From the sequence record NC_073321.1: 43,372 nt of DNA. The stretch is one strand, 5' to 3'. How positions within the stretch are numbered: position 1 is the stretch's first letter; every line of letters starts with the position of its first letter. The position numbers were made by a program, and so were the translations under genes. This document shows, in pieces, positions 1-43,372 of the stretch. Origin of the DNA: Escherichia phage ZCEC5. The notes beneath the pieces are model-generated. The model ran no database searches and was not told the origin of the DNA. It worked only from the letters and a program-made list of their open reading frames with translations.

Positions 1-486
1 ATGAGAAACATTAGCAACAATGGCATCAAATTCACCGCAGCGTTTGAGGGATTCCGTGGGACTGCGTATCGTGCTACGCCGAATGAGAAGTACCTGACTA
101 TCGGCTACGGGCACTATGGCCCAGACGTAACCCCAGGTAAGACCATCACACCTGGACAAGGTCTCCTGTTACTGAATCGCGATATGGCTAAGGCCGTAGC
201 TGCGGTTGATGCGGCAGCGCACCGCTCCCTGACACAGTCACAGTTCGACGCAGTATGCGACCTGGTGTATAACGCTGGTGCCGGTGTGATAGCAGCTACT
301 ACCGGCACAGGTAAGGCACTGCGTTCCGGTGATATTGCAACACTGCGTACCAAGCTGGCGCTGTTTATCAACCAGAACGGCAAACCATTACTAGGCCTGC
401 GCCGCCGTACAGCCGGTCGCCTGGCGCTGTTCGATGGCAAACCGTGGCAGGAGGCGGAGGCAATTGGGCGCGCGGTGAAAGGTTGA
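1..486 (+). CDS. Endolysin (phage lysozyme, T4-lysozyme/GH24-like)
   Basis: 161 aa; N-terminal EGFRGTAY...TIGYGHYG lysozyme-like motifs; ORF begins exactly at window start and may be coupled to the HNH gene at the window end if circular. Confidence 0.8.
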   Translation: MRNISNNGIKFTAAFEGFRGTAYRATPNEKYLTIGYGHYGPDVTPGKTITPGQGLLLLNRDMAKAVAAVDAAAHRSLTQSQFDAVCDLVYNAGAGVIAATTGTGKALRSGDIATLRTKLALFINQNGKPLLGLRRRTAGRLALFDGKPWQEAEAIGRAVKG

Positions 487-550
487 CACCTGGGACTAAT
501 CCGACGATACTTAAATCACCTCCTGTTTCATCCCTCTACTCTCCAGTTTT

Positions 551-583
551 ATCCCGGCACTGACCCAGCCGGGATTTTTTTTA
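551..583 (+). terminator. Intrinsic terminator after endolysin
   Basis: GC hairpin ATCCCGGC-loop-GCCGGGAT followed by T8 run. Confidence 0.6.
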
Positions 584-604
584 TCTATTTTCTGCAATGA
601 CTAG

Positions 605-633
605 TTGACTATTATCCTCGACCCTACTATATT
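605..633 (+). promoter_or_regulatory. Sigma70-like promoter TTGACT-17-TATATT for the small-gene array
   Basis: -35 TTGACT at 605-610, 17-bp spacer, -10 TATATT at 628-633; about 33 bp upstream of first small ORF. Confidence 0.45.
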
Positions 634-666
634 TACTTCATCGACAACGAGAACGGAGTAGAGCAG

Positions 667-825
667 ATGAAATTAGTGGACTTTGTAGAGAAACATAACC
701 GCCGCACATGCCGCATGAACCTATGGCTACGCCGTTCACAGAAACGGAATAACGACAAAGTTACTAAGCAAGTAAACCGTTATGTTTCGGCTTTAATCTT
801 TGGGCATGAAATGGCGGTACTATGA
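667..825 (+). CDS. Hypothetical small protein (52 aa)
   Basis: ATG with upstream GGAG; first gene of a chain of ATGA/TGATG-overlapping small ORFs. Confidence 0.4.
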
Positions 826-914
826 AAGAATACCCATCAAGTAACTTCCATAATGAGCATGTGATGCAGTTCTACCGTCATAATCTGAAAGCTAAAGGGG
901 TGTTTGGAAAATGA
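822..914 (+). CDS. Hypothetical peptide (30 aa)
   Basis: ATGA overlap with upstream and downstream ORFs; very short, weak support. Confidence 0.25.
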
Positions 915-1060
915 AAATCACAGATATCGAAGCATTTGAAGACGCGCAACTGATGGCACGCATCGCCGTCGGTAACCTGAGCAGCAATATCCCGGCGGAC
1001 TCGTTCTGGGCCGCCGCGATGAAGGCACTGAAAGCAGCTTATGCAGGAGAGAAGAAATGA
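911..1060 (+). CDS. Hypothetical small protein (49 aa)
   Basis: ATGA-coupled on both sides. Confidence 0.4.
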
Positions 1061-1245
1061 AAGTTAAAGCGGTTGAAGTAGACGCGTCATGTGAATATGT
1101 GACCGAAGGTAGTGTTTATGAGTGCAGCGATTACTTACCTAAACTCGGTCTTGTATTTCTGACCGGAGACGGAGGGGAAGAGGTAATTGGTCTTGTTGAC
1201 GGCGGAAAAGACGCGCATGGTGTTAAATGGGAGATTGTCGAATGA
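1057..1245 (+). CDS. Hypothetical small protein (62 aa)
   Basis: ORF track; ATGA-coupled. Confidence 0.5.
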   Translation: MKVKAVEVDASCEYVTEGSVYECSDYLPKLGLVFLTGDGGEEVIGLVDGGKDAHGVKWEIVE

Positions 1246-1397
1246 GCGAACAAGGTCAAGTAAGCCAACCATTACGAGTAGGACGTAAAGTCAGTAACAC
1301 CCCGTTCCCGACACGTGAGGAGCTAATGAAACGTAACAGTTTCCCGGGTCCGGACAAGAACAAGTATCTCAATCGCATGTGGGGAGAGAAGAAATGA
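1242..1397 (+). CDS. Hypothetical small protein (51 aa)
   Basis: ATGA-coupled; fills the gap between flanking ORFs. Confidence 0.4.
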   Translation: MSEQGQVSQPLRVGRKVSNTPFPTREELMKRNSFPGPDKNKYLNRMWGEKK

Positions 1398-1582
1398 CTG
1401 ACCGTGAATACGAAAAGATGATGGTAGAGGCCGCCAACAGCAAAACAAACGAAGCCTTAAGAGAAATAGCGGTCCTAGATGCCAGGATTAAACACCACGC
1501 ACAATGGGTAGACATTCTTATGGAGCGTCGCCGTGAGTTGATTAACCGCTTCAACCTGAACAAAGGTGCCACCAATGCCTAA
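1394..1582 (+). CDS. Hypothetical small protein (62 aa)
   Basis: Same frame as ORF-track 1379..1582; ATG at 1394 overlaps upstream stop (ATGA). Confidence 0.5.
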   Translation: MTDREYEKMMVEAANSKTNEALREIAVLDARIKHHAQWVDILMERRRELINRFNLNKGATNA

Positions 1583-1760
1583 AATCACAATCGCATCACT
1601 CGAGCTCCGTATTATGGTGCTTGAGTCAGAGAAACAGGCGTTAGGCGGGCAACTGTCAATTAACGGCGAATTTCAACTGGAGGCGTTTAAGTTGTTGCTT
1701 GAGCGCATGAAGGACGAGGAAAATTGGGCACATTCCTTGCAAGACCTCTGGCAATACTAA
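1575..1760 (+). CDS. Hypothetical small protein (61 aa)
   Basis: ORF-track 1566..1760 frame; first ATG at 1575 (GTG at 1566 possible). Confidence 0.45.
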   Translation: MPKITIASLELRIMVLESEKQALGGQLSINGEFQLEAFKLLLERMKDEENWAHSLQDLWQY

Positions 1761-1762
1761 AT

Positions 1763-1945
1763 ATGAAAGCGCCTGAACCAGTAGTTATTGATGGCGTCCT
1801 GTGGAAACCCTACTCGGTTAACCACATCGACGCCGACGGGAAGAAGTTTAGCTTCTACATTTTTGCAATTAGCCGAGAGCACGCCGCTTGTGTAGTCGAC
1901 GATATACGAGAAACGGCGTGGCTTGGTGATGAGATAGTGGGGTGA
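1763..1945 (+). CDS. Hypothetical small protein (60 aa)
   Basis: ORF-track 1724..1945 frame; ATG at 1763 directly after upstream stop. Confidence 0.45.
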   Translation: MKAPEPVVIDGVLWKPYSVNHIDADGKKFSFYIFAISREHAACVVDDIRETAWLGDEIVG

Positions 1946-1949
1946 GAGT

Positions 1950-2033
1950 ATGAGTCTGGAGGTGGTTATTGGCCTGGTCGGTCTTAGTTACTTCATTGGG
2001 CTGTTGGTTGGATTTCTGTGGGGTAGATACTAA
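1950..2033 (+). CDS. Hypothetical single-TM peptide (27 aa)
   Basis: MSLEVVIGLVGLSYFIGLLVGFLWGRY, hydrophobic; stop overlaps next ATG (TAATG). Confidence 0.3.
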   Translation: MSLEVVIGLVGLSYFIGLLVGFLWGRY

Positions 2034-2203
2034 TGTTCAGTGACATCAACGCAGCAATCGAAGAAGCAATCTGGCGTCGCTACAACGGCGGGCAACAACG
2101 GCACTTCTGCCTGGTGCAGCGTGGTAACATGATTGCCGTAGTACAGGACCGTGATAACAAATATCCGAATGCGATGTGGACAACGAGGAATTTCTTAGGA
2201 TGA
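2033..2203 (+). CDS. Hypothetical small protein (56 aa)
   Basis: ATGA-coupled to the next ORF. Confidence 0.4.
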   Translation: MFSDINAAIEEAIWRRYNGGQQRHFCLVQRGNMIAVVQDRDNKYPNAMWTTRNFLG

Positions 2204-2436
2204 TTACCAGCATTCCGAACCTGATTAAAGAATTTGGCACGATGGCTGAGACATGCCGACAAACCGGCATCAACGAAATGACGATTGCGAAGTACAGCAA
2301 AGACGTTGATTGCGAGCGCCACGTAATTTATAACAATCGTCTCATGACGCACGTTAAGACAAGCCCGGTGTTATTCACGCGCCGGGGTATCACTAAAACC
2401 GAGCAACGCATTTCGCGAGAGGAGAGTGGGGAATGA
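2200..2436 (+). CDS. Hypothetical small protein (78 aa)
   Basis: ORF-track 2176..2436 frame; ATG at 2200 overlaps upstream stop. Confidence 0.5.
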   Translation: MITSIPNLIKEFGTMAETCRQTGINEMTIAKYSKDVDCERHVIYNNRLMTHVKTSPVLFTRRGITKTEQRISREESGE

Positions 2437-2633
2437 GCGAAAAACTATTGTTACGTATGCTGCATACGCTTCTTGACGACAACGGGCAGGTGATATTCCA
2501 GTTTACCGGGCGCTACGACCTCCTAATCGATGTCTCTGATGGAACATTTGCTATTGGCGTCGAGTTTGTAGAAAGGGGTGATGCGTTCCAGTATCTAAGT
2601 GATAATTACGACGTACTGGAAGATATTTGCTGA
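2433..2633 (+). CDS. Hypothetical small protein (66 aa)
   Basis: ORF track; ATGA overlap. Confidence 0.5.
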   Translation: MSEKLLLRMLHTLLDDNGQVIFQFTGRYDLLIDVSDGTFAIGVEFVERGDAFQYLSDNYDVLEDIC

Positions 2634-2748
2634 TGAAACTGTTAATCATCCCTAACGCCTGGACTATAGCCGTAGCTAACGACCATTACGGCGGCGATGG
2701 TAAAAGAGCACCACGACACCGTTTATACAACTGATTGGAGAGTGAAAA

Positions 2749-2898
2749 ATGGTTGAATTCGATGATGTTTCATTTGAGGAGCCCATAGACCGGGTTGTTT
2801 TAATAGTGTATTGGGGCTTTTACTCAAAAGCATTCGAAGGCGACACGAAAGCAGATTGCATAAATCAATTACTGCAATGGGTCACAAGCCGAAAATAA
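2749..2898 (+). CDS. Hypothetical small protein (49 aa)
   Basis: Strong RBS GGAGAG upstream of ATG; followed by terminator. Confidence 0.35.
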   Translation: MVEFDDVSFEEPIDRVVLIVYWGFYSKAFEGDTKADCINQLLQWVTSRK

Positions 2899-2906
2899 CA
2901 ACACCA

Positions 2907-2932
2907 AAAGCCCTCCGTAGAGGGCTTTTCTG
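2907..2932 (+). terminator. Intrinsic terminator ending the small-gene array
   Basis: Hairpin AAAGCCCTC-CGTA-GAGGGCTTT followed by TTCTGT. Confidence 0.55.
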
Positions 2933-2960
2933 TACATCCCGCCCAATCCCCTTATATAAT
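2931..2960 (+). promoter_or_regulatory. Candidate promoter upstream of terminase genes
   Basis: Perfect -10 TATAAT at 2955-2960; weak -35 TGTACA 18 bp upstream. Confidence 0.35.
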
Positions 2961-3025
2961 CCCTTTAGACGCGTAGGGCGCGTCTGATGCGCTCTGATGG
3001 TCAGACGCATATGCAAGGGGATTCT

Positions 3026-3535
3026 ATGAAGCTGAAACTTAAGCAGCCATCGCCAGAGGTGGTGCAAGCTGCACATGAAGAAGCTGTTAGTGCAAACCGT
3101 CGCCGTAAACGACCGCGCGGTAAACAGAGCCTTTATCAATCATCCCGTAATTCCGCTGCGTTGTGGGACCCGGACTATTGCGACGCGTTAATCGAGTTCT
3201 TCGACCGCACGTCATGGGAGCTTGTGCCAACGTCTAAGGGTGATGAACGCCCGCTGATTCAGGATAAACCGCCATCGCTCGCCCGCTTTGCCCTACACAT
3301 CGGCGTCACTATCCCGATTATCAAGCTGTGGCTGCGTGAGATACCCGCGTTTGCAGAAGCCTATGAAACAGCACAGGCGCTGGAAGAGGCGTATTTCACT
3401 GAGACAGGGGCCGCGGGTATCTCCGCTACGTTCGCTGCCGCTAAGCTGGGGCTGAATAAAACTGTTGCCACTGAAGAAGTACGCGACGAGCCAATCAGTG
3501 AAGTAACAATTAAGGTGGTGTCCGGTGAACGTTAA
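3026..3535 (+). CDS. Terminase small subunit (putative)
   Basis: Position immediately upstream of and overlapping terminase large subunit; basic N-terminal region; RBS AAGGGGA before ATG 3026 (ORF-track frame 2987..3535). Confidence 0.6.
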   Translation: MKLKLKQPSPEVVQAAHEEAVSANRRRKRPRGKQSLYQSSRNSAALWDPDYCDALIEFFDRTSWELVPTSKGDERPLIQDKPPSLARFALHIGVTIPIIKLWLREIPAFAEAYETAQALEEAYFTETGAAGISATFAAAKLGLNKTVATEEVRDEPISEVTIKVVSGER

Positions 3536-4796
3536 TATCACGGCAACGGAACCGCAAGGCGCGTTTCTCGGTATGCACTGCAAGTTCCCTGCCTTCGTAG
3601 CGGGATTTGGCACTGGCAAATCCGAAGTCATGTGCAACTCTGCACTACTCGATAGCATGGAAGGTGGTAGCGATTCTATCATCGCCATGTATGAGCCAAC
3701 ATACGACCTTGTGCGTCTTATCCTTGCGCCGCGTATGGAAGAAAAACTCACCGACTGGGGTGTGAGGTACAAATACAACAAGTCCGACAACATAATCTAT
3801 ACATCATCCGGACAATTCGGTGATTTTGTTCTGCGTACACTAGATAATCCAGCACGAATCGTTGGTTACGAATCGTTTCGCGCAAAAATCGACGAGTTGG
3901 ACACCCTTAACATGGAACACGCTGAGCACGCGTGGAACAAAGTCATCGCCCGTAACCGCCAGTTACCGCGGACATATAAACCTATTACACCTAAACCGGC
4001 TAATACCGTTTCCGTGTTCACTACGCCGGAGGGATTCCGTTTCGTACATGACCGATGGGTGGTCAAAAAGAACCCTGGTTACGAGATGATTCAGGCATCC
4101 ACCCTGTCTAACCCGTTCCTGCCAGAAGATTATGTGCAGTCATTGCGTGACACCTATCCGGGTCAGTTGATCGACGCCTACATCAACGGCGAATTTGTCA
4201 ACCTAACGGCGGGAACCGTCTACTACGCTTACGACCGCAGGAAAAACAGCAGCCGCGAAACAATCAAGCCCGGCGAGACTCTGTATATCGGGCAGGACTT
4301 TAACGTAGGTCACATGGCGAGCACAGTTTACGTGCAACGGGGTAAAGTCTGGCATGCCGTTGCCGAGTTGGTTGATATGTTCGACACCCCGGATGTAGTG
4401 CGGGCCATAACTGAGCGATGGAAAAGTAAGGGCCACTATATCGTTATGTACCCGGACGCCAGCGGCAAAAACCGTAAAAGCAACAACGCCAGTACCTCTG
4501 ACATCGCCCAATTACAGCAGGCCGGGTTCGAAGTGCGTGCAAAATCGACAAACCCACCGGTTAAAGACCGCGTATCGGCGATGAATAAGGCGCTTGAATC
4601 TGGTATGGTCATGATTAACGAACAGGCTTGCCCGGTTACTGCTCGATGCCTGGAGCAACAGGCCTACGACAAGAACGGCGAACCGGATAAATCAGGTGGT
4701 GTGGACCACCAGAATGATGGAACCACATATCCTATCGCGTATGAAATGCCGATTCGCAAACCAGTAATCAACGTCCCGGTGACTTTCGCACTTTAA
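3525..4796 (+). CDS. Terminase large subunit
   Basis: 423 aa; Walker A-like GFGTGKS near N-terminus; GTG start with RBS AAGGTGG; gene order terS-terL-portal. Confidence 0.85.
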   Translation: MNVNITATEPQGAFLGMHCKFPAFVAGFGTGKSEVMCNSALLDSMEGGSDSIIAMYEPTYDLVRLILAPRMEEKLTDWGVRYKYNKSDNIIYTSSGQFGDFVLRTLDNPARIVGYESFRAKIDELDTLNMEHAEHAWNKVIARNRQLPRTYKPITPKPANTVSVFTTPEGFRFVHDRWVVKKNPGYEMIQASTLSNPFLPEDYVQSLRDTYPGQLIDAYINGEFVNLTAGTVYYAYDRRKNSSRETIKPGETLYIGQDFNVGHMASTVYVQRGKVWHAVAELVDMFDTPDVVRAITERWKSKGHYIVMYPDASGKNRKSNNASTSDIAQLQQAGFEVRAKSTNPPVKDRVSAMNKALESGMVMINEQACPVTARCLEQQAYDKNGEPDKSGGVDHQNDGTTYPIAYEMPIRKPVINVPVTFAL

Positions 4797-4804
4797 GAGG
4801 ATTT

Positions 4805-5029
4805 ATGGACCAACTAGCTATAGCTTTCACTGGCGTAATAGCCATCTTTCTTACTCAGCAATCCAACCAGAAGTGGAAGAGATTCGCTTGTTTGTTTGGT
4901 ATTGCTGGGCAGCCTTTCTGGATTTATAGCGCGATAGTAAACCAGCAATGGGGTATTCTTGCGCTGTGCCTTTTCTACGCCTATAGCTGGGGGCTTGGCG
5001 TCTACAATAATTGGATTAAGAATACGTAA
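4805..5029 (+). CDS. Small membrane protein (74 aa, about 3 TM segments)
   Basis: Hydrophobic segments; strong RBS AAGAGGA; between terminase and portal. Confidence 0.5.
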   Translation: MDQLAIAFTGVIAIFLTQQSNQKWKRFACLFGIAGQPFWIYSAIVNQQWGILALCLFYAYSWGLGVYNNWIKNT

Positions 5030-5074
5030 ACCATGCCAACAGCAAACACTAACGCGCTCTAAGAGGATTATTCA

Positions 5075-6550
5075 ATGTTAACTATGAACGGTCAGAATCA
5101 GGGTGTTAAGACAAAACACCGGGAATGGCTGCATCACTTCGATAAATGGCAGAAGGTACGCCACGCACTGGAAGGCGACCTTATTCGCTATCTGCGCAAT
5201 GTCGGGAAGAACGAACCCGACCCGACCTACGCTGCACAGCGCCAGGAAGAATATGAGAACGGCGCTATCTGCTACAACTTCACTAAACGTACCCTGGCTG
5301 GAATGGTGGGGTCGGTAATGCGCAAAGACCCTGAGCAAATTATCCCGCCTGAAATGGAGTACCTGCTACGTAACGCCGACGGTTCCGGTGTCGGGCTGTG
5401 GCAGCACGCGCAGGACACTTTGATGGAGATTGACTCGGTGGGCCGTGGCGGGTTGCTGGTTGACGCCCCGGAGACAGCTGCGGCAACGGCGGCAGAGCAG
5501 AACGCGGGATTATTAAACCCGGTCATCGCATTCTACACCGCAGAGAACATTATCAACTGGCGCCTGACCCGCATCGGTTCAGTTAACCGTGTGACGATGA
5601 TTGTATTGCGTGAGGTGTGGGAATACTCGGAACCGGGCGCAGAGTTCGAAACAAAATTCGGTGAGCAATACCGCGTTCTCGATTTGATTGACGGGCGCTA
5701 CCGCCAGCGCATTTACCGCTTCGATGCCGAAGGTGGTGCTCAGGATGACGTAATCGAAATCTTCCCGGAACTTGGCGAACAGTTACGCGGCAAAATCCCG
5801 TTCACGTTCATCGGGGCAAGCAACAACGACGCAACCATTGACGACGCGCCTCTACTGCCGTTAGCTGAGCTTAATATCGGACATTTCCGCAACAGTGCGG
5901 ACAACGAGGAGTCCAGTTTTGTTGTAGGGCAGCCTACTCTGTTTATCGCCCCCGGCGAGAACATGAGCATGGAACAGTGGAAAGAGGCTAACCCCCACGG
6001 CGTCCGCATGGGGTCGCGTTCAGGCCATAACATTGGTTACGGCGGCAATGCGTTTCTGGTCCAGGCGGGGGAGAACAACCTCGCCAAACAGAACATGCTG
6101 GATAAAGAAAATCAGGCTATCCAGATTGGTGCGCAGCTTATCACCCCGACGCAGCAAATCACCGCTGAATCAGCACGCCTGCAACGCGGTGCTGATACGT
6201 CTGTTATGGCGACAATCGCGCGTAACGTAAGCATGGCGTACACTGATGCGTTGCGCTGGGTAGCTGCAATGCTAGGGCTACGCGAAGACACAGATATTGA
6301 GTTCAAGCTGAATATGGAGTTCTTCCTGCAACCGATGTCCGCTCAGGACCGTGCACAGTGGATGGCGGATATTAATGCAGGCTTGTTACCGGCTACCGCT
6401 TACTATGCTGCGTTGCGTAAGGCCGGGGTAACCGACTGGACAGATGAGGATATCCAGAACGCTATCGAGGATACACCGCTGCCGGTTTTTACACAGACTA
6501 CCGGGGAAATTACGGCTACAGCACAGCATGATGAAGAGGCGCAGCAATGA
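5075..6550 (+). CDS. Portal protein (putative)
   Basis: 491 aa, position after terL, size typical of portal; RBS AAGAGGA. Confidence 0.7.
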   Translation: MLTMNGQNQGVKTKHREWLHHFDKWQKVRHALEGDLIRYLRNVGKNEPDPTYAAQRQEEYENGAICYNFTKRTLAGMVGSVMRKDPEQIIPPEMEYLLRNADGSGVGLWQHAQDTLMEIDSVGRGGLLVDAPETAAATAAEQNAGLLNPVIAFYTAENIINWRLTRIGSVNRVTMIVLREVWEYSEPGAEFETKFGEQYRVLDLIDGRYRQRIYRFDAEGGAQDDVIEIFPELGEQLRGKIPFTFIGASNNDATIDDAPLLPLAELNIGHFRNSADNEESSFVVGQPTLFIAPGENMSMEQWKEANPHGVRMGSRSGHNIGYGGNAFLVQAGENNLAKQNMLDKENQAIQIGAQLITPTQQITAESARLQRGADTSVMATIARNVSMAYTDALRWVAAMLGLREDTDIEFKLNMEFFLQPMSAQDRAQWMADINAGLLPATAYYAALRKAGVTDWTDEDIQNAIEDTPLPVFTQTTGEITATAQHDEEAQQ

Positions 6551-7602
6551 GCAAGCTATCGCAGATGATTATCAGCCATCAAATATGGCTACAGAGACTA
6601 GGAACGCAAACAGCGTCGCTGTCCGTCCCCTTCGTCAATAAGATGCGTGCGGAGGTGCGCGACGCGGTGCTTAAGTTCGGTGACGACGCGCGCACAGTGA
6701 AGAAGCTGAATAAAATGCTGGCAAGCCTGGATGGCGTCCTGGATGACGTCACCGGCGACTGGAAGAGCACGATAGAGAAGAGCCTGCGCGAGATTGCCGA
6801 CTACGAGAATAAGTGGTTTATCCATACGCTGGAGGCCAACACGAAGCCGAAAACGTTCATTACTGGACCTACGGCAGAAGAACTGTGGTCGCGTATCAAG
6901 TTCGCACCACTGGCGCTGAGTAACGCACCTGTTGGTGTTATGGACCTGATGTCCGGTTGGGCTCAGACCGAGCGTAACCGCCTTGTGCGTGGCGTACAGA
7001 CAGGCTTTGTGCAGGGGCAGACAACCCGCCAAATTGTCTCTGCCGTTGTGGGTCCCGGTGGCCTGGCAGATATCTCTGAGCGCAACGTAATGACGGTAGT
7101 CCGAACAGCAGTGAGCCACGTATCGAACACGGCGCGAGATTCTGTGTACGACAGCAACAGCGATATTGTGAGCAAATATCAGTGGGTATCTACGCTCGAC
7201 AGCCGCACTTCGACTGTATGTAAGTCGCGCGACGGCCAGAAATATGACGTAGGCAGAGGGCCTATGCCCCCCGCACACCCAAACTGCCGCAGTACCACTA
7301 TCCCGGTAATCGAAGATGACTTCCTGGACTTTCTCGACGAGGGGGCTAAGCGGGCGGCACGCGGGGCGGACGGTGGTACTCAGGTAAGCGCGGACACCAC
7401 TTACTACGAGTTCCTTAAACAACAACCAGCGTGGTTCCAGGACCAGGCGCTCGGCCCGGTGCGCGGTAAGATTTTCCGCAACAGCGGTATATCACCAGAA
7501 GAGTTTCGCGTAATATCTGTAGATGGTTTCGGGAATCCGCTGACGCTTAAGCAGATGGCGGAACTCGATAAACGTGTTGCTGATTATCTGAAAGGGGAAT
7601 AA
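6547..7602 (+). CDS. Head morphogenesis protein (minor head protein, Mu F/SPP1 gp7-like)
   Basis: 351 aa, ATGA-coupled to portal; position and size typical. Confidence 0.65.
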   Translation: MSKLSQMIISHQIWLQRLGTQTASLSVPFVNKMRAEVRDAVLKFGDDARTVKKLNKMLASLDGVLDDVTGDWKSTIEKSLREIADYENKWFIHTLEANTKPKTFITGPTAEELWSRIKFAPLALSNAPVGVMDLMSGWAQTERNRLVRGVQTGFVQGQTTRQIVSAVVGPGGLADISERNVMTVVRTAVSHVSNTARDSVYDSNSDIVSKYQWVSTLDSRTSTVCKSRDGQKYDVGRGPMPPAHPNCRSTTIPVIEDDFLDFLDEGAKRAARGADGGTQVSADTTYYEFLKQQPAWFQDQALGPVRGKIFRNSGISPEEFRVISVDGFGNPLTLKQMAELDKRVADYLKGE

Positions 7603-8063
7603 TGATGGGCTTTTTCAAAATTACTGATGTACCGTCGCGTCGCGTAGTCCAGTTTGCCCGTGTGTCTGGCTCTGGCGAGAACGTGGTGTTTATTGAGGAT
7701 GAAAGTGAACTGGGTACACCAGTAGACGATATGCCGTTTGCAGATAAAACCGGTATTGCGCTACCAGCGGCGGGCATGCTTTACGAGATTCCGTATCTGG
7801 CGGACGCTGGTGACGTGTATTTCTCTGCGCAACCGCAGGACGCTGAACTGGCGGGCGGCAGCGCAACTATCACTGTCGAAGTTAAAGCCGGTAAAGCGCC
7901 ATACTCGCTGACCTGGTACAAAGACGGTAAGGAAGTGGTCAATGCCCCGGAAGAGGCTTTGTCTCTGACAGTTAATGCTGTAGGTGAATACTTCGTTAAA
8001 GTTACTGATGCCGATGGTGTAGAGGCTGTGAGTAAAGCGGCGAAGGTTACTAAGCCAGAATGA
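7602..8063 (+). CDS. Ig-like domain protein (possible head decoration)
   Basis: C-terminal Ig-like signature (TITVEVKAG...YSLTWYKDGKEV...GEYFVKVTDADG); paralogous to the 11084 product. Confidence 0.55.
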   Translation: MMGFFKITDVPSRRVVQFARVSGSGENVVFIEDESELGTPVDDMPFADKTGIALPAAGMLYEIPYLADAGDVYFSAQPQDAELAGGSATITVEVKAGKAPYSLTWYKDGKEVVNAPEEALSLTVNAVGEYFVKVTDADGVEAVSKAAKVTKPE

Positions 8064-8066
8064 TAA

Positions 8067-8093
8067 AAGGCCCCGTTAAGGGGCCTTAGTTTT
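8067..8093. terminator. Bidirectional intrinsic terminator
   Basis: AAGGCCCC-GTTAA-GGGGCCTT flanked by A-run and T-run; sits between convergent genes. Confidence 0.6.
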
Positions 8094-8316
8094 AAACTTC
8101 CACGTCTATTACCAAATCATCTGGTACGGTTATTACTATTTTATCGTTTTCATAGAATGGGTTAAGAGGCTCATTTTCAGGCTGCAGACGTAAAGTTATC
8201 TTTTTACCGCCAAGATAATTTATGTAACGAACCCAGTACCATTGGTCAAATACTTCCACCTTATCACCTGGGCATACGTCCGAGGCCTTCTTCTGATTCA
8301 TATATCTTACTGGCAT
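8092..8316 (-). CDS. Hypothetical protein (74 aa), opposite-strand accessory gene
   Basis: Perfect RBS AGGAGG, own promoter, terminated by the bidirectional hairpin. Confidence 0.55.
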   Translation of the reverse strand: MPVRYMNQKKASDVCPGDKVEVFDQWYWVRYINYLGGKKITLRLQPENEPLNPFYENDKIVITVPDDLVIDVEV

Positions 8317-8342
8317 ACATACCTCCTGTCTAAGTTAACTGA

Positions 8343-8371
8343 ATAGTAGCCTATTATGCTGGGGTGCGCAA
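8343..8371 (-). promoter_or_regulatory. Class B promoter TTGCGC-17-TACTAT containing palindrome AATAGGCTACTATT
   Basis: Near-identical copies at 16926-16954 (-), 39509-39537 (+) and 40677-40705 (+). Confidence 0.5.
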
Positions 8372-8423
8372 ACTGTTTATTTACGTATTCCAGTTATTCC
8401 ACAGAATTGCAAATGTTGGAATA

Positions 8424-8439
8424 AACTATTCGAATAGTT
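8424..8439. promoter_or_regulatory. Perfect 16-bp palindrome AACTATTCGAATAGTT (operator-like)
   Basis: Overlaps -35 of the 8438 promoter; half-sites are the same CTATT/AATAG pentamers as the promoter palindromes, inverted. Confidence 0.45.
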
Positions 8440-8466
8440 GACTTTTCACTGAAAATGTGCTAAGCT
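8438..8466 (+). promoter_or_regulatory. Sigma70-like promoter TTGACT-17-TAAGCT with TG extension
   Basis: -35 TTGACT 8438-8443; TGc immediately upstream of -10 TAAGCT 8461-8466. Confidence 0.45.
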
Positions 8467-8472
8467 CCACCT

Positions 8473-8675
8473 GAGCTTGTGAAGTATGAACAAGCGACCG
8501 CGGCGCGGGCAGGTAACGGAGCGGGACGTAAGTCCTGAGTGTAGTTACGCTGACGCGTTCGGAAGGGCCACACTCTATTTCTTGTGTAAAAAGTAACTGG
8601 TTTACTGAGATTACGCCGTTTCTATGTTTAAATGATAAGGACTAGCGCCCCGCTTTAAGGCGGGGCTTTACTTAT
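8473..8675 (+). ncRNA. Candidate ~200-nt leader transcript / small RNA
   Basis: Noncoding GC-rich stretch between promoter 8438 and terminator 8644; contains only a weak 36-codon ORF (8486-8596). Confidence 0.25.
8644..8675 (+). terminator. Intrinsic terminator directly upstream of spanin genes
   Basis: Stem GCCCCGC / GCGGGGC (7 bp) followed by TTTACTTAT. Confidence 0.5.
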
Positions 8676-8690
8676 CGAGAAAGGAGAAAC

Positions 8691-9077
8691 ATGAATCTTA
8701 AAGAAACTGTCGTAGCAGGAGCATGTTTCGCCATCCTGGCTCACGCCCACGGCATATACCAGTATCGCAGCGGCTGGAACGAAGGCCGGGCAAATCTCGT
8801 TTCGCAGCAACAGCAGAAAGCGCAGGCTGAGTTAGCGAAGAAAACACAACGGCAGCAGCAGGACGAATCAAAGGCCGCAGCCGCTGACAACGAAGGCAAG
8901 ACGAAATCAGAGGTGATTACCCGTGAAGTCGTTAAGTACATTAAAACGCCTGGTCGCAGCGTGTGCACTTTTGACCCTGAGCGCGTGCAGCTCAAGTCCC
9001 GCGCCGTCGCCAACGCCAATTCCATCCCCGGATACGACGATGATGCAGCCGCCGTGCAAACTGGCCTCGCCAAGTAG
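8691..9077 (+). CDS. i-spanin (Rz-like)
   Basis: N-terminal TM segment then Q/A/K-rich coiled-coil region; overlapped by o-spanin ORF. Confidence 0.7.
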   Translation: MNLKETVVAGACFAILAHAHGIYQYRSGWNEGRANLVSQQQQKAQAELAKKTQRQQQDESKAAAADNEGKTKSEVITREVVKYIKTPGRSVCTFDPERVQLKSRAVANANSIPGYDDDAAAVQTGLAK

Positions 9078-9186
9078 CGATGCCGACGAGGATTTGGCTA
9101 TCGACGTTCAGAACGCCGAATGCGTACGGCAACTGAGACTGAAAGTGTTCATGTTGCAGGATTACGTGAGGAATATTCTGGAATAG
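8923..9186 (+). CDS. o-spanin (Rz1-like outer-membrane lipoprotein)
   Basis: Lipobox LLTLSAC, Pro-rich mature region; GTG start in alternate frame overlapping the i-spanin 3' end. Confidence 0.7.
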   Translation: MKSLSTLKRLVAACALLTLSACSSSPAPSPTPIPSPDTTMMQPPCKLASPSSDADEDLAIDVQNAECVRQLRLKVFMLQDYVRNILE

Positions 9187-9268
9187 TTGCCTTGCATGTT
9201 GGAATAATTTATTCTTGACATGTAAATCCGGGTGGCCCGGATTCCAACGTCCAGGGGACATACTGACT

Positions 9269-9970
9269 ATGAATCGTTTTTTACGTTATCCGTTCCAGGA
9301 AGAAGCTGGGGCAGAAGATAAAGCTAGCGGCGGTGACGCGCCGAAAATGTTCACCGCTGAAGAAGTTCAGGCGCTGATTGAGAAAGAAGTTGCCGGGCTT
9401 AAGGCTAATCAGGAAGCATTGCTGGCGGAGAAGAAAGAAGCCGCTCGTAAAGCAAAAGAAGCCGAAGAAGAACGGCAGCGCGCACACCAGGAGGCGTTAA
9501 AAGCCGCCGGTAAGATGGACGAGTTCGAAAAGACGATTCGTAGCCAGTATGACCCGGTGTTAGCTGAGAAAGATGGCCGCATCTCTAAAATGGCGGAGCG
9601 CATCCTCGGCAGCGAACGTAAAGCGGTGTTAGGCTCTTTCGCTGGTGACTTTATTACCCCGGAAGCAGTGGACATCCTCGCACCGTTCGTTAAGACTGAG
9701 TTCGAAGGTGATGATGTGGTTACTAAGTTTGTCGGCGCAGACGGTAATGTAATCACGACTGACCCGGAACAGTTCCGCAAATACCTGCGTGAACACAAAG
9801 CGTTTTCGCATTTGATTAAAGCAAATGCAGCTTCCGGCGGCGGGGCTTCCGGTAGCAAAGGCGGCGGGGCCGCACCAGCGTTTAAAGACATGAGTGAAGC
9901 AGAGCGTTTAGCCCTGTATAAATCGAACCCTGCCGAATTTGAACGGCAACTTAAAGCCCTGAGGAAATAA
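9269..9970 (+). CDS. Scaffolding protein (putative)
   Basis: Charged, A/E/K-rich coiled-coil-like protein immediately upstream of major capsid; ATG 9269 with RBS AGGGGA. Confidence 0.6.
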   Translation: MNRFLRYPFQEEAGAEDKASGGDAPKMFTAEEVQALIEKEVAGLKANQEALLAEKKEAARKAKEAEEERQRAHQEALKAAGKMDEFEKTIRSQYDPVLAEKDGRISKMAERILGSERKAVLGSFAGDFITPEAVDILAPFVKTEFEGDDVVTKFVGADGNVITTDPEQFRKYLREHKAFSHLIKANAASGGGASGSKGGGAAPAFKDMSEAERLALYKSNPAEFERQLKALRK

Positions 9971-9972
9971 TA

Positions 9973-11022
9973 ATGGCAATTACCACTATCGGCGATATCG
10001 TAACTGGCAACATCCCGGTCCTGGCGTCTTATATGACAGAGGACCCGGTAGAAAAAACCGCGTTCTTCCAGTCTGGTATTCTGACCCCGACTCCGTACGC
10101 CGCTGAGATTGCCCGCGGCCCGTCCAACATCGCCAACATTCCTTTCTGGAAAGCGATTGATACTTCTATTGAGCCTAACTACTCGAACGACGTGTATCAG
10201 GACATCGCTACCCCGCGTAATGTGCAAACCGGTGAGATGATGGCCCGCGTTGCGTACCTGAACGAAGGTTTTGGTCAGGCGGACCTGACTGTTGAACTTA
10301 CCAGCCAGAACCCGCTGCAATCCGTGGCTTCTCGTCTGGATAACTTCTGGCAGCGTCAGGCACAACGCCGTCTTATTGCTACCGCACTCGGTCTGTACAA
10401 CGACAACGTAGCCGCTACCGATGCTTACCACGAGCAGAACGACATGGTTATCGACGTGTCCGCTACTCTGGGCTTCGACTCCGGCGCGTTCATCGATGCT
10501 ACCCAGACTATGGGTGACGCTCTGATTGGCAACGGCGGTGAAGTGTTGGGCGCTATCGCGATGCACAGCTTCGTTTATGCGCAAGCACGTAAGCAACAGC
10601 TTATCGACTTTATCCGTGACGCCGACAACAACACCATGTTCGCCACCTACCAGGGCTACCGCGTGATTGTTGACGACAGCATGACCGTGGTCGGAACTGG
10701 CCCGAGCCGCAAGTTCATCTCCATCATCTTCGGCAACGGTGCTATCGGCTACGGAGAAGGCAATCCGGTCAAACCACTGCACTACGAGTATGAAGCGTCT
10801 CGTGGTAACGGCGGCGGCGTAGAAACCCTGTGGACCCGTAAGACCTGGTTGATGCACCCGCTGGGTTACAGCTTCACCAGCGCGGTAATCACTGGCAACG
10901 GCACCGAGACTATCGCCCGCTCTGCTTCATGGCAGGACCTGGCGAACGCCTCCAACTGGAACCGTGTGGTTGACCGTAAGCATGTACCGATTGCCTTCCT
11001 GGTAACTGGTGTCGGGGCTTAA
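9973..11022 (+). CDS. Major capsid protein
   Basis: 349 aa following scaffold, followed by terminator hairpin; size and position typical. Confidence 0.8.
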   Translation: MAITTIGDIVTGNIPVLASYMTEDPVEKTAFFQSGILTPTPYAAEIARGPSNIANIPFWKAIDTSIEPNYSNDVYQDIATPRNVQTGEMMARVAYLNEGFGQADLTVELTSQNPLQSVASRLDNFWQRQAQRRLIATALGLYNDNVAATDAYHEQNDMVIDVSATLGFDSGAFIDATQTMGDALIGNGGEVLGAIAMHSFVYAQARKQQLIDFIRDADNNTMFATYQGYRVIVDDSMTVVGTGPSRKFISIIFGNGAIGYGEGNPVKPLHYEYEASRGNGGGVETLWTRKTWLMHPLGYSFTSAVITGNGTETIARSASWQDLANASNWNRVVDRKHVPIAFLVTGVGA

Positions 11023-11037
11023 GGTTAAGCTATAATC

Positions 11038-11066
11038 GAGAGGGACTTCGGTCCCTCTTTTCATTT
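11038..11066 (+). terminator. Terminator/RNA-stability hairpin after capsid gene
   Basis: GAGAGGGAC-UUCG-GTCCCTCTT with UUCG tetraloop, then T-rich run. Confidence 0.45.
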
Positions 11067-11083
11067 ACTAAGAGGATTCCTCA

Positions 11084-11425
11084 ATGGCAGACGTATTGAA
11101 ACGACGCGTCACCGGCGTCTCCGCTGACGCCCCGGGCGCTAAGATTGACATGGCGACTATTTCTCCTGCGTCTTTCTCTTCCGCGCTGGCGGCTACTACC
11201 GCAGTGACCACAGGTGAAACTATGACGCTGACCGTAACCGTAGCTGGCGGTCTGGAGCCGTATTCTTACCAGTGGTATGAGAATAACAACGCTATCGCCG
11301 GGGCTAACGCGGCTACCTACGCTAAAGCGTCAACCACTACCGCTGATTCTGGTACGTATAAAGTGGTTGTTCACGATGTGTATGGTAATATTATCTCCAG
11401 CAGCACTGTAGCAACTGTGTCTTAA
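11084..11425 (+). CDS. Ig-like domain protein (Hoc-like decoration candidate)
   Basis: TLTVTVAGG...YSYQWYENN...SGTYKVVVHD Ig-like signature. Confidence 0.55.
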   Translation: MADVLKRRVTGVSADAPGAKIDMATISPASFSSALAATTAVTTGETMTLTVTVAGGLEPYSYQWYENNNAIAGANAATYAKASTTTADSGTYKVVVHDVYGNIISSSTVATVS

Positions 11426-11461
11426 TACAACGGCCCTTCGGGGCCGTAATAAGGAAAGGTC

Positions 11462-11641
11462 ATGGCAGATAATTATGTAATCCGCGAAAAGTACACCCAC
11501 GTTGATGTTGTTGACGGTCAGGTGATGCCCGTTCGCGGTGTTGCAGAACCGGATGAGCTTGTGGCAACGCAACCAGATAACGAAGAAGCGCACAACAACG
11601 GCGGTGGTACTAAACGTCGTCGCCGTAAGTCAGAGGAATAA
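11462..11641 (+). CDS. Hypothetical small protein (59 aa), basic C-terminus
   Basis: RBS AAGGAAAGG; KRRRRK tail; below the ORF-track size cutoff. Confidence 0.4.
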   Translation: MADNYVIREKYTHVDVVDGQVMPVRGVAEPDELVATQPDNEEAHNNGGGTKRRRRKSEE

Positions 11642-11644
11642 TTT

Positions 11645-12157
11645 ATGCCTCTAATCGTGGAAACGGGTGAAATCGTCCCTAATGCTGACAGTTACGTTAG
11701 TCTGGCTGACGCCCGCGCGTTAGCGGCTAATTATGGCCTGGAGTTGCCCGCGGATGATACCGCCGCCGAAGTTGCCTTACGTAACGGTGCTACTTATGTC
11801 GGGCTTGCAGAACCTCAGATGTGTGGTCGCCGTGTATCCGCCGAACAGTCTCTTGCATACCCTCGCACTGGCGTGACGTTGAATGGGTTCCCTGTAGCTA
11901 ACAACGCCATTCCAAAACAGGTGATTCTTGCGCAGGTAATCGCGTCCGCTACATATGGGGCAGGTACTGAGGTACGAGCTAACTCTGACGGTCGCTCTGT
12001 GCAGACTGAGCGTGTCGAGGGCGCGGTAACAGTGACGTACTTCAACAACGGCAGCTCTGGCGCCACGACCGCGATTACCGCTGCTGACGACGCATTACGC
12101 CCGTTACTGTGCGGTGGTCTTAACAATGGCTTCTCGTTTAACGTGTACCGGGGTTAA
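11645..12157 (+). CDS. Head-tail connector/adaptor protein (putative)
   Basis: Position in head-to-tail joining block; RBS GAGGAA. Confidence 0.45.
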   Translation: MPLIVETGEIVPNADSYVSLADARALAANYGLELPADDTAAEVALRNGATYVGLAEPQMCGRRVSAEQSLAYPRTGVTLNGFPVANNAIPKQVILAQVIASATYGAGTEVRANSDGRSVQTERVEGAVTVTYFNNGSSGATTAITAADDALRPLLCGGLNNGFSFNVYRG

Positions 12158-12159
12158 AA

Positions 12160-12774
12160 ATGGCGAAGACTAAAACAGAGATGTTTACCCTTATCGGTGC
12201 GAACCTCCCTGATAACACCACCGGACTTATTACCCCCGCCGCATTGCGCGAGGTAATGACACAGATGGCTGACTCGCCTATCTACGCCACTCCAGGTGTT
12301 AAAGAAGTTGAAGTCCTCCGCGCTGCGTCTACCGTAATACAAGCGCCAACAGCGGTTAACACAGCATTGCAGTTAACTTTCGGCTCTGCTCAGGGTAGCG
12401 CATCCGACCCTGTAATGATTAATGCTGCGGGGCTGGTTACGTTCAACACCGCAGGTAACTACACCGTTCGCATCAAGTTACAAGCGGGTCGCACGGGGGC
12501 GAGTGGTACATCAATCCTTTTATCACGCATTCTCCTTAATGGCGCCCAGTACGGCTCACCCGCCGCTACGAAACTGGTAAGCGCTGACGTAACAATCCCG
12601 ATTGAGTCTCGCGTAGTTATTAACCCAACCGCGGGCCAGACGTTTGCCGTTCAGATTATGCGGGACAGTGCAGGAAGCAACTTCGGCGGCGTATACCCAC
12701 AAGCGGCTACCGTAACCGCATGGGGTACCGCACCATCCGCGCTGCTGGTTATTTCGAGACTGGAGACCGCGTAA
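12160..12774 (+). CDS. Structural protein, unknown function
   Basis: 204 aa in the morphogenesis operon. Confidence 0.45.
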   Translation: MAKTKTEMFTLIGANLPDNTTGLITPAALREVMTQMADSPIYATPGVKEVEVLRAASTVIQAPTAVNTALQLTFGSAQGSASDPVMINAAGLVTFNTAGNYTVRIKLQAGRTGASGTSILLSRILLNGAQYGSPAATKLVSADVTIPIESRVVINPTAGQTFAVQIMRDSAGSNFGGVYPQAATVTAWGTAPSALLVISRLETA

Positions 12775-13133
12775 TGAGCACAGCTTTCAGTAAACGTATG
12801 CAAGGCGTAGGTACACGCCTGCTAACCAAATTCGGTAGCACGGTATCTCTGATTCGCGCTGGCTCGAAAGTGTGGGATGAAGTCCTCGGTGAGTACGTCT
12901 GGCCCGCCGACGAAGTGTTACCGTTGAAGGCCGTTCCGGTTCCGGTAAACGCGGGATTGGTGAACGGTACAACGATTCAGGCGGGCGACATGATTGTTAA
13001 AGCCGATTACAGCGTCGTTCCGAAGATGGAAGACAAGGTGCAATTCGGTGGCGAGCAATGGTCTGTCGTAGCTATCGAGAAGAAGATGGTTAACGATGAT
13101 GTCGTGGCCTACTTTATTCAGGTAAGAAAATGA
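12774..13133 (+). CDS. Head-tail joining / head closure protein (putative)
   Basis: ORF-track 12720..13133 frame; ATG 12774 overlaps upstream stop. Confidence 0.45.
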   Translation: MSTAFSKRMQGVGTRLLTKFGSTVSLIRAGSKVWDEVLGEYVWPADEVLPLKAVPVPVNAGLVNGTTIQAGDMIVKADYSVVPKMEDKVQFGGEQWSVVAIEKKMVNDDVVAYFIQVRK

Positions 13134-13528
13134 CACCATTTGAACAGTCTATTCAGAATTTTATAAAGAAGGCCAAAAAGAACCCTGAACTGGTGGTTCG
13201 CCAGGTCACGATTAAATTATATTCTCAGATTATAATGGCAAGTCCCGTTGACACGGGTAGATTCCGGATGAATTGGCAGGTCAGTAATAACACGCCAGCA
13301 ACGGGTGTTTTAATAGCCAACGACCCTTCCGGGAGCAGAGCCATAGGTCGGATGACAAGTTACGTTATGTCATCTCCTGAGTGGGAAAATTTCTGTTTTA
13401 CAAATAATTTGCCATATGCGGAAAGGTTAGAATATGGGTACTCACAGCAAGCACCTCAAGGCATGGTCCGTGTGACTGTCACCAGATTCCAACGTCTACT
13501 CAACGAAGCTGCGGCGAGGGCAGATTGA
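13130..13528 (+). CDS. HK97 gp10-like neck/tail-completion protein
   Basis: VDTGRFRMNW motif resembling the DTGxLRxS signature of the HK97 gp10 family; ATGA-coupled. Confidence 0.55.
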   Translation: MTPFEQSIQNFIKKAKKNPELVVRQVTIKLYSQIIMASPVDTGRFRMNWQVSNNTPATGVLIANDPSGSRAIGRMTSYVMSSPEWENFCFTNNLPYAERLEYGYSQQAPQGMVRVTVTRFQRLLNEAAARAD

Positions 13529-13941
13529 TGGGCTATTTCGAGGACTTAACAAAAGCGTTCGATGTGCCGCTGGTAGCCTTCGGAACAACCAACAGCATCA
13601 AAGTAGCGCTTGAAAACATCGACGCGCCGACGTCAACTGATACGCCGTATCTGGCAAGTTACATGTTACTGGCAGATACGGAACAGGCGGATTTGTTCTT
13701 CACGGAACAACGCTCTGGTATCTATCAGGTCGATATTAACTACGCATCGGTGAAAGGTAGCGCGCCAATCAATAAAATGGCAGACTTACTTAACACGGCG
13801 TTTAAAGCAGGTAAGTCATTTTCACGTAACGACATCTGCGCCGAGGTTCAATCGGTTAGCCTGGGGCCGCTGATTGTAGAAAACGGATGGGCCAAACGGC
13901 CATTGTCAATTAACTTTATCGCATTCACCAAGAGGCTGTGA
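13525..13941 (+). CDS. Tail terminator protein (putative)
   Basis: Position immediately upstream of major tail protein. Confidence 0.45.
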   Translation: MMGYFEDLTKAFDVPLVAFGTTNSIKVALENIDAPTSTDTPYLASYMLLADTEQADLFFTEQRSGIYQVDINYASVKGSAPINKMADLLNTAFKAGKSFSRNDICAEVQSVSLGPLIVENGWAKRPLSINFIAFTKRL

Positions 13942-13943
13942 AT

Positions 13944-15110
13944 ATGGCTACAACTCCTTTTAAGGGCGCGAATACCGCGCAATTCTATGTGGCGGAAGTG
14001 ACCCCGGGCGTAACACCAAGTAACCCGGTCTGGTCGCCGTTGCGTAACACTGGCGGCGTTCCGGCCATTACCCGCGACACGCTGACCTCCAACGAACTGG
14101 ACGGCAGCCGTGAAACTACGTCCATCCGCACCGGTAACAAACAGGTTAGTGGAGAATATGCCATCGAGCTTAGCTCGAAAAGCCAGGACGACTGGTTGGC
14201 TGGGGCTTTAGGTTCTACGTGGCAATCCGGTGTATCCTTGACTGACCTGTCAATTACCGTAGCACCGGCAGGCAAGACGTTCACCCGTGCTGATGGCAGC
14301 TTCATTACTGACGGTGTGGAAGTAGGCGACCTGATTGCGTTCACCGACTTAACGGGTGATAACGCCAAACCGTTTATCGTTACTGCGGTAGAGGCACTGG
14401 TAGTTACCGGCGCGGGCATTCAGCACACCCTCACCACAGAGACAGCCACTACCGCGGCTAAAACCGGCGACAAACTGGAAACCGGTAGCCAGTGTAAGAC
14501 GTTCTCTATTCTCACCTGGTACAAAGGCCAGTGCGGCGGGGCTGACGCGTACACACTGACCAAAGGTGTGGAAGTTTCTGGTTTTACCATCGAACAGGCT
14601 GTTAACGCGATGGTAACTGGCAGCTTCCCGTTCATCGGTCGCAGTCAGGAGATTCTCGCCACGCAGCCGTCTGGTTCTGACTTCTCCTCTGTTACGTTTG
14701 GTGACGAGCCGTTCTCCTCGGTCGACGTTTCCGTGTTCGATGGCTCAACGCCGTTGCGCTGCGACAGCCTGACCATCACCAACGATAACAGCGCGTCCGC
14801 TCAGTTCGAACTGGGCAACACTAACGTAGCGTTTGTGGAGCGTAGCCGTGCGGCTAACACCTTCTCCATCTCCGGTAAGCTGTACGACATGGCGATGATT
14901 CAGAAGTTTATCAACGAGCAGCAGGTAGAGATTAACTCTATTCTGACGGGGGTAAACGGTGCTATGTCTTTCAGTTTGAAACGCGCAGAACTTACAGCGG
15001 TTACGCCAGAAATATCTGGCCCGGAATCAATTACGCAAAGCATAGAAGGACAGTCAACAGGTAACCAGTACCAGTCGTCTATCATTATTCAGCGCATCAC
15101 CTACGCATAA
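13944..15110 (+). CDS. Major tail protein
   Basis: 388 aa, T/S/G-rich, upstream of chaperone and tape measure genes; RBS AAGAGG (GTG at 13938 also possible). Confidence 0.65.
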   Translation: MATTPFKGANTAQFYVAEVTPGVTPSNPVWSPLRNTGGVPAITRDTLTSNELDGSRETTSIRTGNKQVSGEYAIELSSKSQDDWLAGALGSTWQSGVSLTDLSITVAPAGKTFTRADGSFITDGVEVGDLIAFTDLTGDNAKPFIVTAVEALVVTGAGIQHTLTTETATTAAKTGDKLETGSQCKTFSILTWYKGQCGGADAYTLTKGVEVSGFTIEQAVNAMVTGSFPFIGRSQEILATQPSGSDFSSVTFGDEPFSSVDVSVFDGSTPLRCDSLTITNDNSASAQFELGNTNVAFVERSRAANTFSISGKLYDMAMIQKFINEQQVEINSILTGVNGAMSFSLKRAELTAVTPEISGPESITQSIEGQSTGNQYQSSIIIQRITYA

Positions 15111-15114
15111 AACT

Positions 15115-15140
15115 AAGGCCCCGAAAGGGGCCTTTTTCTT
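15115..15140. terminator. Bidirectional intrinsic terminator
   Basis: AAGGCCCC-GAAA-GGGGCCTT followed by T5 on + and T4 on -. Confidence 0.6.
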
Positions 15141-15315
15141 ACTCACTTTTGAATGGCATTTCATAGAAGTTAGTTAACTGGCCTCGGTCACTTCGTTCTG
15201 TCGTTTCTTTTGAGGCCTCTTCCTTACTACCTACGGCGTAAATATCAACCCACTCATCCCATTCTTCGTCATATACGCGGATTACATATATTGTTTTCAT
15301 AATATTTTCACTCAT
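15139..15315 (-). CDS. Hypothetical small protein (about 58 aa)
   Basis: ORF-track 15139..15357 frame; ATG 15315 with RBS AGGAG. Confidence 0.4.
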   Translation of the reverse strand: MSENIMKTIYVIRVYDEEWDEWVDIYAVGSKEEASKETTERSDRGQLTNFYEMPFKSE

Positions 15316-15538
15316 CAATATTACTCCTGTACTCCCGTAACTTCTCCAGACTTTCAATTGCTTCTGCTAAGTCGGTTCCGGAGTCTTTGTGACCGCGCAG
15401 ACCCATACACAGCAGTTTCTTTAACGCATGCTGTAGCGCCGGGTCACGGATATCGAAGGCGCGTAGCACATCATAGACGTCTACTGTCATGGTGCTGCCG
15501 TGGGTGTTTGTCATTGTGCGGTTGTATTTTGAAGTCAT
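15308..15538 (-). CDS. Hypothetical protein (76 aa)
   Basis: ATGA-coupled to upstream metallophosphoesterase gene. Confidence 0.45.
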   Translation of the reverse strand: MTSKYNRTMTNTHGSTMTVDVYDVLRAFDIRDPALQHALKKLLCMGLRGHKDSGTDLAEAIESLEKLREYRSNIDE

Positions 15539-16665
15539 CCCAGCATCTCCGGTGAAATAGTTAAACGTGCGACCTCGCCATATTCGGCGCTATAAGTAAT
15601 CACATTTGCGCTACGGCCTGACATCCATCCGCCTCTGGATGCGTAGGCGTCTTTGGCCGCTAAGGTGCGGTGTTGCTCAACAATCATATTACGGCTTTCT
15701 ACAATCTTCTGGTGGTGCAGGTGGCCTACGTGGGCGTAGCTGTAAACACTCTCGCCGAACGCTTTGCGGAACTTAGCAATCATAACCGGTTCGATAGCAT
15801 CGAATCGTGCTTTATGCCCGTGGTGAAAGAACAATGTCGTTTTGCCGTGCTGCACCATCTTATAAACATCCGGCGATGTATCCACGGTAACTCGGCTGTC
15901 TTTTGAGTATAAAGTCGTGAACATTTCAGCCAGCCATACGGAGCCGACAGGGTCGTGATTTCCTTGCACGATAAGCAAGCGAACATTTTTGTGCTTAACG
16001 AGGGCCATATCGACAACACGGCGGACCATACGAATCATGTAGCGGACCAGTTTCTGGTAGCGGGTATCCGCATCCAACACATGGCGCGACTCCGGCGTAA
16101 CGGCATCAAGACTATCAAAGTGCGCGAAGTCCCCCAGCAGGTTAATAACTCCTGTTCCTGCATCTGGTGCTTTCTGAAACGCAGCATCGAACCACCGAGA
16201 GAACAGGTCTTCCGCAATCTTCATATCCCAGTCGTCGCCGCTCTCGTCCGCCCACGCCAGCATACCGAGATGAAAATCAGATACCGTGTAAAGATTGAGT
16301 AGCTTGTCGTCGCGTTTAGCGCGGGCGGCTTTAACAGGCGCAACGGGGGTAATCTCTGACTTCATGCCTTCAACCACGGCTTTCATCAACTCAATCTGCC
16401 GTTCGGCATCGGTGTCGGTCTTAACCCATTGCAACTTAGTGTTGCCAAACTCGTCCACCAGGGACGACGTTCCTTTAATTTTGTAGCCGTCCGGCACAAG
16501 GTGGCTAACGTCGCGCCCGTGGCCTACGCCTTTCTTAGCTAGCTTCGCTTTACGAATACGAATAACGCGGTCGGAGATGCCGTATTTACGGGCGATATCG
16601 ATAATTTTTGTTCCGGCGTTCAATTCTTCCTGTAGCTGTTCGTCGGTTATTTTCTTCTGGGCCAT
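15535..16665 (-). CDS. HTH-domain protein fused to Mre11/SbcD-like calcineurin-type metallophosphoesterase
   Basis: Motifs I-V in order: YTVSDFHLG, LLGDFAHFD, VQGNHD, FHHGH, VGHLHH; N-terminal helix-turn-helix-like region (IIDIARKYGISDRVIRIRK); RBS GAGGAAG. Confidence 0.7.
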   Translation of the reverse strand: MAQKKITDEQLQEELNAGTKIIDIARKYGISDRVIRIRKAKLAKKGVGHGRDVSHLVPDGYKIKGTSSLVDEFGNTKLQWVKTDTDAERQIELMKAVVEGMKSEITPVAPVKAARAKRDDKLLNLYTVSDFHLGMLAWADESGDDWDMKIAEDLFSRWFDAAFQKAPDAGTGVINLLGDFAHFDSLDAVTPESRHVLDADTRYQKLVRYMIRMVRRVVDMALVKHKNVRLLIVQGNHDPVGSVWLAEMFTTLYSKDSRVTVDTSPDVYKMVQHGKTTLFFHHGHKARFDAIEPVMIAKFRKAFGESVYSYAHVGHLHHQKIVESRNMIVEQHRTLAAKDAYASRGGWMSGRSANVITYSAEYGEVARLTISPEMLG

Positions 16666-16703
16666 GCTTACTTCCTCGTGTTTAGGATTTGTCCTATACT
16701 AGC

Positions 16704-16910
16704 TCACTTCTCGTTAACATTCGAGTTGCACGCCCAGATTAAAATAAATACCCACGGCAGCAGAACCCAACCAAGAAACAGGTTAGCCATGAATATAGCT
16801 AACTTCGCTTTATGGTTACGGAAGTACGCAACCAGGAAAGGTGCGAAATAAGCGAGCAGTGCAAACAGAATTAAGGAAACTGGTAAACTGGACATTTTAA
16901 ACCCCTTCAT
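16704..16910 (-). CDS. Superinfection immunity (Imm-like) membrane protein
   Basis: Two TM helices with pattern YFAPFLVAYFRNHKAKLAIFMANLFLGWVLLPWVFILIWA, recalled to match the T4 Imm-like family; start possibly at 16895 (RBS AAGGGG). Confidence 0.55.
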   Translation of the reverse strand: MKGFKMSSLPVSLILFALLAYFAPFLVAYFRNHKAKLAIFMANLFLGWVLLPWVFILIWACNSNVNEK

Positions 16911-16925
16911 TGTTGGTGTGAGTGA

Positions 16926-16954
16926 ATAGTACCCTATTATATTGGGGTGCGCAA
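16926..16954 (-). promoter_or_regulatory. Class B promoter TTGCGC-17-TACTAT driving the Imm/metallophosphoesterase island
   Basis: Shares 30/33 positions with the promoter at 8339-8371. Confidence 0.5.
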
Positions 16955-17019
16955 GTAATGTGATAGAATAATTTTGCGCCTAGTGTCGCACACGAAAAGC
17001 GGGTGGTTCCCGTCTGGCG

Positions 17020-17055
17020 CATTTACCATTTACCATTAACCTGTAACCTCTTAAC
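17020..17055 (+). repeat. Five tandem heptamer repeats (CATTTAC CATTTAC CATTAAC CTGTAAC CTCTTAAC)
   Basis: Direct tandem 7-8-mers immediately upstream of the tail assembly chaperone gene. Confidence 0.4.
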
Positions 17056-17069
17056 CAAAGGACTAAAGA

Positions 17070-17486
17070 ATGAAACTTTCTGATTTTTATTTCGAAGAGA
17101 AAGCACTGGTAGGCAAGAAGATGCCGATTCTGCTGCCAAACGGCGAAGACTCCGGTGAGTGGCTTAACGTCGTAAGCCCTGACGCAGATGTCGCCGTTAA
17201 AGCGGGGCGTGCTTTCATTATCGCGTACCGACGCGGGTTGGCGCGCTTTGAAGAACTGGAAAAAGCCGCCAAAGAATCCGGCGACTATACTGAATATAAT
17301 TTGGCCATTAACGAACTGGCGGAAGACCTCAACCGGCAACTTGCGGCGGAAGTCGTAAACGGCTGGAGCTTTGACGAGCCTTTCTCTAAGGAAGCGTTTA
17401 ACAAGTTGCTCGACCAGTTCAAGGCATTAGGCACACAGGTAGCCGCGTTCCATAACGCTGAGCGCAAAGCATTACAGGAAAAGTAG
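17070..17486 (+). CDS. Tail assembly chaperone (gpG-like)
   Basis: 138 aa acidic protein directly upstream of tape measure; followed by -1 frame ORF. Confidence 0.55.
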   Translation: MKLSDFYFEEKALVGKKMPILLPNGEDSGEWLNVVSPDADVAVKAGRAFIIAYRRGLARFEELEKAAKESGDYTEYNLAINELAEDLNRQLAAEVVNGWSFDEPFSKEAFNKLLDQFKALGTQVAAFHNAERKALQEK

Positions 17487-17851
17487 ACGCGCTGTACAGG
17501 TTCGCCTCCTACGAGTTTGTGGATAAGCATAAAATCATAGAGTTTGATTCTATAGCCGACGGTCACGAACAGGCGCTTATCGCAATGGGTGTAATCGATA
17601 AGAAAAAACGTGCAGCGCGACGGGGTGGGCCAGAATGCCCGCCCCTTTTTATATCCACCTTTGAGATGTACTGTGACATTAAGTTTACGCGACACGTGCG
17701 CGAGGACGCTGTAGTATTGTTCGCAAGAGAATCCGTTACTTGGCAAGACCTGAAAGCCTATCTCGATGTTACGCAAAAACAGCTTAGCCTGTTCGAGATA
17801 GACATTATCATGGGCTTAGAAGCAATCTTTGAAGGTAGAAACAATGACTGA
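17462..17851 (+). CDS. Tail assembly chaperone -1 frameshift extension (gpGT-like), candidate
   Basis: -1 frame open from 17462, overlaps last 8 codons of the G ORF and ends overlapping the tape-measure start; weak slippery site CAG GAA AAG TAG. Confidence 0.35.
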   Translation, partial: AQSITGKVDALYRFASYEFVDKHKIIEFDSIADGHEQALIAMGVIDKKKRAARRGGPECPPLFISTFEMYCDIKFTRHVREDAVVLFARESVTWQDLKAYLDVTQKQLSLFEIDIIMGLEAIFEGRNND

Positions 17852-20117
17852 TATCGCTAGCTTGATAGTACGAGTATCCGCAACCGGCGTCGATAAAGTC
17901 ACATCACAACTGAACGGGCTTACTAAAGCCGCAGGCGCTGCGGCTGCCGCCGTTGTCAGCCTGGAAACCGCTAAGCAGGTGTTCAGTGCGCTGGTGGACT
18001 CCCAGCGAAACTTCGATAAGCTGAACTCCGGCCTCATCACAATGACCGGGAGCGCTGAGAACGCGGCTAAGGCTTTCAGCGTCCTGCAACAGTTCGCGAA
18101 AGAAACCCCATACGGTCTTAACCAGGCGGTCGAGGGCTTCACTAAGCTGGTGGCCCTCGGTCTGAACCCCAGCAAAGAGGCGTTAATCTCCTACGGCAAC
18201 ACCGCAGCAGCTATGGGTAAAGACCTTAATCAGATGATTGAGGCTGTGGCGGACGCCAGTACATTTGAGTTTGAGCGACTGAAAGAGTTTGGTATCAAGT
18301 CGTCACAGCAGGCAGATACAGTGTCGTTCACGTTCCGCGGTGTTACCACCACGGTTAAGAAGAACTCCGAAGAGATCCAGAAATACCTTCTGAATATTGG
18401 TAACACTGATTTCGCCGGGGCGATGGAGACGCGCTCGAAGACCTTAGATGGTCAGTTGTCGAGCCTTGCCGACTCCTTCGATGGTCTTGTTCTTGCGGTA
18501 GCGCAATCCGGTTTTGGCGACGCCGTGGGCGAACAGGCGGCAACAGCGGAAGATGCTATTACCGCACTCACCGACGCCATAGCGTCTAATGAGATAGCAG
18601 CCACGCTCCAGGATTGGGCGACGCTGTTCAATGAATCGTTCAAGTTTATTTCTGATGCCCTGAATGACCTGGCATACGATACCGAGGACAAATCCGTGGA
18701 TATGTCCGACTCGCTGGGGACTATACCGGACGCTATCCGAGAGTGGTTGCCTGACATCCAGCAGACATTCCATGAAGTTATTGCGTGGTTCCAGCGTATT
18801 GACGATTACGCGGTAGCGTTAGGGCAGACCCTTGCCGACGTGTTTGACCCGAGCAAAACGGCAGCGCTCACATTTAAAAACCTGACCGCTGAGGCTGACG
18901 CCGCATATGCCGCCAGCATAAAGCGCGCAGAGGCCGAATCCCAGGCCATTACCAACAGGTCTAAGCAGCGTAAGAAAGAAATTGAGGAACAGCGCAAGCA
19001 ATATGACGAGCGCAAGAAGCAAGAAATTGACTTAGCCAGCCTTGTTAATAATAAGGGCGGAGCTGGCGGGGCGGGAAATACCGACGATAAAGCGGCAAAA
19101 GCAGCCGCTAAGAAAGCTGAGCAGTTGCGGAATCAGGCGCAAGACTACCTCGACACTTTGGCCCGTCAGAACAACGACGAGTTAAAGGCTATTGACGCCC
19201 AGGAACAGCAGAAACTGGCTAAAGCAAAAGAGTTTTACAGCCAGGGCGCGTTGTCTCTGAAAGAATACGAGCAAGCAAAAACAGCTATCGTCCTCGAAGC
19301 GGGACAAAAACGACAAGATGAACTGGATAAACGCCAGAAAGAAGCCTTGGAAAAGCAGCAGAAAGGCGACGACTTCATGTCTCAGATTATGGGCCAGAAT
19401 GCCACTGAGCTTGAGCTTCTAGACATCCAGGAACAGCAGAAACTGGCGGTCGCGGATAAGTACCGTGAGCAGGGGCTTATTAGTGAGACGCAGTATCAGG
19501 CCGCGCTTAACGCCATCAACGAGCAATACGCCACCAAGCGCGCCGACGCAACGGCAACCGCCTTCGGTAACATGGCCTCAAACATCGGGTCTGCGTTGGG
19601 CGAGGCTTCTGGTGCGTATAAAGCGTTCGCTATCGTACAGGCCACTATAGCCACGTACACCGCAGCTATTGAGGCGTACAAGTCTACGGCGGCTATCCCT
19701 GTTGTTGGTCCGTTCCTTGCCCCTGTAGCCGCTGCCGCAGCCGTTGGGGCGGGTATGGCGCAGATTTCCGCTATCAGGTCCGCGCGTGAACAGGGCGGTC
19801 AGTTATCCGCGGGGCAGGCTTCTACTATCGCTGAACGTGGTAAACCCGAAGTTATCATGCCCGCTGGCGCATCGCGTGTGCGCACCGCGCAGCAGATGAA
19901 AGAAATTATGGGGCAAAACGGGTCTTCTTCCGGACCGTCCAATGTTACTATCGTAAACAACACGAGTTCTCAAATCGGCAACGTATCCACTGAGCAAGAT
20001 GATGAGGGCCGTTTGCGTATCATCATTGAAGAACAGGTTGCCGCGTCTTTGCAGAACAGCAACAGTAAGATTAGCAAGGCTCGCAAGGCCACAAGAAACG
20101 CGCCGGGGTTCAAGTAA
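17844..20117 (+). CDS. Tail tape measure protein
   Basis: 757 aa, A/Q/K-rich with long predicted helices; RBS GAAGG before ATG 17844. Confidence 0.85.
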   Translation: MTDIASLIVRVSATGVDKVTSQLNGLTKAAGAAAAAVVSLETAKQVFSALVDSQRNFDKLNSGLITMTGSAENAAKAFSVLQQFAKETPYGLNQAVEGFTKLVALGLNPSKEALISYGNTAAAMGKDLNQMIEAVADASTFEFERLKEFGIKSSQQADTVSFTFRGVTTTVKKNSEEIQKYLLNIGNTDFAGAMETRSKTLDGQLSSLADSFDGLVLAVAQSGFGDAVGEQAATAEDAITALTDAIASNEIAATLQDWATLFNESFKFISDALNDLAYDTEDKSVDMSDSLGTIPDAIREWLPDIQQTFHEVIAWFQRIDDYAVALGQTLADVFDPSKTAALTFKNLTAEADAAYAASIKRAEAESQAITNRSKQRKKEIEEQRKQYDERKKQEIDLASLVNNKGGAGGAGNTDDKAAKAAAKKAEQLRNQAQDYLDTLARQNNDELKAIDAQEQQKLAKAKEFYSQGALSLKEYEQAKTAIVLEAGQKRQDELDKRQKEALEKQQKGDDFMSQIMGQNATELELLDIQEQQKLAVADKYREQGLISETQYQAALNAINEQYATKRADATATAFGNMASNIGSALGEASGAYKAFAIVQATIATYTAAIEAYKSTAAIPVVGPFLAPVAAAAAVGAGMAQISAIRSAREQGGQLSAGQASTIAERGKPEVIMPAGASRVRTAQQMKEIMGQNGSSSGPSNVTIVNNTSSQIGNVSTEQDDEGRLRIIIEEQVAASLQNSNSKISKARKATRNAPGFK

Positions 20118-20617
20118 TGAGCGATTATTTTTTTCCACGTAGTCTTAAGCCAGTGGTGTCGAAAGGCTACTCGATGACCAGACGCAACAACGTCTGGAGT
20201 GTAGATTTAGCTGGTGGCGGGGTGCGGCAGGGCCGCGACACGTATTACGACGTGTTCCCGATAAGTGTAACCCTGATTACATCGGCGCTAGGGCGGCAGG
20301 CGTTTCTGTCGTTCCTAGAAAAAGTAGACGGCGGTGCGTCAAGTTTCTGGATGGCGCATGACTTCGGCATGGGTATTCAGGATTACCAGGTAACAATCAC
20401 GTCAACCATCGCAGAGTCCACCGAAGATGGTATTAACTGGACGATTACTTTCACGGCAACCGCCGAGAAATCGCCGTTCCAGGACCTTGAGAACCAGTGC
20501 CTGATTAACAATCTTCCAGATTTGTATGGTTGCTATGGTGACTGCCTTGGTAGTTTCCTTAAAGCCTACGGAACTGCGCAATCAACGTTTCCACGAATTT
20601 GGGACCCGATGCAATGA
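20117..20617 (+). CDS. Minor tail protein (distal tail/gpM-like, putative)
   Basis: ATGA-coupled to tape measure. Confidence 0.5.
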   Translation: MSDYFFPRSLKPVVSKGYSMTRRNNVWSVDLAGGGVRQGRDTYYDVFPISVTLITSALGRQAFLSFLEKVDGGASSFWMAHDFGMGIQDYQVTITSTIAESTEDGINWTITFTATAEKSPFQDLENQCLINNLPDLYGCYGDCLGSFLKAYGTAQSTFPRIWDPMQ

Positions 20618-21129
20618 GCCAGGAATCAGTAGAAGCAGCCTATCGCCGTAAGCTGGCCTCAAATCCCGATGGCGAGATGGACTACATCACGTTGCAAATC
20701 AGCCACCCGTTGCTATCGAAGACGTATTATCTTGTGCGCGGGCTACAGGAACTTACGGCAACACTGGAGACGGGCGAAACTATCACATTCGAACCCACCC
20801 CGATGGAAGCGTCTGGGGCAGCTAATAATAGTGATATGGACCAGACGACCACATTTACTTTACCGGATGTTCTCAATCAACTGGATGATGAGATGGATAA
20901 AATCCCGATGAGTAACACCGAGTTGCCGAAGTTCGTCTTCCGTCGTTACGTCAGCACAGACCTGTCTTATCCGGCTGACGGTCCTGTCATGTATGAGTTG
21001 CAGGCCATCAACCAGGAGAAGGGCGAGTTCTCCGCAGATGTGGGTACGCCTATGCTGAACCAACGAAGCACTGGTATACTGATGACACCTAAAGAGATAC
21101 CGTTATTACGCGGCCTGTTGACCACATGA
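20614..21129 (+). CDS. Minor tail protein (gpL-like, putative)
   Basis: ORF-track 20599..21129 frame; ATG 20614 overlaps upstream stop. Confidence 0.5.
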   Translation: MSQESVEAAYRRKLASNPDGEMDYITLQISHPLLSKTYYLVRGLQELTATLETGETITFEPTPMEASGAANNSDMDQTTTFTLPDVLNQLDDEMDKIPMSNTELPKFVFRRYVSTDLSYPADGPVMYELQAINQEKGEFSADVGTPMLNQRSTGILMTPKEIPLLRGLLTT

Positions 21130-21491
21130 ATATTAACGACTACACGGGCATACCTTACGACTTTCGCAAACGCAATTGCTGGCATCACGTGCGCATTGTC
21201 CGCGCGGATGCCGGGTTAGAAACACCGGCGTTCGACGTTACAAACCCAACGGCGATTAACGAAGCGTTTGACGAAGGCCACCGTGACACGAAGGGGCTTA
21301 CGAAGATTGATAAGCCTGAAAACTTCTGTGCGGTGCTTATGGGGTATCGCCGTGGCGGTCGTATCGTGTGGCACGCGGGAGTTTACTTCGACGGAATGGT
21401 AAGCCATTGTGAGCTTGCATCCCGTCAGGTACGGCTTGACAGGCTGGCGGACCTCAGAGACACGTACACGGAGATTGAATTTTGGCGATAA
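21126..21491 (+). CDS. Tail assembly protein, NlpC/P60-like (gpK-like)
   Basis: Cys/His motifs NCWHHV and HAGVY; ATGA-coupled. Confidence 0.55.
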   Translation: MNINDYTGIPYDFRKRNCWHHVRIVRADAGLETPAFDVTNPTAINEAFDEGHRDTKGLTKIDKPENFCAVLMGYRRGGRIVWHAGVYFDGMVSHCELASRQVRLDRLADLRDTYTEIEFWR

Positions 21492-24037
21492 TCCTGCACT
21501 ACACGCGAAACGCCGAAGGCGCTTTCGACCGTACAAAACACTTCGGGATGCCGATGGAGTTTGTCGTTAACCGTATTCCCGACGGCGTGCCTGTGCGCGT
21601 CTACCTCGGTGAGATTGGTGATGATACGGATGTTACCGACGACTTCGACGCGCTTAAAGACGAAGATGCTGTGTACCACATTATTGAGGGTGCGGGCGGC
21701 GGCATCGGCAGCGCTATTGGTAGCGTGTTTGGCTTCATCCTTAAACCTATCGCCAAGTTGTTCGGGCTTAACACGTCCGCCAATGCCAATTACACGTCTA
21801 CCAACAACCAGACAGCGTCAGCGAATAACAGCCTTACTGACCGCTCAAACAAGCCACGGCCTTACGAAAGGTCTTATGATATTTGCGGAACGGTGCAGAC
21901 TATCCCGAATGACCTGATGCAGACGTATAAAGCGTTCGACAGCACCGGTAACTTGCTGGAGTACTCCTTTTACGACGCTGGTCGGGGGCATCTGTATATC
22001 GAAGCGGATGGTGTTACGGAAGGTGATACCCGGATTAGTGATATCACTGGTTCCTCTGTTGCTGTATATGCGCCGTACACTTCACCTAACAACACAACTA
22101 CACCGCAGTTGCAAATAGGCGACGTTATAAACCAAAAGTTGTACGTTACTTTTATGAACGATGACGTTGACGGTGTTGTGCTTAAGGCGCCTAACGATTT
22201 AGGCGTAGTTTTTGACGGTGAAACGGCGTTCGTATCCGTCTCAGGCAACACCGGCACCCTAACCGAAACTTCGTCGGCGGTAGATTTCAGTGAAGACATA
22301 TCCGTAGGTGACATCGTAGTTTGCAACCCTATGTGGACGACAAACGACGTGTCCCTCACCGGAACTTACCGGGTTTTAGATGTATCAGAAAATACGGTTA
22401 CTCTGGACATTACAGGGCGCACATCCGACTGGAACGCTGCCGTAGGTTATGCCATTCGGGGAAATGACGCAGAAAACTCTATGCGGCCTACGGACACGTA
22501 CAACAAATCACTAACAGACTGGTACTACATCACCAGGGGAAGTGTTGACCGAGTCCTGGCCAACTTTGCGGGCGCAAACGGCATGTACCGTTACAACGGC
22601 AGCTACAGCACGGCAAGCGCCACGATAGAGCTGCAATTTCAGGCGGTAGACGAGCAAAGACAACCGATTAGTGATATTTACACAACACAGGTTGTAGTAA
22701 CTGGTCGCGGCACCGATTACACCGGAACAAGCGCCTATGGCTCCCTACCGACAGCAAGCAGGGTACGTGTAAGAGCGAGAAGGGTCAGCAACTCTGATAA
22801 GGATTTCGACGGTACCGTAAGCGACGAGATAACCTTCACCAACCTGTACGGGCAATCGCTGGACAACACACCTCACTACGGCAACCGAACTACCGTACAT
22901 TGCGCCCGTAAACAGACACCGCGAGCCGCCAGTATCGACAACCCGGAACTGCGCATGATTGCAACCGAGATGTGCTACAAATACCTCGGCAATGGGGTAT
23001 TCGATACGGTAATGACACCGAACACGCAAGCCGTGCAATCGCTAATCCGACTGGCGCGTGACCCGGCGGTTGGCAATCTGGAGCTGACAACGGCAAACAT
23101 GGACAAGTTACTTGCTGTGCAGGAAGAGATTGAGTCCTATTTTGGCAGTGAATTAGCAGGGCAGTTCTGCTACACGTTCGACGACTACGACACAACTATG
23201 CAGGACATTGTTCAGACCATAGCGGAGGCCGTGTTCTGTACCGCGTACCGTAAAGGTGCGGATATTATGTTGCGCTTCGACCGTCCGGTTGCTGGACCTG
23301 AGATGGTGTTCACGCACCGCAGCAAAACGACGGGTACGGAGAAATGGACGCGCACGTTCAATGATTCTACTACCTACGATAGCCTGTCGTTTTCATACAT
23401 CGACCCCGATACAAACGTACAGGAAACGATTTATATCCCGGAAGAACTCGGCGCAAACACTGAGGAATATGAGTCTAAGGGCGTGCGTAACTATCAGCAG
23501 GCGTACTGGCTGGCGTGGCGTCGCTACCAGCGCAACACGTTAAGTAAAGTTGTCGTAGAGTTCGAAGCTACGGAAGAAGGCGCCCTCGCTACCCCTGGCG
23601 GTGTAATCAGCGTGGTTAAAGGTTCACGCGTTGCGCCACAAGACGGCTATGTTGTTGCTGTTAATGGGCTTGCGCTTACGCTGTCTCAGCCAGTTACATT
23701 TACTCCGGGTGACGACCACTCCATCATCCTCAAGAAGCGCGACGGCTCGGTGCAAAGCATCTCTGTTATCAAAGGAAGCCACGACCGCGAAGTGATTATG
23801 CTCTCCGCGCCGGAGGAAGCAATCTACACGGGGAATAGTGCACTAAAAACTGAGTTTTCATTCGGCAACGAAGCAAGGCATAATGCTCATAAGATAGTTG
23901 TTTCTTCAATCGACCCGGGCGACGACCGCACGGTCAAGATTACTGGCTACAACTATGACGACGGATTCTATAAATACGACGGCGTCGCACCTTTCGGTAG
24001 CGGTTTCTCCGACGGATTCAGCAACGGTTTTAGTTAA
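21482..24037 (+). CDS. Tail tip / host-specificity protein (gpJ-like) with gpI-like N-terminal segment
   Basis: About 830-850 aa; N-terminal Gly-rich GAGGGIGSAIGSVFG segment resembling lambda gpI; start uncertain (TTG 21482 or ATG 21548). Confidence 0.55.
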   Translation: MAIILHYTRNAEGAFDRTKHFGMPMEFVVNRIPDGVPVRVYLGEIGDDTDVTDDFDALKDEDAVYHIIEGAGGGIGSAIGSVFGFILKPIAKLFGLNTSANANYTSTNNQTASANNSLTDRSNKPRPYERSYDICGTVQTIPNDLMQTYKAFDSTGNLLEYSFYDAGRGHLYIEADGVTEGDTRISDITGSSVAVYAPYTSPNNTTTPQLQIGDVINQKLYVTFMNDDVDGVVLKAPNDLGVVFDGETAFVSVSGNTGTLTETSSAVDFSEDISVGDIVVCNPMWTTNDVSLTGTYRVLDVSENTVTLDITGRTSDWNAAVGYAIRGNDAENSMRPTDTYNKSLTDWYYITRGSVDRVLANFAGANGMYRYNGSYSTASATIELQFQAVDEQRQPISDIYTTQVVVTGRGTDYTGTSAYGSLPTASRVRVRARRVSNSDKDFDGTVSDEITFTNLYGQSLDNTPHYGNRTTVHCARKQTPRAASIDNPELRMIATEMCYKYLGNGVFDTVMTPNTQAVQSLIRLARDPAVGNLELTTANMDKLLAVQEEIESYFGSELAGQFCYTFDDYDTTMQDIVQTIAEAVFCTAYRKGADIMLRFDRPVAGPEMVFTHRSKTTGTEKWTRTFNDSTTYDSLSFSYIDPDTNVQETIYIPEELGANTEEYESKGVRNYQQAYWLAWRRYQRNTLSKVVVEFEATEEGALATPGGVISVVKGSRVAPQDGYVVAVNGLALTLSQPVTFTPGDDHSIILKKRDGSVQSISVIKGSHDREVIMLSAPEEAIYTGNSALKTEFSFGNEARHNAHKIVVSSIDPGDDRTVKITGYNYDDGFYKYDGVAPFGSGFSDGFSNGFS

Positions 24038-24049
24038 AGAGGACTCTAT

Positions 24050-26047
24050 ATGTCAAGCGGATGCGGTGACGTTTTAAGCCTGGCGGATTTACAAACCGCC
24101 AAAAAACACCAGATTTTTGAAGCGGAAGTTATTACGGGTTTACAGGGCGGAATAGCGGGGGGTACACCAATAGATTACGCCACCAATCAAGTTACCGGAC
24201 AAGTGCAGAAAACTTTACCTGCCGTTTTGCGTGACGCCGGGTTCTTCCCGGCGTCCTGGGACTTTGCCGCGGGGGGCACACTTACCGAATCCGACCGAAA
24301 CAAGGTTGTATACGACCCCGTTAGCCAGACGTGGTACTCATACGCGGGTACTCTTCCTGTTACGGTTCCTGCCGGATTTAACCCGGTTGGCTCCGCAGAC
24401 TGGAAGCCACAGACGGACCCAACCGTACGTACTGACCTGGCGTCTACAAACGGCTTCGATATGGTCGGGGCTCCGGTCGGGGGTACACTCCGCACCGTCA
24501 TCCAGTACGTGACGCCAGAGCAGTACGGCGCAATCGGCGACGGCACGTTACACCCTCTTTCTGAACGTTTCGCATCTTTAGCGGCAGCGCAGGCGGTATA
24601 CCCTTTCGTCACTTCATTAACACAGTCCATCGACTGGGCGGCATGTCAGAAAGCAGAAAATGAGAACCGAGGTGTCCGCCCTATTCGCTGTCCTTTCTAC
24701 GCCAAGTATCATCTCGGCAATGACTACCTGAAGCTTGGGGAAAAGAGCAAGTGGTACGGAAACGACATGCCCAGCTTAGACCGAGACTGCACCACATTCA
24801 TTCGTGAGGGAAATAGCGGCACCTTCGGACAAAACTGTATTGTACGAGTTATGACTGCTGCCGAGGCTGGAAGCACAGATGAATTTGTGCGCGGCATTGT
24901 GTTCAAGGGCTTCCGTCTAACGCGTAACCGCCCACGTCGCTATAACAGCAAGTATGAAGGCAGTATTGGTTTCCATGCCGACCATGCTATTGGTATGCAA
25001 GTAAACGTCAGCGTTAATGGTTGTGAGTATGGGTTCCTGGGATATGTATGCTGGAACCTGTCCGGCAATATTCGCATTGATTCCTGCCACAAAGGTATTT
25101 GGCTTGACCCCGCCACAGCCACCCCAGAATACACACCAGCAGCAGGCGCTGCAATGACAGCCCTCGACCTGCGTGTTGAAGTGGATGCGTGTGTGTTTGG
25201 TCTTGTGCTTCGCCGTTGCAAGTACGGTAAGCTTTCTGGTTGGGTCGAAGGCATGATTGTCAACCCATCTGTGTATCCTATCTACGACACGGCTAATGAA
25301 ACTGCTATTGCCGTTACTACCTATAACTGTGACAGCCTCGACATTACACAGCTGGGTATTGAAGCCTGGCAGGGAGTTCACGTATACAATTATGGTGGAT
25401 CGGCGTCCATTAACGAAAGTTGGACCCCTGATTACGCTATCGTAAACACTACAGGAAAACACGGACCTTATCATGCTATGAGTGTATTGATGGCAAACAC
25501 GGAACTGTTCACTCTGCCTGCCACTGCGAATAGCATGTTTTATAACCTGAATGTTGGCTCGTTGACTGTGCGAAATCTATCTGGTGATTTCAGCAATGCT
25601 ACTACTTATGGTAGTGTCTATTTCTTAACCACAGACCAAACATCACGTATTGTGTTCGAAAACTGCGCCGTTTACTTCGGCAGTAATGCGGCAAGATTTG
25701 CACCTGGCTGGCTTGGAAATGTTGAGACTGTTGGTGGTAGATACATTGAAGATGCTATAACACCAAACGGTTATAAAAAAATCGGGCCTAACTACTTCGT
25801 TAAGACTACCTGGAGCACTAAAGCTATCAGTGCCGGGGATGGACGCGTTCAGATTGCTGTAGGTACAGACACACCATTGAATCTTAAACTGCATGATGTG
25901 CAGGCATATGTAGTTGCGAGCACTACATCTCAGCCGCTGCCTATTGCACAGGTTTCTGCCTCCGATACGGCAATTATTTTCCAGACGGCAGTAACAACTG
26001 CTGCGTTTAGCATAAACTGGAAAGCTCACGTTAGCTGGACCGCTTAA
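24050..26047 (+). CDS. Tailspike protein with beta-helix (pectate-lyase-like) depolymerase domain
   Basis: 665 aa; YGAIGDGTLHP motif typical of right-handed beta-helix glycanases; last gene of tail operon; RBS AAGAGGA. Confidence 0.65.
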   Translation: MSSGCGDVLSLADLQTAKKHQIFEAEVITGLQGGIAGGTPIDYATNQVTGQVQKTLPAVLRDAGFFPASWDFAAGGTLTESDRNKVVYDPVSQTWYSYAGTLPVTVPAGFNPVGSADWKPQTDPTVRTDLASTNGFDMVGAPVGGTLRTVIQYVTPEQYGAIGDGTLHPLSERFASLAAAQAVYPFVTSLTQSIDWAACQKAENENRGVRPIRCPFYAKYHLGNDYLKLGEKSKWYGNDMPSLDRDCTTFIREGNSGTFGQNCIVRVMTAAEAGSTDEFVRGIVFKGFRLTRNRPRRYNSKYEGSIGFHADHAIGMQVNVSVNGCEYGFLGYVCWNLSGNIRIDSCHKGIWLDPATATPEYTPAAGAAMTALDLRVEVDACVFGLVLRRCKYGKLSGWVEGMIVNPSVYPIYDTANETAIAVTTYNCDSLDITQLGIEAWQGVHVYNYGGSASINESWTPDYAIVNTTGKHGPYHAMSVLMANTELFTLPATANSMFYNLNVGSLTVRNLSGDFSNATTYGSVYFLTTDQTSRIVFENCAVYFGSNAARFAPGWLGNVETVGGRYIEDAITPNGYKKIGPNYFVKTTWSTKAISAGDGRVQIAVGTDTPLNLKLHDVQAYVVASTTSQPLPIAQVSASDTAIIFQTAVTTAAFSINWKAHVSWTA

Positions 26048-26051
26048 AAAT

Positions 26052-26078
26052 AAGGCCCCCACGGGGCCTTATTTATTT
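26052..26078. terminator. Bidirectional intrinsic terminator between convergent operons
   Basis: AAGGCCCC-CAC-GGGGCCTT followed by ATTTATTTT. Confidence 0.6.
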
Positions 26079-26297
26079 TGCGGCAATAACCCTTAATTTA
26101 TCCGTAGATAGATGATTTTTTCGTCTTGTTTCTGCCCGCACTGCCCCGTAAATGCCGGATCTACGCTGCGCCCTTATACGAACTTTCCATATCCGCATTT
26201 CTTTTTTGTGGGCTTTAATATCCCTGTAGTTCAGCCAACTCCAGAACATAATTTGCATTATTTTTATCAACAACGGTGTTTCATAATTGTATTTCAT
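26073..26297 (-). CDS. Hypothetical protein (74 aa)
   Basis: Last ORF of leftward operon, ATGA-coupled, stop abuts terminator. Confidence 0.4.
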   Translation of the reverse strand: MKYNYETPLLIKIMQIMFWSWLNYRDIKAHKKEMRIWKVRIRAQRRSGIYGAVRAETRRKNHLSTDKLRVIAAK

Positions 26298-26428
26298 TTC
26301 ATGTTCTCCAGTACAAACGCCAGTTGCGCATTAGCGGCGTCTCTCTGCTGCCGTAATCGTAGAACCTCTTCTTCGAGTTCCTTGATACGTTTTTGCAATG
26401 CCGGAATCGGGGCTATGATGTTCATCAT
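26296..26428 (-). CDS. Hypothetical coiled-coil peptide (44 aa)
   Basis: ATGA-coupled on both sides. Confidence 0.3.
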
Positions 26429-26613
26429 TCGAACTCCACCAAACCGTCGTTAAAGAACTCAGCGATTATGTAGCCCGAGTCATCGTCGTAATCGGCGACT
26501 ATCTCACCAGCGTCTTCTAAAATTACGCGATACTCAATGCCGTTATAATAAGCCTGATATTCTTCACCTTCTTCGAACTCGGGTACGTTCGAACTAACGC
26601 AAAACAGTTTCAT
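26425..26613 (-). CDS. Hypothetical acidic protein (62 aa)
   Basis: ORF track; ATGA-coupled to SNF2 helicase. Confidence 0.45.
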   Translation of the reverse strand: MKLFCVSSNVPEFEEGEEYQAYYNGIEYRVILEDAGEIVADYDDDSGYIIAEFFNDGLVEFE

Positions 26614-28034
26614 TTCTTACCTCGTCTCTTCATGTAATTGAGCAATTCTTCCTGTACCGATTTCTTCTCGTCTGTACGCGCGGCAACAACCTCGTCCAGC
26701 GTGTCTTTAGCAACAATGTGATAGAGGAACACTGGGCGCTCATGCCCCGCCTGTTTCTGGCGGACCGGGCCTATACGCTCAACAACCTGCAAATAGTGCT
26801 CAAGGTTCCATCCTTGCGAGATGAACGCCAGATGATGTCCGCCGTCCTGTAAATTCAAACCATGCCCGGCTGACGCAGGGTGCACGCATAAGATTTCGAT
26901 TTCGCCACGGTTCCACGCTTCCATCTGCTTATTACCCTTAGCACCTTTTGCAAACGCCTGTGCCTGCGGGAATCGCTTAAGGATACGCTCCAGTTCGTGC
27001 TTGAACTGATAAGCCACCAGCAACGGCGCTCCCTGTAACTCCTCGACAATGGACTCCAGCGCATCCAGTTTCGTATCGTGCACTTTCTCCCAGTCTTTCG
27101 TTGCTTCGCCATCAGGCCCCGACACATACACGGCACCGGAGGCAATCTGCAAACACTTTGACGTCTTCGCCGCGGCGTTAGCAGCTTCAACTTCTCCGCT
27201 CTCCAGTTCTGCGAATAGCTTCTCCTCCATATCTATGTACGCCTGGCGCGCTTTCTTCGGCAGGTCGATCTCAACCGGTACAATAATCGGCGCTTCGCAA
27301 CCGAACCACTCGGCAGCGTCAATCGTGAGACTAATGTCCTTCATCTTCTGGTGAATCTCGTTATCTGCTCCCGGGCGCGCATGATACTCACGGGCCATCG
27401 CCGACTTACCTTTCTGTACCGAGTTAAACCATCGGTCGGTGAATGCTGTGTATGAGGACCCCAGGCGCTCGCCCGCGTCGATAAACCAGTTCTGCCCCCA
27501 CAAATCCTTGAGGCCGTTTGGCGATGGCGTACCAGTAAGGTTTATCAACCTCTTAACATTTCTGAATGCTACTTTACTAAGCGCCTTAGCCCGCTTGCTC
27601 CCCCCGGAACGGCTACGGAATGATTTCAATTTCGTGCTTTCATCATTAACTATCACGGTAAAAGGCCAGTCGTCTACGCCGTAATAGTCGATAAGCCACT
27701 CTATTACCTCGTAGTTGATGCAAATCACATTGGCGTCTGACTCCAGCGCAGCTATGCGGCGCTTCTCTGAACCGGTGGCATCTACGACACTCAGGCATGG
27801 GAAATTCCACTTAGTTTGTTCTGCGGGCCACGTACCGGACGCAACACGTAAAGGAGCCAGAATTAACACGCGGTCGTCATCATTAAGTTGCCCATTACGG
27901 AACAGCCGGTTTAACGCCCACAAGACGCTGCCTGTTTTTCCTGCGCCCATGCTCGCCCAAATATTACAGCGCGGATGTTGCAACATGAACGAAGTCATGA
28001 GCTTCTGGTACTCGCGCCTTTGAAACTTACTCAT
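26610..28034 (-). CDS. SNF2-family (DExx-box) helicase
   Basis: Walker A SMGAGKTG near N-terminus, DESTK motif II, C-terminal helicase domain. Confidence 0.75.
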   Translation of the reverse strand: MSKFQRREYQKLMTSFMLQHPRCNIWASMGAGKTGSVLWALNRLFRNGQLNDDDRVLILAPLRVASGTWPAEQTKWNFPCLSVVDATGSEKRRIAALESDANVICINYEVIEWLIDYYGVDDWPFTVIVNDESTKLKSFRSRSGGSKRAKALSKVAFRNVKRLINLTGTPSPNGLKDLWGQNWFIDAGERLGSSYTAFTDRWFNSVQKGKSAMAREYHARPGADNEIHQKMKDISLTIDAAEWFGCEAPIIVPVEIDLPKKARQAYIDMEEKLFAELESGEVEAANAAAKTSKCLQIASGAVYVSGPDGEATKDWEKVHDTKLDALESIVEELQGAPLLVAYQFKHELERILKRFPQAQAFAKGAKGNKQMEAWNRGEIEILCVHPASAGHGLNLQDGGHHLAFISQGWNLEHYLQVVERIGPVRQKQAGHERPVFLYHIVAKDTLDEVVAARTDEKKSVQEELLNYMKRRGKK

Positions 28035-28062
28035 TTACCACCCCCATGAATGCCTTTATAAA

Positions 28063-28950
28063 TTAAGCGGCTACTTGCGGGACGATGGCATTGCCATAAC
28101 CGCGCAATCGTCCCACTCTGGCGGGTATCCCATTAGCCAGCGGGAATGTGCCGGGTTCAACTGGCCGGAATTTTCCATCCCGGCAGCCGAGCCAGTCAGC
28201 ATCTGACCAGAAGCCGTTATGCGTATTGGCTCCACGAGGTAGCATTGATTGTGAAGATTGTTCGGGTCTCTTTTTGTTTCCGCCTCGCTGTAACTTCCGT
28301 GACGCGAATTCTGAACCGTCGGTGTCCCCCATGCCGCTTTCAGCCCCTGTTCCGTTGAGTAGTCCAGTCTGTCGAATGTTCTGTCCTTCCCATCCTTGCG
28401 AATCACTGTCTCCCCGCTCCCTTTGTAATCGTTCGCTGTCGGTGTCGGCCAATTCGTGCGCACCAAAGAAGAGTCGTTCTCTTTTGTGCGGAGCGCCGAC
28501 GCTACAAGCTGGGAGTACGGCAAACCCGACGGCGTAGTCTTCTCCTTCCAGGTGAGCTTGTAAATCGCACATCCACGATTTTGCAATTGCTGGTGCAACC
28601 TGTTCCCCAAAGAGGACTGGAGGGCGGCACTCGCTGATGAGGTCGAGGAAAACTGGCGCAAGGTGTCTCGGGTCGAACTGTCCGAGTTGTTTTCCTGCCG
28701 CGCTAAACGGTTGGCAAGGCGGGCTTCCCGTCCAGAGAGGCGTATCTTCCGAAACTCCCGCAAGTCTGAGCGCGAGAGGCCAGCCGCCGATACCAGCGAA
28801 AAAATGACACTGGGTGAACCCGTCGAGGTCTTCTGGCTTAACTTCGGTAATGCTTCTTTCATCTACAACTCCAAAAGGTATGTGGCCCTGTTTTATTAAT
28901 TCACGCAGCCACGCGGCTGCGCCTTTATCCCATTCGTTGTAATAGTTCAT
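28063..28950 (-). CDS. DNA (cytosine-5)-methyltransferase, orphan
   Basis: Motif I FAGIGG, motif IV SPPCQPFS, ENV-like GEQV, HKRER, C-terminal GNAIVPQVA; no adjacent restriction enzyme. Confidence 0.8.
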   Translation of the reverse strand: MNYYNEWDKGAAAWLRELIKQGHIPFGVVDERSITEVKPEDLDGFTQCHFFAGIGGWPLALRLAGVSEDTPLWTGSPPCQPFSAAGKQLGQFDPRHLAPVFLDLISECRPPVLFGEQVAPAIAKSWMCDLQAHLEGEDYAVGFAVLPACSVGAPHKRERLFFGAHELADTDSERLQRERGDSDSQGWEGQNIRQTGLLNGTGAESGMGDTDGSEFASRKLQRGGNKKRPEQSSQSMLPRGANTHNGFWSDADWLGCRDGKFRPVEPGTFPLANGIPARVGRLRGYGNAIVPQVAA

Positions 28951-29138
28951 TTCGCCACCAGAACTAACTCTTTACGCCCGAACGCCGTAACGTTACCCGT
29001 TACATCTTCGATAACCAGTTTACCGTTCGACTCGACGAACACTGTATCAACGGCAACAGGACGACGGGTCTTAACGTTGAAAATCATATCGCCTGGTACG
29101 ATGTCACGTGCTGGTTTGCGGTCATATTCGTGTTTCAT
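28947..29138 (-). CDS. Hypothetical protein (63 aa)
   Basis: First gene downstream of class A promoter 29171-29199. Confidence 0.5.
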   Translation of the reverse strand: MKHEYDRKPARDIVPGDMIFNVKTRRPVAVDTVFVESNGKLVIEDVTGNVTAFGRKELVLVAK

Positions 29139-29149
29139 TTCTCAATTCC

Positions 29150-29455
29150 TTATATTGTTGGTGTATGACTACTATAATAGTTCGCTATTAGGTCGTCAAC
29201 CTGTTTAAACGAACCAACGACAAAAACATTCGCGCCGCGTTTACGCATACGCTCGTGCTCACGTAACTGGTGCGGGTCTGGCTTCGTGTTTTCGTCTTTC
29301 TTAACCTCGACGAACCAGACGATGCCGCCGGGGAGAATTACCAGCAGGTCAGGAGCGCCCACTCTATTTTCGTACGACAATTTGCGTACAAGGCCCCCCA
29401 TGGCCTCAAATCGCTCTTTTGCGTATTTCTGAACAACTCCTTCTTTAGTTGCCAT
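29150..29455 (-). CDS. VRR-NUC domain nuclease
   Basis: GAPDLLV...VEVKK...Q...G..VFVV signature of the VRR-NUC PD-(D/E)xK fold; ATG 29455 chosen to avoid overlap with HNH gene. Confidence 0.7.
   Translation of the reverse strand: MATKEGVVQKYAKERFEAMGGLVRKLSYENRVGAPDLLVILPGGIVWFVEVKKDENTKPDPHQLREHERMRKRGANVFVVGSFKQVDDLIANYYSSHTPTI
29171..29199 (-). promoter_or_regulatory. Class A promoter TTGACG-17-TATAGT with palindrome AATAGCGAACTATT in spacer
   Basis: Same architecture as promoters at 33083-33111 and 35913-35941. Confidence 0.5.
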
Positions 29456-29477
29456 GGTTATGGAAATCTCCGTGTAG

Positions 29478-29936
29478 CTATTCTCTCGCCGCGCAGACCA
29501 CTTTGTACGCTTCCTCCTTTGTCGAAAAAGCACCGAGATATATGCGCTTCCCGTTCACGGTTATCCTTGCCCTAAATTTACCTCTTTCAGGCGATACCCC
29601 CTTTAAACATGAGGTGTTGTCGCGCCTTACCCTTGCGTTTCTGGTATTCTCCCACCTGGTCGCTAACCGCAGGTTGCAAATCCGATTATCCGCACGGTCG
29701 CCGTTTATATGGTCAACCTCCTCCGGCGGCATATCACCGTACACCCACCACCAAGCCAATCGGTGTGCCGGATAGTGGACGTTTCTGAACACAACTTTCA
29801 TATATCCAAGGTCAGTGTAGTTATTTATAACTTTCCCCGGAACAGACCGCGGGCCACTTCGCTTAACCCATTTGAATACCCCAGTATCAGGGTCGTACGA
29901 CAGAAAATCTTTTATATCGCCACTTGGTGCTTTCAT
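29478..29936 (-). CDS. HNH homing endonuclease with AP2-like DNA-binding domain
   Basis: DHINGDRADNRICNLR HNH motif; C-terminal AP2-like segment; N-terminal YDPDTGVFKW shared with two paralogs. Confidence 0.7.
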   Translation of the reverse strand: MKAPSGDIKDFLSYDPDTGVFKWVKRSGPRSVPGKVINNYTDLGYMKVVFRNVHYPAHRLAWWWVYGDMPPEEVDHINGDRADNRICNLRLATRWENTRNARVRRDNTSCLKGVSPERGKFRARITVNGKRIYLGAFSTKEEAYKVVCAARE

Positions 29937-30018
29937 AATACACACCCCTCACGTTTCGTGTGTTCAATCCCGCAGCGCGGACAGATTCGACAATCTTCTT
30001 CATAAAACCAGTAAATTT

Positions 30019-30150
30019 TCATTCCATCACCCACAGATAAATTGCGATGAACATACCAAATACGGCAACCATCATGCCGTATTGTCCCTCGTGACAGTAG
30101 ACACCGGCGGCGAATCCCGCCAGTAACGCGATAATCAGTTTACTTAGCAT
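30019..30150 (-). CDS. Hypothetical hydrophobic peptide (43 aa)
   Basis: Start overlaps polymerase 3' end; single long hydrophobic stretch. Confidence 0.3.
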   Translation of the reverse strand: MLSKLIIALLAGFAAGVYCHEGQYGMMVAVFGMFIAIYLWVME

Positions 30151-32338
30151 AGCGCTTCATCTCCGCACCTTCTGCTACAAGAGGGAACCCCTCGGCCCAC
30201 TCCGGCAATGCGCACATTAATTTTTCCAGTTCAGCCACCGTGTAGTCAGGCGTATCTGGAGTTTCACATACCAGTTCATCGTGTACCGAAAGTACGATGG
30301 GATACCCGCCACCCTCAACATTAATCATTGCATATGCGAGTAAATCACGGCACAGCGCCTGAACAATGTTTTCGCAGGCTTTGCCGCCGTGGGTGTACAG
30401 GGTAGTCCATTGGCGGGTTAACTGGTTTTCACCCTGATACTTGATTCGCACATTCGTGTTTACTCGTCCGTCTTCGTCTGTTTCCTTTGTCACACTAACG
30501 CCGATTCCCGGATACGAAAGGATACGACCTGACGGCAACTCCATACACAACCACCAACCCGGAACCTTCCTACCGGATGAATCAAATTCTACTGTTCTCC
30601 AGATTCGGATAGCGCGCTCACCATTCTTGCGCAGATGCGCCCCCGCCCAAAATTCACGACCAGGATTACGAACAGCGGCTAAAATTCCGTCTTTAAGGTC
30701 GCGCCAGAACGCTACTGTTTCCGGGTGTGACTCGCGCCACATACGCTTGATTGCGTCACATGTGCGCCACACTTTCTTGTCCAGAATATACGATGGTCTG
30801 TCGTCCTTTTCACCTGGATGCGGTGGGCGCTTGGCTTCCTGGATACGAGCCCACTCATAACCCCGTGCGGTAGCGGCCCATATGTGGTCGGGGAATGTAC
30901 CGTCCATTGTTTTTGCCATCTCAATAAGGTCAAGACCTAAGTTTTTAGCGAACGTAACGAACGCCCCGACGCCTCCCTCATAACCGAGGCCCAGTTCGCA
31001 TGCTTTGCCTATCTGTCTGATTTCCTTAAAGTTTTTCTTAATATCATCAGGGTCCATGCCGAACATCTTACCCGCGGTTACGCAGTAAATATCCAACCCG
31101 GCACGGAACGTATCGAGCGCGGTTTCTTCACCAGCCAGCCACGCAAGCCCCCGGCCTTCAACGTTAGAGTAATCGGCAACAACAAACTTATGTCCGGCTT
31201 CCGGTATTATGCAGCTACGGACCGTCGATGCCGTCAGCTTGGCTACATCAAAACGGCGATGCGCGCGGCCTTTAAGTAACGCAGAAATTCCTTTATCCAG
31301 TTCGTCATCGTGATAGTACCCGCGCGCCAGGTTCTGCGGCTGGAAGCCTTTACCCGCCCATCGCAGAGTACGTTTTGCCCCGCCGTACTGCAAGCAACCG
31401 CGGCGGCGGTCGTCAGAAGAGCGACCTAATAGCAGCGGGTTATATTTCGTGGACGCGGTGGACGCAGCCCCGAGGCGCATCTCAACAATATCCCTTGCGT
31501 CTTCTGGTAAATCCTCGTCCGACAGCAGGTCGAACAACGTCGCCTTTTGCGCGTTATGTATGCGGTGGGCGGGGGCGAGTTCCTGCAATGCGGGCAGGAA
31601 GTCTTTTCCAGTTAATGAGCAACCGAATTTACGTTGCGACTCCTCCTGCAACCCCTCCTTATGCCGTGTTATGGCTTCGATGGCGGCTTCTGCCAGTGCG
31701 ACGTCAACCTTAAACCCGCGGTCGTTGATTAACTGGTCAAGTACCAGTACACGGTCTTCGAACTCCGAGTTTCCCCACCGCGGCATTTTTTGGAACACTT
31801 CGCGCATAGAAGTGATATCGCTAATCGCATACTTTATGAAAAGCGCCCACTCTTCTGGGTGTGTTTCTGACGTATATCGGCGTATTTTGTAGTTCTTCGG
31901 GGTTGGCTTAGTGAATCTTTTAATTAATGCTTTGCCACGTTTGTCCTTGGCGTTCTCCGCGGATACTTCTAGAACTTCACACAAAACAGCCAATTTCCCC
32001 GGCAGCGCGTGGCGGAAAGCGCAGGTCATTGTGTCAATAACACTGTCTACAGGTATATCGTAACCCCAGCAGTTACGGATAACCAAGCGGTCGAACATAT
32101 TGAAGTTATGGCCCACAATTTTAATATCACCCCGCATTGCTTTACGTAGGCCAACTTTCAGGTCCCGCGGCATGTCGCTGCCGTCTGTGCAGTCCCAACA
32201 CCGAACATCACCATCGTCGAATGCGTAGGTGCATATAAGAATTTCTGTCGATGGGTGTTCGGCGTAGGCGTAACTACCGACAACCGTTATGTCTAAATCA
32301 CAAAAAGTTTCAGTATCTAGGTAAAGTAATTCGCTCAT
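30140..32338 (-). CDS. DNA polymerase, family A, with 3'-5' exonuclease domain
   Basis: Exo motif YLDTETF; motif A DYSNVEGR, motif B KxxxLGxGYG, motif C VHDE. Confidence 0.9.
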   Translation of the reverse strand: MSELLYLDTETFCDLDITVVGSYAYAEHPSTEILICTYAFDDGDVRCWDCTDGSDMPRDLKVGLRKAMRGDIKIVGHNFNMFDRLVIRNCWGYDIPVDSVIDTMTCAFRHALPGKLAVLCEVLEVSAENAKDKRGKALIKRFTKPTPKNYKIRRYTSETHPEEWALFIKYAISDITSMREVFQKMPRWGNSEFEDRVLVLDQLINDRGFKVDVALAEAAIEAITRHKEGLQEESQRKFGCSLTGKDFLPALQELAPAHRIHNAQKATLFDLLSDEDLPEDARDIVEMRLGAASTASTKYNPLLLGRSSDDRRRGCLQYGGAKRTLRWAGKGFQPQNLARGYYHDDELDKGISALLKGRAHRRFDVAKLTASTVRSCIIPEAGHKFVVADYSNVEGRGLAWLAGEETALDTFRAGLDIYCVTAGKMFGMDPDDIKKNFKEIRQIGKACELGLGYEGGVGAFVTFAKNLGLDLIEMAKTMDGTFPDHIWAATARGYEWARIQEAKRPPHPGEKDDRPSYILDKKVWRTCDAIKRMWRESHPETVAFWRDLKDGILAAVRNPGREFWAGAHLRKNGERAIRIWRTVEFDSSGRKVPGWWLCMELPSGRILSYPGIGVSVTKETDEDGRVNTNVRIKYQGENQLTRQWTTLYTHGGKACENIVQALCRDLLAYAMINVEGGGYPIVLSVHDELVCETPDTPDYTVAELEKLMCALPEWAEGFPLVAEGAEMKRYAK

Positions 32339-32350
32339 TATTTTTGACCC

Positions 32351-32378
32351 TTAGTAAAAAGGCCCAATGAAGGGCCTT
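32351..32378 (-). terminator. Intrinsic terminator between DUF2815 gene and polymerase (possibly partial)
   Basis: AAGGCCC-loop-GGGCCTT followed by T4 on the minus strand. Confidence 0.45.
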
Positions 32379-32397
32379 AGTTAAATTGATTCAGATA

Positions 32398-33024
32398 TTA
32401 ACGGCGGCGACGTTCGCGGCGTGGTGCTTCGTCTTCTTCGTTGTCTTCAAGGTCATCGACGCTCGCAGCAACTTTAGAACCCCCGAACGCTTTACCTTCA
32501 CCAACGTATTTAATCGCCAGCAGGTTAACACCGAGGACTTTATATTTCTGGCTAAACCAGATTTCGACGCTTACGTTAGCTACGCAGCCGCTGTAAACCT
32601 GTTCGCCTTCGATCTGTTCACCGTCTACATTGAAGTCCTGTTCTACCTGAGTCTCACCTTTTTTAGAGGTTACAATCAGTGGCTGTTTCTGCGCTTTCGC
32701 TTTGAAGTAGAAGCCTTCCGGGAAGTCTTCAAACGGATTGTCGCGCTCGGCAATGTCTTTAATCGCGCATTTATCCATGTGCTTACCTTCGCCGTAGTTG
32801 GACTTCATCCACTTCTCGGCGGCGGCTGCGCCTAACGCTTCTTCAATTACAGCGTAAACGGTGTCATAGAGCGCATCGATTTGAGCATGGTCAGACGGCA
32901 GGATAATAGTAGCGCTGTACTGACCTTTAGTGATTGAGCCATCGTCGTTTTCACGGTCTTTTTCGCGTTCGAATACGTTAACCCAGGCAGTGTTTACTTT
33001 ACGCAGATTTAATTTCAGTCCCAT
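32398..33024 (-). CDS. DUF2815-like protein (putative phage ssDNA-binding protein)
   Basis: Highly acidic/basic C-terminal tail, position between DUF2800 nuclease and polymerase as in PolA-type phage replication modules. Confidence 0.55.
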   Translation of the reverse strand: MGLKLNLRKVNTAWVNVFEREKDRENDDGSITKGQYSATIILPSDHAQIDALYDTVYAVIEEALGAAAAEKWMKSNYGEGKHMDKCAIKDIAERDNPFEDFPEGFYFKAKAQKQPLIVTSKKGETQVEQDFNVDGEQIEGEQVYSGCVANVSVEIWFSQKYKVLGVNLLAIKYVGEGKAFGGSKVAASVDDLEDNEEDEAPRRERRRR

Positions 33025-33082
33025 TTGATTTCTCGCTTTTCAGTTTCAGTTTACTCCGGGATCTGCCCGGCCAGTGATTAGA

Positions 33083-33111
33083 ACTATAATAGCTAACTAT
33101 TCATGTGTCAA
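33083..33111 (-). promoter_or_regulatory. Class A promoter TTGACA-17-TATAGT with palindrome AATAGTTAGCTATT
   Basis: Consensus -35, 17-bp spacer carrying the palindrome. Confidence 0.55.
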
Positions 33112-33300
33112 ATAAAATTTTGCAATAGGGATTATGTTCTCGAAATTAAGCATATTGGCCGGTTCGAACTCATCCTCTACAGGGTCGTATCGCATCATGG
33201 TACCGTTCAAGAACGTGAACGATTCCGAGTGTAGATACCCATCCCAGCGCCATACCATCAAAAAATCTTTATCAGTCGGCATTTCATTTACTTGAATCAT
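33097..33300 (-). CDS. Hypothetical protein (67 aa)
   Basis: ATG 33300 overlaps DUF2800 stop (ATGA) and is preceded by GAGGAGGA. Confidence 0.45.
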   Translation of the reverse strand: MIQVNEMPTDKDFLMVWRWDGYLHSESFTFLNGTMMRYDPVEDEFEPANMLNFENIIPIAKFYLTHE

Positions 33301-34538
33301 TCTAAATCCTCCTCTGTAACTTGATTCCACTCAGGACGTGTGTCATCCGCCGTTGCGACGCATGGCGCACCGGGCTTACGGGTAATGAAGTCTTTCAGTT
33401 CTTCTTCCGGTACAATTTTAACCGCTTCGGTCGGTGTCATAAGAACTACCTTTTGCAGCATAGTACCGTACTTCTCGAATACTGCGTCGGTATCTTTCCA
33501 CGCACGATTACCGGGGCGACCTTCAACCAGTTTGTATCCTGGCACTTTCTTACCTGAATGCAAAGCAGCAGCCATCGCTTTCTCAACCTTGTCGATGTGC
33601 TGGCGCAACAACGGCAGCTTCTCATACTCAGCGACGAGTTGCTCTGGCGTAAGTTCCAGCGCACAGTCGTCCTCAAGTTCTTCCGCCAGTACCGCGTTAA
33701 CGGTTTTTGTACGAGCTGCGCACTGTTCCGAGAAACGACACCACTGACAACCATCTACCGACGGCTTGAAGTCCGACGCTTTAAGGTTCTTCTTGCCGCG
33801 GTTATAGGCATCAAGTGCTAACAGTGCACGTTTCTGTGCGAACTTAGCGAACAGTTCCAGACCTTCAACCGAGATGTCCCACTCCGACGCGCCACCAGCG
33901 TACGGCTGAAAGATGACCAGACGAACGGTTGTTATGTTATAACGTCTCTTGAGTCGGCGATAAACACCGAGAGCGTAAAGCATAAGCTGCTTGTTTTCTT
34001 TCGCTTCGACACGATGTCGTCCTGTTTTCAGGTCGCCAATAATGAGCATGTACTCGTCGGTGTTAGCCAGTTCCTGAACGGCAACAAGGTCGGCGGTTCC
34101 GAAGGTTTCAACGCCTTCGTAACCTGGGTGCAATACCTCAGTAAGGTTAACGCGCATCTCGAGCTTGGCGTAAGTAGCTACATCGATAATCGGTTTGCAG
34201 TAGTCTGTGTACTTGCGCACCTGCTCAATCATATCCGCCGTAATCAGTACCGCGCCTTTCATCGGGCTGATTAGCGCCTTAATCTGACCTTTACCCTCAT
34301 CCAGCACGTAAGCGCCGACTTCACGCTCTAACGGCAACGCAGTGCCTTTTATATACTGGTTTAGATGGACCTCAGCTATAGTGTGACATGCGGTTCCTGT
34401 AACTGCGGATTTACCAGACGTGTTAGGAATATCTTTTTCACAGGCCAGTGATGCAGCGCATGACAGCCACTTTTTAGCCCCGGACGGCGACAGTAAAGCG
34501 TGTACGTCGTTATTGCCACCGCGTTCTTTTAGAATCAT
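33297..34538 (-). CDS. DUF2800-like PD-(D/E)xK nuclease with C-terminal Cys cluster (Cas4/RecB-like)
   Basis: N-terminal LLSPSGAKKWLSC, catalytic-type GDLKTG, C-terminal CQWCRFSEQC. Confidence 0.7.
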   Translation of the reverse strand: MILKERGGNNDVHALLSPSGAKKWLSCAASLACEKDIPNTSGKSAVTGTACHTIAEVHLNQYIKGTALPLEREVGAYVLDEGKGQIKALISPMKGAVLITADMIEQVRKYTDYCKPIIDVATYAKLEMRVNLTEVLHPGYEGVETFGTADLVAVQELANTDEYMLIIGDLKTGRHRVEAKENKQLMLYALGVYRRLKRRYNITTVRLVIFQPYAGGASEWDISVEGLELFAKFAQKRALLALDAYNRGKKNLKASDFKPSVDGCQWCRFSEQCAARTKTVNAVLAEELEDDCALELTPEQLVAEYEKLPLLRQHIDKVEKAMAAALHSGKKVPGYKLVEGRPGNRAWKDTDAVFEKYGTMLQKVVLMTPTEAVKIVPEEELKDFITRKPGAPCVATADDTRPEWNQVTEEDLE

Positions 34539-35032
34539 TTCTCGTCTCCGTTAACTGTAAAGCCGTATTTAATTTCGGCTTGCCTACGAGCCTTAGCTGC
34601 GTTCTCTAATTTATCGTAAGCCCCTAAATAAATCGGCGTACCGTCTACATAAATTCTTGCAACCCACTTACCGCAGCGTTTATGAAACCCAACACCTTTA
34701 ACCCCTGAAGTATTGTCAGCCCGTACGCTGGTGCCGTGTGCGATGCTACCTCGACGCATTTTTATAAGATTTTCTATCCTGTTATCAGTTCTATCTTTAT
34801 TTTCGTGACGAATTACTTCCCCCGGCGCTATCGGCCCGTTAAACATCTCCCAAACAACGTGGTGGATAAGTTTAGTAGCACCGTTAAAACGCAGTATTTT
34901 AAATTCACTCCCATCGTTATCCACCCTCGTACTGCCGGCTTCCTGTCCTATTTTTACAGATTTTGACGGGCTTATTTTCCAAAACAATTTACCTGTATCA
35001 CGGTCGTAGTCAAAAACTTCACGCCAATTCAT
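34535..35032 (-). CDS. HNH-AP2 homing endonuclease paralog (degenerate HNH motif)
   Basis: N-terminal FDYDRDTGKLFWK; HNH region reads IRHENKDRTDNRIENL; C-terminal AP2-like YLGAYDKLENAAKARR; ATG 35032 overlaps upstream stop. Confidence 0.6.
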   Translation of the reverse strand: MNWREVFDYDRDTGKLFWKISPSKSVKIGQEAGSTRVDNDGSEFKILRFNGATKLIHHVVWEMFNGPIAPGEVIRHENKDRTDNRIENLIKMRRGSIAHGTSVRADNTSGVKGVGFHKRCGKWVARIYVDGTPIYLGAYDKLENAAKARRQAEIKYGFTVNGDEK

Positions 35033-35301
35033 GCCAAAGTCTCCCACTGGTCAATTAAATGTCGTGTCTGGTGATGGCAATGCATGGCCCACCCGTACAT
35101 CGACTCGAAGACATAAAAGTCAGGTTTGGCGAAAGTCGTGCGCTTAATCTGCGACACGTGACGGCCTATATCTTTAGGCCGTGGTACTTTGCCTAAGTAC
35201 GCCATCTCTTCCATCTGGTGCGCACCGGACGGCGCACGCAACAGCCACAACGCCTCTGTGTTATCCCGCCTGTCAACGGCGCGGTAGAGTTGGTAAACCA
35301 T
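35029..35301 (-). CDS. Hypothetical protein (90 aa)
   Basis: RBS GAGGG; His-rich segment HCHHQTRH. Confidence 0.45.
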   Translation of the reverse strand: MVYQLYRAVDRRDNTEALWLLRAPSGAHQMEEMAYLGKVPRPKDIGRHVSQIKRTTFAKPDFYVFESMYGWAMHCHHQTRHLIDQWETLA

Positions 35302-35344
35302 AATTCCGACCCTCAGTTAAAGCGGCCCTAAGGCCGCGAGATAG

Positions 35345-35881
35345 TTATTCTTCTTCGAAATACTTGTTCTTGATTGCCGTCAGGCGTTCCAGGTATTTGG
35401 CCAGGTCTTCGTCTTTAATCGCGGCAATCTTCATTTTCTTACCGGTGAACTCTTCCAGCAGTTCATCGGAGTCATCGCACGCGGCATCGCTCGGACCTTC
35501 GTTAATCGCATCGTCGATAGCCTGAATCTGATCGCGAAGAGACTTATAATCAACCTCTTCTTTCTCTTCTTCCGGCTCTGGCGTAGGTTCCTCTACTTTA
35601 GCTTTACGCGGCTTGCGTTTCGGCTTCTCTTCTTCTGTCGGTTTAGTGTCAACGACGTCTTCACCTTCGACCGGGATTTCTTTCTCTATCGCCTTTCTCA
35701 CCGCGAGTCCCGCTTGAAATTCGTCCTCCATGATGTCATCAAGTTCTTTTGTTGCTTCTTTTGCAACAGTAGTCTCGATTGTTGCGGTTTCAGAAACGAC
35801 AACCTGTTTTGCACTATTCGCGGCAATCAGTTCATGTGCAACTACGAAACGTTCCAGTAATTTTAAGAATTGGTCTAACAT
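35345..35881 (-). CDS. Highly acidic early protein (178 aa)
   Basis: First gene after class A promoter 35913-35941; very rich in E/D; RBS GAGGAG. Confidence 0.6.
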   Translation of the reverse strand: MLDQFLKLLERFVVAHELIAANSAKQVVVSETATIETTVAKEATKELDDIMEDEFQAGLAVRKAIEKEIPVEGEDVVDTKPTEEEKPKRKPRKAKVEEPTPEPEEEKEEVDYKSLRDQIQAIDDAINEGPSDAACDDSDELLEEFTGKKMKIAAIKDEDLAKYLERLTAIKNKYFEEE

Positions 35882-35912
35882 TTGTTTCTCTCCTCTCGTT
35901 TGGTATGGGCTA

Positions 35913-35941
35913 ACTATAATAGCGAACTATTCACGTGTCAA
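35913..35941 (-). promoter_or_regulatory. Class A promoter TTGACA-17-TATAGT with palindrome AATAGCGAACTATT
   Basis: Divergent from the Cro-like gene promoter. Confidence 0.55.
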
Positions 35942-35945
35942 TGGG

Positions 35946-35975
35946 CTTTTCTGAAATAATTAATATGGTACTATT
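35946..35975 (+). promoter_or_regulatory. Candidate promoter/operator for the Cro-like gene
   Basis: -10 TACTAT at 35969-35974 inside imperfect palindrome AATATGGTACTATT; weak -35. Confidence 0.35.
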
Positions 35976-36005
35976 CACATATCAACTGACTAAGGAGTAA
36001 TTGAC

Positions 36006-36221
36006 ATGCAACCATCTGAACTAGGCATCCGTGTAGAACAACGCCGTAAAGAACTCGGCATCTCCCAGCGCCGTCTGGCTGTCCTGACCGGAGTTTCCCA
36101 GGGCGCGATTAACCAGCTTGCGCTCGGAGTAACTCAGGACGTCCGCCCGGCGACGCTGTTTAAACTGGCGGAAGTGCTTGAAGTAGACGCCAAGTGGCTG
36201 GCGTTAGGTGAAGGGGCTTAA
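36006..36221 (+). CDS. HTH XRE-family (Cro/C1-type) transcriptional regulator
   Basis: 71 aa; LGISQRRLAVLTGVSQGAINQL helix-turn-helix; strong RBS AAGGAG. Confidence 0.75.
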   Translation: MQPSELGIRVEQRRKELGISQRRLAVLTGVSQGAINQLALGVTQDVRPATLFKLAEVLEVDAKWLALGEGA

Positions 36222-36237
36222 CGCCCCTTTCTTTTTA
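36211..36237 (+). terminator. Intrinsic terminator of the Cro-like gene
   Basis: AAGGGGC-TTAAC-GCCCCTT followed by TCTTTTT; overlaps the stop codon. Confidence 0.55.
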
Positions 36238-36238
36238 C

Positions 36239-38479
36239 CTACTCCAAATCCTCCTCTGTCACCACCAGCATTTCATTTGGTTCGTATATTGTCTTCGGTC
36301 TTAATCTGTCGCCCATCTTTTCCGGTATCCGGTATGTGCCTGGTATAACTTCACCGTTAACATCGCACCCAAGCATCAACTCCCCGTCTTTCAGCATCTT
36401 CTCAAGATGGTGGTTGGTGATGGCGTGGTCGCCCGAGTTCGCCACTATCTGCCGTTGGGTAAAACCTCGTCCGGTGTCGTCAGACTGTTGCAGGTCTTCC
36501 AGCGCGGCGAGTATTGATTCCTTACGCCCTTCATCCTTCCCACGTTTTACAGCATTCTTTACGTTTTCTTTACCTTCCTTTGTCAGCCCTTCTTCCCGCT
36601 CTTTCTCTTCGTCGGTCTTGAACGGCTCGAATCCCCACGGCATCAGCACAAGTGCCTTATGCGGCTCAGGAAGGTCCAGGTTTACGATTGTGCCGTACTC
36701 CTCTGTGCTACCCAGGAACTCAACCGCACGGTACTCTTTCGGCGGCGGGGCTTCACGGAACTGTACAGACTCGAGCACCATGCCAACCGTTTTCTGCTGA
36801 GGCCCGTGCTTAAATTTAGAGTGGTATACGTTTATTTGACGGTCGGTTGCACGTTCAATCGTCAGTTCCACGTCGACACCCGCATACAAGGCCCCGCTAC
36901 CACGGGCTTTCTTGCCACCCTTCGGCGTATGGTGGACAACACCTACTGCGGCTTTAGTTGCATCACGTACTTCTTTCAGGATGGCGATAACTTTACCCAT
37001 ACCGATTGCCGTTGATGAACTGTTCTCGTCGAACTTATCAATCGTCAGGGCCAGCGTCTGGTTAAGGGTGTCAAACGCGACCATGCCAATAGGTTCATCC
37101 CCTGCGGTTTCGCGCATTAGCTTAATCAGGCTTTTCAGTTTGCCGACGTCGCCCATATCGATTACATGTACATAATCTTTACCTTCCTCACCGTATTTAG
37201 CCGCGAGTGCATCGATACGTGTGCGTGTGGCCGCACCACCTTCACCGTCGATATAGAAGTGATGGCAACGCTGGGTGTCAGCCCCCGCAAACCGGTATCC
37301 TGCGGCGCTCAGGTACATCATCCCCAGCGTATAGAATGATTTGTACGTACCAGATTCACCGACAATATCCCAGATGCAGTCTGACGGCATGTAACCTTCA
37401 ACGACGAAATCAGCCTTTACCGGTTCTGGTAACTCGTCCTCCTCTGAGTCCTCGTCGTCTTCCAGGTCGTCGAGGCTGCATGAAACGGATTCACGTGCAC
37501 CCCAGCCGATTGCCTCAGCGACTTCACTGAACGGTAGCCCGGTCGCATCACACGCATACTTCCACACCTCCTTCGGCGACATGCCTTCGGTCGCCGTAAT
37601 GTCGGTGTCGTGAATCATGGTTACGTTAGGGGCTTCGTACCCCTCGCGTGGGAAGCACAGCAGGAAGTCGTCCGGGCGCGGGGTAGGGTCGCTGTAGTTT
37701 TCTGCGTGTTCTGGTGTAGCTGGCATCTTAAGGCCACGCGGCGTCATGATACCGCCGTACTCGAAAGCCAGTGCCTCGAACGCATCAGTAAACGCGGTGC
37801 GCAGTTCTTCTGGTATCTGGTAATCAGATGCGCTGCTCACCTCGTAATCCGGGATGTCTTCTAGCAGTTCCTCCGGGTCAATCAGGTCGTTGCGTCGTGA
37901 CCAGATAACCTGAGAGCCAACAGGCGGCAGATACATCGGCTGCGACAGAGTGAACCCGCTGCGGTCCGCACCCATGCCTTTGAAGAAGTGCTCAAGCAAG
38001 CCATGACGAACACGGATGATGTCACCGCCTTCAACCGGACGGCCCAGCGGCATAACGACGCGAAAGCGTGGGGACTCATCGGTATGTGACGCCGTGGTGT
38101 AAAGGCACATAGCCCTGCGGCTGCGCTTAACCAGGCGCACCGCTTCCTGATACTCTTCCGGCGTCGCACTGTCGAAGTCCAGATACGCCAGCGACGATTT
38201 GCTTACAGACGCATCGCAGCGGTAGAAGAAGCCTTTACGTGCTTGCTTAAAGTCTCCCGTTTCTGGGTCTTTTACGGTGCTGCGCGTAGCGTCACACGCG
38301 GCAGTGATATAGCCAGGCGCGGTCTTCGGGTTAATTCCGTCACGAACAACATCGAGCGGCTGGATTAAATCTTTCAGGTCGTCCAGTGTTGCCGTGTGTG
38401 TGGTTCTGACGTTTATATCCTTTTTCTCTGCCCGCGCGTTGCGACGGGACCACGAGTAGGATAAAATTACATCGGACAT
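36239..38479 (-). CDS. DNA primase / helicase (N-terminal primase-like domain fused to RecA-like ATPase)
   Basis: Walker A GESGTYKS and Walker B MVAFDTL in C-terminal half; 746 aa; replication-module context. Confidence 0.65.
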   Translation of the reverse strand: MSDVILSYSWSRRNARAEKKDINVRTTHTATLDDLKDLIQPLDVVRDGINPKTAPGYITAACDATRSTVKDPETGDFKQARKGFFYRCDASVSKSSLAYLDFDSATPEEYQEAVRLVKRSRRAMCLYTTASHTDESPRFRVVMPLGRPVEGGDIIRVRHGLLEHFFKGMGADRSGFTLSQPMYLPPVGSQVIWSRRNDLIDPEELLEDIPDYEVSSASDYQIPEELRTAFTDAFEALAFEYGGIMTPRGLKMPATPEHAENYSDPTPRPDDFLLCFPREGYEAPNVTMIHDTDITATEGMSPKEVWKYACDATGLPFSEVAEAIGWGARESVSCSLDDLEDDEDSEEDELPEPVKADFVVEGYMPSDCIWDIVGESGTYKSFYTLGMMYLSAAGYRFAGADTQRCHHFYIDGEGGAATRTRIDALAAKYGEEGKDYVHVIDMGDVGKLKSLIKLMRETAGDEPIGMVAFDTLNQTLALTIDKFDENSSSTAIGMGKVIAILKEVRDATKAAVGVVHHTPKGGKKARGSGALYAGVDVELTIERATDRQINVYHSKFKHGPQQKTVGMVLESVQFREAPPPKEYRAVEFLGSTEEYGTIVNLDLPEPHKALVLMPWGFEPFKTDEEKEREEGLTKEGKENVKNAVKRGKDEGRKESILAALEDLQQSDDTGRGFTQRQIVANSGDHAITNHHLEKMLKDGELMLGCDVNGEVIPGTYRIPEKMGDRLRPKTIYEPNEMLVVTEEDLE

Positions 38480-38537
38480 GTTGTATTTCCTTCAGCAAGT
38501 AATTTAGCCTCGGCGTTCACCGCGTCGGGGCTTTCTT

Positions 38538-38771
38538 TTATTCCAGGTCTTCTAAAGTAGCGGTCATTCCGCGAACTTCAGCAACAGCACTATATTTCCC
38601 GCCAACATTTTTCACGACACCAGATTTAACCAGCACTTTCAACGACCCTTCAATAATGGCTGAACTATAGTACTTAAAATAACTACGGCGCAAGTCGATA
38701 ACGCTGCACGACCCTTTTTTACGTGTTAACGAAACTACCGCCGTAAATACGCGTGACTGGAACTCGGTCAT
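38538..38771 (-). CDS. Hypothetical protein (77 aa) with C-terminal TLEDLE tail
   Basis: ATGA-coupled; C-terminus resembles those of the primase and DUF2800 proteins. Confidence 0.45.
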   Translation of the reverse strand: MTEFQSRVFTAVVSLTRKKGSCSVIDLRRSYFKYYSSAIIEGSLKVLVKSGVVKNVGGKYSAVAEVRGMTATLEDLE

Positions 38772-38938
38772 TTAACGTTCTCCTTAATCCACGCTTCCAC
38801 TTTCTCCGGGTCAAACGTACCAGGCTGCCGGCGGCCCATAATGCGGATACAACAATCTGGGAACTTCCCGCTCTTTAACCAGTTATTCAGTGTGCGACGA
38901 GTAACCCCGATACGCTCGGCTACCTCATTCTGCGTCAT
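38768..38938 (-). CDS. Small HTH DNA-binding protein (AlpA/excisionase-like)
   Basis: MTQNEVAERIGVTRRTLNNWLKSGKFP; ATG 38938 with RBS AAGGAG (ORF-track frame 38768..39016). Confidence 0.5.
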   Translation of the reverse strand: MTQNEVAERIGVTRRTLNNWLKSGKFPDCCIRIMGRRQPGTFDPEKVEAWIKENVK

Positions 38939-39077
38939 CTTTAATCTCCTTAATTGTTTCCCATGCGAACGCTGTAGCTGTGCCGTATTTATTAGGGCAG
39001 TATCTGCTCTCGCCATGTCCGTTAAACCACGCTTCTATCAGCAACTCTTTCAACTGTTCTTCTGTCAAAGTAACCAT
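38925..39077 (-). CDS. Hypothetical small protein (50 aa), first gene of leftward early operon
   Basis: ATG 39077 with RBS GAGGG; the ORF-track TTG start at 39110 overlaps the -10 hexamer. Confidence 0.4.
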   Translation of the reverse strand: MVTLTEEQLKELLIEAWFNGHGESRYCPNKYGTATAFAWETIKEIKDDAE

Positions 39078-39109
39078 TCTCAAACCCTCATTATCAGTTA
39101 ACGGAGACA

Positions 39110-39138
39110 AGTATACATTGCGAATAATGGGAAATCAA
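39110..39138 (-). promoter_or_regulatory. Leftward early promoter TTGATT-17-TATACT
   Basis: -10 TATACT at 39115-39110, -35 TTGATT at 39138-39133. Confidence 0.45.
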
Positions 39139-39153
39139 ACATAATCGCACCTA

Positions 39154-39182
39154 TTGACATTATGAAAATCTTCGTTTAAGGT
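39154..39182 (+). promoter_or_regulatory. Rightward candidate promoter TTGACA-17-TAAGGT
   Basis: Consensus -35; -10 similar to the 8461 hexamer; divergent from the leftward promoter. Confidence 0.3.
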
Positions 39183-39188
39183 GCTTCT

Positions 39189-39443
39189 ATATCTTAGTTA
39201 CTTTGATTCCTGTTCACCTTGTAAGAATGTTTAACCCGTGCGTCAAGCAAAGGGTTAAACACAGGCTTACTGAACATAAGAATTATAGTAACTTTCCTTC
39301 CTTAGTATCTCCAGTTGCCATGGGCAAGCTCTATTCTCATCGGCAGCATATCTCTTAAGTATCTGATTTTCTTAATGTGCCGTAGATTCGCAACCGTAAA
39401 AATGTAACGATTATTGGGCAGGCTTAAGGCCTGCCCTTTAGTT
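39189..39443 (+). ncRNA. Candidate ~250-nt noncoding RNA in the divergent control region
   Basis: No ORF; contains 9-bp perfect inverted repeat GTTTAACCC-N14-GGGTTAAAC (39229-39260); ends at an intrinsic terminator. Confidence 0.2.
39416..39443 (+). terminator. Intrinsic terminator in noncoding region
   Basis: GGGCAGGC-TTAAG-GCCTGCCC followed by TTTAGTT. Confidence 0.5.
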
Positions 39444-39508
39444 ACCAAGTAATAAGAATAAAGGCACAACCTTCCCTAAAGAATCACAACGGCAACGTAA
39501 CTAATCCC

Positions 39509-39537
39509 TTGCACACCCCAACATAATAGGATACTAT
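39509..39537 (+). promoter_or_regulatory. Class B promoter TTGCAC-17-TACTAT with palindrome AATAGGATACTATT
   Basis: CTTGCACACCCCAACATAATAGGATACTATTCA, near-identical to the 8339 and 16923 promoters. Confidence 0.55.
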
Positions 39538-39571
39538 TCACTTATCGAAACGAGACAGAGGAGTGAGAGTT

Positions 39572-40018
39572 ATGTTTAAGAAGGGTCAGTTGGTGAAAAC
39601 GAAACGCAGCGGACAATACGTATTAGTGTTGCGGGATGAGAACGAGCACGACAAGGATAATATAGTCGCCATATGGAGTCTGGTAAGAAAGAAAAATGGG
39701 TATACCTCACGTGATAATCTGAAACTCATCGGCAACAATTTTAAATTCAAAGGGGGCGGAGTGATGGAAGAATTAATTTGTATTGAATCCAGCCAGGATG
39801 TGCAGGATTGGTTTGTGAAAGGTAACAAATATTCGTCCGGAGTATATTACAACGGCCGTCGATATGTTTTAGACGAAGACGGTGATGAATGGGATTTAAA
39901 TGACGATGTAAGAGAAACTTTAACCGTTAGCAGGGTCAATGCTGTTTCTGCCTCATTCACAACGGCATCGAAACATGATGCTCGCGCCGCCGACTCTGAG
40001 GGAGGTTGCCGTGAATAA
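39572..40018 (+). CDS. Hypothetical protein (148 aa)
   Basis: RBS GAGGAG; first gene after class B promoter. Confidence 0.55.
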   Translation: MFKKGQLVKTKRSGQYVLVLRDENEHDKDNIVAIWSLVRKKNGYTSRDNLKLIGNNFKFKGGGVMEELICIESSQDVQDWFVKGNKYSSGVYYNGRRYVLDEDGDEWDLNDDVRETLTVSRVNAVSASFTTASKHDARAADSEGGCRE

Positions 40019-40235
40019 CATTTTAATTGTGGGGGTTGATATGAGTCCGTATAACGAATTCCGCTTACGCCGTCTTGTCTATGGTCTGCGCGCCGCCGAG
40101 TTTGTAGTTAAATGCCGGGAAAATTCTGAGCGCACCTATAAGGAACCGTGGCGTTTGGCTCATGCTAAGGCGGTAGCACAGTACCGGGGGTACAAGTTAA
40201 ACAGTTTCCTTAGACACCACGGGGTTGAGTTATGA
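40011..40235 (+). CDS. Hypothetical protein (74 aa)
   Basis: GTG start with RBS GAGGGAGG; ORF-track frame 39939..40235. Confidence 0.45.
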   Translation: MNNILIVGVDMSPYNEFRLRRLVYGLRAAEFVVKCRENSERTYKEPWRLAHAKAVAQYRGYKLNSFLRHHGVEL

Positions 40236-40381
40236 GAGAAGAATTCGAACGGTGGGCCGTCGTCGAGGGTCTGCCGGTTAACAAGGGTTCGAAGAAAGAG
40301 TACCTGAACGTTAAGACGCGTCTCGCGTGGCGGGCGTGGAAAGCTGGTGTGCAGTTCCGTGCTGGTGTAACAGGTCAATAG
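40232..40381 (+). CDS. Hypothetical small protein (49 aa)
   Basis: ATGA-coupled; followed by terminator. Confidence 0.4.
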   Translation: MREEFERWAVVEGLPVNKGSKKEYLNVKTRLAWRAWKAGVQFRAGVTGQ

Positions 40382-40404
40382 TTTGGGATTTTACTGAGTG
40401 ACTT

Positions 40405-40440
40405 ACGCTGCTACACAGCAGCGTATCATTTTTCTCATTT
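40405..40440 (+). terminator. Intrinsic terminator
   Basis: ACGCTGCT-ACAC-AGCAGCGT followed by ATCATTTTTCTCATTTTT. Confidence 0.6.
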
Positions 40441-40495
40441 TTGTTCTATTTCACCAAACGCAACAATCGAAGCGACTATTGCAGGAGATGCAACA

Positions 40496-40669
40496 ATGAT
40501 TACTAAAGAACAGGCCGAACAACTAATCACGTTAATTGACACGATGGTTGATATAAAAACCGATTTAGCAACGGCAACAGAGGAATCCGCTACCTGGTCG
40601 CTTGAAGAAAGAGAAGCAGAAGCGGAGCGCGAGCTGATGGCGTTCATCGGTTCTATAACACACCAATAA
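40496..40669 (+). CDS. Hypothetical acidic small protein (57 aa)
   Basis: RBS AGGAG. Confidence 0.4.
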   Translation: MITKEQAEQLITLIDTMVDIKTDLATATEESATWSLEEREAEAERELMAFIGSITHQ

Positions 40670-40676
40670 AATTTAC

Positions 40677-40705
40677 TTGCACACTAAGATAGAATAGGCT
40701 ACTAT
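40677..40705 (+). promoter_or_regulatory. Class B promoter TTGCAC-17-TACTAT with palindrome AATAGGCTACTATT
   Basis: Palindrome identical to the reverse complement of the 8342-8355 copy. Confidence 0.55.
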
Positions 40706-40736
40706 TCATTTACACAAACGAGAGGAGAGACAGAAG

Positions 40737-40856
40737 ATGTATAAGTATCTGACGGTAGAACAACTGGAACAGATTTACGCTGAGTTGCGAGTTTGTTGCG
40801 TATGCACCGGCGACTACAAACTTGTTTACGGCGAACTGGAGGCGGAAGATGAGTGA
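40737..40856 (+). CDS. Hypothetical small Cys-containing protein (39 aa)
   Basis: RBS GAGGAGAG; CCVC motif. Confidence 0.35.
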   Translation: MYKYLTVEQLEQIYAELRVCCVCTGDYKLVYGELEAEDE

Positions 40857-41538
40857 CAAAAACGAAGTATTCGAGTACCTGATTGACTGCATACGGCATC
40901 AGGTAAACAACAACCCGTACAAGCAACAGTGCGAAGACCTGGCGCGTGAGGTGCAGTCACTTAAAAACCAGTTACGTGATGCTTCGGCGCAGATTAAGGA
41001 GCTACACGTGGCGCTGGTCAAAGCTACGGGTGACGCGGGGGCGTACAAACTTGCGCGCAAGGGTGGGTACATTTCTGATGGTCAGCGCTACGTAGTAGGT
41101 GGACACGGGCCTGAGCCATCAGGTTGCCGTAAGGAAGATACGCAGGCCGGGGAATCGTGGGCTGAGTGCGACGGTTACGGCGCGTGCCCAGTACCGGACG
41201 ATACTGTTGTTGATATTAAGTTCCGAAGCGGTGAAGTGGAAAGTAATACCAAAGCGATGTGGTGGAGTTGGGGCACAACGGGAGGGCTATACGATATTGT
41301 TGCGTACCGTGTCGTCAAGCGACAATGTCACAAGGAAGATACCCGGGAATGCGAGCAATCCGGTTGCTGTAAAGAAGATACTCACGAGTGCCACCATAAC
41401 TGGCGATTCGTTAATGGTAAGGCTCCTGTCGTATGTATTAATTGCGGCGTGACTAAATCCAGCGGGTGTGAACACGAATGGCAATTTTACGGAGTCGGGT
41501 TTCCATGTATGTGCATTAAATGCGGGTTAAAGAAATGA
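40849..41538 (+). CDS. Cys-rich protein with three C-x-KEDT repeats (229 aa)
   Basis: GCRKEDTQAGE / QCHKEDTRECE / GCCKEDTHECH repeats plus C-terminal CINCG...CMCIKCG. Confidence 0.55.
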   Translation: MSDKNEVFEYLIDCIRHQVNNNPYKQQCEDLAREVQSLKNQLRDASAQIKELHVALVKATGDAGAYKLARKGGYISDGQRYVVGGHGPEPSGCRKEDTQAGESWAECDGYGACPVPDDTVVDIKFRSGEVESNTKAMWWSWGTTGGLYDIVAYRVVKRQCHKEDTRECEQSGCCKEDTHECHHNWRFVNGKAPVVCINCGVTKSSGCEHEWQFYGVGFPCMCIKCGLKK

Positions 41539-41738
41539 CCAGCATCTTATTTATCTGGGTACTGTCCGCAGGTCAGATGCACCTGGCGGCATCAGAAACG
41601 TTTTATTCTATGGAGGCGTGCCAGTCAGCGGCACGCGCCGCGGAGAACGCGCACTTCCTGTTTCAGGGCGACAAGCCCAACGATTCAGAGGTACGCGCTA
41701 TCTGCTCACCTAAGCGACTTGGCAATCAGGAGAAGTGA
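41535..41738 (+). CDS. Small secreted protein (67 aa) with predicted signal peptide
   Basis: MTSILFIWVLSAGQMHLAASE N-terminus; two Cys in mature part; ATGA-coupled. Confidence 0.45.
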   Translation: MTSILFIWVLSAGQMHLAASETFYSMEACQSAARAAENAHFLFQGDKPNDSEVRAICSPKRLGNQEK

Positions 41739-41923
41739 TTATGGTGCAGAGATATACCTACGACCAGATATTCGGGTTTACTCCCGATGTTGAGGGCGTG
41801 TTAGTGCTTTACGAAGATTACGCGAAACTCGAAGCTGAGTTACAGAAATACAAAGACCAGTTCCCGGATTACGTCGAGTGCGCGAACTGTGGGTCAGTTA
41901 CGCATGTGGAAGGGGTGGAGTGA
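41735..41923 (+). CDS. Hypothetical protein (62 aa)
   Basis: ATGA-coupled; C-terminal CANCGS. Confidence 0.45.
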   Translation: MIMVQRYTYDQIFGFTPDVEGVLVLYEDYAKLEAELQKYKDQFPDYVECANCGSVTHVEGVE

Positions 41924-42216
41924 TGTCGTTAGCAACTGACATCCTGAAACGAAGCGGCCTTTCGCCGCTGTCGCCGAGAGCTAAAACACAGATATACAAG
42001 CGTCGGGGTAACGCGCTGTACCCCGAGATTCAGGCCCGACGCAAAGCTATACGCGCCTGTGGATTCCAGAACGGGAAGGCCGTGAATCTCGGCGAGTTTA
42101 AAACACAGGAACGCGCAGCAATCGCTAATCGGCTATTTAATTACTGGAAATCGCTCGGATACGATGATATTCCGACGAAACCGCAGAGACGACAATACAT
42201 CTGGCGTCACAAATAA
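41923..42216 (+). CDS. Standalone AP2-like DNA-binding protein
   Basis: GKAVNLGEFKTQERAAIANRLF resembles the AP2-like C-termini of the three HNH proteins; no HNH motif. Confidence 0.45.
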   Translation: MSLATDILKRSGLSPLSPRAKTQIYKRRGNALYPEIQARRKAIRACGFQNGKAVNLGEFKTQERAAIANRLFNYWKSLGYDDIPTKPQRRQYIWRHK

Positions 42217-42246
42217 ACAGTTATTAAGATAAATCCTAAGCGTGGT

Positions 42247-42286
42247 ATCCTCCAGTTACTGCATACTTAATACGCACCTGGAGGAT
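42247..42286 (+). promoter_or_regulatory. RNA hairpin sequestering the Shine-Dalgarno of the holin gene
   Basis: 9-bp stem ATCCTCCAG / CTGGAGGAT with 22-nt loop; right arm holds GGAGG 7 nt before the TTG start. Confidence 0.4.
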
Positions 42287-42291
42287 TCATC

Positions 42292-42600
42292 TTGGATAAA
42301 TTTACTGAAACAGTGACAGGCTGGCTCCTCGCCGCCGCACTAGCCGGTGGGGTAATCGGACTACGACAACATAAGTCCGCTATTTCCGGCCCTATCGACG
42401 GATTCTGCTTTATTGCAACCGGCTTCACCTGCGCCGTATTTGGTGCGCCTCTCGCGGCTCAATGGTTCGATATTACTGGTGAGCGTGAAATCGCTGGTCT
42501 GGGATTCATCATCGCTATTCTCTGGATGCCTATTTATTCCCGCCTCTCCGGTATCGTCTCTGGAGAATACATCGCTCGTCGAGGAGGCACAGATGAATGA
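42292..42600 (+). CDS. Holin candidate (class I-like, 3 TM segments)
   Basis: 102 aa, three hydrophobic helices, charged C-terminus; TTG start; adjacent to endolysin across the window junction. Confidence 0.5.
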   Translation: MDKFTETVTGWLLAAALAGGVIGLRQHKSAISGPIDGFCFIATGFTCAVFGAPLAAQWFDITGEREIAGLGFIIAILWMPIYSRLSGIVSGEYIARRGGTDE

Positions 42601-42865
42601 GTTATTCTGGTTCGGTGGTATGCTGGCAATCGGGGGCACATCGCTGTTTAATGTGTATCATCCCAGCGTGGACGACGGATTATTTGGCCGGGTGCTCTAT
42701 ATCCTGACTGCCATCGTCTGTGCCGCCGGATGTATCCACCTGTTACAGGGCAGCATGTCACCTACGTTGCCTGAGACATTAATCACATTAGTTGCGCTGC
42801 GCCAGATTCGCCAGGCGTGGCTATCATACGGAGGACATAAGCGTGTCTCGAAACATTTCAGATAA
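42593..42865 (+). CDS. Second small membrane protein of lysis cassette (holin/antiholin candidate, 2 TM)
   Basis: 90 aa; RBS GAGGAGG; ATGA-coupled; basic C-terminus. Confidence 0.4.
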   Translation: MNELFWFGGMLAIGGTSLFNVYHPSVDDGLFGRVLYILTAIVCAAGCIHLLQGSMSPTLPETLITLVALRQIRQAWLSYGGHKRVSKHFR

Positions 42866-43372
42866 TGGGCTTACCGCAGATAAACTGCGGGAGGTTTTAC
42901 ACTACAACCCTGACACCGGAGTTTTTACATGGAAATCTACACGCGTGCACAATGCTCGGGTGGGGAGTGAGGCTGGGGCCAACCATGGCGCAGGCTATCG
43001 CTCCATAGCCCTCGGCGGGAAGCGGTACTTGGCGCATCGTCTCGCCTGGCTATACATGACAGGGGAGTGGCCCAACTCCCTGATAGACCACATAAACGGC
43101 GATGGACGTGATAATAGATTCTGTAATTTACGTGAAGCCAACAAATCCGAAAACGGATGCAACAAAGGGCCAAGAAAGGACAGCAAATCTGGTATTAAGA
43201 ACGTTATGTGGCAGAAGCAACAAGGAGGATGGTACGTTCAATTAAAAATACATAAGATTAAGTATTTTTACGGATACTTTGCGGACCTAGAACTAGCCGC
43301 GCTAGTTGCCGAAGAAGCTAGAGAGAAGATACACGGGGTTTTTGCGAACCATAAATTACGGGAAGGTGCTTT
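42843..43372 (+). CDS. HNH-AP2 homing endonuclease (3' end runs off the window)
   Basis: GTG start with RBS GGAGGA; DHINGDGRDNRFCNLR HNH motif; AP2-like segment; no stop before window end. Confidence 0.7.
   Translation, partial: MSRNISDNGLTADKLREVLHYNPDTGVFTWKSTRVHNARVGSEAGANHGAGYRSIALGGKRYLAHRLAWLYMTGEWPNSLIDHINGDGRDNRFCNLREANKSENGCNKGPRKDSKSGIKNVMWQKQQGGWYVQLKIHKIKYFYGYFADLELAALVAEEAREKIHGVFANHKLREGA

Follow-up and report, generated by a model that had tools for sequence, protein, structure and literature searches.

A probable divergent int-alpA-type leader RNA with proposed ACC acceptor repeats and a genome-specific 7-nt duplication upstream of the tail assembly chaperone gene of Escherichia phage ZCEC5

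The window analyzed here, that is, the whole stretch of 43,372 nucleotides of Escherichia phage ZCEC5 (NC_073321.1), belongs to a K1G-like siphophage, a Kagunavirus within the Guernseyvirinae, and 114 GenBank relatives match it at 80 to 99% identity. The gene for the tail assembly chaperone (Table 1) is the first of the downstream tail operon, and its longer form is given in the K1G annotation as a joined (two-piece, "j2") CDS. Between the tail tube and chaperone genes lies an antisense cassette coding for a metallophosphoesterase and a superinfection immunity protein (15535-16910, minus strand). In K1G, two more minus-strand genes, coding for an ATP-binding protein and a polynucleotide kinase, are found in this cassette. 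The tail operon is therefore split, and the 159-nt gap at positions 16911-17069 must supply both a promoter and a leader for the downstream tail genes.

Table 1. Genes and sequence or RNA features at and around the leader of the chaperone gene, with positions in the window.
Feature	Position	Strand	Basis or remark
Tail tube gene	13938-15110	+	Pfam and K1G annotation
Metallophosphoesterase gene	15535-16665	-	Pfam and K1G annotation
Superinfection immunity gene	16704-16910	-	Pfam and K1G annotation
Palindromic box TGAATAGTACCCTATTAT	16923-16940	+	One of 7 copies in the genome; upstream of the leader promoter
Other palindrome copies	8340-8357	+
	33086-33103; 35916-35933; 35960-35977; 39523-39540; 40691-40708	-
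Second box (T)TGGGGTGCGCAAG	8358-8375; 16941-16956		Also on the minus strand, just 3' of the copies at 39523 and 40691
Extended -10 element TGaTAGAAT	16961-16969	+	Read from the sequence
Three-way-junction RNA, int-alpA type, 47 nt	16975-17021	+	Rfam match, covariation, folding
Stem P1	16975-16980 with 17016-17021
Stem P2	16983-16986 with 16990-16993		Loop CGC; preceded by J1/2, UA
J2/3, GAAAA	16994-16998
Stem P3	16999-17003 with 17009-17013		J3/1 is CU
P3 loop UGGUU	17004-17008	+	Proposed pseudoknot donor
Variable U/A-rich spacer (most of units 1-3)	17022-17037	+	Alignment columns 50-65
Proximal acceptor AACCU (boundary of units 3 and 4)	17038-17042	+	In relatives, the homologous site co-varies with the P3 loop
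Middle AACC (boundary of units 4 and 5)	17045-17048	+	A73, C75, C76 and T77 invariant
Distal acceptor AACCA (end of unit 5)	17053-17057	+	Full complement of loop UGGUU; placed as 1 nt before the Shine-Dalgarno
Shine-Dalgarno AAGGA	17058-17062	+	A86, A87, G88 and G89 invariant
Tail assembly chaperone gene (138-aa ORF)	17070-17486	+	Pfam Phage_TAC_4 (E of 8e-6); K1G annotation
Tape measure gene	17829-20117	+	Pfam TMP_3; K1G annotation

The stretch at 17020-17055 reads CATTTAC CATTTAC CATTAAC CTGTAAC CTCTTAAC, and 14 nt (17056-17069) separate its end from the chaperone ATG. A sequence-only reading had described it as five tandem 7- to 8-mers ending 14 bp before this start codon, which is exact in both sequence and spacing. 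It had also called the periodicity unusual for the region of a ribosome binding site (RBS), and this held as well: 23 of 29 positions match at lag 7 over the 36 nt of the array, a score never attained in 200 shuffled genomes (mean maximum of 17.2), and the array is the single best 36-nt window of the genome when any lag from 5 to 12 is considered. Without the private unit described below, 16 of 22 positions still match. Of the array, Tandem Repeats Finder reported no more than the first 3.1 units (17020-17041; period of 7, score of 37), among a total of 11 arrays with low scores in the window. Only units 1 and 2 are identical, while units 4 and 5 are degenerate. The array is not a separate block, since its first two bases, C17020 and A17021, form the final two pairs of an RNA stem (P1, see below). 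The tail at 17020-17069 contains 4 G in 50 nt, with a G-poor stretch of about 45 nt and a CC every 7 nt, and the array was predicted to be unpaired by RNAalifold as well as by the single-sequence minimum free energy (MFE) fold.

Upstream of the array, the 159-nt gap carries a palindrome, TGAATAGTnnnCTATTAT, with seven matches in the genome at three mismatches or fewer, for 0.01 expected. The orientation of these copies tracks gene direction, and three of them sit between TTGACA and TATAGT, in the manner of an operator inside a sigma-70 promoter; the box thus looks operator- or promoter-like. It fits the consensus given as "phage RNA polymerase promoter" in Kagunavirus fBC-Eco01, in which promoters were predicted only (PMC9825357). 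A second conserved box, (T)TGGGGTGCGCAAG, is found 3' of four of the seven palindrome copies, and its copy at the tail operon supplies a weak -35 (TTGGGG) for an extended -10 promoter. The corresponding -10 box, TGnTAGAAT, is kept in most relatives at an equal distance from stem P1 and ends 6 nt ahead of G16976. It was missed in our promoter scan because it lacks a -35 match. From this conserved box at a fixed distance, we infer that the leader RNA starts at about G16976, the first base of P1, that is, at the foot of this stem. The time-course RNA-seq of Kagunavirus vB_Eco_K1B4 (PMC12645636) gives no start sites for this region. In the wider RNA family presented below, a TAnnnT box ending 3 to 9 nt before P1 was observed in 34 of 117 contexts, compared with 3 of 117 in a control window.

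Directly 3' of the extended -10 promoter, the first part of the leader folds into a three-way junction, and the array begins inside its closing stem. To describe its conservation, we used an alignment (A2) of 37 distinct leaders from contigs of Kagunavirus, of Jersey-like phages, and of more distantly related Guernseyvirinae, in which column i corresponds to window position 16972+i and the phages have chaperone proteins 49 to 100% identical. Ten of the 15 pairs of the junction changed on both sides and 94% of the cells were paired; none of 500 shuffles equaled these values, and no slid register came close either. The same junction was obtained with RNAalifold and from the single-sequence MFE fold. 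A point against a leader RNA is its thermodynamic z-score of about 0. Because the P3 pair 16999-17013 is frequently G-U, the fold is specific to the plus-strand RNA, and a function on the minus strand was ruled out by inspection on this basis.

The junction was matched by the Rfam family RF02996 (int-alpA) at 16973-17041 on the plus strand, over the full length of the model (positions 1-71) and with 31.9 bits. The E-value was 5.9e-5 in a 351-nt scan and 0.0073 over the whole window, and this is the sole copy in the genome. The match appears only under E-value thresholds: it does not reach the gathering cutoff of 35.8 bits, and the whole-window Rfam scan at the gathering threshold gave no matches. 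When 12 loci from relatives were scanned with RF02996, five scored 28 to 33.5 bits, below the cutoff, and seven had no match at E ≤ 0.1. The window shares with the family the order of the stems and the junction nucleotides, its CCUAG, CGAAAAG, and CCGUCUGG being the conserved (C)UAG, (C)GAAAA(G), and CCGYCUGG, and the exact pattern CGAAAAGCGG-N-CCGYCTGG retrieved phage copies and unrelated family members alike. Also in common are a pyrimidine-rich linker followed by an RBS about 35 to 50 nt downstream, and an occurrence in mobile elements and phages. On the other hand, P1 has 6 bp in the window vs. 8 to 10 in the family, and the P3 loop has 5 nt vs. 7 to 10. The integrase and alpA-type genes that gave the family its name are absent from the context examined here, where the element lies in the tail operon of a virulent siphophage, between the superinfection immunity and chaperone genes, instead of next to an integrase. 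Taken with its tail, we read the element as a divergent form of the int-alpA leader that stays below the Rfam threshold, with ACC repeats as putative acceptors and a genome-specific 7-nt duplication.

The int-alpA motif comes from a survey of 224 candidate structured RNAs (Weinberg et al., 2017; PMC5737381). In the literature searched, its name occurs in one paper and there as a list entry, the main text of the survey is silent on it, and no function is reported; membership in the family therefore supplies no mechanism. Moreover, the RF02996 model encodes no pairs for the region 3' of the junction. Several other identities were considered for the leader. A hammerhead ribozyme, which also has a three-way junction with a GAAA strand, was rejected, as the junction strands are UA, GAAAA, and CU, CUGAUGA is absent, and no Rfam ribozyme matched at E ≤ 10. 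An intrinsic terminator or attenuator was likewise discarded, with no plus-strand terminator in the scan and no conserved U run after P1. By inspection, only one GGA is present, against dual CsrA sites, and no start codon for a leader peptide occurs within 16976-17069.

The part of the array directly after P1 is the least conserved part of the leader. In columns 50 to 65, which hold units 1 and 2 along with half of unit 3, relatives differ in both sequence and length, and columns 56 to 62 are filled by the window alone. The aligner places this private 7-nt duplication at 17028-17034, and a second ACCA (17032-17035) has arisen from it. None of the 115 GenBank relatives has the second CATTTAC, the best identity to a 68-nt query being 88.2%, and the query aligns over only 60 to 61 nt among the 25 matches listed. 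Similarly, the IMG/VR contigs checked contained no exact match to the duplicated form. In one IMG/VR Kagunavirus contig (L151:2489-2586), the spacer carries an independent TTAACC insertion, with three in a row where relatives have two, and such an insertion at the same place argues for slippage. Judging from these comparisons, the two perfect CATTTAC units are a private replication-slippage duplication within a slippage-prone spacer. In this respect the result is mostly deflationary, the perfect repeats not being a designed array. Neutral slippage in a low-complexity intergenic stretch, with repeats that are functionless as repeats, has also been considered for the array as a whole. It accounts well for the private second unit, for the TTAACC insertion and for columns that vary freely, but it covers units 1 and 2 only. 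In units 3 to 5, 12 columns are invariant in phages whose chaperones are only about 50% identical, and we find such an explanation improbable.

The variability of the spacer bears on a second proposal, in which a host factor would recognize the stretch at the RNA level, through either RNase E cleavage in AUUUA-like stretches or attenuation at a Rho-loading (rut) site. In the Rho variant, the regularly spaced pyrimidine-C dinucleotides would attenuate transcription when translation fails to start. A C-rich, G-poor, and unpaired stretch with this CC spacing, located between a promoter and the first RBS, would suit such a role. However, P1 is followed by AUUUACC in the window vs. GUCAACC, AACUACU, or GGGAUCA in relatives, so that the AUUU stretches are not conserved. 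Typical rut sites are also longer than the G-poor stretch seen here, and G-rich tails occur elsewhere in the family. A host-factor signal is thus quite improbable, even more so than neutral slippage. The same lack of conservation of AUUUA-type stretches weighs on the processing signal suggested in the sequence-only reading, for which we found no supporting evidence.

In contrast to the first two units, units 3 to 5 contain three ACC or AACC motifs, spaced 7 to 8 nt apart, that are invariant in the alignment (A67, C68, and C69; A73, C75, and C76; A82, C83, and C84). The GGU of the P3 loop (G33, G34, and T35) is invariant in the subfamily as well, and both AACC at 17038-17041 and the distal AACCA are complementary to the loop UGGUU. 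At the proximal site, the pair between columns 36 and 66 is U-A in 33 sequences, C-G in four and broken in none. In other words, the loop U-to-C change is accompanied by a proximal A-to-G change in 4/4 sequences, while the distal site follows in 2/4. For the distal site, 98% of the cells are paired, and the pair between columns 36 and 81 is U-A in 33 sequences, C-G in two and broken in two. Covariation for the pseudoknot within the subfamily comes from this one column, since the other loop and site columns are invariant and thus uninformative. In the window, the loop could form 5 bp with the distal site and no more than 4 bp with either of two others, the homologous proximal site (16 nt from P1) or the new ACCA (10 nt). 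Owing to the duplication, the homologous site lies at +16 instead of +9 relative to P1, beyond the 4 to 13 nt of the wider family, although a new ACCA has arisen at +10. The possible Kagunavirus pseudoknot, of 4 to 5 bp, would be much weaker than those of 6 to 9 bp in other lineages, and a 5-nt loop could not easily pair over its full length unless the closing G-C pair opens. The CCU of the middle site is predicted to pair over 3 bp with the AGG of the Shine-Dalgarno (RNAalifold, columns 75-77 with 87-89), in columns that are invariant and free of covariation.

Because the ACC motifs are conserved and complementary to an upstream loop, they point to RNA-RNA pairing within the leader instead of a row of protein sites. 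A row of heptamer sites in duplex DNA for a phage or host regulator, close to the protein-binding array first proposed, could draw on a periodicity that is statistically real and on the divergent regulatory intergenic region in which the array is found. Yet the second unit exists in this genome only, units 1 and 2 are not conserved in either sequence or length, and the number of units differs between phages. The units are direct repeats devoid of dyad symmetry, and a 7-bp period puts successive sites on different faces of duplex DNA. Conserved ACC cores with variable flanks that co-vary with an RNA loop 30 nt upstream fit RNA pairing, and the seven-copy palindrome, about 80 bp upstream of the array, is probably a better candidate for an operator or another protein-binding site. 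We consider DNA sites very improbable, the least credible of the explanations weighed here. The suggestion that this stretch is non-random and regulatory stands in part: it probably is regulatory, and conservation in relatives extends to the three ACC motifs of units 3 to 5, but not to units 1 and 2, and neither of the specific roles offered for it was retained.

Our main alternative dispenses with the loop. The array would be an autonomous, unstructured, G-poor and C/A-rich segment, acting as a standby site or translational enhancer (e.g., for protein S1) or simply as a structure-free spacer, and the conservation of ACC would be unrelated to P3. The scarcity of G over 17020-17069 and the predicted lack of pairing in the tail are in line with it. 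So is a sister clade (L020-L025, positions ~1390-1503; chaperones about 55% identical) that lacks the three-way junction and keeps AACCA twice just before the RBS, so that the ACC motifs might also act independently of the loop. In this clade, about 75 nt separate the start of the divergent upstream gene from the chaperone ATG. An autonomous segment leaves unexplained, however, why the GGU of the loop is invariant like the ACC motifs, why all four loop U-to-C changes are matched by a proximal A-to-G change, and why loops of unrelated sequence are complementary to a downstream site in about 80 lineages. It is for us a rather unlikely explanation, although less so than neutral slippage.

The comparison across lineages was made with the pattern CGAAAAGCGG-N5-20-CCGYCTGG, which found the junction in IMG/VR and in genomes (GTDB) from Proteobacteria, Planctomycetota, Aminicenantes, Chloroflexota, and others. 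Requiring an intact P1 left 142 distinct copies with 84 different P3 loops, of which 80 with a recognizable downstream start codon were tested. Most of these 80 loops have a perfect complement starting 4 to 13 nt after P1, with sequences unrelated between lineages, such as UCACUCAA/UUGAGUGA, ACCUCCC/GGGAGGU, AUCAUUAA/UUAAUGAU, AACCUACGA/UCGUAGGUU, and CAGCAC/GUGCUG. Compared with composition-matched shuffles, the proximal complement was significant at p ≤ 0.05 in 50 of the 80 loops, for 4 expected, and at p ≤ 0.01 in 25. A second complement, ending 5 to 10 nt before the start codon and thus on the Shine-Dalgarno, reached p ≤ 0.05 in 18/72 (3.6 expected). A permutation test in which loops were swapped was weak (mean of 5.6 for matched vs. 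4.0 for mismatched), because many lineages share CCUUCA-like loops. Matches between a loop and a downstream site were also seen by eye in single lineages (CGGUCU/AGACCG, UGGUCA/UGACCA, GGUCC/GGACC, GUGGUU/AACCAC, and UUGGUU/AACCAA). With both complements above shuffles, a repeated loop complement, near the junction and again at the RBS, appears as a trait of the family, and the periodic ACC units of the phage would be its local form. The window has three ACC sites where two copies are usual.

A hairpin that follows the first site and shows the Shine-Dalgarno in its loop was predicted in 58 of 72 lineages at -3 kcal/mol or below, with a mean z-score of -1.65. It was not seen in Kagunavirus, whose tail folds at -0.6 kcal/mol; there, the hairpin of most members is cut down to the invariant 3-bp CCU/AGG stem, the only one predicted. 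In lineages L034 to L250 (e.g., L037, L158, L173, and L226), the loop complement occurs twice and the Shine-Dalgarno lies in the loop of a co-varying hairpin, and neither feature is part of the Rfam model.

The genes downstream of the junction encode 112 different proteins with no common theme, most of them without a Pfam, PADLOC, or PHROG function. The few that were recognized are HNH or endonuclease VII homing nucleases, DUF6387 proteins, and replication initiators. As no gene is common to these contexts and a -10 box lies just upstream in phage copies, the element behaves as a leader cassette of mobile elements that is not tied to a particular gene. Near-identical leaders were also observed in front of differing genes, which suggests a slot for variable cargo. 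In a P4-like island of E. coli (L286:5785-7909; NZ_CP061754.1), the motif is found about 10 nt after the stop codon of the integrase gene, on the same strand, and is followed by genes for DUF6387, then HTH, KilAC antirepressor, Icd-like, and DUF927 primase proteins.

The explanation that we favor, with moderate confidence, is that the array serves as the spacer and the pseudoknot acceptor sites of a cis-acting leader RNA setting the translation or stability of the chaperone-tape measure operon. Transcription from the extended -10 promoter would start at about 16976 and the first 47 nt would fold into the three-way junction, leaving the array as a single-stranded 3' tail composed of a variable spacer and three ACC/AACC acceptor motifs. 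Replication slippage probably added one CATTTAC to this spacer in the genome of ZCEC5 alone. The P3 loop would then pair with one of the ACC sites and close a pseudoknot, as proposed for the wider family. Pairing with the proximal site would yield a compact 5' fold and leave the Shine-Dalgarno and the RBS free, whereas pairing with the distal site, which abuts the Shine-Dalgarno, would crowd or block it. In this manner, the leader could set the amount of chaperone and tape measure protein translated. Structure at the 5' terminus of an mRNA impedes attack by RNase E that depends on the 5' end, and the compact fold probably also alters the lifetime of the mRNA.

Several characterized RNAs share parts of this architecture. 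In the preQ1-II and SAM-II riboswitches, a loop or tail pairs with a 3' segment at the Shine-Dalgarno and the fold decides on ribosome access. The pairing of a hairpin loop with a 3' segment that adjoins or overlaps the Shine-Dalgarno is common to both cases, but here no ligand is implied, two or three alternative acceptors are available, and the Shine-Dalgarno is unpaired in most copies. There is no sequence similarity to these riboswitches, and no Rfam riboswitch family was matched in the window scan. Class 1 exonuclease-resistant RNAs of flaviviruses have a P1-P2-P3 junction whose P3 loop pairs 3' of P1, followed by a further hairpin. The wider int-alpA-type family has the same connectivity, a likeness that concerns the topology of the secondary structure only. 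As for the hosts here, no 5'-to-3' exoribonuclease is known from E. coli or from most beta- and gammaproteobacteria. Finally, the leader of gene 32 in phage T4 consists of a 5' pseudoknot followed by repeats that are cooperative sites for the single-strand-binding protein encoded by the gene itself. A folded 5' part and then unstructured, short A/U-rich repeats before the start of a phage gene are found in both leaders, but the repeats described here match an RNA loop, and the downstream gene codes for a tail chaperone without known RNA binding.

On a broader level, int-alpA-type RNAs might be a widespread leader cassette of mobile elements working as a two-state translational switch, of which the virulent Guernseyvirinae would have co-opted a cut-down version; taken as a whole, we regard this view as speculative and unlikely. 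The loop may pair with a nearby decoy, leaving the RBS free, or with the second copy fused to the Shine-Dalgarno, blocking it, and the conserved junction could sense a ligand or a host factor. In the phage, the three ACC acceptors may dose or time the synthesis of chaperone and tape measure protein after the antisense cassette had split the tail operon. The range of the cassette may extend from Proteobacteria to Planctomycetota, Chloroflexota, and Aminicenantes.

The main interest of the locus thus lies in the leader family, its unannotated pseudoknot and decoy architecture, and the tractability of the phage. An entire phage subfamily (Kagunavirus and Jersey-like phages) has, before its tail assembly genes, a relative of an uncharacterized Rfam motif that scores below the cutoff, and a lytic phage is a simple and genetically tractable system in which to find the role of int-alpA RNA. 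The comparison of about 80 lineages suggests a pseudoknot along with a duplicated acceptor/Shine-Dalgarno arrangement, both missing from the Rfam model, which turns an orphan motif into a testable hypothesis of translational control. The spacer occurs in natural length variants of 9, 15, and 16 nt, providing ready material to study the effect of spacing on the fold.

Two minor observations were made in the course of these scans. The 16-mer CCTGTTAACCAAAGGA is found directly before start codons in a few unrelated IMG/VR contigs devoid of the junction (L252, L256, L271, and L278), a count within chance expectation for the size of the scan. Elsewhere in the window, positions 524-582 on the plus strand gave a weak Rfam match to Betaproteobacteria_toxic_sRNA (24.3 bits vs. 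a cutoff of 50, E of 0.88), which is most likely due to chance.

Follow-up and report, generated by a model that had tools for sequence, protein, structure and literature searches.

How the reading frame lying between the tail assembly chaperone gene and the tape measure gene of this phage comes to be translated is the question raised by this locus. A sequence-only reading of the window (the whole stretch of DNA analysed, 43,372 nucleotides, to which all positions refer) had proposed a -1 frameshift near the end of the chaperone gene, at a site that did not look canonical. The analysed DNA belongs to a Kagunavirus (Guernseyvirinae) with about 94% nucleotide identity to phages K1G, fKuEco01 and Bas74, and from this identity to E. 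coli phages the host is presumably E. coli. We consider it likely that a programmed -1 frameshift on the tetranucleotide A_AAG yields both the chaperone G (138 aa) and a longer GT fusion (260 aa), with an adjoining stop codon and a downstream RNA helix probably raising its rate.

Two chaperone segments overlap upstream of the tape measure gene

The three coding features of the locus are as follows.

17070 to 17486, plus strand: G, tail assembly chaperone, 138 aa by standard decoding (ORF list, Pfam, PHROG)
17483 to 17851, plus strand: T segment in the -1 frame, from GTA (17483-17485) to TGA (17849-17851) (translation, Pfam, PHROG, joined CDS of relatives)
17844 to 20117, plus strand: tape measure protein gene, its ATG overlapping the end of T (PHROG 1538, E = 5.9e-193; Pfam TMP_3)

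G matched the Pfam family PF08748 (Phage_TAC_4) with E = 8.2e-6, at a score above the gathering threshold, and PHROG 15027 ('tail assembly chaperone') over profile positions 1-138 of 259 with E = 7.7e-71. An exact-sequence look-up found the G protein to be identical to the K1G 'tail assembly chaperone' ADA82266.1, whereas the 260-aa GT fusion had no exact match in the protein collection. G ends in CAG GAA AAG TAG, with the stop at 17484-17486, and the local sequence around the junction reads ...GCA TTA CAG GAA AAG TAG ACG CGC TGT ACA GG....

In the -1 frame, a TGA at 17459-17461 is followed by an open stretch that begins at 17462 and runs up to the TGA at 17849-17851, comprising eight codons shared with G and 122 beyond it. 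The sequence-only reading had described this frame, the last eight codons of G and the overlap with the tape measure start included, and its coordinates proved exact when compared with the sequence, the ORF list and a script. The probability of about 129 stop-free codons is approximately (61/64)^129 = 0.002, so the open stretch is more than would be expected by chance. Joining 17070-17483 to 17483-17851, with base 17483 read twice, gives the 260-aa GT fusion, and its translated junction peptide is ...ALQEK/VDALYRF... (slash at the junction).

The T segment matched Pfam PF23812 (Phage_TAC_18) with E = 8.7e-19 and 67.9 bits (cutoff 27), and this -1 product covers positions 135-258 of PHROG 15027. 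As a single 259-position profile covers both G and T, fused G+T proteins of this family have already been deposited. Residues V139, A141 and L142, just past the junction, are invariant among 78 distinct relatives, and the -1 frame is conserved as coding sequence from its first codon.

Before the -1 frame closes, the tape measure gene has begun, with its ATG at 17844 (ATGACTGA); the same start is annotated in relatives. The order of genes is tail tube at 13938-15110 (Pfam Phage_tube_2), G at 17070-17486, T up to 17851 and tape measure from 17844. Two minus-strand genes were also seen between the tail tube gene and G. Despite these, G and T form two consecutive ORFs between the tube and tape measure genes, the second lying in the -1 frame, overlapping the first and having no conserved start or Shine-Dalgarno (SD) sequence, and both parts are homologous to tail assembly chaperone families. 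With TAC_4 and TAC_18 proteins directly upstream of the tape measure gene, and a joined CDS annotated in relatives, the G/GT layout recognised from the letters alone holds up. The overlap has no canonical X_XXY_YYZ heptamer; it contains the tetramer A_AAG instead.

The conserved slip element is a tetranucleotide

Two features define the end of G.

17480 to 17483, plus strand: candidate slip motif A_AAG, inside G_GAA_AAG (17477-17483), with xxA AAG in all loci with an intact G
17484 to 17486, plus strand: 0-frame stop TAG, directly 3' of the motif and inside the 5-nt spacer (relatives)

G_GAA_AAG, with the stop adjoining, is the sole slip-prone string in the eight-codon overlap, so the site had been correctly located, and it had rightly been called non-canonical, since the positions that should be XXX are G, G and A. 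To see what is conserved at this site, we drew on annotated phages, IMG/VR and metagenomes for a comparison of about 150 related loci (117 distinct over the junction region) and calculated codon entropy over 78 distinct sequences of equal length. A scan of genome contigs for related loci returned a single match, which is probably a contaminant.

In every locus with an intact G frame (about 150 loci), G ends in xxA AAG. The codon preceding AAG is GAA in the majority and GCA, GTA, TCA, CAA, GGA or AAA elsewhere, its final A being constant; residue 137 varies among E, A, V, K, G and S, plus Q in one metagenome locus, and the base preceding codon 137 is G, C or A. Entropy in the 78 sequences was zero at the third base of codon 137 and throughout codon 138, which is always AAG and never AAA. 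Third-position entropy was likewise 0 at codons 137-139, 141 and 142, versus 1-2 bits almost everywhere else. The invariance of xxA AAG despite a variable codon 137 means that the unit conserved at the slip site is the tetranucleotide A_AAG, a motif of the Z_ZZN type at 17480-17483, and not a heptamer. From the sequence comparison, the earlier proposal is thus best refined, the functional unit probably being this known tetranucleotide and not a degenerate heptamer. A canonical heptamer was found only in phage RP180, which has the exact lambda heptamer G_GGA_AAG at the slip site, in the loci L099, L100 and L170, and in a Shewanella-phage-like group.

Among the Z_ZZN tetramers, A_AAG shifts far more readily than any other in E. 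coli, where a single tRNA-Lys with the anticodon UUU decodes both AAA and AAG; tetramers alone give about 0.15% frameshifting, and a structure placed 5 nt downstream raises A_AAG to as much as 5.6% (PMC4066793).

The stop codon (TAG, TAA, rarely TGA) adjoins AAG in all related loci but one, L167, in which it comes one codon later. The idea that TGA is never used as the adjoining stop was refuted by two loci (L153, L154). We also considered an upstream SD-like stimulator of the dnaX/IS911 type and rejected it, the 8 nt preceding the motif being variable (alignment columns 1-8 unconserved).

A long-range helix is predicted at a fixed distance from the motif

Three further features lie downstream of the stop.

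17488 to 17497, plus strand: helix 5' arm, CGCGCUGUAC, with the invariant core GCGYUG (synonymous-site conservation, MFE and centroid folds)
17610 to 17619, plus strand: helix 3' arm, GUGCAGCGCG, in the variable linker of T (RNAduplex, third-position entropy, pair counts)
17622 to 17645, plus strand: GC-rich 9-bp hairpin followed by a T-run, intrinsic-terminator-like (terminator-like match, MFE and centroid folds of 17470-17670)

The two arms would form 10 bp, one of them G-U, closing a loop of 112 nt. The GCGYUG core begins 5 nt past AAG and the helix itself 4-5 nt past it. Codon usage at the core is restricted: Ala141 is GCG in 78/78 sequences and Leu142 is YTG in 78/78, while Ala and Leu elsewhere in these genes use all synonyms. 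Only the -1 frame codes at GCGYUG, and this synonymous invariance therefore points to selection on the nucleotides themselves.

Both the MFE and the centroid structures of 17484-17630, and likewise those of 17470-17670, contained the helix. RNAduplex gave -20.0 kcal/mol for the two arms, versus a mean of -12.3 in 200 shuffles that kept the T protein and codon usage (p approximately 0.01), a contrast to be read alongside the per-sequence p-values against synonymous shuffles, which were often just 0.05-0.3. The overall fold of 17484-17630 was not unusually stable (z = -0.67); of the two segments, 17470-17670 alone was (z = -2.98), in part owing to the GC hairpin. A compact hairpin or pseudoknot directly past the stop was considered and set aside: the GCGC...GCGC pairing that would form it is available in some sequences only, and the folds favour the long-range helix. 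The structure that starts about 5-7 nt past a Z_ZZN motif is thus, at this site, a predicted long-range helix in place of a compact hairpin or pseudoknot. Two nucleotides past the 3' arm comes the terminator-like hairpin (17622-17645), and it is uncertain whether it forms part of the frameshift signal.

Covariation supports the helix in clades with different 3' arms

CARCGC, the perfect complement of GCGYUG, has a constant position downstream: counted from the stop, about +125 in the set that includes this phage and about +198 in a second set. Loci were grouped by the position of their best duplex, which biases them toward structure; counts in fixed columns, RNAalifold and cross-controls between groups limit this circularity.

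Group A consisted of 57 sequences, this phage included, in natural fixed columns, and 10 pairs were tested. In this group 90.4% of cells were paired, versus 14-56% with the 3' partner slid by 1-3 columns, and compensatory double changes occurred at 5/10 pairs, a covariation score matched by 0/500 shuffles; cell counts of this kind, here and in group B below, overstate the number of independent compensatory events, because many of the aligned sequences are near-identical. Pair 21:144, for example, is intact in every sequence, as CG in 38 and as UA in 19. Pair 25:140 was AU in 28 and UA in 15, and pair 26:139 was CG in 33, UA in 9 and UG in 5. The distal end of the helix exists as the haplotypes UAC/GUG, CUC/-AG, UUU/AAA and UAU/AUA, and further in, C-G is replaced by U-A at two pairs and G-C by A-U once; these distinct haplotypes indicate several separate compensations. 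G-U pairs are frequent (U-G in 30/57 group A sequences at one pair), so that the helix fits plus-strand RNA only.

Run without any hint on the 247-column group A alignment, RNAalifold returned two elements only, namely the helix and a small adjoining hairpin, the 4-bp core of the one at 17622-17645. The 3' arm codons of group A had third-position entropies of 0.13 and 0.00 at variable residues (A/T/P/I and A/T) within a hypervariable linker.

Group B comprised 54 Jersey/K1H/phiEap-2/AH01-like sequences, in which 13 pairs join GCGCUGUAUGAA with UUCAUACAGCGC and the 3' arm lies about 75 nt downstream of that of group A. Paired cells amounted to 87.6%, versus 17-48% when slid by 1-3 columns, with double changes at 5 pairs. 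When each group was examined at the 3' arm position of the other, pairing fell to background (29% and 41%), and each 3' arm was under synonymous constraint only in its own clade. The Shewanella-phage-like relatives have A_AAA_AAG TAG and keep the 5-nt spacer, with other arms, GCCCUGCU pairing with AGCAGGGC about 75 nt downstream. The distance between AAG and the 5' edge of the helix is therefore constant in the three clades, and the 3' arm is found at about +75, about +125 or about +198. Even in L167, the locus with the displaced stop, the spacing from AAG to GCGCUG is still 5 nt.

A model for expression of the GT fusion

In the mechanism that we propose, most ribosomes would decode ...GAA AAG and stop at TAG (17484). 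A small fraction would slip by -1 on A_AAG, the tRNA-Lys moving from AAG (17481-17483) to AAA (17480-17482), and these ribosomes would continue with GUA GAC GCG... to 17851. The tRNA-Glu in the P site could also partly re-pair by moving from GAA to GGA, where the middle pair would be G-U; this may add efficiency in this phage, and it would be dispensable given the non-re-pairing codons of relatives. We infer that the slip would take place with AAG in the A site, as described here, or in the P site, as in a shifty-stop mechanism considered below.

Two elements probably raise the rate of slippage into a useful percent range. One is the 0-frame stop directly past AAG, which may impose a 'shifty stop' pause. 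The other is the helix, which a ribosome with AAG in its A site would meet at its mRNA entrance. The motif, the 5-nt spacer and the stem geometry, as in IS3- and dnaX-type signals, together argue for a tetramer-type -1 frameshift cassette, and the conserved helix probably explains how a site outside the textbook pattern works. We expect a frameshift rate in the low percent range, judging from the G:GT ratio of about 30:1 that lambda requires (PMC5009743) and from the behaviour of A_AAG with a structure in E. coli.

With a loop of 112 nt to close, the helix is an unusual stimulator, and it may fold slowly. It would be able to persist between ribosomes, since those that do not shift would terminate in the spacer and T would rarely be translated. 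Other roles for the helix could be in mRNA stability, in protection from Rho or in interplay with the hairpin at 17622-17645; these would leave the fixed spacing from AAG unexplained.

We are somewhat inclined, by a modest degree, to extend this model to the non-canonical G/GT sites of Guernseyvirinae and related siphophages as a whole. They would then make up a distinct conserved cassette of A_AAG, a stop within a 5-nt spacer and a helix acting as a real stimulator with a relocating 3' arm, termination in the spacer sparing the slow-folding helix. If this is true, the cassette would be a natural case in which the distal arm of a frameshift stimulator 'wanders' inside an ORF that is seldom translated.

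Other explanations for the expression of T

The site could instead work as a relaxed lambda-type heptamer, G_GAA_AAG allowing a tandem slip with tRNA-Glu on GGA, so that no RNA structure would be needed and the helix would be irrelevant. We consider this unlikely. G_GAA_AAG is one base away from the G_GGA_AAG of lambda and RP180, it was present in 64/89 loci, and G always precedes GAA though the residue it belongs to varies (Q/L/S/A/M/K). The lambda slip site is reported to have no need of downstream structure. However, at least 15 loci have C_GCA_AAG or A_GCA_AAG and others have G_GTA_AAG, G_TCA_AAG or C_CAA_AAG, at which the P-site tRNA cannot re-pair, and these non-re-pairing loci retain the stop, the spacer and the helix. 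The synonymous fixation of the 5' arm and the covariation speak for selection on the helix, and in E. coli tetramers hardly shift unless a stimulator is present (PMC4066793).

That the adjoining stop, and not the helix, is the main stimulator is a further option, of low probability in our judgement. The tRNA-Lys would slip from AAG to AAA in the P site while a slow stop occupies the A site, and the helix would serve elsewhere, in mRNA stability, in blocking Rho loading or in modulating the hairpin, which as a terminator-like element 2 nt past the 3' arm would suit such a role. That the stop adjoins AAG with one exception among about 150 loci is in keeping with it, and 3' stops are a known class of stimulator (Weiss 1987, as cited in PMC5009743). 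The single exception tells the other way, since in L167 the stop has moved by one codon and the 5-nt spacing between AAG and helix has been retained. Moreover, a 5' edge that stays fixed while the 3' arm moves in three clades is what a frameshift stimulator predicts, and not a stability or anti-Rho element. A shifty stop and a stimulatory helix are compatible and not mutually exclusive, and the best explanation contains both, which is the form in which we put forward A_AAG slippage above.

It is very improbable that T is made independently of any frameshift, from GTG at 17519 or from a CTG/TTG 8 nt past the stop (17492) with AGGA in CAGGAAAAG as its SD sequence. T is annotated as a separate gene with the latter start in the GenBank records of Jersey, SETP13, Snoke, Shashou, Bas74 and Bas76, and AGGA stands upstream of a TTG at codon 142 in 17/111 distinct sequences. 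Yet relatives differ in where the -1 frame could first be entered by initiation, from codon 139 to codon 173, or offer no start at all, and neither a start nor an SD sequence is conserved; codon 142 itself is CTG in 59/78. Where the codon before AAG is GCA, GTA, TCA or AAA, AGGA, which some annotators take for an SD sequence, is lost and A_AAG is retained. Translation from GTG 17519 had been named by the sequence-only reading as the outcome that would refute a frameshift, and the comparison contradicts it: codon 151 is GTG in just 12/78 relatives and GTC in Bas74, it has no SD sequence in this phage, and it sits 12 codons past conserved T residues, leaving outside the product the invariant V139, A141 and L142 at the junction. 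PHROG 15027, besides, treats G and T as one family of 259 positions.

Slippage of RNA polymerase on the A-run (AAAA here, up to 6-7 A in some relatives) to give a -1 mRNA is scarcely credible, as four A's are far under the usual productive run length (PMC5009743), most relatives have AAA or AAAA before G, and the strict AAG, never AAA, with a fixed spacer to the helix suits ribosomal slippage.

Comparison with known frameshift systems

The ribosomal A_AAG slip proposed here shares with lambda gpG/gpGT the arrangement of two ORFs just upstream of the tape measure gene, the second in the -1 frame without its own start, and a slip of tRNA-Lys on ...A_AAG near the end of G, with a fusion product expected at a low percentage. 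Unlike lambda, only the tetramer is conserved, many relatives having a non-re-pairing P-site codon, and the stop adjoins the motif and is followed by a conserved downstream helix. The proteins belong to TAC_4 and TAC_18 and not to the lambda gpG family, and the two minus-strand genes between the tail tube gene and G are a further difference.

The IS3 family (IS3, IS1222) offers a likeness in the A_AAG tetramer followed by a structure about 5 nt downstream and in a non-re-pairing P-site codon. Its signals depend on a pseudoknot or hairpin and reach about 5-6% in E. coli, and stimulatory hairpins of 17-131 nt have been described. Here, in contrast, the cassette serves a phage structural gene and not a transposase, the spacer contains a 0-frame stop, and the stimulator would be a single predicted helix, enclosing 112 nt in this phage and about 55 or about 180 nt in the other clades, in place of a compact hairpin or pseudoknot. 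A_AAG sites with a non-re-pairing P-site codon are on record for IS1222 (G_CGA_AAG) and for Bacillus cdd (A_CGA_AAG) (PMC5009743).

E. coli dnaX (A_AAA_AAG) resembles the present site in that tRNA-Lys slips on A_AAG, with a stem after a spacer of 5-6 nt and a 0-frame stop near. By contrast, dnaX combines a full heptamer with an SD-like stimulator upstream, an element for which no conserved counterpart was seen here, and its efficiency of about 50% goes far beyond the needs of a GT system.

In the luteovirus BYDV, a local stem-loop beside the slip site forms a kissing interaction with an element about 4 kb away. The likeness is that the stimulator pairs with a partner remote from the slip site along the primary sequence. 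In this phage, the distant segment would itself build the helix adjoining the site, over 0.1-0.2 kb and within the same ORF.

Annotation of the G+T junction and design of assays

The G+T frameshift itself is already known and is unevenly annotated. A joined (ribosomal-slippage) G+T CDS is annotated in RefSeq for K1G, fKuEco01, Pantoea phage AH01 and Shewanella phage 3/49, and T is a separate gene in the GenBank records named above. The genome announcement of Shashou states that there is 'no canonical slippery sequence' at the G/T junction (PMC6776780), and this remark was all that our search of the literature on frameshifting in Guernseyvirinae, Jerseyvirus and Kagunavirus found, experimental data included. 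The GenBank notes of Snoke and Shashou credit Anany et al. 2015 with a 'predicted secondary structure' at the junction, so the structural idea may in part have been published already. What is new here is the A_AAG tetramer as the conserved unit, the fixed 5-nt spacer and the covarying long-range helix. If the mechanism is confirmed, the locus would provide a natural example, supported by covariation, of a phage structural operon that uses tetramer slippage, and a system for studying how the distal arm of a stimulator relocates while its proximal edge stays fixed.

There are also practical consequences. T is annotated inconsistently across hundreds of Jersey-, K1G- and SETP-like genomes, as a hypothetical protein with a CTG/TTG start or as part of a joined CDS, and many of these phages are candidates for therapy. 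The succession A_AAG, stop, N2, GCGYUG gives a simple rule for calling the G+T join at the K/V junction.

For experiments, the sequence-only reading had suggested mass spectrometry of virions or infected cells and a reporter carrying 17440-17520. The lambda virion contains neither gpG nor gpGT (PMC5009743), which makes virion mass spectrometry a poor test for GT. The suggested fragment excludes the 3' arm of the helix (17610-17619) and would therefore under-report slippage if the helix stimulates it. A short slip-site cassette would miss this arm in the same way, and a reporter for this frameshift needs sequence to at least 17620, or better to 17650.

Junction variants among related phages

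The junction of Raoultella phage RP180 (L017/L042 in our set of related G/T loci; positions 1906-1917 / 1006-1017) reads CAG GGA AAG TAG, so that its slip site, G_GGA_AAG, is the canonical lambda heptamer. RP180 is a close relative (protein identity 97-98%), and its junction differs from that of the window by one A-to-G change, which also converts Glu137 to Gly. The stop codon itself varied as well. In the metagenomic locus L167 (Ga0065715_10089440), the junction GCA AAG TTA TAG CGC TGT carries the stop one codon further on, where it overlaps the helix arm at its first nucleotide, and the gap from AAG to GCGCUG is still 5 nt despite this displacement. In two further loci (L153 and L154) the stop is TGA rather than TAR.

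The G/T locus L184 (NZ_JACVEL010000023.1) lies on a 13-kb contig of a Taishania pollutisoli genome assembly, and its junction sequence is identical to that of the SETP13-group Salmonella phages; this contig is probably a contaminating phage rather than a prophage. In L050 (IMGVR_UViG_638275545_000001), a relative with 45% identity, the G frame of the retrieved sequence ends after ~100 codons. This early end could stem from a frame error in sequencing, from use of another start, or from an arrangement that genuinely differs.

Hairpin within T and gene order upstream of G

A 9-bp GC hairpin with a T-run, scoring as intrinsic-terminator-like, was found within the T reading frame, 2 nt 3' of the 3' arm of the long-range helix:

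17622-17654, plus strand: hairpin and T-run, GGGGTGGGC-CAGAAT-GCCCGCCCC, then TTTTTATAT

Its GGGC/GCCC core, corresponding to the GPECP codons, is kept among relatives; the T-run that follows is not kept in Snoke-like phages. Possible roles for the hairpin are attenuation of transcription entering the tape-measure gene, or stacking on the long-range helix.

Upstream of G (17070), two minus-strand genes lie between it and the tail tube gene (13938-15110), and G therefore opens a new plus-strand unit, preceded by an intergenic region of 159 nt:

Within 15535-16910, minus strand: metallophosphoesterase or 'DNA repair exonuclease', 376 aa
Within 15535-16910, minus strand: superinfection-immunity-like membrane protein, 68 aa

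Distant TAC_4-like chaperones

Distant chaperones resembling TAC_4, the Pfam family of G, were seen in Vibrio phage 1.117.O (L032), Serratia phage Tlacuache (L033) and Pseudomonas phage PaMx74 (L034). As in the window, a long -1 ORF lies ahead of the tape-measure gene in each, although the candidate slip sites are unlike that of the window (for example, GC T_TTT_TTC GAG in 1.117.O). A joined annotation was present in none of these three phages (0/3). In PaMx74, an annotated terminator overlaps the tape-measure start.

Follow-up and report, generated by a model that had tools for sequence, protein, structure and literature searches.

The split C5-cytosine methyltransferase M.AquI is encoded by consecutive ORFs that overlap only over a short stretch, and the Bacillus phages SPR, phi3T and rho11s encode orphan, multispecific C5-methyltransferases in which exchangeable recognition modules, set in tandem, make up the variable region. 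In M.HhaI as well as in M.HaeIII, both of them canonical, the large domain comprises motifs I–VIII plus motif X; the small domain comprises the target-recognition domain (TRD) and motif IX (PMC3404938). A TRD and motif IX are required in all characterised C5-methyltransferases (PMC3404938). M.AquI (Agmenellum quadruplicatum; CYCGRG) is a natural split enzyme whose break falls past motif VIII and ahead of motif IX, inside the variable region, its beta subunit carrying the distal variable region together with motifs IX and X (PMC3404938). M.EcoHK31I (E. coli; YGGCCR) is also a natural C5-methyltransferase and needs both an alpha and a beta polypeptide; its beta gene lies wholly within the alpha gene in another frame and carries motif IX (PMC2836561, PMC3404938). 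The N-terminal part of this beta subunit is dispensable, the first 42 residues being so in vitro (PMC2836561). Among other phage genes, lambda Rz/Rz1 provides a gene wholly contained within another in the +1 frame, with both products acting in the same process (PMC9409062).

Here we describe a methyltransferase locus in the 43,372-nt window (the whole stretch of DNA analysed) from Escherichia phage ZCEC5, a Kagunavirus (NC_073321.1). We propose, with a probability of roughly 0.65, that the product of this locus is an orphan phage C5-cytosine methyltransferase consisting of two polypeptides, each translated from one of two overlapping frames, which we call frame A (alpha) and frame B (beta).

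Frame A and its catalytic core

The features of frame A are as follows.

28063-28950, minus: ORF of frame A, for the proposed alpha chain of 295 aa, plus stop, from the ORF list
28456-28950, minus: alpha residues 1-165, catalytic large-domain core, with HhaI, Pfam, TIGR00675 and Dcm matches
28927-28944, minus: YYNEWD, motif II-like
28783-28803, minus: FFAGIGG, candidate motif I, residues 50-56
28702-28722, minus: PPCQPFS, motif IV, with catalytic C79
28597-28608, minus: GEQV, motif VI
28468-28488, minus: HKRERLF, motif VIII
28216-28455, minus: alpha residues 166-245, low-complexity segment, read here as an out-of-frame linker
28066-28215, minus: alpha residues 246-295, conserved C-terminal block, where the last part of frame B is encoded as well
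28069-28095, minus: GNAIVPQVA, candidate motif X, residues 286-294

The initial annotation had described this ORF as an orphan C5-cytosine methyltransferase; its coordinates, strand and length are exact in the ORF list, and its product is 100% identical to the ‘putative DNA methylase [Escherichia phage ZCEC5]’. The functional assignment also held. Frame A matches PF00145 above the curated threshold (E=6.9e-16, 59 bits against a cutoff of 22), the PDB sequence of M.HhaI (E=1e-7) and, over its full length, phrog_363 (E=7e-84), while TIGR00675 scores 37.5 bits, under its cutoff of 100.65. By these sequence matches, frame A is a real gene for a C5-cytosine methyltransferase. Within the replication module it is flanked by a 63-aa ORF/VRR-NUC-like gene on one side and an SNF2 helicase gene on the other, and the sole nuclease nearby is an HNH_3+AP2 homing-type endonuclease. 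No restriction endonuclease was found in the neighbourhood of the gene or among the 87 annotated genes of the closest complete relative. Because the gene has no restriction partner, the label ‘orphan’ holds. An anti-restriction or epigenetic role is plausible.

Loss of catalytic residues, which would have spoken against the assignment, was not seen on alignment: PPCQPFS (C79), GEQV and HKRERLF align to residues 77-168 of M.HhaI and 176-255 of Dcm and are unchanged across 37 relatives. The claim that the conserved motifs are all present, however, went further than the alignments allow. Pfam and PDB coverage of frame A is limited to residues ~73-164 (motifs IV–VIII), with the PF00145 match spanning only residues 73-164 and positions 65-160 of the 324 in the profile. 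Between motif VIII and motif X, nothing in frame A is recognisable among the Pfam and PDB matches, and no motif IX is detectable in this frame. FFAGIGG is invariant among relatives and aligns weakly to motif I (6.8 bits for HhaI; E=0.016 for Dcm in HHalign). In 116/119 loci it lies 28 residues ahead of the catalytic Cys and downstream of a ‘YYNEWDK’ motif II-like segment; the motif order of alpha would be II-III-I-IV...VIII, with motif I permuted behind the motif II/III-like segments. The motif X-like sequence GYGNAIVPQVAA is likewise invariant among relatives; Pfam does not detect motif X in alpha, and HHalign sets alpha residues 283-295 (GYGNAIVPQVAA) on the Dcm motif X ‘RQFGNSVVVPVFA’ weakly (E=0.29). 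On this comparison the assignment of motifs IV–VIII to alpha is firm, and that of motifs I and X is made by signature with weak alignment.

The middle of alpha is, as first described, charged, Gly/Ser/Asp-rich and of low complexity. Residues 166-245 consist to 78% of G/S/D/E/R/K/Q/N/T and to 14% of hydrophobic residues, compared with 42% and 35% in residues 1-165, and they have no profile match in Pfam or PDB.

A conserved second frame within the frame A gene

On the same strand, a 263-codon +1 ORF at 28071-28862 had been overlooked in the initial annotation. Its features are listed below.

28071-28862, minus: frame B ORF (proposed beta chain), +1 frame, wholly inside the alpha gene, 263 aa plus stop
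28860-28872, minus: putative beta start in the sequence, with GGAG (28869-28872) and ATG (28860-28862) separated by a spacer of 6 nt that closes with TAG, a stop
28638-28862, minus: beta residues 1-75, leader overprinted on alpha motifs I–V, open, amino acids not conserved
28458-28637, minus: beta residues 76-135, conserved block SASAALQSSLGNRL..GCAIYKLTWKEKTTPSGLPYSQLVASALRT, over alpha motifs VI–VIII
28188-28457, minus: beta residues 136-225, variable region with two W-x-T-P modules, the proposed real TRD
28428-28451, minus: WPTPTAND module of beta
28308-28331, minus: WGTPTVQN module of beta
28113-28160, minus: beta residues 235-250, LNPAHSRWLMGYPPEW, proposed motif IX

Both ORFs exist, both are kept open against expectation, and the start site of the second is plausible. 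None of 200 synonymous-codon shuffles of frame A reached the length of frame B (null mean 110 codons, maximum 232). Among the 84 loci retrieved with A, a +1 ORF spans at least 60% of frame A in 83; a separate retrieval with B gave 66 loci, at frame-B identities of 31-93%, and in each of them the nested ORF again occupies the +1 frame, as it does in 136/136 loci of a motif-based census of related loci. Frame A is kept open in turn: it has no stops over residues 166-245 in 84/84 A-retrieved loci, where 3.2 per locus are expected, and it is open up to motif X in 66/66 loci found independently with frame B. Frame B itself matches phrog_1008 (E=4e-55) and has homologues in 5,754 proteins and 10,082 representative clusters. 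PHROGs labels both the phrog_363 and phrog_1008 families ‘DNA methyltransferase’, and JGI gives beta-type proteins the same label.

The layout extends well beyond the close relatives of ZCEC5. It is also found in Salmonella epsilon15, Vequintavirus HdK5, Rhodobacter RcPacific, cyanophage Cr-LKS3 and Lacticaseibacillus phage R9.1, and in two metagenomic contigs with canonical motif order; P0424 and P0465 have the usual nested layout. Because the layout is universal in the loci checked that contain both parts, sequencing error or a pseudogene was rejected as the source of the two frames. Existing annotations report frame A only in ZCEC5 and phiEc3, frame B only in EcoPhCCP1 and Cr-LKS3, and both frames in K1G, K1H and K1ind1.

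Classing substitutions as synonymous or non-synonymous in close relatives left 9 usable events in the TRD segment and was without power there. As this segment is either near-identical or non-homologous among close relatives, the classing was replaced there by an alignment score per codon calculated for each frame between pairs of divergent relatives, with the +2 frame as a non-coding control. Over the alpha core, frame A scores 2.8-3.9 and frame B about 1-1.9, and the third codon position of frame A varies most. The beta leader, which lies over part of this core, scores 0.96 in frame B, below the control at 1.26. Over beta residues 76-135, frame B rises to 1.92 against a control of 1.32, and third-position variability of frame A falls to 0.41-0.48, compared with 0.55-0.69 upstream; the same pattern is found in epsilon15, HdK5, R9.1, RcPacific and Cr-LKS3.

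The balance differs in the low-complexity segment. Here, frame A scores 0.56, equal to the control (0.56), whereas the same DNA (A codons 166-245) scores 0.87 in frame B, above frame A in 88% of 600 pairs. The proposal that this segment is an unusual TRD of unclear specificity is therefore not supported: with frame A at the level of the control and the +1 frame above it, residues 166-245 appear to be an out-of-frame reading of another conserved coding sequence, and we interpret them as a linker that would need only freedom from stop codons. At the end of the gene, both frames exceed the control (A codons 246-293: frame A 3.53, frame B 2.59, control 1.87), and over the last 50 codons changes that are non-synonymous in both frames are depleted (5/42, about 50% expected). 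In total, frame B amino acids are conserved above the control in three segments. The per-codon scores thus show each frame to be selected in its own segments, with selection switching frame along the gene.

The variable region of beta is where the third position of frame B varies most. It holds 0-5 W-x-T-P modules per locus, two being the commonest number among 120 unique loci, and in close relatives it is near-identical or else non-homologous, a pattern suggesting cassette exchange. Downstream, the LNPAHSRWLMGYPPEW block is invariant at L, N, P, W, L, M, G, P and W in six very different phages (‘LNP....WLMG.P..W’), and it resembles the signature of canonical motif IX, such as ‘RECARVMGYPDSY’ in M.HhaI. 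The C-terminus of frame B reads ‘...EWDDCAVMAMPSSRK’, with GNAIVPQVA belonging to frame A and not to frame B, and its translation contains frame-B-specific tryptic peptides such as TNWPTPTANDYK and LDYSTEQGLK.

The region in front of these conserved segments bears on how frame B might be translated. Over A codons 31-165, the +1 frame has no stops at all in 66/84 loci, compared with 2.8 per locus in shuffles and 5.3 in the +2 frame. The first +1-frame ATG falls at frame-A codons 25-39 in 64/84 loci, and an SD-like motif lies upstream of the +1-frame ATG in 55/84. An unconserved leader that is nonetheless kept free of stops, together with the GGAG-ATG and the common position of the ATG, supports independent initiation of beta.

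Two proposed polypeptides and alternative readings

In the model that we favour, alpha (frame A, 295 aa) would form the large catalytic domain, with motifs II-III-I-IV...VIII in residues 1-165 followed by a linker of ~80 residues and a conserved, motif X-bearing block of ~50 residues. Beta, the 263-aa product of frame B (+1), would initiate at its own GGAG-ATG within the alpha gene and would run from an unconstrained leader of ~75 residues through a conserved block and the W-x-T-P variable region to the ‘LNP....WLMGYP..W’ block. Beta would thereby supply the small DNA-recognition domain (TRD and motif IX), docking onto alpha to form the DNA-binding cleft. The beta modules would determine where in its sequence the phage DNA is methylated, and this methylation would protect it from host restriction. 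The division of the locus between A and B corresponds to the large-domain/small-domain split of M.HhaI and M.HaeIII. We infer that beta is translated, that it assembles with alpha, that it is homologous to a canonical TRD and motif IX, and that the predicted alpha-beta enzyme has an anti-restriction role.

Searches with frame B returned no link to known methyltransferase domains. Frame B had no Pfam match, either alone or spliced to alpha, and joining A(1-165) to B(136-263) with or without motif X, in ZCEC5 and R9.1, gave a Pfam score no better than that of the native protein or of a reversed control. A PDB sequence search with profiles of full frame B and of its C-terminal block recovered no methyltransferase, the only match being a WW-domain peptide at E=0.84, and HHalign of the frame-B family against E. 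coli Dcm paired ‘WLMGYP’ with motif IV and not with motif IX. AlphaFold2 models were unusable for both frame A (37-sequence alignment, pLDDT 38.8) and frame B (52 sequences, pLDDT 47.6).

These null results are what would be expected if frame B were a real protein but neither a TRD nor motif IX, with an unrelated DNA-binding, regulatory or anti-defence function, and alpha worked or failed alone. Viral overprinted genes often code for unrelated functions, which also speaks for this reading. We nevertheless consider it unlikely. Alpha has no conserved sequence at the place where a TRD and motif IX are expected, and the conserved parts of beta fill exactly this gap; the C-terminal LMG[FY]P..W signature is akin to motif IX; the pairing of A and B is universal over very different phages; and PHROGs and JGI both call beta-type proteins DNA methyltransferases. 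M.EcoHK31I is, moreover, a direct precedent for the two-polypeptide arrangement (PMC2836561).

A separate concern is that the ZCEC5 copy, irrespective of the rest of the family, is impaired or decaying. Alpha stops directly after ‘GNAIVPQVAA’, at a codon changed from GAA to the nonsense codon TAA (28063-28065), where relatives run on as ‘...EFIKAFMGAVNE’. ZCEC5 alpha thus ends 12 residues earlier than its relatives, and counted from the G of GNA its remaining 10 residues are the shortest such stretch among 120 unique loci, the others having at least 17; this copy may accordingly be impaired. Motif X itself is kept, however, the catalytic residues are all intact as are both ORFs otherwise, and the change from GAA to TAA could be a sequencing error, and we rate impairment as unlikely.

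A programmed +1 frameshift after motif VIII (around 28456-28470) would join the two frames differently, producing one chain with motifs I–VIII, TRD and motif IX and requiring no frame-B start. Frame-B conservation does begin exactly where frame-A conservation ends, past HKRERLFFGAH, and one natural variant, P0273/L156, carries exactly such a fusion in a single frame, its alpha core being in frame with beta-type WPTP...LMGYP sequence. Yet P0273 is a lone Logan contig in which a single indel breaks both frames. A shift at this site would make it needless for the +1 frame to be stop-free for ~135 codons upstream (66/84 loci, 2.8 stops expected) and for an ATG to lie behind an SD-like motif, and the shifted chain would lack the conserved motif X block in which frame A ends after staying open across the TRD segment. 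The junctions also vary by lineage (RLFFGAH, RAYWVAH, RTFIVAH, RLYFGAV), so that in this comparison of junctions no conserved slippery site is evident. We therefore give the frameshift little chance.

That one 295-aa chain is the whole enzyme, with its low-complexity middle as an atypical TRD and the +1 ORF as a by-product of composition, agrees with the uninterrupted frame A, its annotation as such in ZCEC5 and many relatives and its end-to-end match to phrog_363, but is very improbable given that residues 166-245 are conserved no better than a non-coding frame, that the +1 ORF is longer than in all shuffles and persists in each of the loci checked, even where identity is as low as 31%, that the +2 frame has nothing comparable (5.3 stops per locus) and that frame-B amino acid conservation exceeds the control in three segments.

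On the two-polypeptide reading, the layout probably came from a single-chain ancestor in which two frameshifts compensated each other, and not from overprinting de novo. Among long B-like proteins and PF00145-bearing exceptions, we found no true single-chain relative bridging the locus to canonical enzymes. The long B-like proteins were ruled out, being without PF00145; the PF00145-bearing P0101, P0273, P0389 and P0491 proved to be local frame swaps or deletions; and P0087 has no PF00145 match and swaps from B to A at a G-run.

We see about an even chance that these loci make up a class of phage C5-methyltransferases, obligately heterodimeric and very numerous, that has gone unrecognised as such in the literature open to search. 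The whole small domain of these enzymes, with cassette-exchangeable TRD modules and motif IX, would be read from the +1 frame within the gene for the large domain. The proposed class takes in more than 10,000 protein clusters, from phages of Proteobacteria, Firmicutes and cyanobacteria. Pipelines that forbid nested genes report one frame, and for thousands of phage ‘orphan methyltransferases’ the description may therefore rest on half an enzyme or on a linker misread as a recognition domain. Codon optimisation or recoding of frame A would wipe out frame B; the predicted outcome is an inactive enzyme, an issue that touches methyltransferase characterisation, phage engineering and synthetic genomes. 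Prediction of targets should rest on the frame B modules, which are apparently swapped as cassettes between close phages. The ~790 nt of same-strand dual coding, kept across phages of distant hosts, offers a rich natural system in which to examine the sharing of one sequence by two frames. If the reading is true, few same-strand gene overlaps in dsDNA phages would be longer or more widely conserved.

Comparison with described systems

The M.HhaI, M.HaeIII and Dcm enzymes (PF00145) share with ZCEC5 the catalytic PCQ, the ENV-like and QxRxR-like motifs and the two-domain logic, but are one chain in one frame. In canonical C5-methyltransferases, the N-terminal motif I stands about 60 residues before the catalytic Cys, whereas the FxGxG of ZCEC5 stands 28 residues before it. 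By description, the tandem recognition modules of the SPR, phi3T and rho11s enzymes resemble the 0-5 tandem W-x-T-P modules of a ZCEC5-type beta, which would act as cassettes; those enzymes, however, are single polypeptides. Lambda Rz/Rz1 is alike in having a +1-frame gene nested within another gene, but Rz1 is short, whereas the ZCEC5 overlap is about 790 nt and its products would be domains of one enzyme. M.AquI differs in that motif X of ZCEC5 lies on alpha and the proposed beta gene is nested almost fully in the alpha gene (789 of 888 nt).

Judged by its published layout, M.EcoHK31I is similar in having a second ORF in another frame wholly within the gene for the large subunit. In both cases the large subunit carries motifs I–VIII and X, with I and X weakly aligned here, and the dispensable N-terminus of the M.EcoHK31I beta subunit has a counterpart in the unconstrained ~75-residue leader of ZCEC5 beta. 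M.EcoHK31I is nevertheless part of a restriction-modification system, whereas the ZCEC5 gene is an orphan in the replication module of a lytic phage, and ZCEC5 alpha has a permuted N-terminal motif order. The two also differ in where recognition is placed: the TRD of M.EcoHK31I is ‘predicted’ in alpha, whereas the corresponding segment of ZCEC5 alpha is not conserved in frame A and it is beta that holds the variable, modular region. If the two-polypeptide reading of ZCEC5 is true, the ‘predicted TRD in alpha’ of M.EcoHK31I would need re-examination.

A second reading frame in the methyltransferase gene

ZCEC5 is a K1G-like siphovirus (Kagunavirus), and a DNA search matched 479 phage records, mostly of Escherichia and Salmonella Guernseyvirinae. 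The ORF reported in the initial annotation (28063-28950, minus strand, 295 aa; frame A) was recovered as described, and its product matches 'putative DNA methylase [Escherichia phage ZCEC5]' at 100% identity. Its assignment as a C5-cytosine methyltransferase (C5-MTase) was borne out by matches to PF00145 (59 bits, cutoff 22), M.HhaI (E=1e-7) and E. coli Dcm (HHalign, E=3e-5), all confined to residues ~73-164, which span motifs IV-VIII (PPCQPFS, GEQV, HKRERLF). Motifs I and X align to the correct Dcm motifs, weakly (HHalign, E=0.016 and E=0.29).

What the annotation had missed is a second ORF on the same strand in the +1 frame (28071-28862, 263 aa; frame B), which lies almost wholly within frame A. 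A +1 ORF of this length appeared in 0 of 200 shuffles of frame A among synonymous codons (mean 110, maximum 232 codons). Each frame has its own PHROGs family, phrog_363 for A (E=7e-84) and phrog_1008 for B (E=4e-55), both named DNA methyltransferase. Among loci fetched with frame A (46-100% protein identity), the +1 ORF spans at least 60% of A in 83 of 84 (median 89%), and the +2 frame is open for only about 50-70 codons. Conversely, in all 66 loci with both parts present that were fetched independently with frame B (31-93% identity), B is read +1 relative to A, which itself is open as far as its C-terminal motif. A motif-based census placed B in the +1 frame in 136/136 loci, and homologues of B number 5,754 in one database; a second database has 10,082 representative clusters of them.

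Selection on the two frames and their anatomy

The initial annotation described a polar, low-complexity middle in frame A, and residues 166-245 are indeed 78% G/S/D/E/R/K/Q/N/T and 14% hydrophobic. We took 600 random locus pairs and scored the best local protein alignment of the same DNA segments in each frame.

Alignment score per codon in frame A, frame B and the +2 control, by frame A codons
Codons 1-105: A 3.4-3.9; B ~1.0; +2 control ~1.2
Codons 105-165: A 2.83; B 1.92; +2 control 1.32
Codons 166-245: A 0.56; B 0.87; +2 control 0.56
Codons 246-293: A 3.53; B 2.59; +2 control 1.87

Over codons 166-245, frame A scored like the noncoding control and B scored above A in 88% of pairs; thus the 'variable region' read in frame A is no different from noncoding sequence, and frame B is the conserved reading of that DNA. 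Codon-position variability concurs, with third positions of A peaking up to codon 165 and those of B over B codons 136-225, and in the last 50 codons doubly non-synonymous substitutions are depleted (5/42, about 50% expected). Open-frame conservation, reciprocal retrieval, breadth and frame-specific selection are four independent lines indicating that the second frame is real. The initial observation is partly confirmed and its interpretation partly supported: 'orphan C5-MTase' holds, whereas the 'unusual' target-recognition domain (TRD) does not.

The products of frames A and B, the proposed alpha and beta chains, divide as follows.

Alpha residues 1-165: YYNEWDK (motif II-like; residues 3-9, with YYNEWD at 28927-28944, minus strand), a VVDERSI segment, FFAGIGG (I; 28783-28803, minus strand), PPCQPFS (IV), GEQV (VI), HKRERLF (VIII)
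Alpha residues 166-245: out-of-frame linker
Alpha residues 246-295: conserved block with motif X-like GYGNAIVPQVAA at its end
Beta start, 28860-28862, minus strand: ATG immediately past a TAG stop, 6 nt downstream of GGAG
Beta residues 1-75: leader, not conserved
Beta residues 76-135: conserved, overlapping alpha motifs VI-VIII
Beta residues 136-225: variable, with two W-x-T-P modules
Beta residues 235-250: LNPAHSRWLMGYPPEW, with L, N, P, W, L, M, G, P and W unchanged across six very different phages

On the DNA, beta's motif IX-like core (28113-28160) adjoins alpha's motif X-like core (28069-28095), giving the canonical IX-then-X order in different frames. The motif II-like YYNEWDK shares 7 of 9 residues with 'YSNEWDKYA' of M.HhaI. 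Judged from the sequence, the N-terminal motif order of alpha appears permuted to II-III-I-IV; an FxGxG lies 28 residues ahead of the catalytic Cys, with a motif II-like segment upstream, in 116/119 loci. The canonical order I-II-III-IV is kept in Lacticaseibacillus phage R9.1 and in contig L168, both also nested. AlphaFold models of both frames were of unusable quality.

Among close Kagunavirus relatives (L001-L004, L084-L098), the TRD-coding segment (28188-28457, minus strand) is either near-identical or non-homologous. This pattern, together with a W-x-T-P module number ranging from 0 to 5 (commonest 2; 120 unique loci), suggests that recognition modules are swapped between phages as cassettes. 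Point substitutions in these relatives number 9 in 240 nt of the TRD segment versus 41-49 in the flanks.

In ZCEC5 alpha ends at a TAA (28063-28065, minus strand) directly past '...GNAIVPQVAA'; relatives have GAA at that codon and read on through EFIKAFMGAVNE until they overlap the start of the helicase gene. None of the other loci among 120 unique ones has so short a tail after motif X: 10 residues in ZCEC5, at least 17 elsewhere. Either the TAA is a genuine nonsense mutation and the ZCEC5 copy may be impaired, or the base call is a sequencing error.

A proposed two-polypeptide enzyme

The best explanation, to which we give odds of roughly two in three, is a nested two-polypeptide methyltransferase. 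Alpha and beta would be translated separately and then assembled into one enzyme, with beta supplying sequence recognition. This proposal draws on the partition itself, which falls exactly on the boundary between the large domain (I-VIII and X) and the small domain (TRD and IX) (PMC3404938), and on M.EcoHK31I, a biochemically established precedent in which both chains are needed; its beta chain lies wholly in another frame within the alpha gene and has motif IX, and its alpha has I-VIII and X (PMC2836561, PMC3404938).

Frame B could instead be reached by ribosomal frameshifting, with no start of its own, but this is less favoured. The unconserved beta leader is stop-free over A codons 31-165 in 66/84 loci, whereas synonymous shuffles predict 2.8 stops per locus for that stretch and the +2 frame has 5.3. 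In most loci the first +1-frame ATG falls at A codons 25-39, often preceded by GGAG or AGGAG. Frame A, for its part, has no stop in the TRD-coding segment of any locus, where 3.2 would be expected; alpha requires this to reach motif X. Together, the open leader, the position of the ATG with its Shine-Dalgarno-like GGAG and the maintenance of frame A favour translation of beta from its own start.

Beta, alone or spliced to alpha, had no Pfam match, and reversed controls scored equally; profile searches of the PDB matched beta to no methyltransferase. HHalign aligned 'WLMGYP' of beta to motif IV of Dcm, and no tool linked beta to a canonical TRD or motif IX.

A search for a genuine single-chain relative among beta-like proteins found none. 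In P0273 (L156) the alpha core runs in frame into the beta TRD and motif IX, but both frames of its contig break at one indel. P0087 (L157) is explained by one additional G within a run of G ('RKGGG'), P0389 is a deletion, and P0101 and P0491 change frame within the catalytic domain. The change in P0491 (L163/L164), at motif VI, is seen in independent assemblies of two ENA samples, ERZ907639 and ERZ2772632. The variants L156, L157 and L163/L164, in which an indel swaps the two frames part-way, are rare; misassembly, decay of the copies or a natural experiment in rejoining the enzyme could each account for them.

The gene sits in the replication module. The label 'orphan' stands: the sole nearby nuclease is of a homing type (HNH_3/AP2), and no restriction enzyme is present in the closest complete relative. 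The most likely role would be shielding phage DNA against host restriction.

29478-29945, minus strand: 155-aa HNH_3 ORF (E=4.6e-15) with a weak AP2 domain

This ORF, two genes upstream of the methyltransferase, overlaps the start of a 127-aa VRR-NUC-like ORF by 56 nt and resembles a homing endonuclease. Because EcoPhCCP1, the closest relative, has nothing but small hypothetical ORFs annotated at the matching place, the ORF may be an insertion.

Breadth and comparison with known systems

The nested layout also occurs in Salmonella podovirus epsilon15, Vequintavirus HdK5, Lacticaseibacillus phage R9.1, Rhodobacter phage RcPacific, cyanophage Cr-LKS3 (L158-L162, respectively) and metagenomic contigs. 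Hosts include enterobacteria, Rhodobacter, a cyanobacterium and Lacticaseibacillus, and the phages are sipho-, podo- and myoviruses. Some loci carry the +1 ORF as a fusion with a downstream gene, such as Dam (P0255) or DUF2800/PD-(D/E)XK (P0254). Public annotation is inconsistent, with only frame A in phiEc3 (L003) and only frame B in EcoPhCCP1 (L001) and Cr-LKS3; the deposited records of K1G, K1H and K1ind1 (L002) already list the two as overlapping CDS, named 'C-specific methylase' and 'Mte8-like protein'. We found no description of the nested layout in phages in the searchable literature, and its breadth is notable and apparently unappreciated.

Compared by layout, the ZCEC5 locus shares the alpha/beta architecture of M.EcoHK31I. 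The two differ in that M.EcoHK31I belongs to a restriction-modification pair, whereas the ZCEC5 gene is an orphan in a phage; the TRD of M.EcoHK31I was 'predicted' in alpha, whereas the variable, recognition-type region of the ZCEC5 family is in beta; and the N-terminal motif order of ZCEC5 alpha appears permuted. M.AquI, the other two-polypeptide C5-MTase compared, differs in that its beta chain has both motifs IX and X.

Follow-up and report, generated by a model that had tools for sequence, protein, structure and literature searches.

Why does the genome of one small siphophage carry three genes of the same HNH-AP2 family inside its replication and lysis operons, and are they mobile elements or genes that serve the phage? 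We addressed this question in Escherichia phage ZCEC5. The window, by which we mean the whole stretch of DNA analysed (43,372 bp), corresponds to the complete, circularly permuted genome of a Kagunavirus (Guernseyvirinae), a K1G-like E. coli siphophage. Its gene order is the same as that of K1G, and position 1 of the window is the ATG of the endolysin gene. A 3.5-kb probe taken from the window matched 490 phage records, chiefly Salmonella Jerseyvirus and Escherichia Kagunavirus, the best of them at ~92% identity. The three genes, referred to as H1, H2 and H3, are listed with their neighbours in Table 1.

Table 1 Coordinates of the three HNH-AP2 genes, their neighbours and the AP2-like small protein in the ZCEC5 window.
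Feature	Position	Strand	Remarks
VRR-NUC (Holliday junction resolvase)	29150..29455	-	downstream neighbour of H1
H1 tail relic (LHGDFHNHGN, then stop)	29445..29477	-	in frame past the premature TAG; from read-through translation and tblastn alignments
H1	29478..29936	-	HNH_3 + AP2; canonical D-H...N...N motif; ends at TAG
29-aa CxxC...C small ORF	29933..30022	-	stop overlaps H1 start; conserved whether or not a relative has the HNH gene
DNA polymerase I	30140..32338	-	upstream side of the H1 locus
DUF2800 / PD-(D/E)XK exonuclease	33297..34538	-	ATG overlaps H2 stop
H2	34535..35032	-	HNH_3 + AP2; 494-bp precise insertion bounded by ATGA at 35029-35032 and 34535-34538; from K1G junction alignment
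K1G ORF37-like gene	35029..35301	-	stop overlaps H2 start
AP2-like small protein (phrog_9632)	41923..42216	+	AP2 strands 2 and 3 plus helix, without strand 1; directly upstream of the holins
Second holin	42593..42865	+	last 23 nt overlap H3 start (in K1G, the endolysin start)
H3	42843..43372, on into window 1-4	+	HNH_3 + AP2, canonical, complete; uses the ancestral GTG start and ribosome-binding site of the endolysin gene
Left GAAACATT direct repeat	42850..42857	+	flanks the 527-bp H3 insert; right copy at window 5-12
Endolysin	1..486	+	displaced downstream of H3; new ATG overlaps H3 stop (ATGA); codons 1-14 duplicate the present 5' segment of H3

Three HNH-AP2 genes in one Kagunavirus genome

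The initial annotation had placed three free-standing HNH-AP2 genes in the window, and this was borne out by the open reading frames, by Pfam and by profile and fold matches. All three proteins matched the HNH_3 model (PF13392) with E values of 4.4e-15 to 1.6e-13 and scores of 55.5 (H1), 50.5 (H2) and 53.1 bits (H3), for a gathering cutoff of 24.8 bits; the H2 match covered only positions 2-37 of the 46 in the model. Scores for AP2 (PF00847) were under the gathering cutoff of 33.3 bits, reaching 20.6 bits for H1 (E 5e-4), 26.4 bits for H2 and 15.5 bits for H3. The three proteins were all assigned to phrog_99 (H1 at E 1e-58), and pairwise BLASTP comparisons between them gave 30-35% identity with E values of 1e-18 to 1e-28, well past chance. 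An N-terminal YDxDTGxFxW segment had been proposed as a common feature; the aligned proteins displayed it as Y-(D/N)-x-D-T-G-x-(F/L)-x-W in all three cases. A tblastn search of the whole window did not find additional HNH-AP2 copies or fragments beyond these three genes.

The ATG codons chosen as starts of H1 (29936) and H2 (35032) also held, both overlapping the upstream stop codon as ATGA and both conserved in relatives. Each of the three genes is co-oriented with its own operon and joined to its neighbours by overlapping stop and start codons. Scans for promoters and terminators near H1 and H2 gave nothing above shuffled sequence. PADLOC returned weak 'homing endonuclease' models only, and the NCBIfam search gave no match.

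A single-sequence search of the PDB with H3 returned nothing meaningful, and a ten-sequence profile was needed to find solved relatives. This family profile matched the HNH part of I-HmuI from Bacillus phage SPO1 (1U3E, E 9e-4) and, over the C-terminal part, the AP2 domains of WRI1 (E 2.4e-6) and TEM1 (E 1.5e-3). The AlphaFold (AF2) model of H3 (pLDDT 90.9) gave a consistent picture when compared with the PDB using Foldseek: the top match was 1u3e_M (I-HmuI; probability 1.00, E 3e-3, rmsd 3.6 over 88 columns), followed by the AP2 domains of TEM1, WRI1 and ERF1 (probability 0.97-1.0). The AP2 elements of the model consist of strands 121-124, 129-136 and 139-146 and a helix at 149-163, and the plant AP2/ERF domains (WRI1, 7WQ5; TEM1, 7ET4; ERF1, 1GCC) likewise combine a three-stranded sheet with a helix, although they belong to eukaryotic transcription factors without a nuclease. 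I-HmuI is the best match of solved structure by both profile and fold, but sequence identity is ~20% and only the HNH region is matched; we take I-HmuI to be intron-encoded, with DNA-binding parts that are not AP2.

Residues D74, H75 and N96 of I-HmuI align in the profile with the D-H...N of H1 and H3; D74 and the helix residue N96 serve as metal ligands, equivalent to Cas9 D839 and N863, and H75 is the general base. In the family alignment, this catalytic signature reads D-H...WEN in H1 and D-H...SEN in H3. The architecture is very common, with 4742 relatives at E<=1e-10, many of which are precomputed as PF13392 + PF00847. The HNH-AP2 family was reportedly treated by Magnani et al. in 2004.

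Variable presence had been predicted for these genes, and a comparison with HNH-free relatives had been set beforehand as the test that could refute it. None of the three genes was found in K1G. Of the 60 best Kagunavirus records matched by an artificial holin/endolysin junction, 57 had an uninterrupted H3 site; the other three were Bas73 and Bas74, with an additional 113 bp, and BUCT825, with the full gene. High-identity copies elsewhere were restricted to two phage records for H1, two for H2 and 16 for H3. At 98% nucleotide identity, H1 is found only in Shashou and Sciku; Salmonella phages such as SETP3 have copies at ~72%. Besides the window, H2 is found only in EcoPhCCP1 (92% nucleotide identity) and LM02P1 (89%), which makes three phage records out of more than 100 Kagunavirus records. 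H3 is present in BUCT825 (96%) and in 15 Salmonella Jerseyvirus records (~95%). No record among those examined combined H1, H2 and H3. Homologues at the same sites have been annotated as HNH or homing endonucleases in the same neighbourhood, with 92-98% nucleotide identity (72% over part of the gene for SETP3): Shashou gp40 and SETP3 ORF37 for H1, EcoPhCCP1 XHQ01495 for H2, and SETP13 gp61, AG11_58 and BUCT825 for H3. Homing endonucleases have also been noted among the accessory genes of Jerseyviruses (PMC8425127).

Site anatomy and age of H3 and H1

In K1G, the endolysin gene starts with GTG TCT CGA AAT ATT TCA GAT AAT GGA TTG (VSRNISDNGL), 23 nt ahead of the holin stop codon. H3 in the window opens with that K1G endolysin start, including its GGAGG ribosome-binding site and first ten codons, and the HNH body follows. 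At its other end, H3 reads ...GGAAGGTGCTTT ATGA, and a fresh ATG at this position opens the endolysin gene (MRNISNNGIKFTAAFEG), for which H3 supplies a Shine-Dalgarno-like AAGGTG. H3 is cut by the end of the window and closes on circularisation as ...GCT TTA TGA, the TGA overlapping the endolysin ATG. The octamer GAAACATT has two copies only in the 43-kb genome, both of which bound the 527-bp insert. In Bas71, the allele is empty, contains a single GAAACATT copy (GTGTCTCGAAACATTAGCAAC) and reads GTGTCTCGAAACATTAGCAACAATGGC.

Bas73 and Bas74 carry a 113-bp in-frame relic of H3 in which both ends are kept, VSRNISDNGLTADKLREVLHYDPDTGVF being joined to ANHKLREGAL and a stop codon. Bas73 was rejected as an empty site and is a deletion relic; the in-frame joining of the H3 ends in this phage preserves the coupling of the endolysin gene. 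The idea that the 5' end of the downstream endolysin gene is a recoded immunity copy was also rejected, since this sequence occurs naturally in the empty allele of Bas71. The split HNH annotation in BUCT825 is an annotation artefact, and the ORF is intact.

H3 is ~95% identical to the Salmonella Jerseyvirus copies, for 50-74% in the flanks. Between the window and SETP13, nucleotide identity was 41-58% in the holin gene, 90-100% in H3 and 66-80% in the endolysin gene, the drop occurring within ~30 nt of the endolysin gene. Synonymous divergence (dS) between the window and this Salmonella phage was 0.19 for H3, 1.64 for the endolysin gene and 1.83 for the holin gene; with BUCT825, the corresponding values were 0.15, 0.75 and 0.51. 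The dS of H3 being far under that of the endolysin and holin genes, these comparisons indicate that H3 was recently transferred between phage genera, i.e. between E. coli and Salmonella phages, at a homologous site.

The H1 locus has a different anatomy. Two small conserved ORFs lie downstream of the polymerase gene, and the stop of the second overlaps the following start as ATGA. K1G and EcoPhCCP1 have a 50-aa membrane-like ORF at this position, and H1 occupies it in the window, Shashou and SETP3. In XY2 and VIPECOMC04, a different phrog_99 gene comes straight after the polymerase gene. H1 is thus a replacement of the small membrane-protein ORF and not a clean insertion. The longer intergenic spans of EcoPhCCP1 and SXAU_B4 were examined for relics of H1, and none were found there. 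The initial annotation had placed each of the three genes between conserved genes. This is exact for H2, inserted at an ATGA overlap, but H3 sits inside the 5' codons of the endolysin gene and H1 takes the place of a small ORF.

Identity between the window and Shashou was 98-100% in H1, 91-95% in the near flanks and 64-76% in the polymerase gene; dS was 0.06 for H1 and 0.26 for VRR-NUC, and the dN/dS values of H1 are based on 9 differences. These values indicate that H1 is younger than its flanks. The window copy differs from its annotated homologues by a premature TAG, which corresponds to TCA in Shashou, where the protein continues as ...SLHGDFCNHGD to a stop codon. Because the tail still reads in frame past the TAG, H1 appears to be freshly truncated, with the loss of a conserved 11-residue C-terminal tail.

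H2 and the AP2-like small protein

In K1G, the stop of ORF37 and the start of the exonuclease gene overlap as ATGA, and H2 in the window lies exactly between two copies of this ATGA. The initial annotation had described the HNH motif of H2 as degenerate, and the family alignment agreed with this. The motif reads IRHENKDRTDNRIENLIKMRRGSIAHG, for IDHINGxxxDNRxxNLRxxxxxxNxxN in the family. Residues D82, R97, N104 and N107 (H3 numbering) were invariant in all 44 members of a 47-member alignment that fall outside the H2 lineage; in the three sequences of the H2 lineage, all four were replaced together (D to R, R to I, N to I and N to G). The profile pairs D82 with I-HmuI D74 and N104 with N96, and H2 is without equivalents of these two residues. 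The fold family is present in H2, but the I-HmuI-type active-site signature is absent, with R-H and I instead of D-H and N. H2 nevertheless keeps the general-base His and the DNR..NL core, and has a His three residues past the lost Asn (IAHG). The variant motif was conserved in two metagenome clusters with 77 and 20 members.

The H2 lineage displayed dN/dS values of 0.09-0.13 at dS 0.3-0.43. The dS of H2 (0.32) was near that of its flanks (0.57 for the exonuclease gene and 0.23 for ORF37), and its identity to relatives was equal to that of the flanks, leaving no mobility signature; for H1 and H2, dS values relative to the Salmonella homologues were saturated and unusable. GC content was 43.4% for H2 and 50.7% for the genome. 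Based on these data, H2 appears to be an old resident and, whatever its catalytic state, not a decaying pseudogene. It probably has no canonical nuclease activity, yet is maintained as a functional protein. Of the three genes proposed as homing insertions, H1 and H3 are younger than their flanks; for H2, dS is near that of the flanks and there is no sign of recent mobility.

The ATGA junction of H2 is empty in some relatives and occupied in others by a 115-aa unrelated ORF (phiEc3/Golestan type) or a DUF551 gene (fTaEco03). Given these unrelated cassettes, ordinary illegitimate or cassette recombination could have placed genes there. Canonical HNH-AP2 genes are found at the same junction in BCH953P1 (44% identity) and SE-W109 (56%), which would fit with another explanation: H2, and perhaps the other two proteins, could have been domesticated to serve the phage through DNA binding, either by regulating the replication/recombination operon or by blocking the invasion of the ATGA by canonical HNH genes. 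The replacement of four invariant catalytic-motif residues in the H2 lineage only, the strong purifying selection and a divergence in step with the flanks all agree with domestication, and AP2-domain phage proteins have been documented as sequence-specific repressors (bioRxiv 10.64898/2026.02.23.707548). However, the small number of Kagunavirus records with H2 indicates that the gene is dispensable, and with the general-base His, the DNR..NL core and the IAHG His, a variant active site is possible. We consider domestication a tentative explanation, one that could hold but is rather doubtful.

The initial annotation had also described the ORF at 41923-42216 as carrying only the AP2-like part of the HNH-AP2 proteins. 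On its own, this ORF gave no match in Pfam; a shallow alignment of close homologues reached 5% probability with hhalign, and a PDB sequence search gave no match. Its model (pLDDT 67) contains only a hairpin (43-59) and a helix (62-78), and Foldseek found no significant match for it, AP2 domains being at ranks 3 and 10. An exhaustive profile search among representatives retrieved 70 relatives, including a 924-aa multi-AP2 protein. The resulting 59-member alignment displayed an MSLATDILKR N-terminus, a basic linker and the motif PGV..W(R)A....G....LG.F.T.eRA..A.RLY..W..G..DIP.KP. The corresponding profile matched the AP2 part of HNH-AP2 proteins (hhalign probability 96.5%, E 1e-9) and the solved AP2 domains of WRI1 (E 2.2e-5) and TEM1, and 14 of the 59 members matched Pfam AP2 individually. 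The AP2-like assignment was thus upheld at the level of the family profile. The window ORF and its close relatives are without the 'PGV' first strand borne by most members, so that their AP2 sheet is not the complete three-stranded one.

Divergent members of the family occupy the same place, just before two small holin-like genes and a lysozyme gene, as is the case in K1G. This position argues for a conserved syntenic gene and not a local HNH remnant, and the protein is probably a DNA-binding factor. A still more tentative possibility, to which we give somewhat less weight than to domestication itself, is that H2 is a dead HNH-AP2 protein kept for a new job (operon regulation or junction guarding) and that the ORF 41923 family is a regulator of the Guernseyvirinae lysis cassette.

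Putative homing of the three genes and its alternatives

Two properties of homing genes were looked for in the window. Sporadic presence with identifiable empty alleles was found for H1, H2 and H3; being younger than the flanks, or transferred, was found for H1 and H3 and not for H2. Collectively, the data make it likely that the three genes were acquired independently and are free-standing members of the HNN-AP2 class of homing endonuclease genes, i.e. an I-HmuI-like beta-beta-alpha-metal nuclease combined with an AP2 DNA-binding domain, with putative homing activity. During co-infection, the nuclease from the occupied genome would nick or cut a related phage's empty allele close to the point of insertion, the target sites of the three proteins being deduced solely from their insertion points. 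Repair off the occupied genome would then copy the homing gene into the empty allele. The phage's own genome would be immune through the splitting of the target by the insertion, as suggested by the split site only. Overlapping stop and start codons allow each gene to be expressed while leaving the operon unbroken. H3 goes furthest in this respect, taking over the endolysin start codon, its ribosome-binding site and its first ~10 codons, and supplying a new ATG and AAGGTG in return.

Several copies of free-standing HNN-AP2 genes have been described in the Xanthomonas oryzae phages Xp10, OP1 and Xop411 (2007), for which a gain-and-decay model was proposed (PMC2248197). The resemblance to ZCEC5 includes several dispersed copies per siphophage genome, the motif series HRLAW, WP, D-H, DNR, NLR and EN followed by AP2, and the coexistence of intact copies, C-terminally truncated copies and small proteins with the AP2 C-terminus only (PMC2248197). 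The phage group and the insertion sites are different. ZCEC5 also differs by an explicit signature of cross-genus transfer for one copy (H3), by an H2 lineage with replaced catalytic residues under purifying selection, and by an AP2-only protein that forms a conserved syntenic family and is not an obvious local remnant. Within a gain-and-decay model, H3 would represent an intact gene recently moved across phage genera, H1 a recently shared gene newly truncated by a nonsense codon, and H2 an old resident in which both metal-ligand positions are lost. H2 would most likely no longer be a canonical nuclease, and selection may keep it as a putative DNA-binding protein. HNH-AP2 homing endonuclease genes near essential genes, exchanged between phage lineages, have also been described in ICP1-like phages; these IPA-HNH genes have the same order of an N-terminal HNH and a C-terminal AP2 domain, but they diverge too far to be picked up by the Pfam HNH_3 model (PMC10448857), which H1, H2 and H3 match well above threshold.

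The nucleases could instead be chiefly weapons against co-infecting relatives (marker exclusion), their spread being a by-product. Their targets lie in or beside essential genes (endolysin, exonuclease and VRR-NUC/polymerase), as for phage homing endonuclease genes generally (PMC10448857), and codons 1-14 of the endolysin gene exist as sharply different alleles among phages otherwise ~85-90% identical, as expected if cleavage selects for resistance. Sequence alone cannot separate a weapon from homing, but an H3 occupancy of ~1-3% in Kagunavirus argues against a strong competitive benefit, and we consider it unlikely that defence against relatives is the chief role.

An essential function for the HNH proteins, as a terminase cofactor for packaging or in lysis or replication, would agree with the location of genes inside the replication and lysis operons and their translational coupling to essential genes. 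This explanation is very improbable: all three genes are absent from K1G and most Kagunavirus genomes, none of them adjoins the terminase genes, and an internally deleted H3 is tolerated by Bas73 and Bas74. The three proteins also match PF13392, and we take packaging HNH proteins to belong to PF01844.

Least plausible of all is a recent duplication inside the genome, despite the common architecture, YDxDTGxFxW motif and phrog_99 assignment, since mutual identity is only 30-35%, each copy is 92-98% identical in nucleotide sequence to the same-site copy of another phage, and the HNH protein of phage XY2 is closer to H1 and to H2 than these are to each other. The word 'paralogous' used in the initial annotation can be kept for membership of one family, but not in the sense of intragenomic duplication. 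The low mutual protein identity indicates that H1, H2 and H3 are separate acquisitions.

The kind of element described here as independently acquired homing genes is known: phages are rich in HNH-AP2 homing endonuclease genes, and nearly identical counterparts of the three genes were already annotated. New here are the base-exact anatomy of the sites, the movement of H3 across phage genera, an H2 that is under constraint despite having lost the motif, and the recognition of a PHROG family of unknown function as AP2-like; phrog_9632 and phrog_4947 can carry the label AP2-like. One 43-kb genome would hold three stages of the life cycle of a homing element, with base-exact empty, occupied and relic alleles. 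Culturable and sequenced relatives (K1G and the BASEL phages Bas70-75) make target-site mapping and co-infection crosses straightforward. H3 illustrates a transfer across genera, between phages of E. coli and phages of Salmonella, combined with the capture of the translation start of a neighbouring gene. Candidates for the exaptation of a nuclease as a DNA-binding protein are H2 and the AP2-only family. If both were regulators, the route from selfish nuclease to regulator, already proposed as the origin of AP2 transcription factors, would be found within one small genome.

Sites of insertion and a degenerate copy

H2, the free-standing HNH-AP2 gene with replaced catalytic-motif residues, sits where the ORF37-like gene meets the exonuclease at an ATGA junction, and this junction is an insertion hot spot in Guernseyvirinae. 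Among the loci compared, some relatives had an empty junction. In others it was occupied by canonical HNH-AP2 genes from other lineages, by a DUF551 gene (+257 bp), by an unrelated 115-aa ORF (+344 bp), or by 205 bp of extra sequence without an obvious ORF. The Asp-to-Arg change of H2 was also found in P0109, a 272-aa tandem protein from a metagenome, in which an HNH-like N-terminal half harbouring this change (IRHINGDPTDNRIANL) precedes a full HNH-AP2 unit of canonical type. P0109 may be a fusion of a degenerate copy with an active one.

In Shashou and SETP3, the SNF2-type helicase gene is interrupted by an intein that carries a homing endonuclease, whereas the 474-aa helicase of the window has none, indicating that this is another mobile-element site empty in the window. 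Between ORF11 and the gene for the head-tail adaptor, K1G encodes a mobE-like homing endonuclease; at this site the window shows just a gap of about 220 bp.

Coordinates of the features compared (L positions count within each locus)
Feature	Source	Position	Strand
ATGA junction with H2 (relatives: L017, L018, L019, L020)	window	34535-35032	-
29-aa ORF	window	29933-30022	-
SNF2-type helicase	window	26610-28034	-
Helicase gene with intein	Shashou, L005	1-1886	
Helicase gene with intein	SETP3, L006	1-1782	
mobE-like gene	K1G, L001	7987-8736	
Gap at mobE-like site	window	11425-11645	
295-aa ORF	window	28063-28950	-
263-aa ORF	window	28071-28862	-
HslV family gene	Bas73, L002	1450-1890	
HslV family gene	BUCT825, L003	1450-1890	
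HslV family gene	SETP13, L004	1427-1861	
Interval without HslV family gene	window	42216-42292	
H3 homologue	BUCT825, L003	2523-3034	
Endolysin 5' allele; start of H3	window	1-45; 42843-42885	
Endolysin 5' allele	K1G, L001	40159-40200	
Endolysin 5' allele	Bas71, L012	551-595	

Gene content and annotation

H1, another HNH-AP2 gene, occupies a variable slot that can instead hold a small ORF. Immediately upstream of this slot, Kagunavirus and Jerseyvirus share a conserved ORF of 29 aa whose product shows a CxxC...C pattern (MKIYWFYEEDCRICPRCGIEHTKREGCVL); Shashou (as gp41) and EcoPhCCP1 have it annotated, and it is absent from the annotations of K1G and SETP3. In the cytosine methyltransferase region of the window, two long ORFs (295 aa and 263 aa) lie in different frames and share nearly their whole length; the K1G annotation places a pair of overlapping CDS there, both called 'DNA methyltransferase'. 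In Bas73, BUCT825 and SETP13, the AP2-like ORF is separated from the first holin by a 'peptidase HslV family' gene that is missing from the window and K1G. In the BUCT825 record, an intact homologue of H3, the HNH-AP2 gene inserted in the endolysin, is broken up into two entries, one a 'hypothetical protein' and the other a shortened 'endonuclease'; read from the GTG, the ORF is complete.

Endolysin alleles at the H3 site

Sharply different nucleotide alleles were found at endolysin codons ~5-14, between phages otherwise 85-90% identical there. These codons read ISDNGLHFCA in K1G versus ISNNGIKFTA in Bas71 and the window, and the K1G-type allele is the one that the H3 N-terminus resembles. This split could result from repeated invasion and loss, or from selection favouring uncuttable sites.

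Follow-up and report, generated by a model that had tools for sequence, protein, structure and literature searches.

The DUF2800 nuclease, the primase-helicase and a 77-aa winged-helix protein (p77) of the Kagunavirus ZCEC5 carry the C-termini TEEDLE, TEEDLE and TLEDLE, respectively, and comparison with related phages suggests that this shared tail of the DUF2800-DUF2815-PolA module is a variant on the known T7-type docking tails. The analysis covered the whole 43,372-nucleotide stretch of NC_073321.1 (the window), in which all three tail-bearing genes are located on the minus strand:

33297..34538, minus strand: DUF2800 / PD-(D/E)XK nuclease gene, 413 aa (PF10926, E=1.5e-67; PDDEXK_1, E=2.4e-8; PHROG 69, exonuclease)
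33300..33317, minus strand: nuclease tail codons T-E-E-D-L-E (ACA GAG GAG GAT TTA GAA), also the GAGGAGGA Shine-Dalgarno (SD) for the next gene
36239..38479, minus strand: primase-helicase gene, 746 aa (AAA_25, E=1.7e-17; PHROG 3228, replicative helicase-primase, E=3.6e-301)
36242..36259, minus strand: helicase tail codons T-E-E-D-L-E (ACA GAG GAG GAT TTG GAG); C-terminus ...LVVTEEDLE, stop TAG
38538..38771, minus strand: p77, winged-helix protein, 77 aa (AF2 model; PHROG 5169)
38541..38558, minus strand: p77 tail codons T-L-E-D-L-E (ACT TTA GAA GAC CTG GAA); C-terminus ...TATLEDLE, stop TAA, no SD-like run

The original prediction had placed the same acidic tail on three replication proteins and had stated that two of the tails embed GAGGAGGA and that the third uses other codons; both claims were borne out when translations and codons were read directly (the tail peptide is written as NEMLVVTEEDLE). 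The nuclease scores 228.8 bits against the DUF2800 (PF10926) profile (gathering cutoff 21) over residues 13-402, and its tail falls outside the domain because the Pfam model stops at residue 402. The shared tail is not due to chance, the estimate being about 1e-5. Based on the amino-acid frequencies of the whole window, a terminal EDLE on a given protein has p = 2e-5, and in a simulation any terminal 4-mer was common to at least three of the 41 proteins in ~1e-5 of trials. [DE]DLE occurs five times in ~10.7 k residues, when 0.4 occurrences are expected and none of 5000 shuffles reached five. All five lie in four replication proteins, namely at the three C-termini, in the interdomain linker of the helicase (SLDDLEDDEDSEEDE) and in the tail of the protein that binds single-stranded DNA (SSB; SVDDLEDNEEDEAPRRERRRR):

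37433..37477, minus strand: acidic interdomain linker S-L-D-D-L-E-D-D-E-D-S-E-E-D-E, internal motif copy in the helicase (pLDDT <50)
32398..33024, minus strand: gp2.5-like SSB (DUF2815 / Enc34_ssDNA-bd; PF10991, E=5.7e-16, 59.1 bits vs gathering cutoff 26)
32401..32463, minus strand: SSB C-terminal segment S-V-D-D-L-E-D-N-E-E-D-E-A-P-R-R-E-R-R-R-R, with motif, acidic run and Arg-rich end

Considering the SD within the tail codons, the tail could be a by-product of translational coupling, with an SD (GAGGAGGA) located 7 nt before an overlapping ATGA start forcing the residues E-E-D. The ZCEC5 nuclease gene is coupled in exactly this manner: the protein ends ...NQVTEEDLE, its stop codon TGA and the start ATG of the following gene overlap as ATGA, and a purine-rich SD (GAGGAGGATTTAGAATGA) is found 5-10 nt before this stop-overlapping start.

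33097..33300, minus strand: 67-aa gene whose translation is coupled to that of the nuclease gene through the ATGA stop/start overlap (from the sequence; PHROG 6314)

The phage collection contains 1,440 records that match the ZCEC5 nuclease. Among 39 related loci, the SD-type codons GAG-GAG-GAT coincided with a downstream gene overlapping by ATGA in 20 of 20 cases, which, together with the coupling of the helicase gene to a downstream gene at 14 of 42 loci, is what a by-product of coupling would look like. At the remaining 19 loci, however, the non-SD codons GAA-GAA-GAT always went with the lack of a coupled gene and the peptide was unchanged, tails such as SEEDLE and EDDLEA being kept. Two further observations fit a constraint imposed by coupling: the Jerseyvirus helicases end in an altered peptide, TEGDLE, and retain the SD-like GAAGGGGA/GAAGGAGA, and the HTH gene upstream of p77 (38768-39016) conserves a C-terminus, ..IKENVK, that embeds AAGGAG for p77. 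Against this, no SD precedes a stop-overlapping start at the ZCEC5 helicase gene or at p77, the latter being separated from the helicase ATG by a 58 nt gap without overlap. No gene is coupled to the ZCEC5 helicase, because a terminator, and no downstream start, is located 3' of its stop:

36207..36236, no strand assigned: putative hairpin terminator directly 3' of the helicase stop (AAGGGGC-GTTAA-GCCCCTT, read directly from the sequence)

This hairpin is common to the helicase gene and a convergent HTH gene (36006-36221). In close relatives, 27 uncoupled helicase genes keep SD-like codons, and therefore DNA-level constraint or recent descent contributes there. Outgroup helicases end in YDDLE, EEDLEN or DDDLKD, all without SD codons; both an SD and a coupled gene are lacking at the helicase tails of Tsm2, SE1 and Teewinot, and in Tsm2, SE1 and Dhillonvirus the nuclease as well as the helicase has a near-terminal [DE]-D-L, again without SD. 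Nor can an SD account for the invariant L-E, for the motif in the helicase linker and the SSB tail, or for the DEV- and DDF-type tails that are common within other genomes. We regard an origin of the tail in coupling as extremely improbable and, judging from these comparisons, as largely refuted. RBS constraint alone, named at the outset as the explanation that could overturn the prediction, does not account for a peptide that persists without SD. The known arrangement of an embedded SD with an ATGA overlap is exactly that of the ZCEC5 nuclease and 67-aa genes, and of the helicase genes in the 14 related loci, and it accounts for the codon choice but not for the peptide. The GAGGAGGA codons would thus form a second layer, overlaid on the peptide where an ATGA overlap couples a downstream gene.

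The shared ends might also be copies at the DNA level, produced by a junction cassette (ACAGAGGAGGATTTRGAATGA) that sits at mosaic boundaries, where small accessory genes are exchanged, and that reached two genes by recombination or gene conversion, the peptide itself having no role. The ends of the nuclease and helicase genes do share 14 identical bases, but there is no identity beyond the motif codons, and p77 encodes the same peptide with different codons. The region is visibly mosaic in these phages, with at least four different small genes occupying the nuclease 3' junction in relatives and at least three the helicase junction in Kagunavirus (more in Jerseyvirus), all of which start at the same ATGA; yet the non-SD variant of the nuclease keeps EEDLE despite 4-5 base differences, and the tail pairs of Dhillonvirus, Tsm2 and SE1 share the amino-acid motif and not the DNA. 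D, L and E never vary in the 30 nuclease, 42 helicase and 25 p77 genes compared, where the changes are synonymous (TTA/TTG, CTG/CTT, GAA/GAG), a pattern that holds across Kaguna- and Jerseyviruses, and the present counts suggest an excess of synonymous over non-synonymous change. The DUF2800 tail is moreover family-wide, down to ~35% identity. Spread of a DNA cassette is therefore very unlikely in our estimation, and the codon comparisons indicate that the motif is kept by selection on the protein and not by the RBS alone.

The expectation that the tail is conserved at the protein level was confirmed by the synonymous variation, the nuclease tails without SD and the outgroups, and the tail was present in close as well as distant homologs. 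Since the listed database matches were mostly close relatives, the distant sample consisted of a 50%-cluster search and individual phage genomes. EEDLE forms the C-terminal end in 115 of 120 helicase homologs among the matches listed, and D-L makes up two of the three invariant columns in the helicase C-terminal alignment. For the nuclease, DL lies within the last five residues in 13 of the 13 closest full-length DUF2800 cluster representatives (42-59% identity), and in 117 of 146 DUF2800 representatives the 10 C-terminal residues have a net charge of at most -2, compared with 34 for internal control segments. Four DUF2800 proteins without an acidic end, examined for a neighbouring SSB, comprised one from a non-phage context with no adjoining SSB, one with a normal-tailed SSB, one with an internal EDDF and one on a cut contig. 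The position of the motif varies (TEEDL, TEDDLEA, TEDDLEALTS, DEDLSNE and EEDLEN ends), and therefore a free terminal carboxylate cannot be essential, unlike in the C-terminal peptide of bacterial SSB (SSB-Ct) and in T7.

Within the DUF2800-DUF2815(SSB)-PolA module, the nuclease bears a lineage-specific copy of the acidic tail of its own SSB, and the primase/helicase often does so too. SSB and nuclease tails match in Chi, 611R5, phi2958PVL, RapA and Ppu-503: Chi and PIN2 have a D-[DE]-V end on nuclease, SSB, primase, chi44 and RdgC; nuclease and SSB read NDFDDVS..ADLI and DDFDDIS..EALI in 611R5, AEDDFDKL and AEDDFDEL in phi2958PVL, and VDDFEDLTQ and VDDFEDLSD in RapA; Ppu-503 has an LI end on four proteins. 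In Dhillonvirus, the nuclease ends ATDEDLSNE and the helicase ATDDDLKD. Tails from the same genome were more alike than permuted pairs (P=0.002 for nuclease-SSB, P=0.0008 for nuclease-primase), although these P values are rough because of the low complexity of acidic tails and the non-independence of the 13 genomes compared. The analogy to SSB tails drawn in the original prediction fits these data, the same lineage-specific tail being present on the SSB itself in related replication modules.

This matching within genomes bears on the question of whether the tails recruit or evade a host factor, either the host SSB interactome or a protease or adaptor that reads C-termini, and not a phage protein. 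The bacterial SSB-Ct has the sequence D-F-D-D-D-I-P-F, which the remoter tails DDFDDI, DFDDL and IDFDDLF resemble, but TEEDLE is without the I-P-F tip that defines it. Known C-terminal degrons (ssrA-type LAA) are non-polar, and a reading of the tail as a degron was ruled out on sequence. A dependence of phage annealing proteins on the tails of host SSB is known (PMC6393309, PMC13490951). The tail type nevertheless varies among four enterobacterial phage lineages (DLE, DEV, DDFDDV..LI), and this speaks against a constant host partner; E. coli and Salmonella phages differ clearly in tail type and each is matched within its own genome. A host target is thus improbable, and the partner of the tail is probably phage-encoded, as judged from these alignments. 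As a separate candidate we considered the beta-clamp-binding motif, the consensus of which is Q-L-[SD]-L-F or Q-L-x-L-x-L near a terminus; neither TEEDLE nor TLEDLE contains Gln or paired hydrophobic positions, and this reading was discarded on sequence as well.

With respect to structure, the tails have the properties of a short linear motif: D-L is invariant after linkers of differing length and sequence, the tails have low pLDDT, and they are attached to three unrelated folds. The core of the motif would be an acidic residue followed by D-L and usually E, no more than three residues from the C-terminus and at the end of a flexible segment. The helicase C-terminus (..EPNEMLVVTEEDLE) is acidic and predicted to be flexible, with pLDDT <50 for residues 722-746 of the structure model, and follows a C-terminal winged-helix-like domain (~650-720, pLDDT 74-85); the full-helicase model has a mean pLDDT of 51 and was relied on for the C-terminal domain and the disorder pattern only. 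D338 and L339 of the helicase linker do not vary among divergent homologs, even where the N-terminal primase domain is a different one, and the C-terminal region of a Dhillonvirus homolog is reported to be disordered. The AF2 model of p77 (pLDDT 87) consists of three helices and a beta-hairpin wing, and residues 67-77 have pLDDT 58-69. Jerseyvirus orthologs of p77 end ATPEDLE, and a 91-aa analog in the same slot (35% identical) ends ISRDLE after a longer linker. The p77 tail was found in Kaguna- and Jerseyviruses only, and many Kagunaviruses have unrelated small tail-less proteins in place of p77. A fold search with p77 returned generic winged-helix matches only (LexA, MotA, RPA32C), none with E <1e-3. 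We also tried p77 as a paralog of the winged-helix-plus-tail part of the helicase C-terminus, but the profile-profile probability of 2.7% was not significant and the architecture alone is similar.

Since all carriers (nuclease, helicase, winged helix and SSB) bind DNA and the tails are acidic and predicted to be flexible, each tail might instead be an autoinhibitory DNA mimic that folds onto the DNA-binding surface of its own protein, as in T7 gp2.5, T4 gp32 and E. coli SSB, with no common partner involved. Removal of the Enc34 SSB tail alters DNA specificity (PMC5686142), consistent with such a role. However, self-mimicry would not lead one to expect the same six residues on three unrelated folds or their joint change in sequence from lineage to lineage, and the invariant hydrophobic anchor inside the acidic run points to a defined pocket. 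We therefore hold this explanation to be rather unlikely. The reading that we favour, and consider somewhat more probable than all alternatives taken together, is that the tail would be a disordered peptide by which its carriers dock on one phage partner, be it the OB groove of the SSB or the polymerase, as in T7 gp2.5/gp4.

Like ZCEC5, T7 has a family A polymerase, a gp2.5-type SSB and an acidic, flexible, hydrophobic-anchored tail on the helicase. The T7 SSB carries a look-alike tail (..EEADEDGDF and ..DWSNDTDF for gp2.5 and gp4), whereas the ZCEC5 SSB has DDLED and an acidic run but ends in PRRERRRR. The anchor is D-L-E in ZCEC5, and tails of this type are not strictly terminal; in T7 it is a terminal aromatic Phe (D-F), which work from the Richardson laboratory is reported to have found essential. 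In addition, ZCEC5 has tails on the nuclease, whereas the T7 gp6 exonuclease is without an acidic tail, and on a small winged-helix protein; the Guernseyvirinae SSB motif is internal and followed by an Arg-rich end. Both kinds of T7 tail dock on gp5 polymerase/thioredoxin, those of gp4 at basic patches of gp5 (PMC12593628), and the gp2.5 tail also fits the DNA groove of the SSB itself (PMC5686142). The ZCEC5 SSB belongs, like Enc34 ORF6, to the DUF2815 family, whose members have a long acidic disordered C-terminus that the nuclease tail copies in relatives. Crystals of Enc34 ORF6, of two further DUF2815 proteins and of T7 gp2.5 show this acidic end entering the OB-sheet groove of a neighbour (PMC5686142). 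In the literature searched, where the T7 papers of subscription journals are thinly covered, we found no description of tail copies on a DUF2800 nuclease or a primase/helicase.

Bacterial SSB-Ct is a docking peptide for many genome-maintenance enzymes (PMC3159472). Like the ZCEC5 tails, it forms the end of a disordered linker and combines an acidic run with hydrophobic residues. TEEDLE is not itself an SSB-Ct, which is defined by D-D-D-I-P-F, a free C-terminal Phe carboxylate and an OB-fold SSB; it is without I-P-F, a free C-terminus seems dispensable, and it sits on a nuclease, a helicase and a winged-helix protein. Whereas one tag carrier meets many partner pockets in bacteria, ZCEC5 has many different tag carriers, which implies one or few receptors. 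A functional parallel is provided by lambda, in which the resection nuclease Exo is physically coupled to the ssDNA-annealing protein Red-beta, which coats the ssDNA made by Exo and is thought to be loaded directly (PMC6393309). We propose the same functional logic for the tail of the nuclease and the gp2.5-like SSB/annealing protein, but lambda uses a folded Red-beta C-terminal domain bound to Exo and no short acidic nuclease tail, and the families are unrelated.

Two proteins of the module are candidate receptors. The SSB aligns, in a weak match, to PDB 4jg2 with VDDLED over ADDFTT. In Guernseyvirinae the SSB motif is not terminal, as 14 residues with an Arg-rich end (PRRERRRR in ZCEC5) follow DDLED, and the SSB of Caulobacter phage RapA has the same layout (DDFEDL...EDEAPR..RR). 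In the ZCEC5 SSB the tail may have its ancestral form, and this SSB is also a candidate receptor for the tails. The second candidate is the polymerase:

30140..32338, minus strand: family A DNA polymerase, candidate hub (PF00476, E=8.6e-18)

Its relation to other family A enzymes is distant, no close structure has been solved, and it bears no acidic tail, its C-terminus being ...RYAK in ZCEC5 and similarly non-acidic in every outgroup examined. From the co-variation and the T7 and DUF2815 precedents, we infer docking on one partner. The tail may accordingly be the Guernseyvirinae/Dhillonvirus version of the acidic, hydrophobic-anchored tail of gp2.5-like SSBs in the DUF2800-DUF2815-PolA replication/recombination module. 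With a copy of this SSB-type tail each, the nuclease, the primase-helicase and, in Kaguna- and Jerseyviruses, p77 would all be able to bind one phage-encoded receptor. The likeliest site is the basic groove in which the SSB binds ssDNA, a basic patch of the family A polymerase, or both. This would link the enzymes that produce or use ssDNA to the SSB or polymerase and make hand-over of ssDNA possible. The nuclease of the related phage Bas14 is dispensable for plaque formation and truncation escapers exist; any function of the tail is therefore non-essential in the laboratory.

A more far-reaching and tentative idea, which we think is more probably wrong than right, is that the tail is a lineage-specific address tag throughout this module, which more than a thousand sequenced phages contain: every enzyme producing or handling ssDNA would have received a copy of the SSB tail, with tag and receptor (the SSB groove and/or the polymerase) co-evolving. 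The carriers would be the resection nuclease and the primase/helicase, and in some lineages an SNF2 helicase, RdgC and small regulators like p77. If true, the replisome and recombination machinery of each lineage would be privately wired and insulated from co-infecting relatives and the host SSB interactome, and the winged-helix protein p77, with its tag, would compete for that site or recruit to it.

For annotation, these data illustrate that conserved C-terminal codons can overlay a peptide motif and an SD, and that comparing coupled with uncoupled relatives separates the two. A docking code would be of practical value because the nuclease is a known trigger of the retron type IX defence and gp2.5-like proteins are of interest for recombineering. 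The combination of DUF2800, gp2.5-like SSB and PolA is among the commonest phage replication/recombination cassettes, and a lineage-specific tail offers a cheap experimental handle on its assembly. Docking by this tail would mean that the idea developed for T7 gp2.5/gp4 also covers a nuclease of resection and a winged-helix protein of small size, and a shared tail could explain why such modules move between phages as blocks.

Kagunavirus (Guernseyvirinae) Escherichia phages match the window at ~90% DNA identity, GertrudWoker_Bas73 being the best match, and the minus-strand genes at 26610-39016 are a standard replication/recombination module.

Genes of the replication/recombination module
26610-28034, minus strand, SNF2 helicase
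28063-28950, minus strand, C5 DNA methylase
30140-32338, minus strand, family A DNA polymerase
32398-33024, minus strand, gp2.5-like single-strand-DNA-binding protein (SSB), DUF2815/Enc34 family
33297-34538, minus strand, DUF2800 PD-(D/E)XK nuclease
34535-35047, minus strand, HNH/AP2 endonuclease
35345-35881, minus strand, 178-aa acidic protein
36239-38479, minus strand, primase-helicase
38538-38771, minus strand, p77 (77-aa winged-helix protein)
38768-39016, minus strand, HTH protein (excisionase-like)

Read from the window's gene ends and codons, the original prediction that three replication proteins share an acidic tail is correct as written, as is its statement that two of these tails embed a Shine-Dalgarno (SD) sequence (nuclease and helicase, GAG GAG GAT) and the third uses other codons (p77, TTA GAA GAC). 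The nuclease ends ..NQVTEEDLE (ACA GAG GAG GAT TTA GAA TGA), and its stop codon shares ATGA with the start of a 67-aa gene, which makes GAGGAGGA a well-placed SD. The primase-helicase ends ..LVVTEEDLE (ACA GAG GAG GAT TTG GAG TAG); no gene is coupled to its end in the window, and the hairpin terminator 3' of it is common to the convergent HTH gene 36006-36221. p77 ends ..TATLEDLE (ACT TTA GAA GAC CTG GAA TAA) with no SD-like run, 58 nt from the helicase start. This spacer (38480-38537) holds an imperfect GC-rich inverted repeat, AGCCCCGACG..CGCCGAGGCT, which is kept in relatives and could fold as RNA or partly terminate transcription before the helicase gene.

The probability that a given protein ends EDLE is ~2e-5, and any terminal 4-mer was common to three of 41 proteins in ~1e-5 of simulated trials. 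The proteome contains five copies of [DE]DLE where 0.4 would be expected (0/5000 shuffles gave five), and all of them lie in four replication proteins: at the three C-termini, in the helicase interdomain linker SLDDLEDDEDSEEDE and in the SSB tail SVDDLEDNEEDEAPRRERRRR.

Such endings might be explained wholly by ribosome-binding-site constraint. C-termini shaped by an embedded SD exist in this genome, because the HTH gene preceding p77 (38768-38790, minus strand) ends ..WIKENVK, with IKENVK encoded as ATT AAG GAG AAC GTT AAA TGA, and so carries an AAGGAG SD and the ATGA overlap for p77; this internal control is likely a case of SD-driven conservation. The HTH C-terminal peptide is kept even where the rest of the protein differs from one version to another. 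To compare the three tails, gene ends were taken from 41 related viral contigs and Bas73. The nuclease version ACA-GAG-GAG-GAT-TTR-GAA-TGA overlapped a downstream ATG in 20/20 cases, the following position being filled by at least four different small genes. The versions AGT-GAA-GAA-GAT-TTR-GAA-TAA and, in Jerseyvirus, GAA-GAC-GAT-TTA-GAA-GCT had no coupled gene (19/19) and were followed by a promoter-like TTGACA..TATTAT. Since the peptide [TS]-E-[ED]-D-L-E is the same in coupled and uncoupled versions, codon choice goes with coupling and the amino acids are independent of it; with all 19 uncoupled genes keeping the peptide in other codons, ribosome binding does not wholly explain the nuclease tail. 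For the helicase this holds in part. Its outgroup tails lack an SD, but within the subfamily there may be a DNA-level contribution, judging from codon usage: GAATGA couples 14/42 genes to a following one (at least three different genes in Kagunavirus loci, with others in Jerseyvirus loci), and the other 28 end at a terminator, with SD-like codons still present in 27 of them. None of the p77 tails contains an SD. By per-codon counts the D, L and E of the tail are invariant, with synonymous variation (TTA/TTG, CTG/CTT, GAA/GAG), while helicase position -4 varies between E, D, G and R. Selection on the motif thus acts at the protein level.

The tail is also present in close homologs: among the matches listed, EEDLE ends 115/120 helicases (TEGDLE in Jerseyvirus) and DLE ends 119/120 nucleases. 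EDLE closes 27/30 full-length p77 homologs, Jerseyvirus orthologs ending ATPEDLE. The p77 slot may instead hold a 91-aa analog of 35% identity, in which a longer linker leads to the end ISRDLE, or, in other Kagunaviruses, unrelated proteins that lack the tail. Three genomes outside these genera have the motif on both nuclease and helicase, without SD codons or coupled genes.

Nuclease and helicase C-termini outside the two genera
Serratia phage Tsm2: nuclease ..SDVDLA; helicase ..TYDDLE
Salmonella phage SE1: nuclease ..TDNDLAN; helicase ..EEEDLEN
Dhillonvirus Teewinot: nuclease ..ATDEDLSNE; helicase ..ATDDDLKD

When six helicase C-terminal regions were aligned, the only invariant columns were a single winged-helix Leu and the tail D-L, with a linker that varies in length between them. 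In the DUF2800 family as a whole, sampled by cluster representatives, DL lies within the final five residues of all 13 closest full-length members (42-59% identity), and 117/146 carry a net charge of -2 or below in the last ten, compared with 34 when internal segments served as controls; more distant members typically have ..DDF[ED]DL.. or ..DLI/DLL ends. The Pfam DUF2800 model extends only to residue 402 and leaves out the nuclease tail.

The ATGA junctions after the nuclease (33297-33300) and helicase (36239-36241) are mosaic boundaries (loci L006-L030 on related contigs), where unrelated small genes start at the exact overlapping ATG (at least four and, in Kagunavirus loci alone, at least three, respectively). 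The slot just upstream of the helicase (38538-38771; L005, L010, L011, L013, L035) is a replacement hotspot, occupied by p77 or alternatively by its distant 91-aa analog, by an unrelated 96-aa protein (..CLANR) or by one of 149 aa (..VPNAE). A domain swap concerns the N-terminal half of the primase-helicase and its acidic linker (37433-38479): in some Kagunaviruses (proteins P0044 and P0098; L036-L040) a completely different N-terminal primase domain is joined, at the invariant acidic linker SLDDLEDDEDSEEDELPEP, to a helicase half whose matched stretch is ~90% identical in the closest loci and ~72% identical in L038-L040. On the L008 contig the nuclease match stops at residue 359 and the frame runs into unrelated sequence ..ADAIEVSHGVCF, which may reflect a frameshift, insertion or assembly error. 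Two free-standing HNH_3 + AP2 genes of homing-endonuclease type lie within the module (34535-35047 and 29478-29945, minus strand); the former overlaps the nuclease gene start and is replaced by small hypothetical genes in Bas73. The highly acidic 178-aa protein (PHROG 3127, annotated '13.88 kDa late protein') ends ..NKYFEEE in 41/42 copies (window and all 41 loci carrying it), the bodies of these copies being only 65-95% identical, and KYYEEE in Tsm2, KYYEIEE in SE1 and TYFELED in Dhillonvirus, which gives the module a second kind of conserved acidic C-terminus. In L058 (Logan contig SRR18067449_36944) the C-terminus of the DUF2800 protein is basic and its gene adjoins radical-SAM and HSP20 genes rather than SSB and polymerase, which suggests that DUF2800 is not confined to the phage replication module.

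Where this module occurs in remoter phages, the tail of the nuclease is a copy of that on the phage's own SSB, and often of those on other replication proteins, while the motif varies from lineage to lineage.

Tails shared within single genomes
Chi: primase ..PFDDEDEV; chi44 ..EEDDV; nuclease ..AWDDEDDDDEV; SSB ..DWEDEV; RdgC ..DEDDDEV; SNF2 ..VWDDEE
PIN2 (Klebsiella): pattern as in Chi
611R5: nuclease ..NDFDDVSDDTLTADLI; SSB ..DDFDDISEGADAEALI
APSE-8: nuclease ..NDFDDVTE..; SSB ..EEFDDLSM..
phi2958PVL (Staphylococcus): nuclease ..AEDDFDKL; SSB ..AEDDFDELDTDDEDFL
RapA (Caulobacter): nuclease ..VVDDFEDLTQQ..; SSB ..VDDFEDLSDQ..
Ppu-503 (Pseudomonas): LI at the end of nuclease, SSB, SNF2 and ORF15

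Xanthomonas AhaSv and Streptococcus Javan630 show a weaker resemblance. Same-genome tails were closer than permuted pairs (P=0.002 for nuclease-SSB, P=0.0008 for nuclease-primase; rough values, as the genomes are not independent). Because VDDLED of the window SSB aligns with ADDFTT of a solved DUF2815 protein, and the window SSB has its motif, acidic run and A-P-R..R-R in the same order as the RapA SSB, [DE]-D-L-E looks like the local variant of the [DE]-D-F-[DE] motif that the family carries, its hydrophobic anchor being Leu. The window SSB tail (32401-32463, minus strand) is bipartite, an acidic run preceding an Arg-rich end, PRRERRRR; Tsm2, Dhillonvirus and RapA SSBs share this layout, which is unusual for SSBs, whose normal end is acidic. 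The family A polymerase lacked the tail in every genome examined.

Structure prediction places the p77 and helicase tails in less confident regions. The p77 model (pLDDT 87) is a three-helix winged-helix domain, with generic winged-helix matches only in fold search, and its tail residues 67-77 fall to pLDDT 58-69. The helicase model is poor overall, with a confident C-terminal helix-helix-helix-hairpin domain at ~650-720 and pLDDT below 50 for residues 722-746 and the acidic linker 327-378. A preprint describes the Dhillonvirus homolog Bas14_0045 as an active PD-(D/E)XK nuclease whose C-terminal region is predicted to be disordered; this nuclease is dispensable enough that truncation escapers arise.

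T7 gp4 acidic tails dock on polymerase basic patches (PMC12593628), and the gp2.5 tail binds polymerase and helicase and is required for stimulation of gp6 exonuclease (PMC4124056). Crystal structures of Enc34 ORF6, of two further DUF2815 proteins and of T7 gp2.5 show the acidic C-terminus occupying the OB-sheet groove of an adjacent molecule (PMC5686142). By analogy, the tail is most economically read as a peptide that would dock on a single receptor encoded by the phage, either the SSB groove or the polymerase or both; we infer a phage rather than a host partner because phages of the same hosts have different tail types. Nuclease, helicase and p77, carrying SSB-type tags, would then be held at SSB or polymerase. 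In a plausible refinement, an ssDNA-producing enzyme would use its own tail to hold free SSB until the emerging ssDNA competes with that tail for the SSB groove, and SSB would thereby be loaded.

Among known systems, the T7 gp2.5/gp4 tail pair (..DGDF, ..DTDF) comes closest. It is anchored by a terminal Phe, where the tails here have the Leu of D-L-E. Other differences are that the position of the tail here is not strict, that a resection nuclease and a small winged-helix protein are among its carriers, and that the Guernseyvirinae SSB copy of the motif is internal. Membership of the bacterial SSB-Ct family was rejected for the tail. The searchable literature, which covers the relevant papers incompletely, yielded no account of such shared tails in the DUF2800-DUF2815-PolA module. 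The docking-tail concept is established; its extension to this module is new and reaches a very widespread, uncharacterised module, in a form that is general and directly testable.

Follow-up and report, generated by a model that had tools for sequence, protein, structure and literature searches.

The genome of Escherichia phage ZCEC5 (record NC_073321.1; the whole stretch of 43,372 nucleotides was analysed and is called the window below) contains, at positions 35,913–36,237, a small gene for a Cro-like regulator of the XRE family, preceded by two copies of a short palindrome that recurs at distant promoters, which raises the question of what such a regulator and such dispersed sites would do in a phage without lysogeny genes. 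The window is about 90% identical to the Kagunavirus Escherichia phages SZH-1, Bas73 and EP-B-K_E2 and, by sequence, belongs to the genus Kagunavirus, subfamily Guernseyvirinae, whose members (Kagunavirus, Jerseyvirus) are siphophages often isolated for the therapy and biocontrol of E. coli and Salmonella. The 5' end of the window falls within the endolysin gene, and an Rfam scan of the whole window gave no match. Complete annotated relatives have the gene layout of a lytic siphophage, and no integrase, cI-type repressor or RNA polymerase is annotated in the complete genomes of Bas73, Shelanagig and SP031. A first-pass annotation of this DNA had likewise described a phage without lysogeny genes.

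The palindrome AATAG-N4-CTATT occurs in seven exact copies in the whole window, at positions 8342, 16925, 29176, 33088, 35918, 39525 and 40693, against 0.02 expected (mean of 100 dinucleotide-preserving shuffles; shuffle maximum, one copy). When up to one mismatch is allowed, 10 sites are observed against 1.2 expected, including 35962 (AATATGGTACTATT), 600 (ACTAGTTGACTATT) and 8433 (AATAGTTGACTTTT), the last being the weakest member, whose count by itself does not exceed chance. An everted palindrome is also present at 8424–8439. When all palindromes of the form 5-Nk-5 were scanned without bias, AATAG-N4-CTATT came first, any other occurring at most twice, and it is the sole enriched palindrome in the window. 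The motif count reproduced the seven exact copies and the one-mismatch copy at 35962 listed in the first-pass annotation, and the comparison with shuffled sequence that it had suggested gave the excess reported above; all the copies listed there are real, and the near-sites 600 and 8433 had been omitted.

All exact copies lie inside sigma70-type core promoters with 17-bp spacers, in two fixed registers (class A and class B). The promoters outside the regulator locus are the following:

600–633, plus strand: near-site promoter; ACTAGTTGACTATT (600–613) lies over the -35 of TTGACT-17-TATATT; follows the lysis cassette and its terminator.
8342–8371, minus strand: class A promoter; palindrome at 8342–8355; drives a 74-aa gene (8092–8316).
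8433–8466, plus strand: near-site promoter; AATAGTTGACTTTT (8433–8446) lies over the -35 of TTGACT-17-TAAGCT; precedes the spanin and head genes.
16925–16954, minus strand: class A promoter; palindrome at 16925–16938; drives a unit of superinfection-immunity (Imm) gene and SbcD-like nuclease amid the tail genes.
29171–29199, minus strand: class B promoter; palindrome at 29176–29189; drives the operon of the 63-aa protein, methyltransferase and SNF2 helicase.
33083–33111, minus strand: class B promoter; palindrome at 33088–33101; drives the operon encoding an ssDNA-annealing protein and the DNA polymerase.
39509–39538, plus strand: class A promoter; TTGCAC, 17-bp spacer, TACTAT; palindrome at 39525–39538; drives a rightward small-gene operon.
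40677–40706, plus strand: class A promoter; palindrome at 40693–40706; drives a rightward operon running into the lysis genes.

Class B comprises the sites at 29176, 33088 and 35918, all leftward, with the pattern TTGAC(A/G)-N4-AATAGnnnnCTAT-TATAGT, where the palindrome occupies the 17-bp spacer and the -10 TATAGT begins with its last T; these three promoters are the best sigma70 matches in 26–43 kb (11, 11 and 10 of 12). Class A comprises the leftward sites at 8342 and 16925 and the rightward sites at 39525 and 40693, with the pattern TTGC(A/G)C-N10-AATAGGnTACTATT, a spacer of 17 bp and a -10 TACTAT formed by positions 8–13 of the palindrome. At the near-sites 600 and 8433, the palindrome overlaps the TTGACT -35 of rightward promoters, and site 600 is conserved in both Kagunavirus and Jerseyvirus as one perfect half and one ACTAG half. 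Relative to the start, the sites cover about -25/-12 in class B, -19/-6 in class A and -40/-27 at the near-sites, all within the RNA-polymerase footprint. The alignment of the flanks agrees with the earlier placement of every copy in the spacer or -10 of a sigma70-type promoter. The site at 29176 lies inside the 3' end of an upstream ORF and is not intergenic. Nearly all recognisable promoters bear a site, the exception being the promoter of the leftward helicase-primase operon (39138–39110), which has no palindrome. The conserved class A spacer (ACCCCAACAT / AACCAAACAT) is a separate feature, left without explanation by the model proposed below.

The motif itself is already published as a "phage promoter" consensus: seven promoters were reported for phage Golestan using PHIRE, and the fBC-Eco01 genome paper lists seven PHIRE matches with the consensus tgAATAGTa-ccTATTat-T, labelled as promoters of a phage RNA polymerase (PMC9825357). 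On a reading without a repressor, the palindrome would be part of a promoter cassette spread by duplication or, as assumed in the fBC-Eco01 paper, of a phage-specific promoter read directly by a polymerase or a modified host polymerase. The likeness of the promoters beyond the palindrome, both within class B and within class A, where the spacer ACCCCAACAT is itself conserved, agrees with this. However, besides the relatives named above, Pfam scans of the window ORFs scanned revealed no phage RNA polymerase, and canonical -35 and -10 hexamers at 17 bp flank or overlap the palindrome, so the host hexamers are not replaced. The offset of the palindrome from the -35 is +4, +10 or, in a Jerseyvirus orthologue, +7, and at 600 it overlaps the -35; in that Jerseyvirus orthologue of the 16925 promoter, the palindrome is kept, its register is shifted by 3 bp relative to the -35, and the -10 is built from TATT+AT. 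Since the palindrome takes at least four registers, partly in the spacer that sigma70 does not read, it is not itself an element recognised by RNA polymerase.

The second part of the question concerns the regulator locus, which has the following features:

35913–35941, minus strand: promoter P_left; TTGACA (35941–35936), 17-bp spacer, TATAGT (35918–35913); drives the leftward operon starting at 35881.
35918–35931: O1, exact palindrome AATAGCGAACTATT; fills the spacer of P_left.
35962–35975: O2, one-mismatch copy AATATGGTACTATT; overlaps the -10 of the XRE gene's promoter.
35966–35974, plus strand: putative promoter of the XRE gene; extended -10 TG-G-TACTAT, lacking a good -35.
36006–36221, plus strand: XRE/434-Cro-like HTH gene, 71 aa; RBS AAGGAG at 35992–35997.
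36200–36231, plus strand: intrinsic terminator directly 3' of the XRE gene.

The XRE unit is self-contained and is located between the leftward operon starting at 35881 and the convergent helicase-primase gene, and the terminator directly after the XRE gene makes it a monocistronic unit. The position of the gene between two leftward operons, divergent from the promoter at 35941–35913, had been read correctly from the start. The accompanying inventory of HTH genes needs an addition: the XRE gene is confirmed by a Pfam HTH_3 match, but a further HTH gene, belonging to the HTH_17 family, lies at 38768–39016 on the minus strand. The divergent neighbour of the XRE gene encodes a 178-aa protein that heads a recombination operon and has no Pfam match; its promoter, P_left, matches sigma70 at 11 of 12 positions, joint best in 26–43 kb. 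O1 and O2 are 44 bp apart, between the divergent promoters, which at the sequence level is an autoregulatory layout. The single mismatch of O2 (AATAT for AATAG, G to T) supplies the T of the TG element; it is identical in all 34 Kagunavirus loci compared, and O2 is also kept (AATATGCTACTATT) in variants with 77–80% identical XRE proteins, despite a diverged O1–O2 spacer. The TGn element of the XRE promoter is likewise conserved in the XRE variants and in the alignment of upstream sequences. At the sequence level, the putative operators lie over early promoters and over the promoter of the regulator itself, as in a Cro switch; however, a partner cI-type repressor was looked for and is absent, so the XRE gene is not part of a cI/Cro switch.

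Both the sequence and the predicted fold identify the XRE protein as a 434 Cro-like member of its family. Its match to Pfam HTH_3 (PF01381) covers residues 11–65 and scores 47.2 bits, the cut-off being 23 (E = 2.3e-12), and a phmmer search against the PDB aligned residues 6–68 to residues 4–64 of 434 Cro (1zug; E = 7.9e-6), both proteins being 71 aa long. A single-sequence AlphaFold 2 model (pLDDT 85) predicts a five-helix globular fold (helices 5–17, 21–28, 32–39, 48–57 and 62–66) with no extra domain. The best matches among solved structures are 434 Cro and the DNA-binding domain of 434 repressor; a Foldseek search with the model returned 2cro (TM 0.77/0.83) and 3cro (0.79/0.85) and further matches to P22 c2, SinR, HipB and the controller proteins of restriction-modification (R-M) systems (TM 0.75–0.85).

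Operators of phage 434 are 14 bp long; the recognition helix reads their conserved outer bases, and their centre is not contacted. The palindrome is also 14 bp long, and its geometry would suit a dimer of the 434 Cro type. The resemblance to 434 extends to the full-length alignment of the two proteins (36–40% identity in structure-based alignments), the five-helix XRE fold predicted for the phage protein, the pseudo-palindromic form of the proposed operator, in which the outer bases are conserved and the centre is free, the overlap of operators with early promoters, and the weaker site at the regulator's own promoter. In 434, operator base 1 is read by a Gln, the counterpart of which in the XRE proteins is Q32 at the start of the recognition helix, invariant across Kagunavirus, Jerseyvirus and Cornellvirus. 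The differences are a half-site AATAG instead of ACAA, Gly instead of Gln at position 2 of the recognition helix, the absence of a partner cI, of tripartite OR/OL and of a lysogeny module, and sites over 8–10 promoters around the whole genome, whereas 434 has two operator clusters.

In the course of lytic growth, lambda Cro turns down PL and PR, and the arrangement proposed here would be similar in that a small early protein lowers early transcription from within early promoters and feeds back on itself. However, lambda Cro has an alpha plus beta fold and 17-bp operators, unlike the XRE protein, and the targets in this strictly lytic phage include promoters embedded among structural genes and promoters leading into lysis genes. 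Another parallel is provided by the C proteins of R-M systems (C.AhdI, C.BclI, C.Esp1396I), XRE proteins of about 70–80 aa found among the top structural matches, which bind as dimers to palindromic C-boxes over their own promoter and give delayed, autoregulated timing. In contrast to what is proposed for the XRE protein, C proteins are confined to a single operator pair at their own operon, where they serve as activators and repressors alike; in the window, there is no R-M context and no site placed for activation.

The conservation of the sites was followed in 74 IMG/VR loci, obtained by a protein-guided scan. In each of the 34 Kagunavirus and 12 Jerseyvirus loci of this set, 2–6 exact copies are found at syntenic offsets no more than 10 kb from the XRE gene. 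Across 38 Kagunavirus and 12 Jerseyvirus loci, the half-sites remain constant at corresponding promoters, in contrast to the central 4 bp and the flanks, which drift. O1 is exact in 34 of 34 Kagunavirus loci, at -88/-89 from the XRE start, although its flanks occur in 27 versions and its N4 in six, and although a 1-bp indel has arisen between it and the -35; its half-sites are invariant in 36 unique upstream sequences. Flank-anchored counts of orthologous sites were used for the sites denoted B, E and F, the anchors being misplaced for A and C; elsewhere, position-defined counts and the upstream alignment were used. The orthologous site of 33088 is exact in 33 of 34 anchored loci and that of 39525 in 33 anchored loci. 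A comparison of four orthologous promoters of the window and of the Jerseyvirus Shelanagig gave 39 of 40 identical positions in the half-sites, 5 of 16 in N4 and 48 of 80 in the 10-nt flanks (half-sites versus N4 and flanks, Fisher p about 2e-7, for sites that had been recognised by the motif). A duplicated promoter cassette does not account for half-sites that are conserved while the intervening and flanking bases diverge, and the reading without a repressor, which would also have to explain the two-sided change of the palindrome in Cornellvirus described below, seems very unlikely. That the palindrome is an operator whose half-sites are selected independently of the promoter hexamers is, by contrast, well supported by these sequence comparisons.

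The XRE gene accompanies the motif: it was present in all 50 motif-bearing loci examined, and XRE homologues were found in 537 phage records, compared with 423 having the core helicase-primase at 60% identity or more. An apparent absence from Bas73 was rejected as an annotation gap, tblastn finding the gene there at 98.6% identity. Of the 34 Kagunavirus loci, 33 have an unaltered recognition helix GVSQGAINQLALG and one has a G to S change; the 77–80% variants retain the helix as well. A homologue search gave 20 clusters, all of Kagunavirus type, and did not find the same helix in another genomic context. More distant XRE homologues from IMG/VR (31–45% identity) have no exact copies near the gene and no shared upstream motif and are uninformative on the operator. 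The XRE proteins of Kagunavirus and Jerseyvirus are 49% identical and are among the most diverged of the shared genes (others 64–91%), and their recognition helices are QGAINQ and QSLITH, respectively, yet the AATAG core is common to both genera. In Jerseyvirus, the XRE-adjacent site is never exact (one mismatch throughout) and no operator can be recognised at the XRE promoter, so autoregulation is not conserved. Pseudomonas phage LDT325, considered for a test of host independence, was dropped as an ordinary Jerseyvirus with a doubtful host label.

Cornellvirus-type phages (SP031, St162, TS6), which form a sister clade, offer a natural variant. Their XRE proteins are 41–43% identical to the others, and their genomes contain no copy of AATAG-N4-CTATT; instead, they contain TATTA-N6-TAATA (equivalent to TATTAG-N4-CTAATA) in three exact copies per genome versus 0.04 expected and, at up to one mismatch, in 7–9 copies versus about one. 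These palindromes occupy comparable core-promoter positions, e.g., TTGACA-N5-ATATTACTGTTC-TAATAT, but the XRE-adjacent promoter has no more than a hybrid site; the reciprocal TAATA-N6-TATTA is enriched in Jerseyvirus and Kagunavirus only. Both half-sites have changed together, and the symmetry is therefore preserved. Salmonella is a common host of Jerseyvirus and Cornellvirus, and a symmetric change between clades that have different XRE proteins and share a host argues for a phage-encoded, presumably dimeric, binder over a host factor. A transcription factor of E. coli or Salmonella that ties the phage promoters to a host signal might be suggested by the identical core motif in E. coli and Salmonella phages whose XRE proteins are only 49% identical. 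Nevertheless, the switch of both half-sites to TATTAG/CTAATA in Salmonella-infecting phages, which leaves no AATAG-N4-CTATT, and the presence of a dedicated phage HTH gene next to the paired sites make a host factor extremely improbable, and we know of no enterobacterial regulator with an AATAG-N4-CTATT consensus. The covariation is not clean at the level of the helix, because the Jerseyvirus helix is nearer to that of Cornellvirus and the Jerseyvirus motif nearer to that of Kagunavirus: the Cornellvirus helix QSAISH resembles the Jerseyvirus QSLITH, though the Cornellvirus motif differs. Only one helix position follows the motif: immediately before the invariant Gln, there is Ser in Kagunavirus and Jerseyvirus and Thr in Cornellvirus.

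A phage-encoded binder need not be the XRE protein. The DNA-binding domains among the ORFs scanned are of four kinds, namely XRE, HTH_17/excisionase-like, NinH-like (sub-threshold) and an HNH-AP2 homing endonuclease, the last being absent from many relatives; the operator could be bound by the HTH_17 protein (38768–39016), whose gene heads the primase operon, by the NinH-like protein (2176–2436), or by a small protein such as the 63-aa one (28947–29138). HTH_17 is 81% identical between Kagunavirus and Jerseyvirus, which have the motif in common, and is absent from Cornellvirus, which lacks it; the 63-aa protein, also absent from Cornellvirus, has 100% amino acid identity with its Jerseyvirus counterpart at 85% nucleotide identity, and the XRE protein is far less conserved than either. 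However, an unrelated module of 149-aa and 47-aa proteins takes the place of HTH_17 and the adjacent 77-aa protein in two loci (L012 and L023), which retain three and six exact copies, and Cornellvirus has an analogous palindrome without HTH_17, so HTH_17 was rejected as the binder; excisionase-type winged HTH proteins also rarely read short symmetric 14-bp sites as dimers. The 63-aa protein was rejected as well, being modelled as an SH3/Tudor-like barrel with no sequence-specific DNA-binding relatives, and the NinH-like protein, besides being below the Pfam threshold, is equally conserved (69%) in Cornellvirus, where the motif differs. None of the three genes adjoins a motif pair, and another phage protein as the binder appears unlikely. 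The XRE protein is the best candidate, since it is a full-length homologue of 434 Cro, is encoded in every motif-bearing genome examined, lies beside two copies of the palindrome and covaries with it between clades; it is probably the protein that binds the palindrome.

Taken together, the data suggest a circuit in which the 71-aa XRE protein of 434 Cro type would bind as a dimer to the 14-bp (T/G)AATAG-N4-CTATT(A/C). Because each operator lies within the footprint of RNA polymerase with host sigma70, occupancy should block initiation at these promoters. The weak extended -10 promoter lacking a -35, the imperfect O2 and the gene's own terminator point to a protein made from the start of infection and limiting its own level through O2. 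As it accumulates, it would turn down three replication/recombination operons, together with two rightward small-gene operons and two leftward units embedded among structural genes, the net effect being a Cro-like turn-down of non-structural transcription in a phage without lysogeny. We consider this proposal as a whole, with the XRE protein as a dimeric repressor of dispersed operators, rather likely; binding, dimerisation, repression and timing are all inferred. The first-pass annotation had already envisaged one dimeric repressor acting on a dispersed operator set, and the operator nature of the palindrome has held up (conservation, registers, 434-like dimensions), but the pairing of helix and motif has proved not to be simple; the temporal switch also envisaged there is hypothetical.

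If nearly all promoters are repressed, those leading into lysis and structural genes included, it is difficult to construct a simple early-to-late switch; a global feedback damper with graded affinities seems a better description of the circuit than a clean switch from early to late expression. A bolder version is conceivable but doubtful: one autoregulated 71-aa Cro-like protein might govern nearly all transcription of the phage and time early, middle and late expression without an activator, sigma factor or antiterminator, through graded thresholds set by perfect operators that shut the replication, recombination, small-gene and embedded leftward promoters, by conserved operators made of one perfect and one ACTAG half, which cover the -35 of promoters leading to packaging and head genes, and by a mismatched O2 that serves as the TG of the regulator's own extended -10; the protein–operator pair would have been re-specified symmetrically (TAATAG to TATTAG) between sister genera, making the control clade-specific.

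Many scattered short sites for one repressor, often at promoters, are also known as the inverted repeats of phage phiC31 and the "stoperators" of L5 gp71. The repressors of phiC31 and mycobacteriophage L5 maintain lysogeny, and the L5 sites are asymmetric, many of them blocking elongation and not initiation; here, unlike in phiC31 and L5, every exact copy is located in a core promoter and there is no prophage state. Most likely, judging from the arrangement of sites and genes, this is an ordinary kind of repressor/operator circuit used genome-wide by a phage without lysogeny, and it would leave the understanding of how repressors work unchanged. If the proposal is true, about 8–10 promoters and one small gene would explain the restraint of non-structural expression in Guernseyvirinae, the published annotation of "phage RNA-polymerase promoters" would be corrected, and a "Cro/repressor" gene in these phages would be no sign of temperate behaviour, a recurring safety question for therapeutic phages. 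The pair would also be a compact, portable repressor/operator module for engineering, with a natural specificity variant (TAATAG versus TATTAG).

No mention of an operator/repressor reading, of these promoter registers or of the Cornellvirus variant was found in the searchable literature, where experimental work on the regulation of Guernseyvirinae amounts to genome reports and one coarse RNA-seq study. This study, the sole Kagunavirus transcriptome, followed phage K1B4 in a coarse time course (5–120 min) and lists among four "early" genes an HTH-domain gene that is only possibly the XRE orthologue (PMC12645636).

The proposed operator, the 14-bp palindrome AATAG-N4-CTATT, has degenerate relatives, and a near-operator at window 600-613 covers the -35 of a promoter located 3' of the lysis cassette. 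The Kagunavirus form of this site is ACTAG-TTGA-CTATT, while AATAG-TTGA-CTAGT is found in the Jerseyvirus orthologues; one half is always perfect and the other is an ACTAG half, whose side differs between the two genera. Another degenerate copy, AATAGTTTGGGATT, with two mismatches, occupies window 40377-40390, and several other Kagunaviruses contain an exact copy (caggtcAATAGGTTACTATT) at this position, just 5' of the following feature:

Window 40404-40425: terminator

The site at 40377-40390 is a case of gain or loss within Kagunavirus. In the intergenic region 8317-8690, a perfect 16-bp palindrome, AACTATTCGAATAGTT (window 8424-8439), is made up of both half-sites of the proposed operator, arranged everted as CTATT-CG-AATAG; it directly adjoins the -35 TTGACT of a rightward promoter.

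The class A promoters, composed of TTGC(A/G)C, ten base pairs and the palindrome, have the following 10-bp segments between the -35 and the palindrome:

Window 39515-39524: class A spacer segment
Window 40683-40692: class A spacer segment
Window 8356-8365: class A spacer segment
Window 16939-16948: class A spacer segment

The segment reads ACCCCAACAT, the Jerseyvirus form being AACCAAACAT, and it is kept across genera for no obvious reason.

The gene of the XRE-type regulator, the candidate binder of the palindrome, is present in phage Bas73 (34027-34239; 98.6% identical to that of the window), but the GenBank record PQ850603.1 leaves it unannotated and gives a 31-aa antisense ORF (34042-34137) instead, so annotation-based surveys of gene presence would wrongly score the regulator as missing.

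A small protein is encoded as follows:

Window 28947-29138, minus strand: gene of a 63-aa protein

This protein was found in all loci covering the region (41/41) and is absent from Cornellvirus; its amino acid sequence is 100% identical to that of the counterpart in Jerseyvirus Shelanagig, whereas the DNA identity is only 85%. Modelling predicts an SH3/Tudor-like beta-barrel.

The divergent primase operon and rightward operon are separated by about 350 bp of non-coding DNA (window 39145-39500), which had no match in Rfam and could encode a small RNA or represent an origin region. It contains:

Window 39155: promoter-like site TTGACA-17-TAAGGT
Window 39416-39436: strong terminator

In some Kagunaviruses, the primase operon is headed by genes of a 149-aa and a 47-aa protein in place of the excisionase-like HTH_17 gene and its 77-aa neighbour:

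L012 3600-4210: replacement module
L023 12560-13145: replacement module

The pair is an alternative module in the same position, and its 47-aa protein is zinc-ribbon-like (CxxC...CxxC).

A further block, kept in genomes of Kagunavirus, Jerseyvirus and Cornellvirus, lies 5' of the scaffold gene and may be a late-gene control element separate from the 14-bp palindrome:

Window 9170-9260: repeated GGAATAG / GGAATAATTTATTC elements adjoining TTGACA
Window 9170-9260, after these repeats and TTGACA: perfect hairpin AATCCGGG-TGG-CCCGGATT
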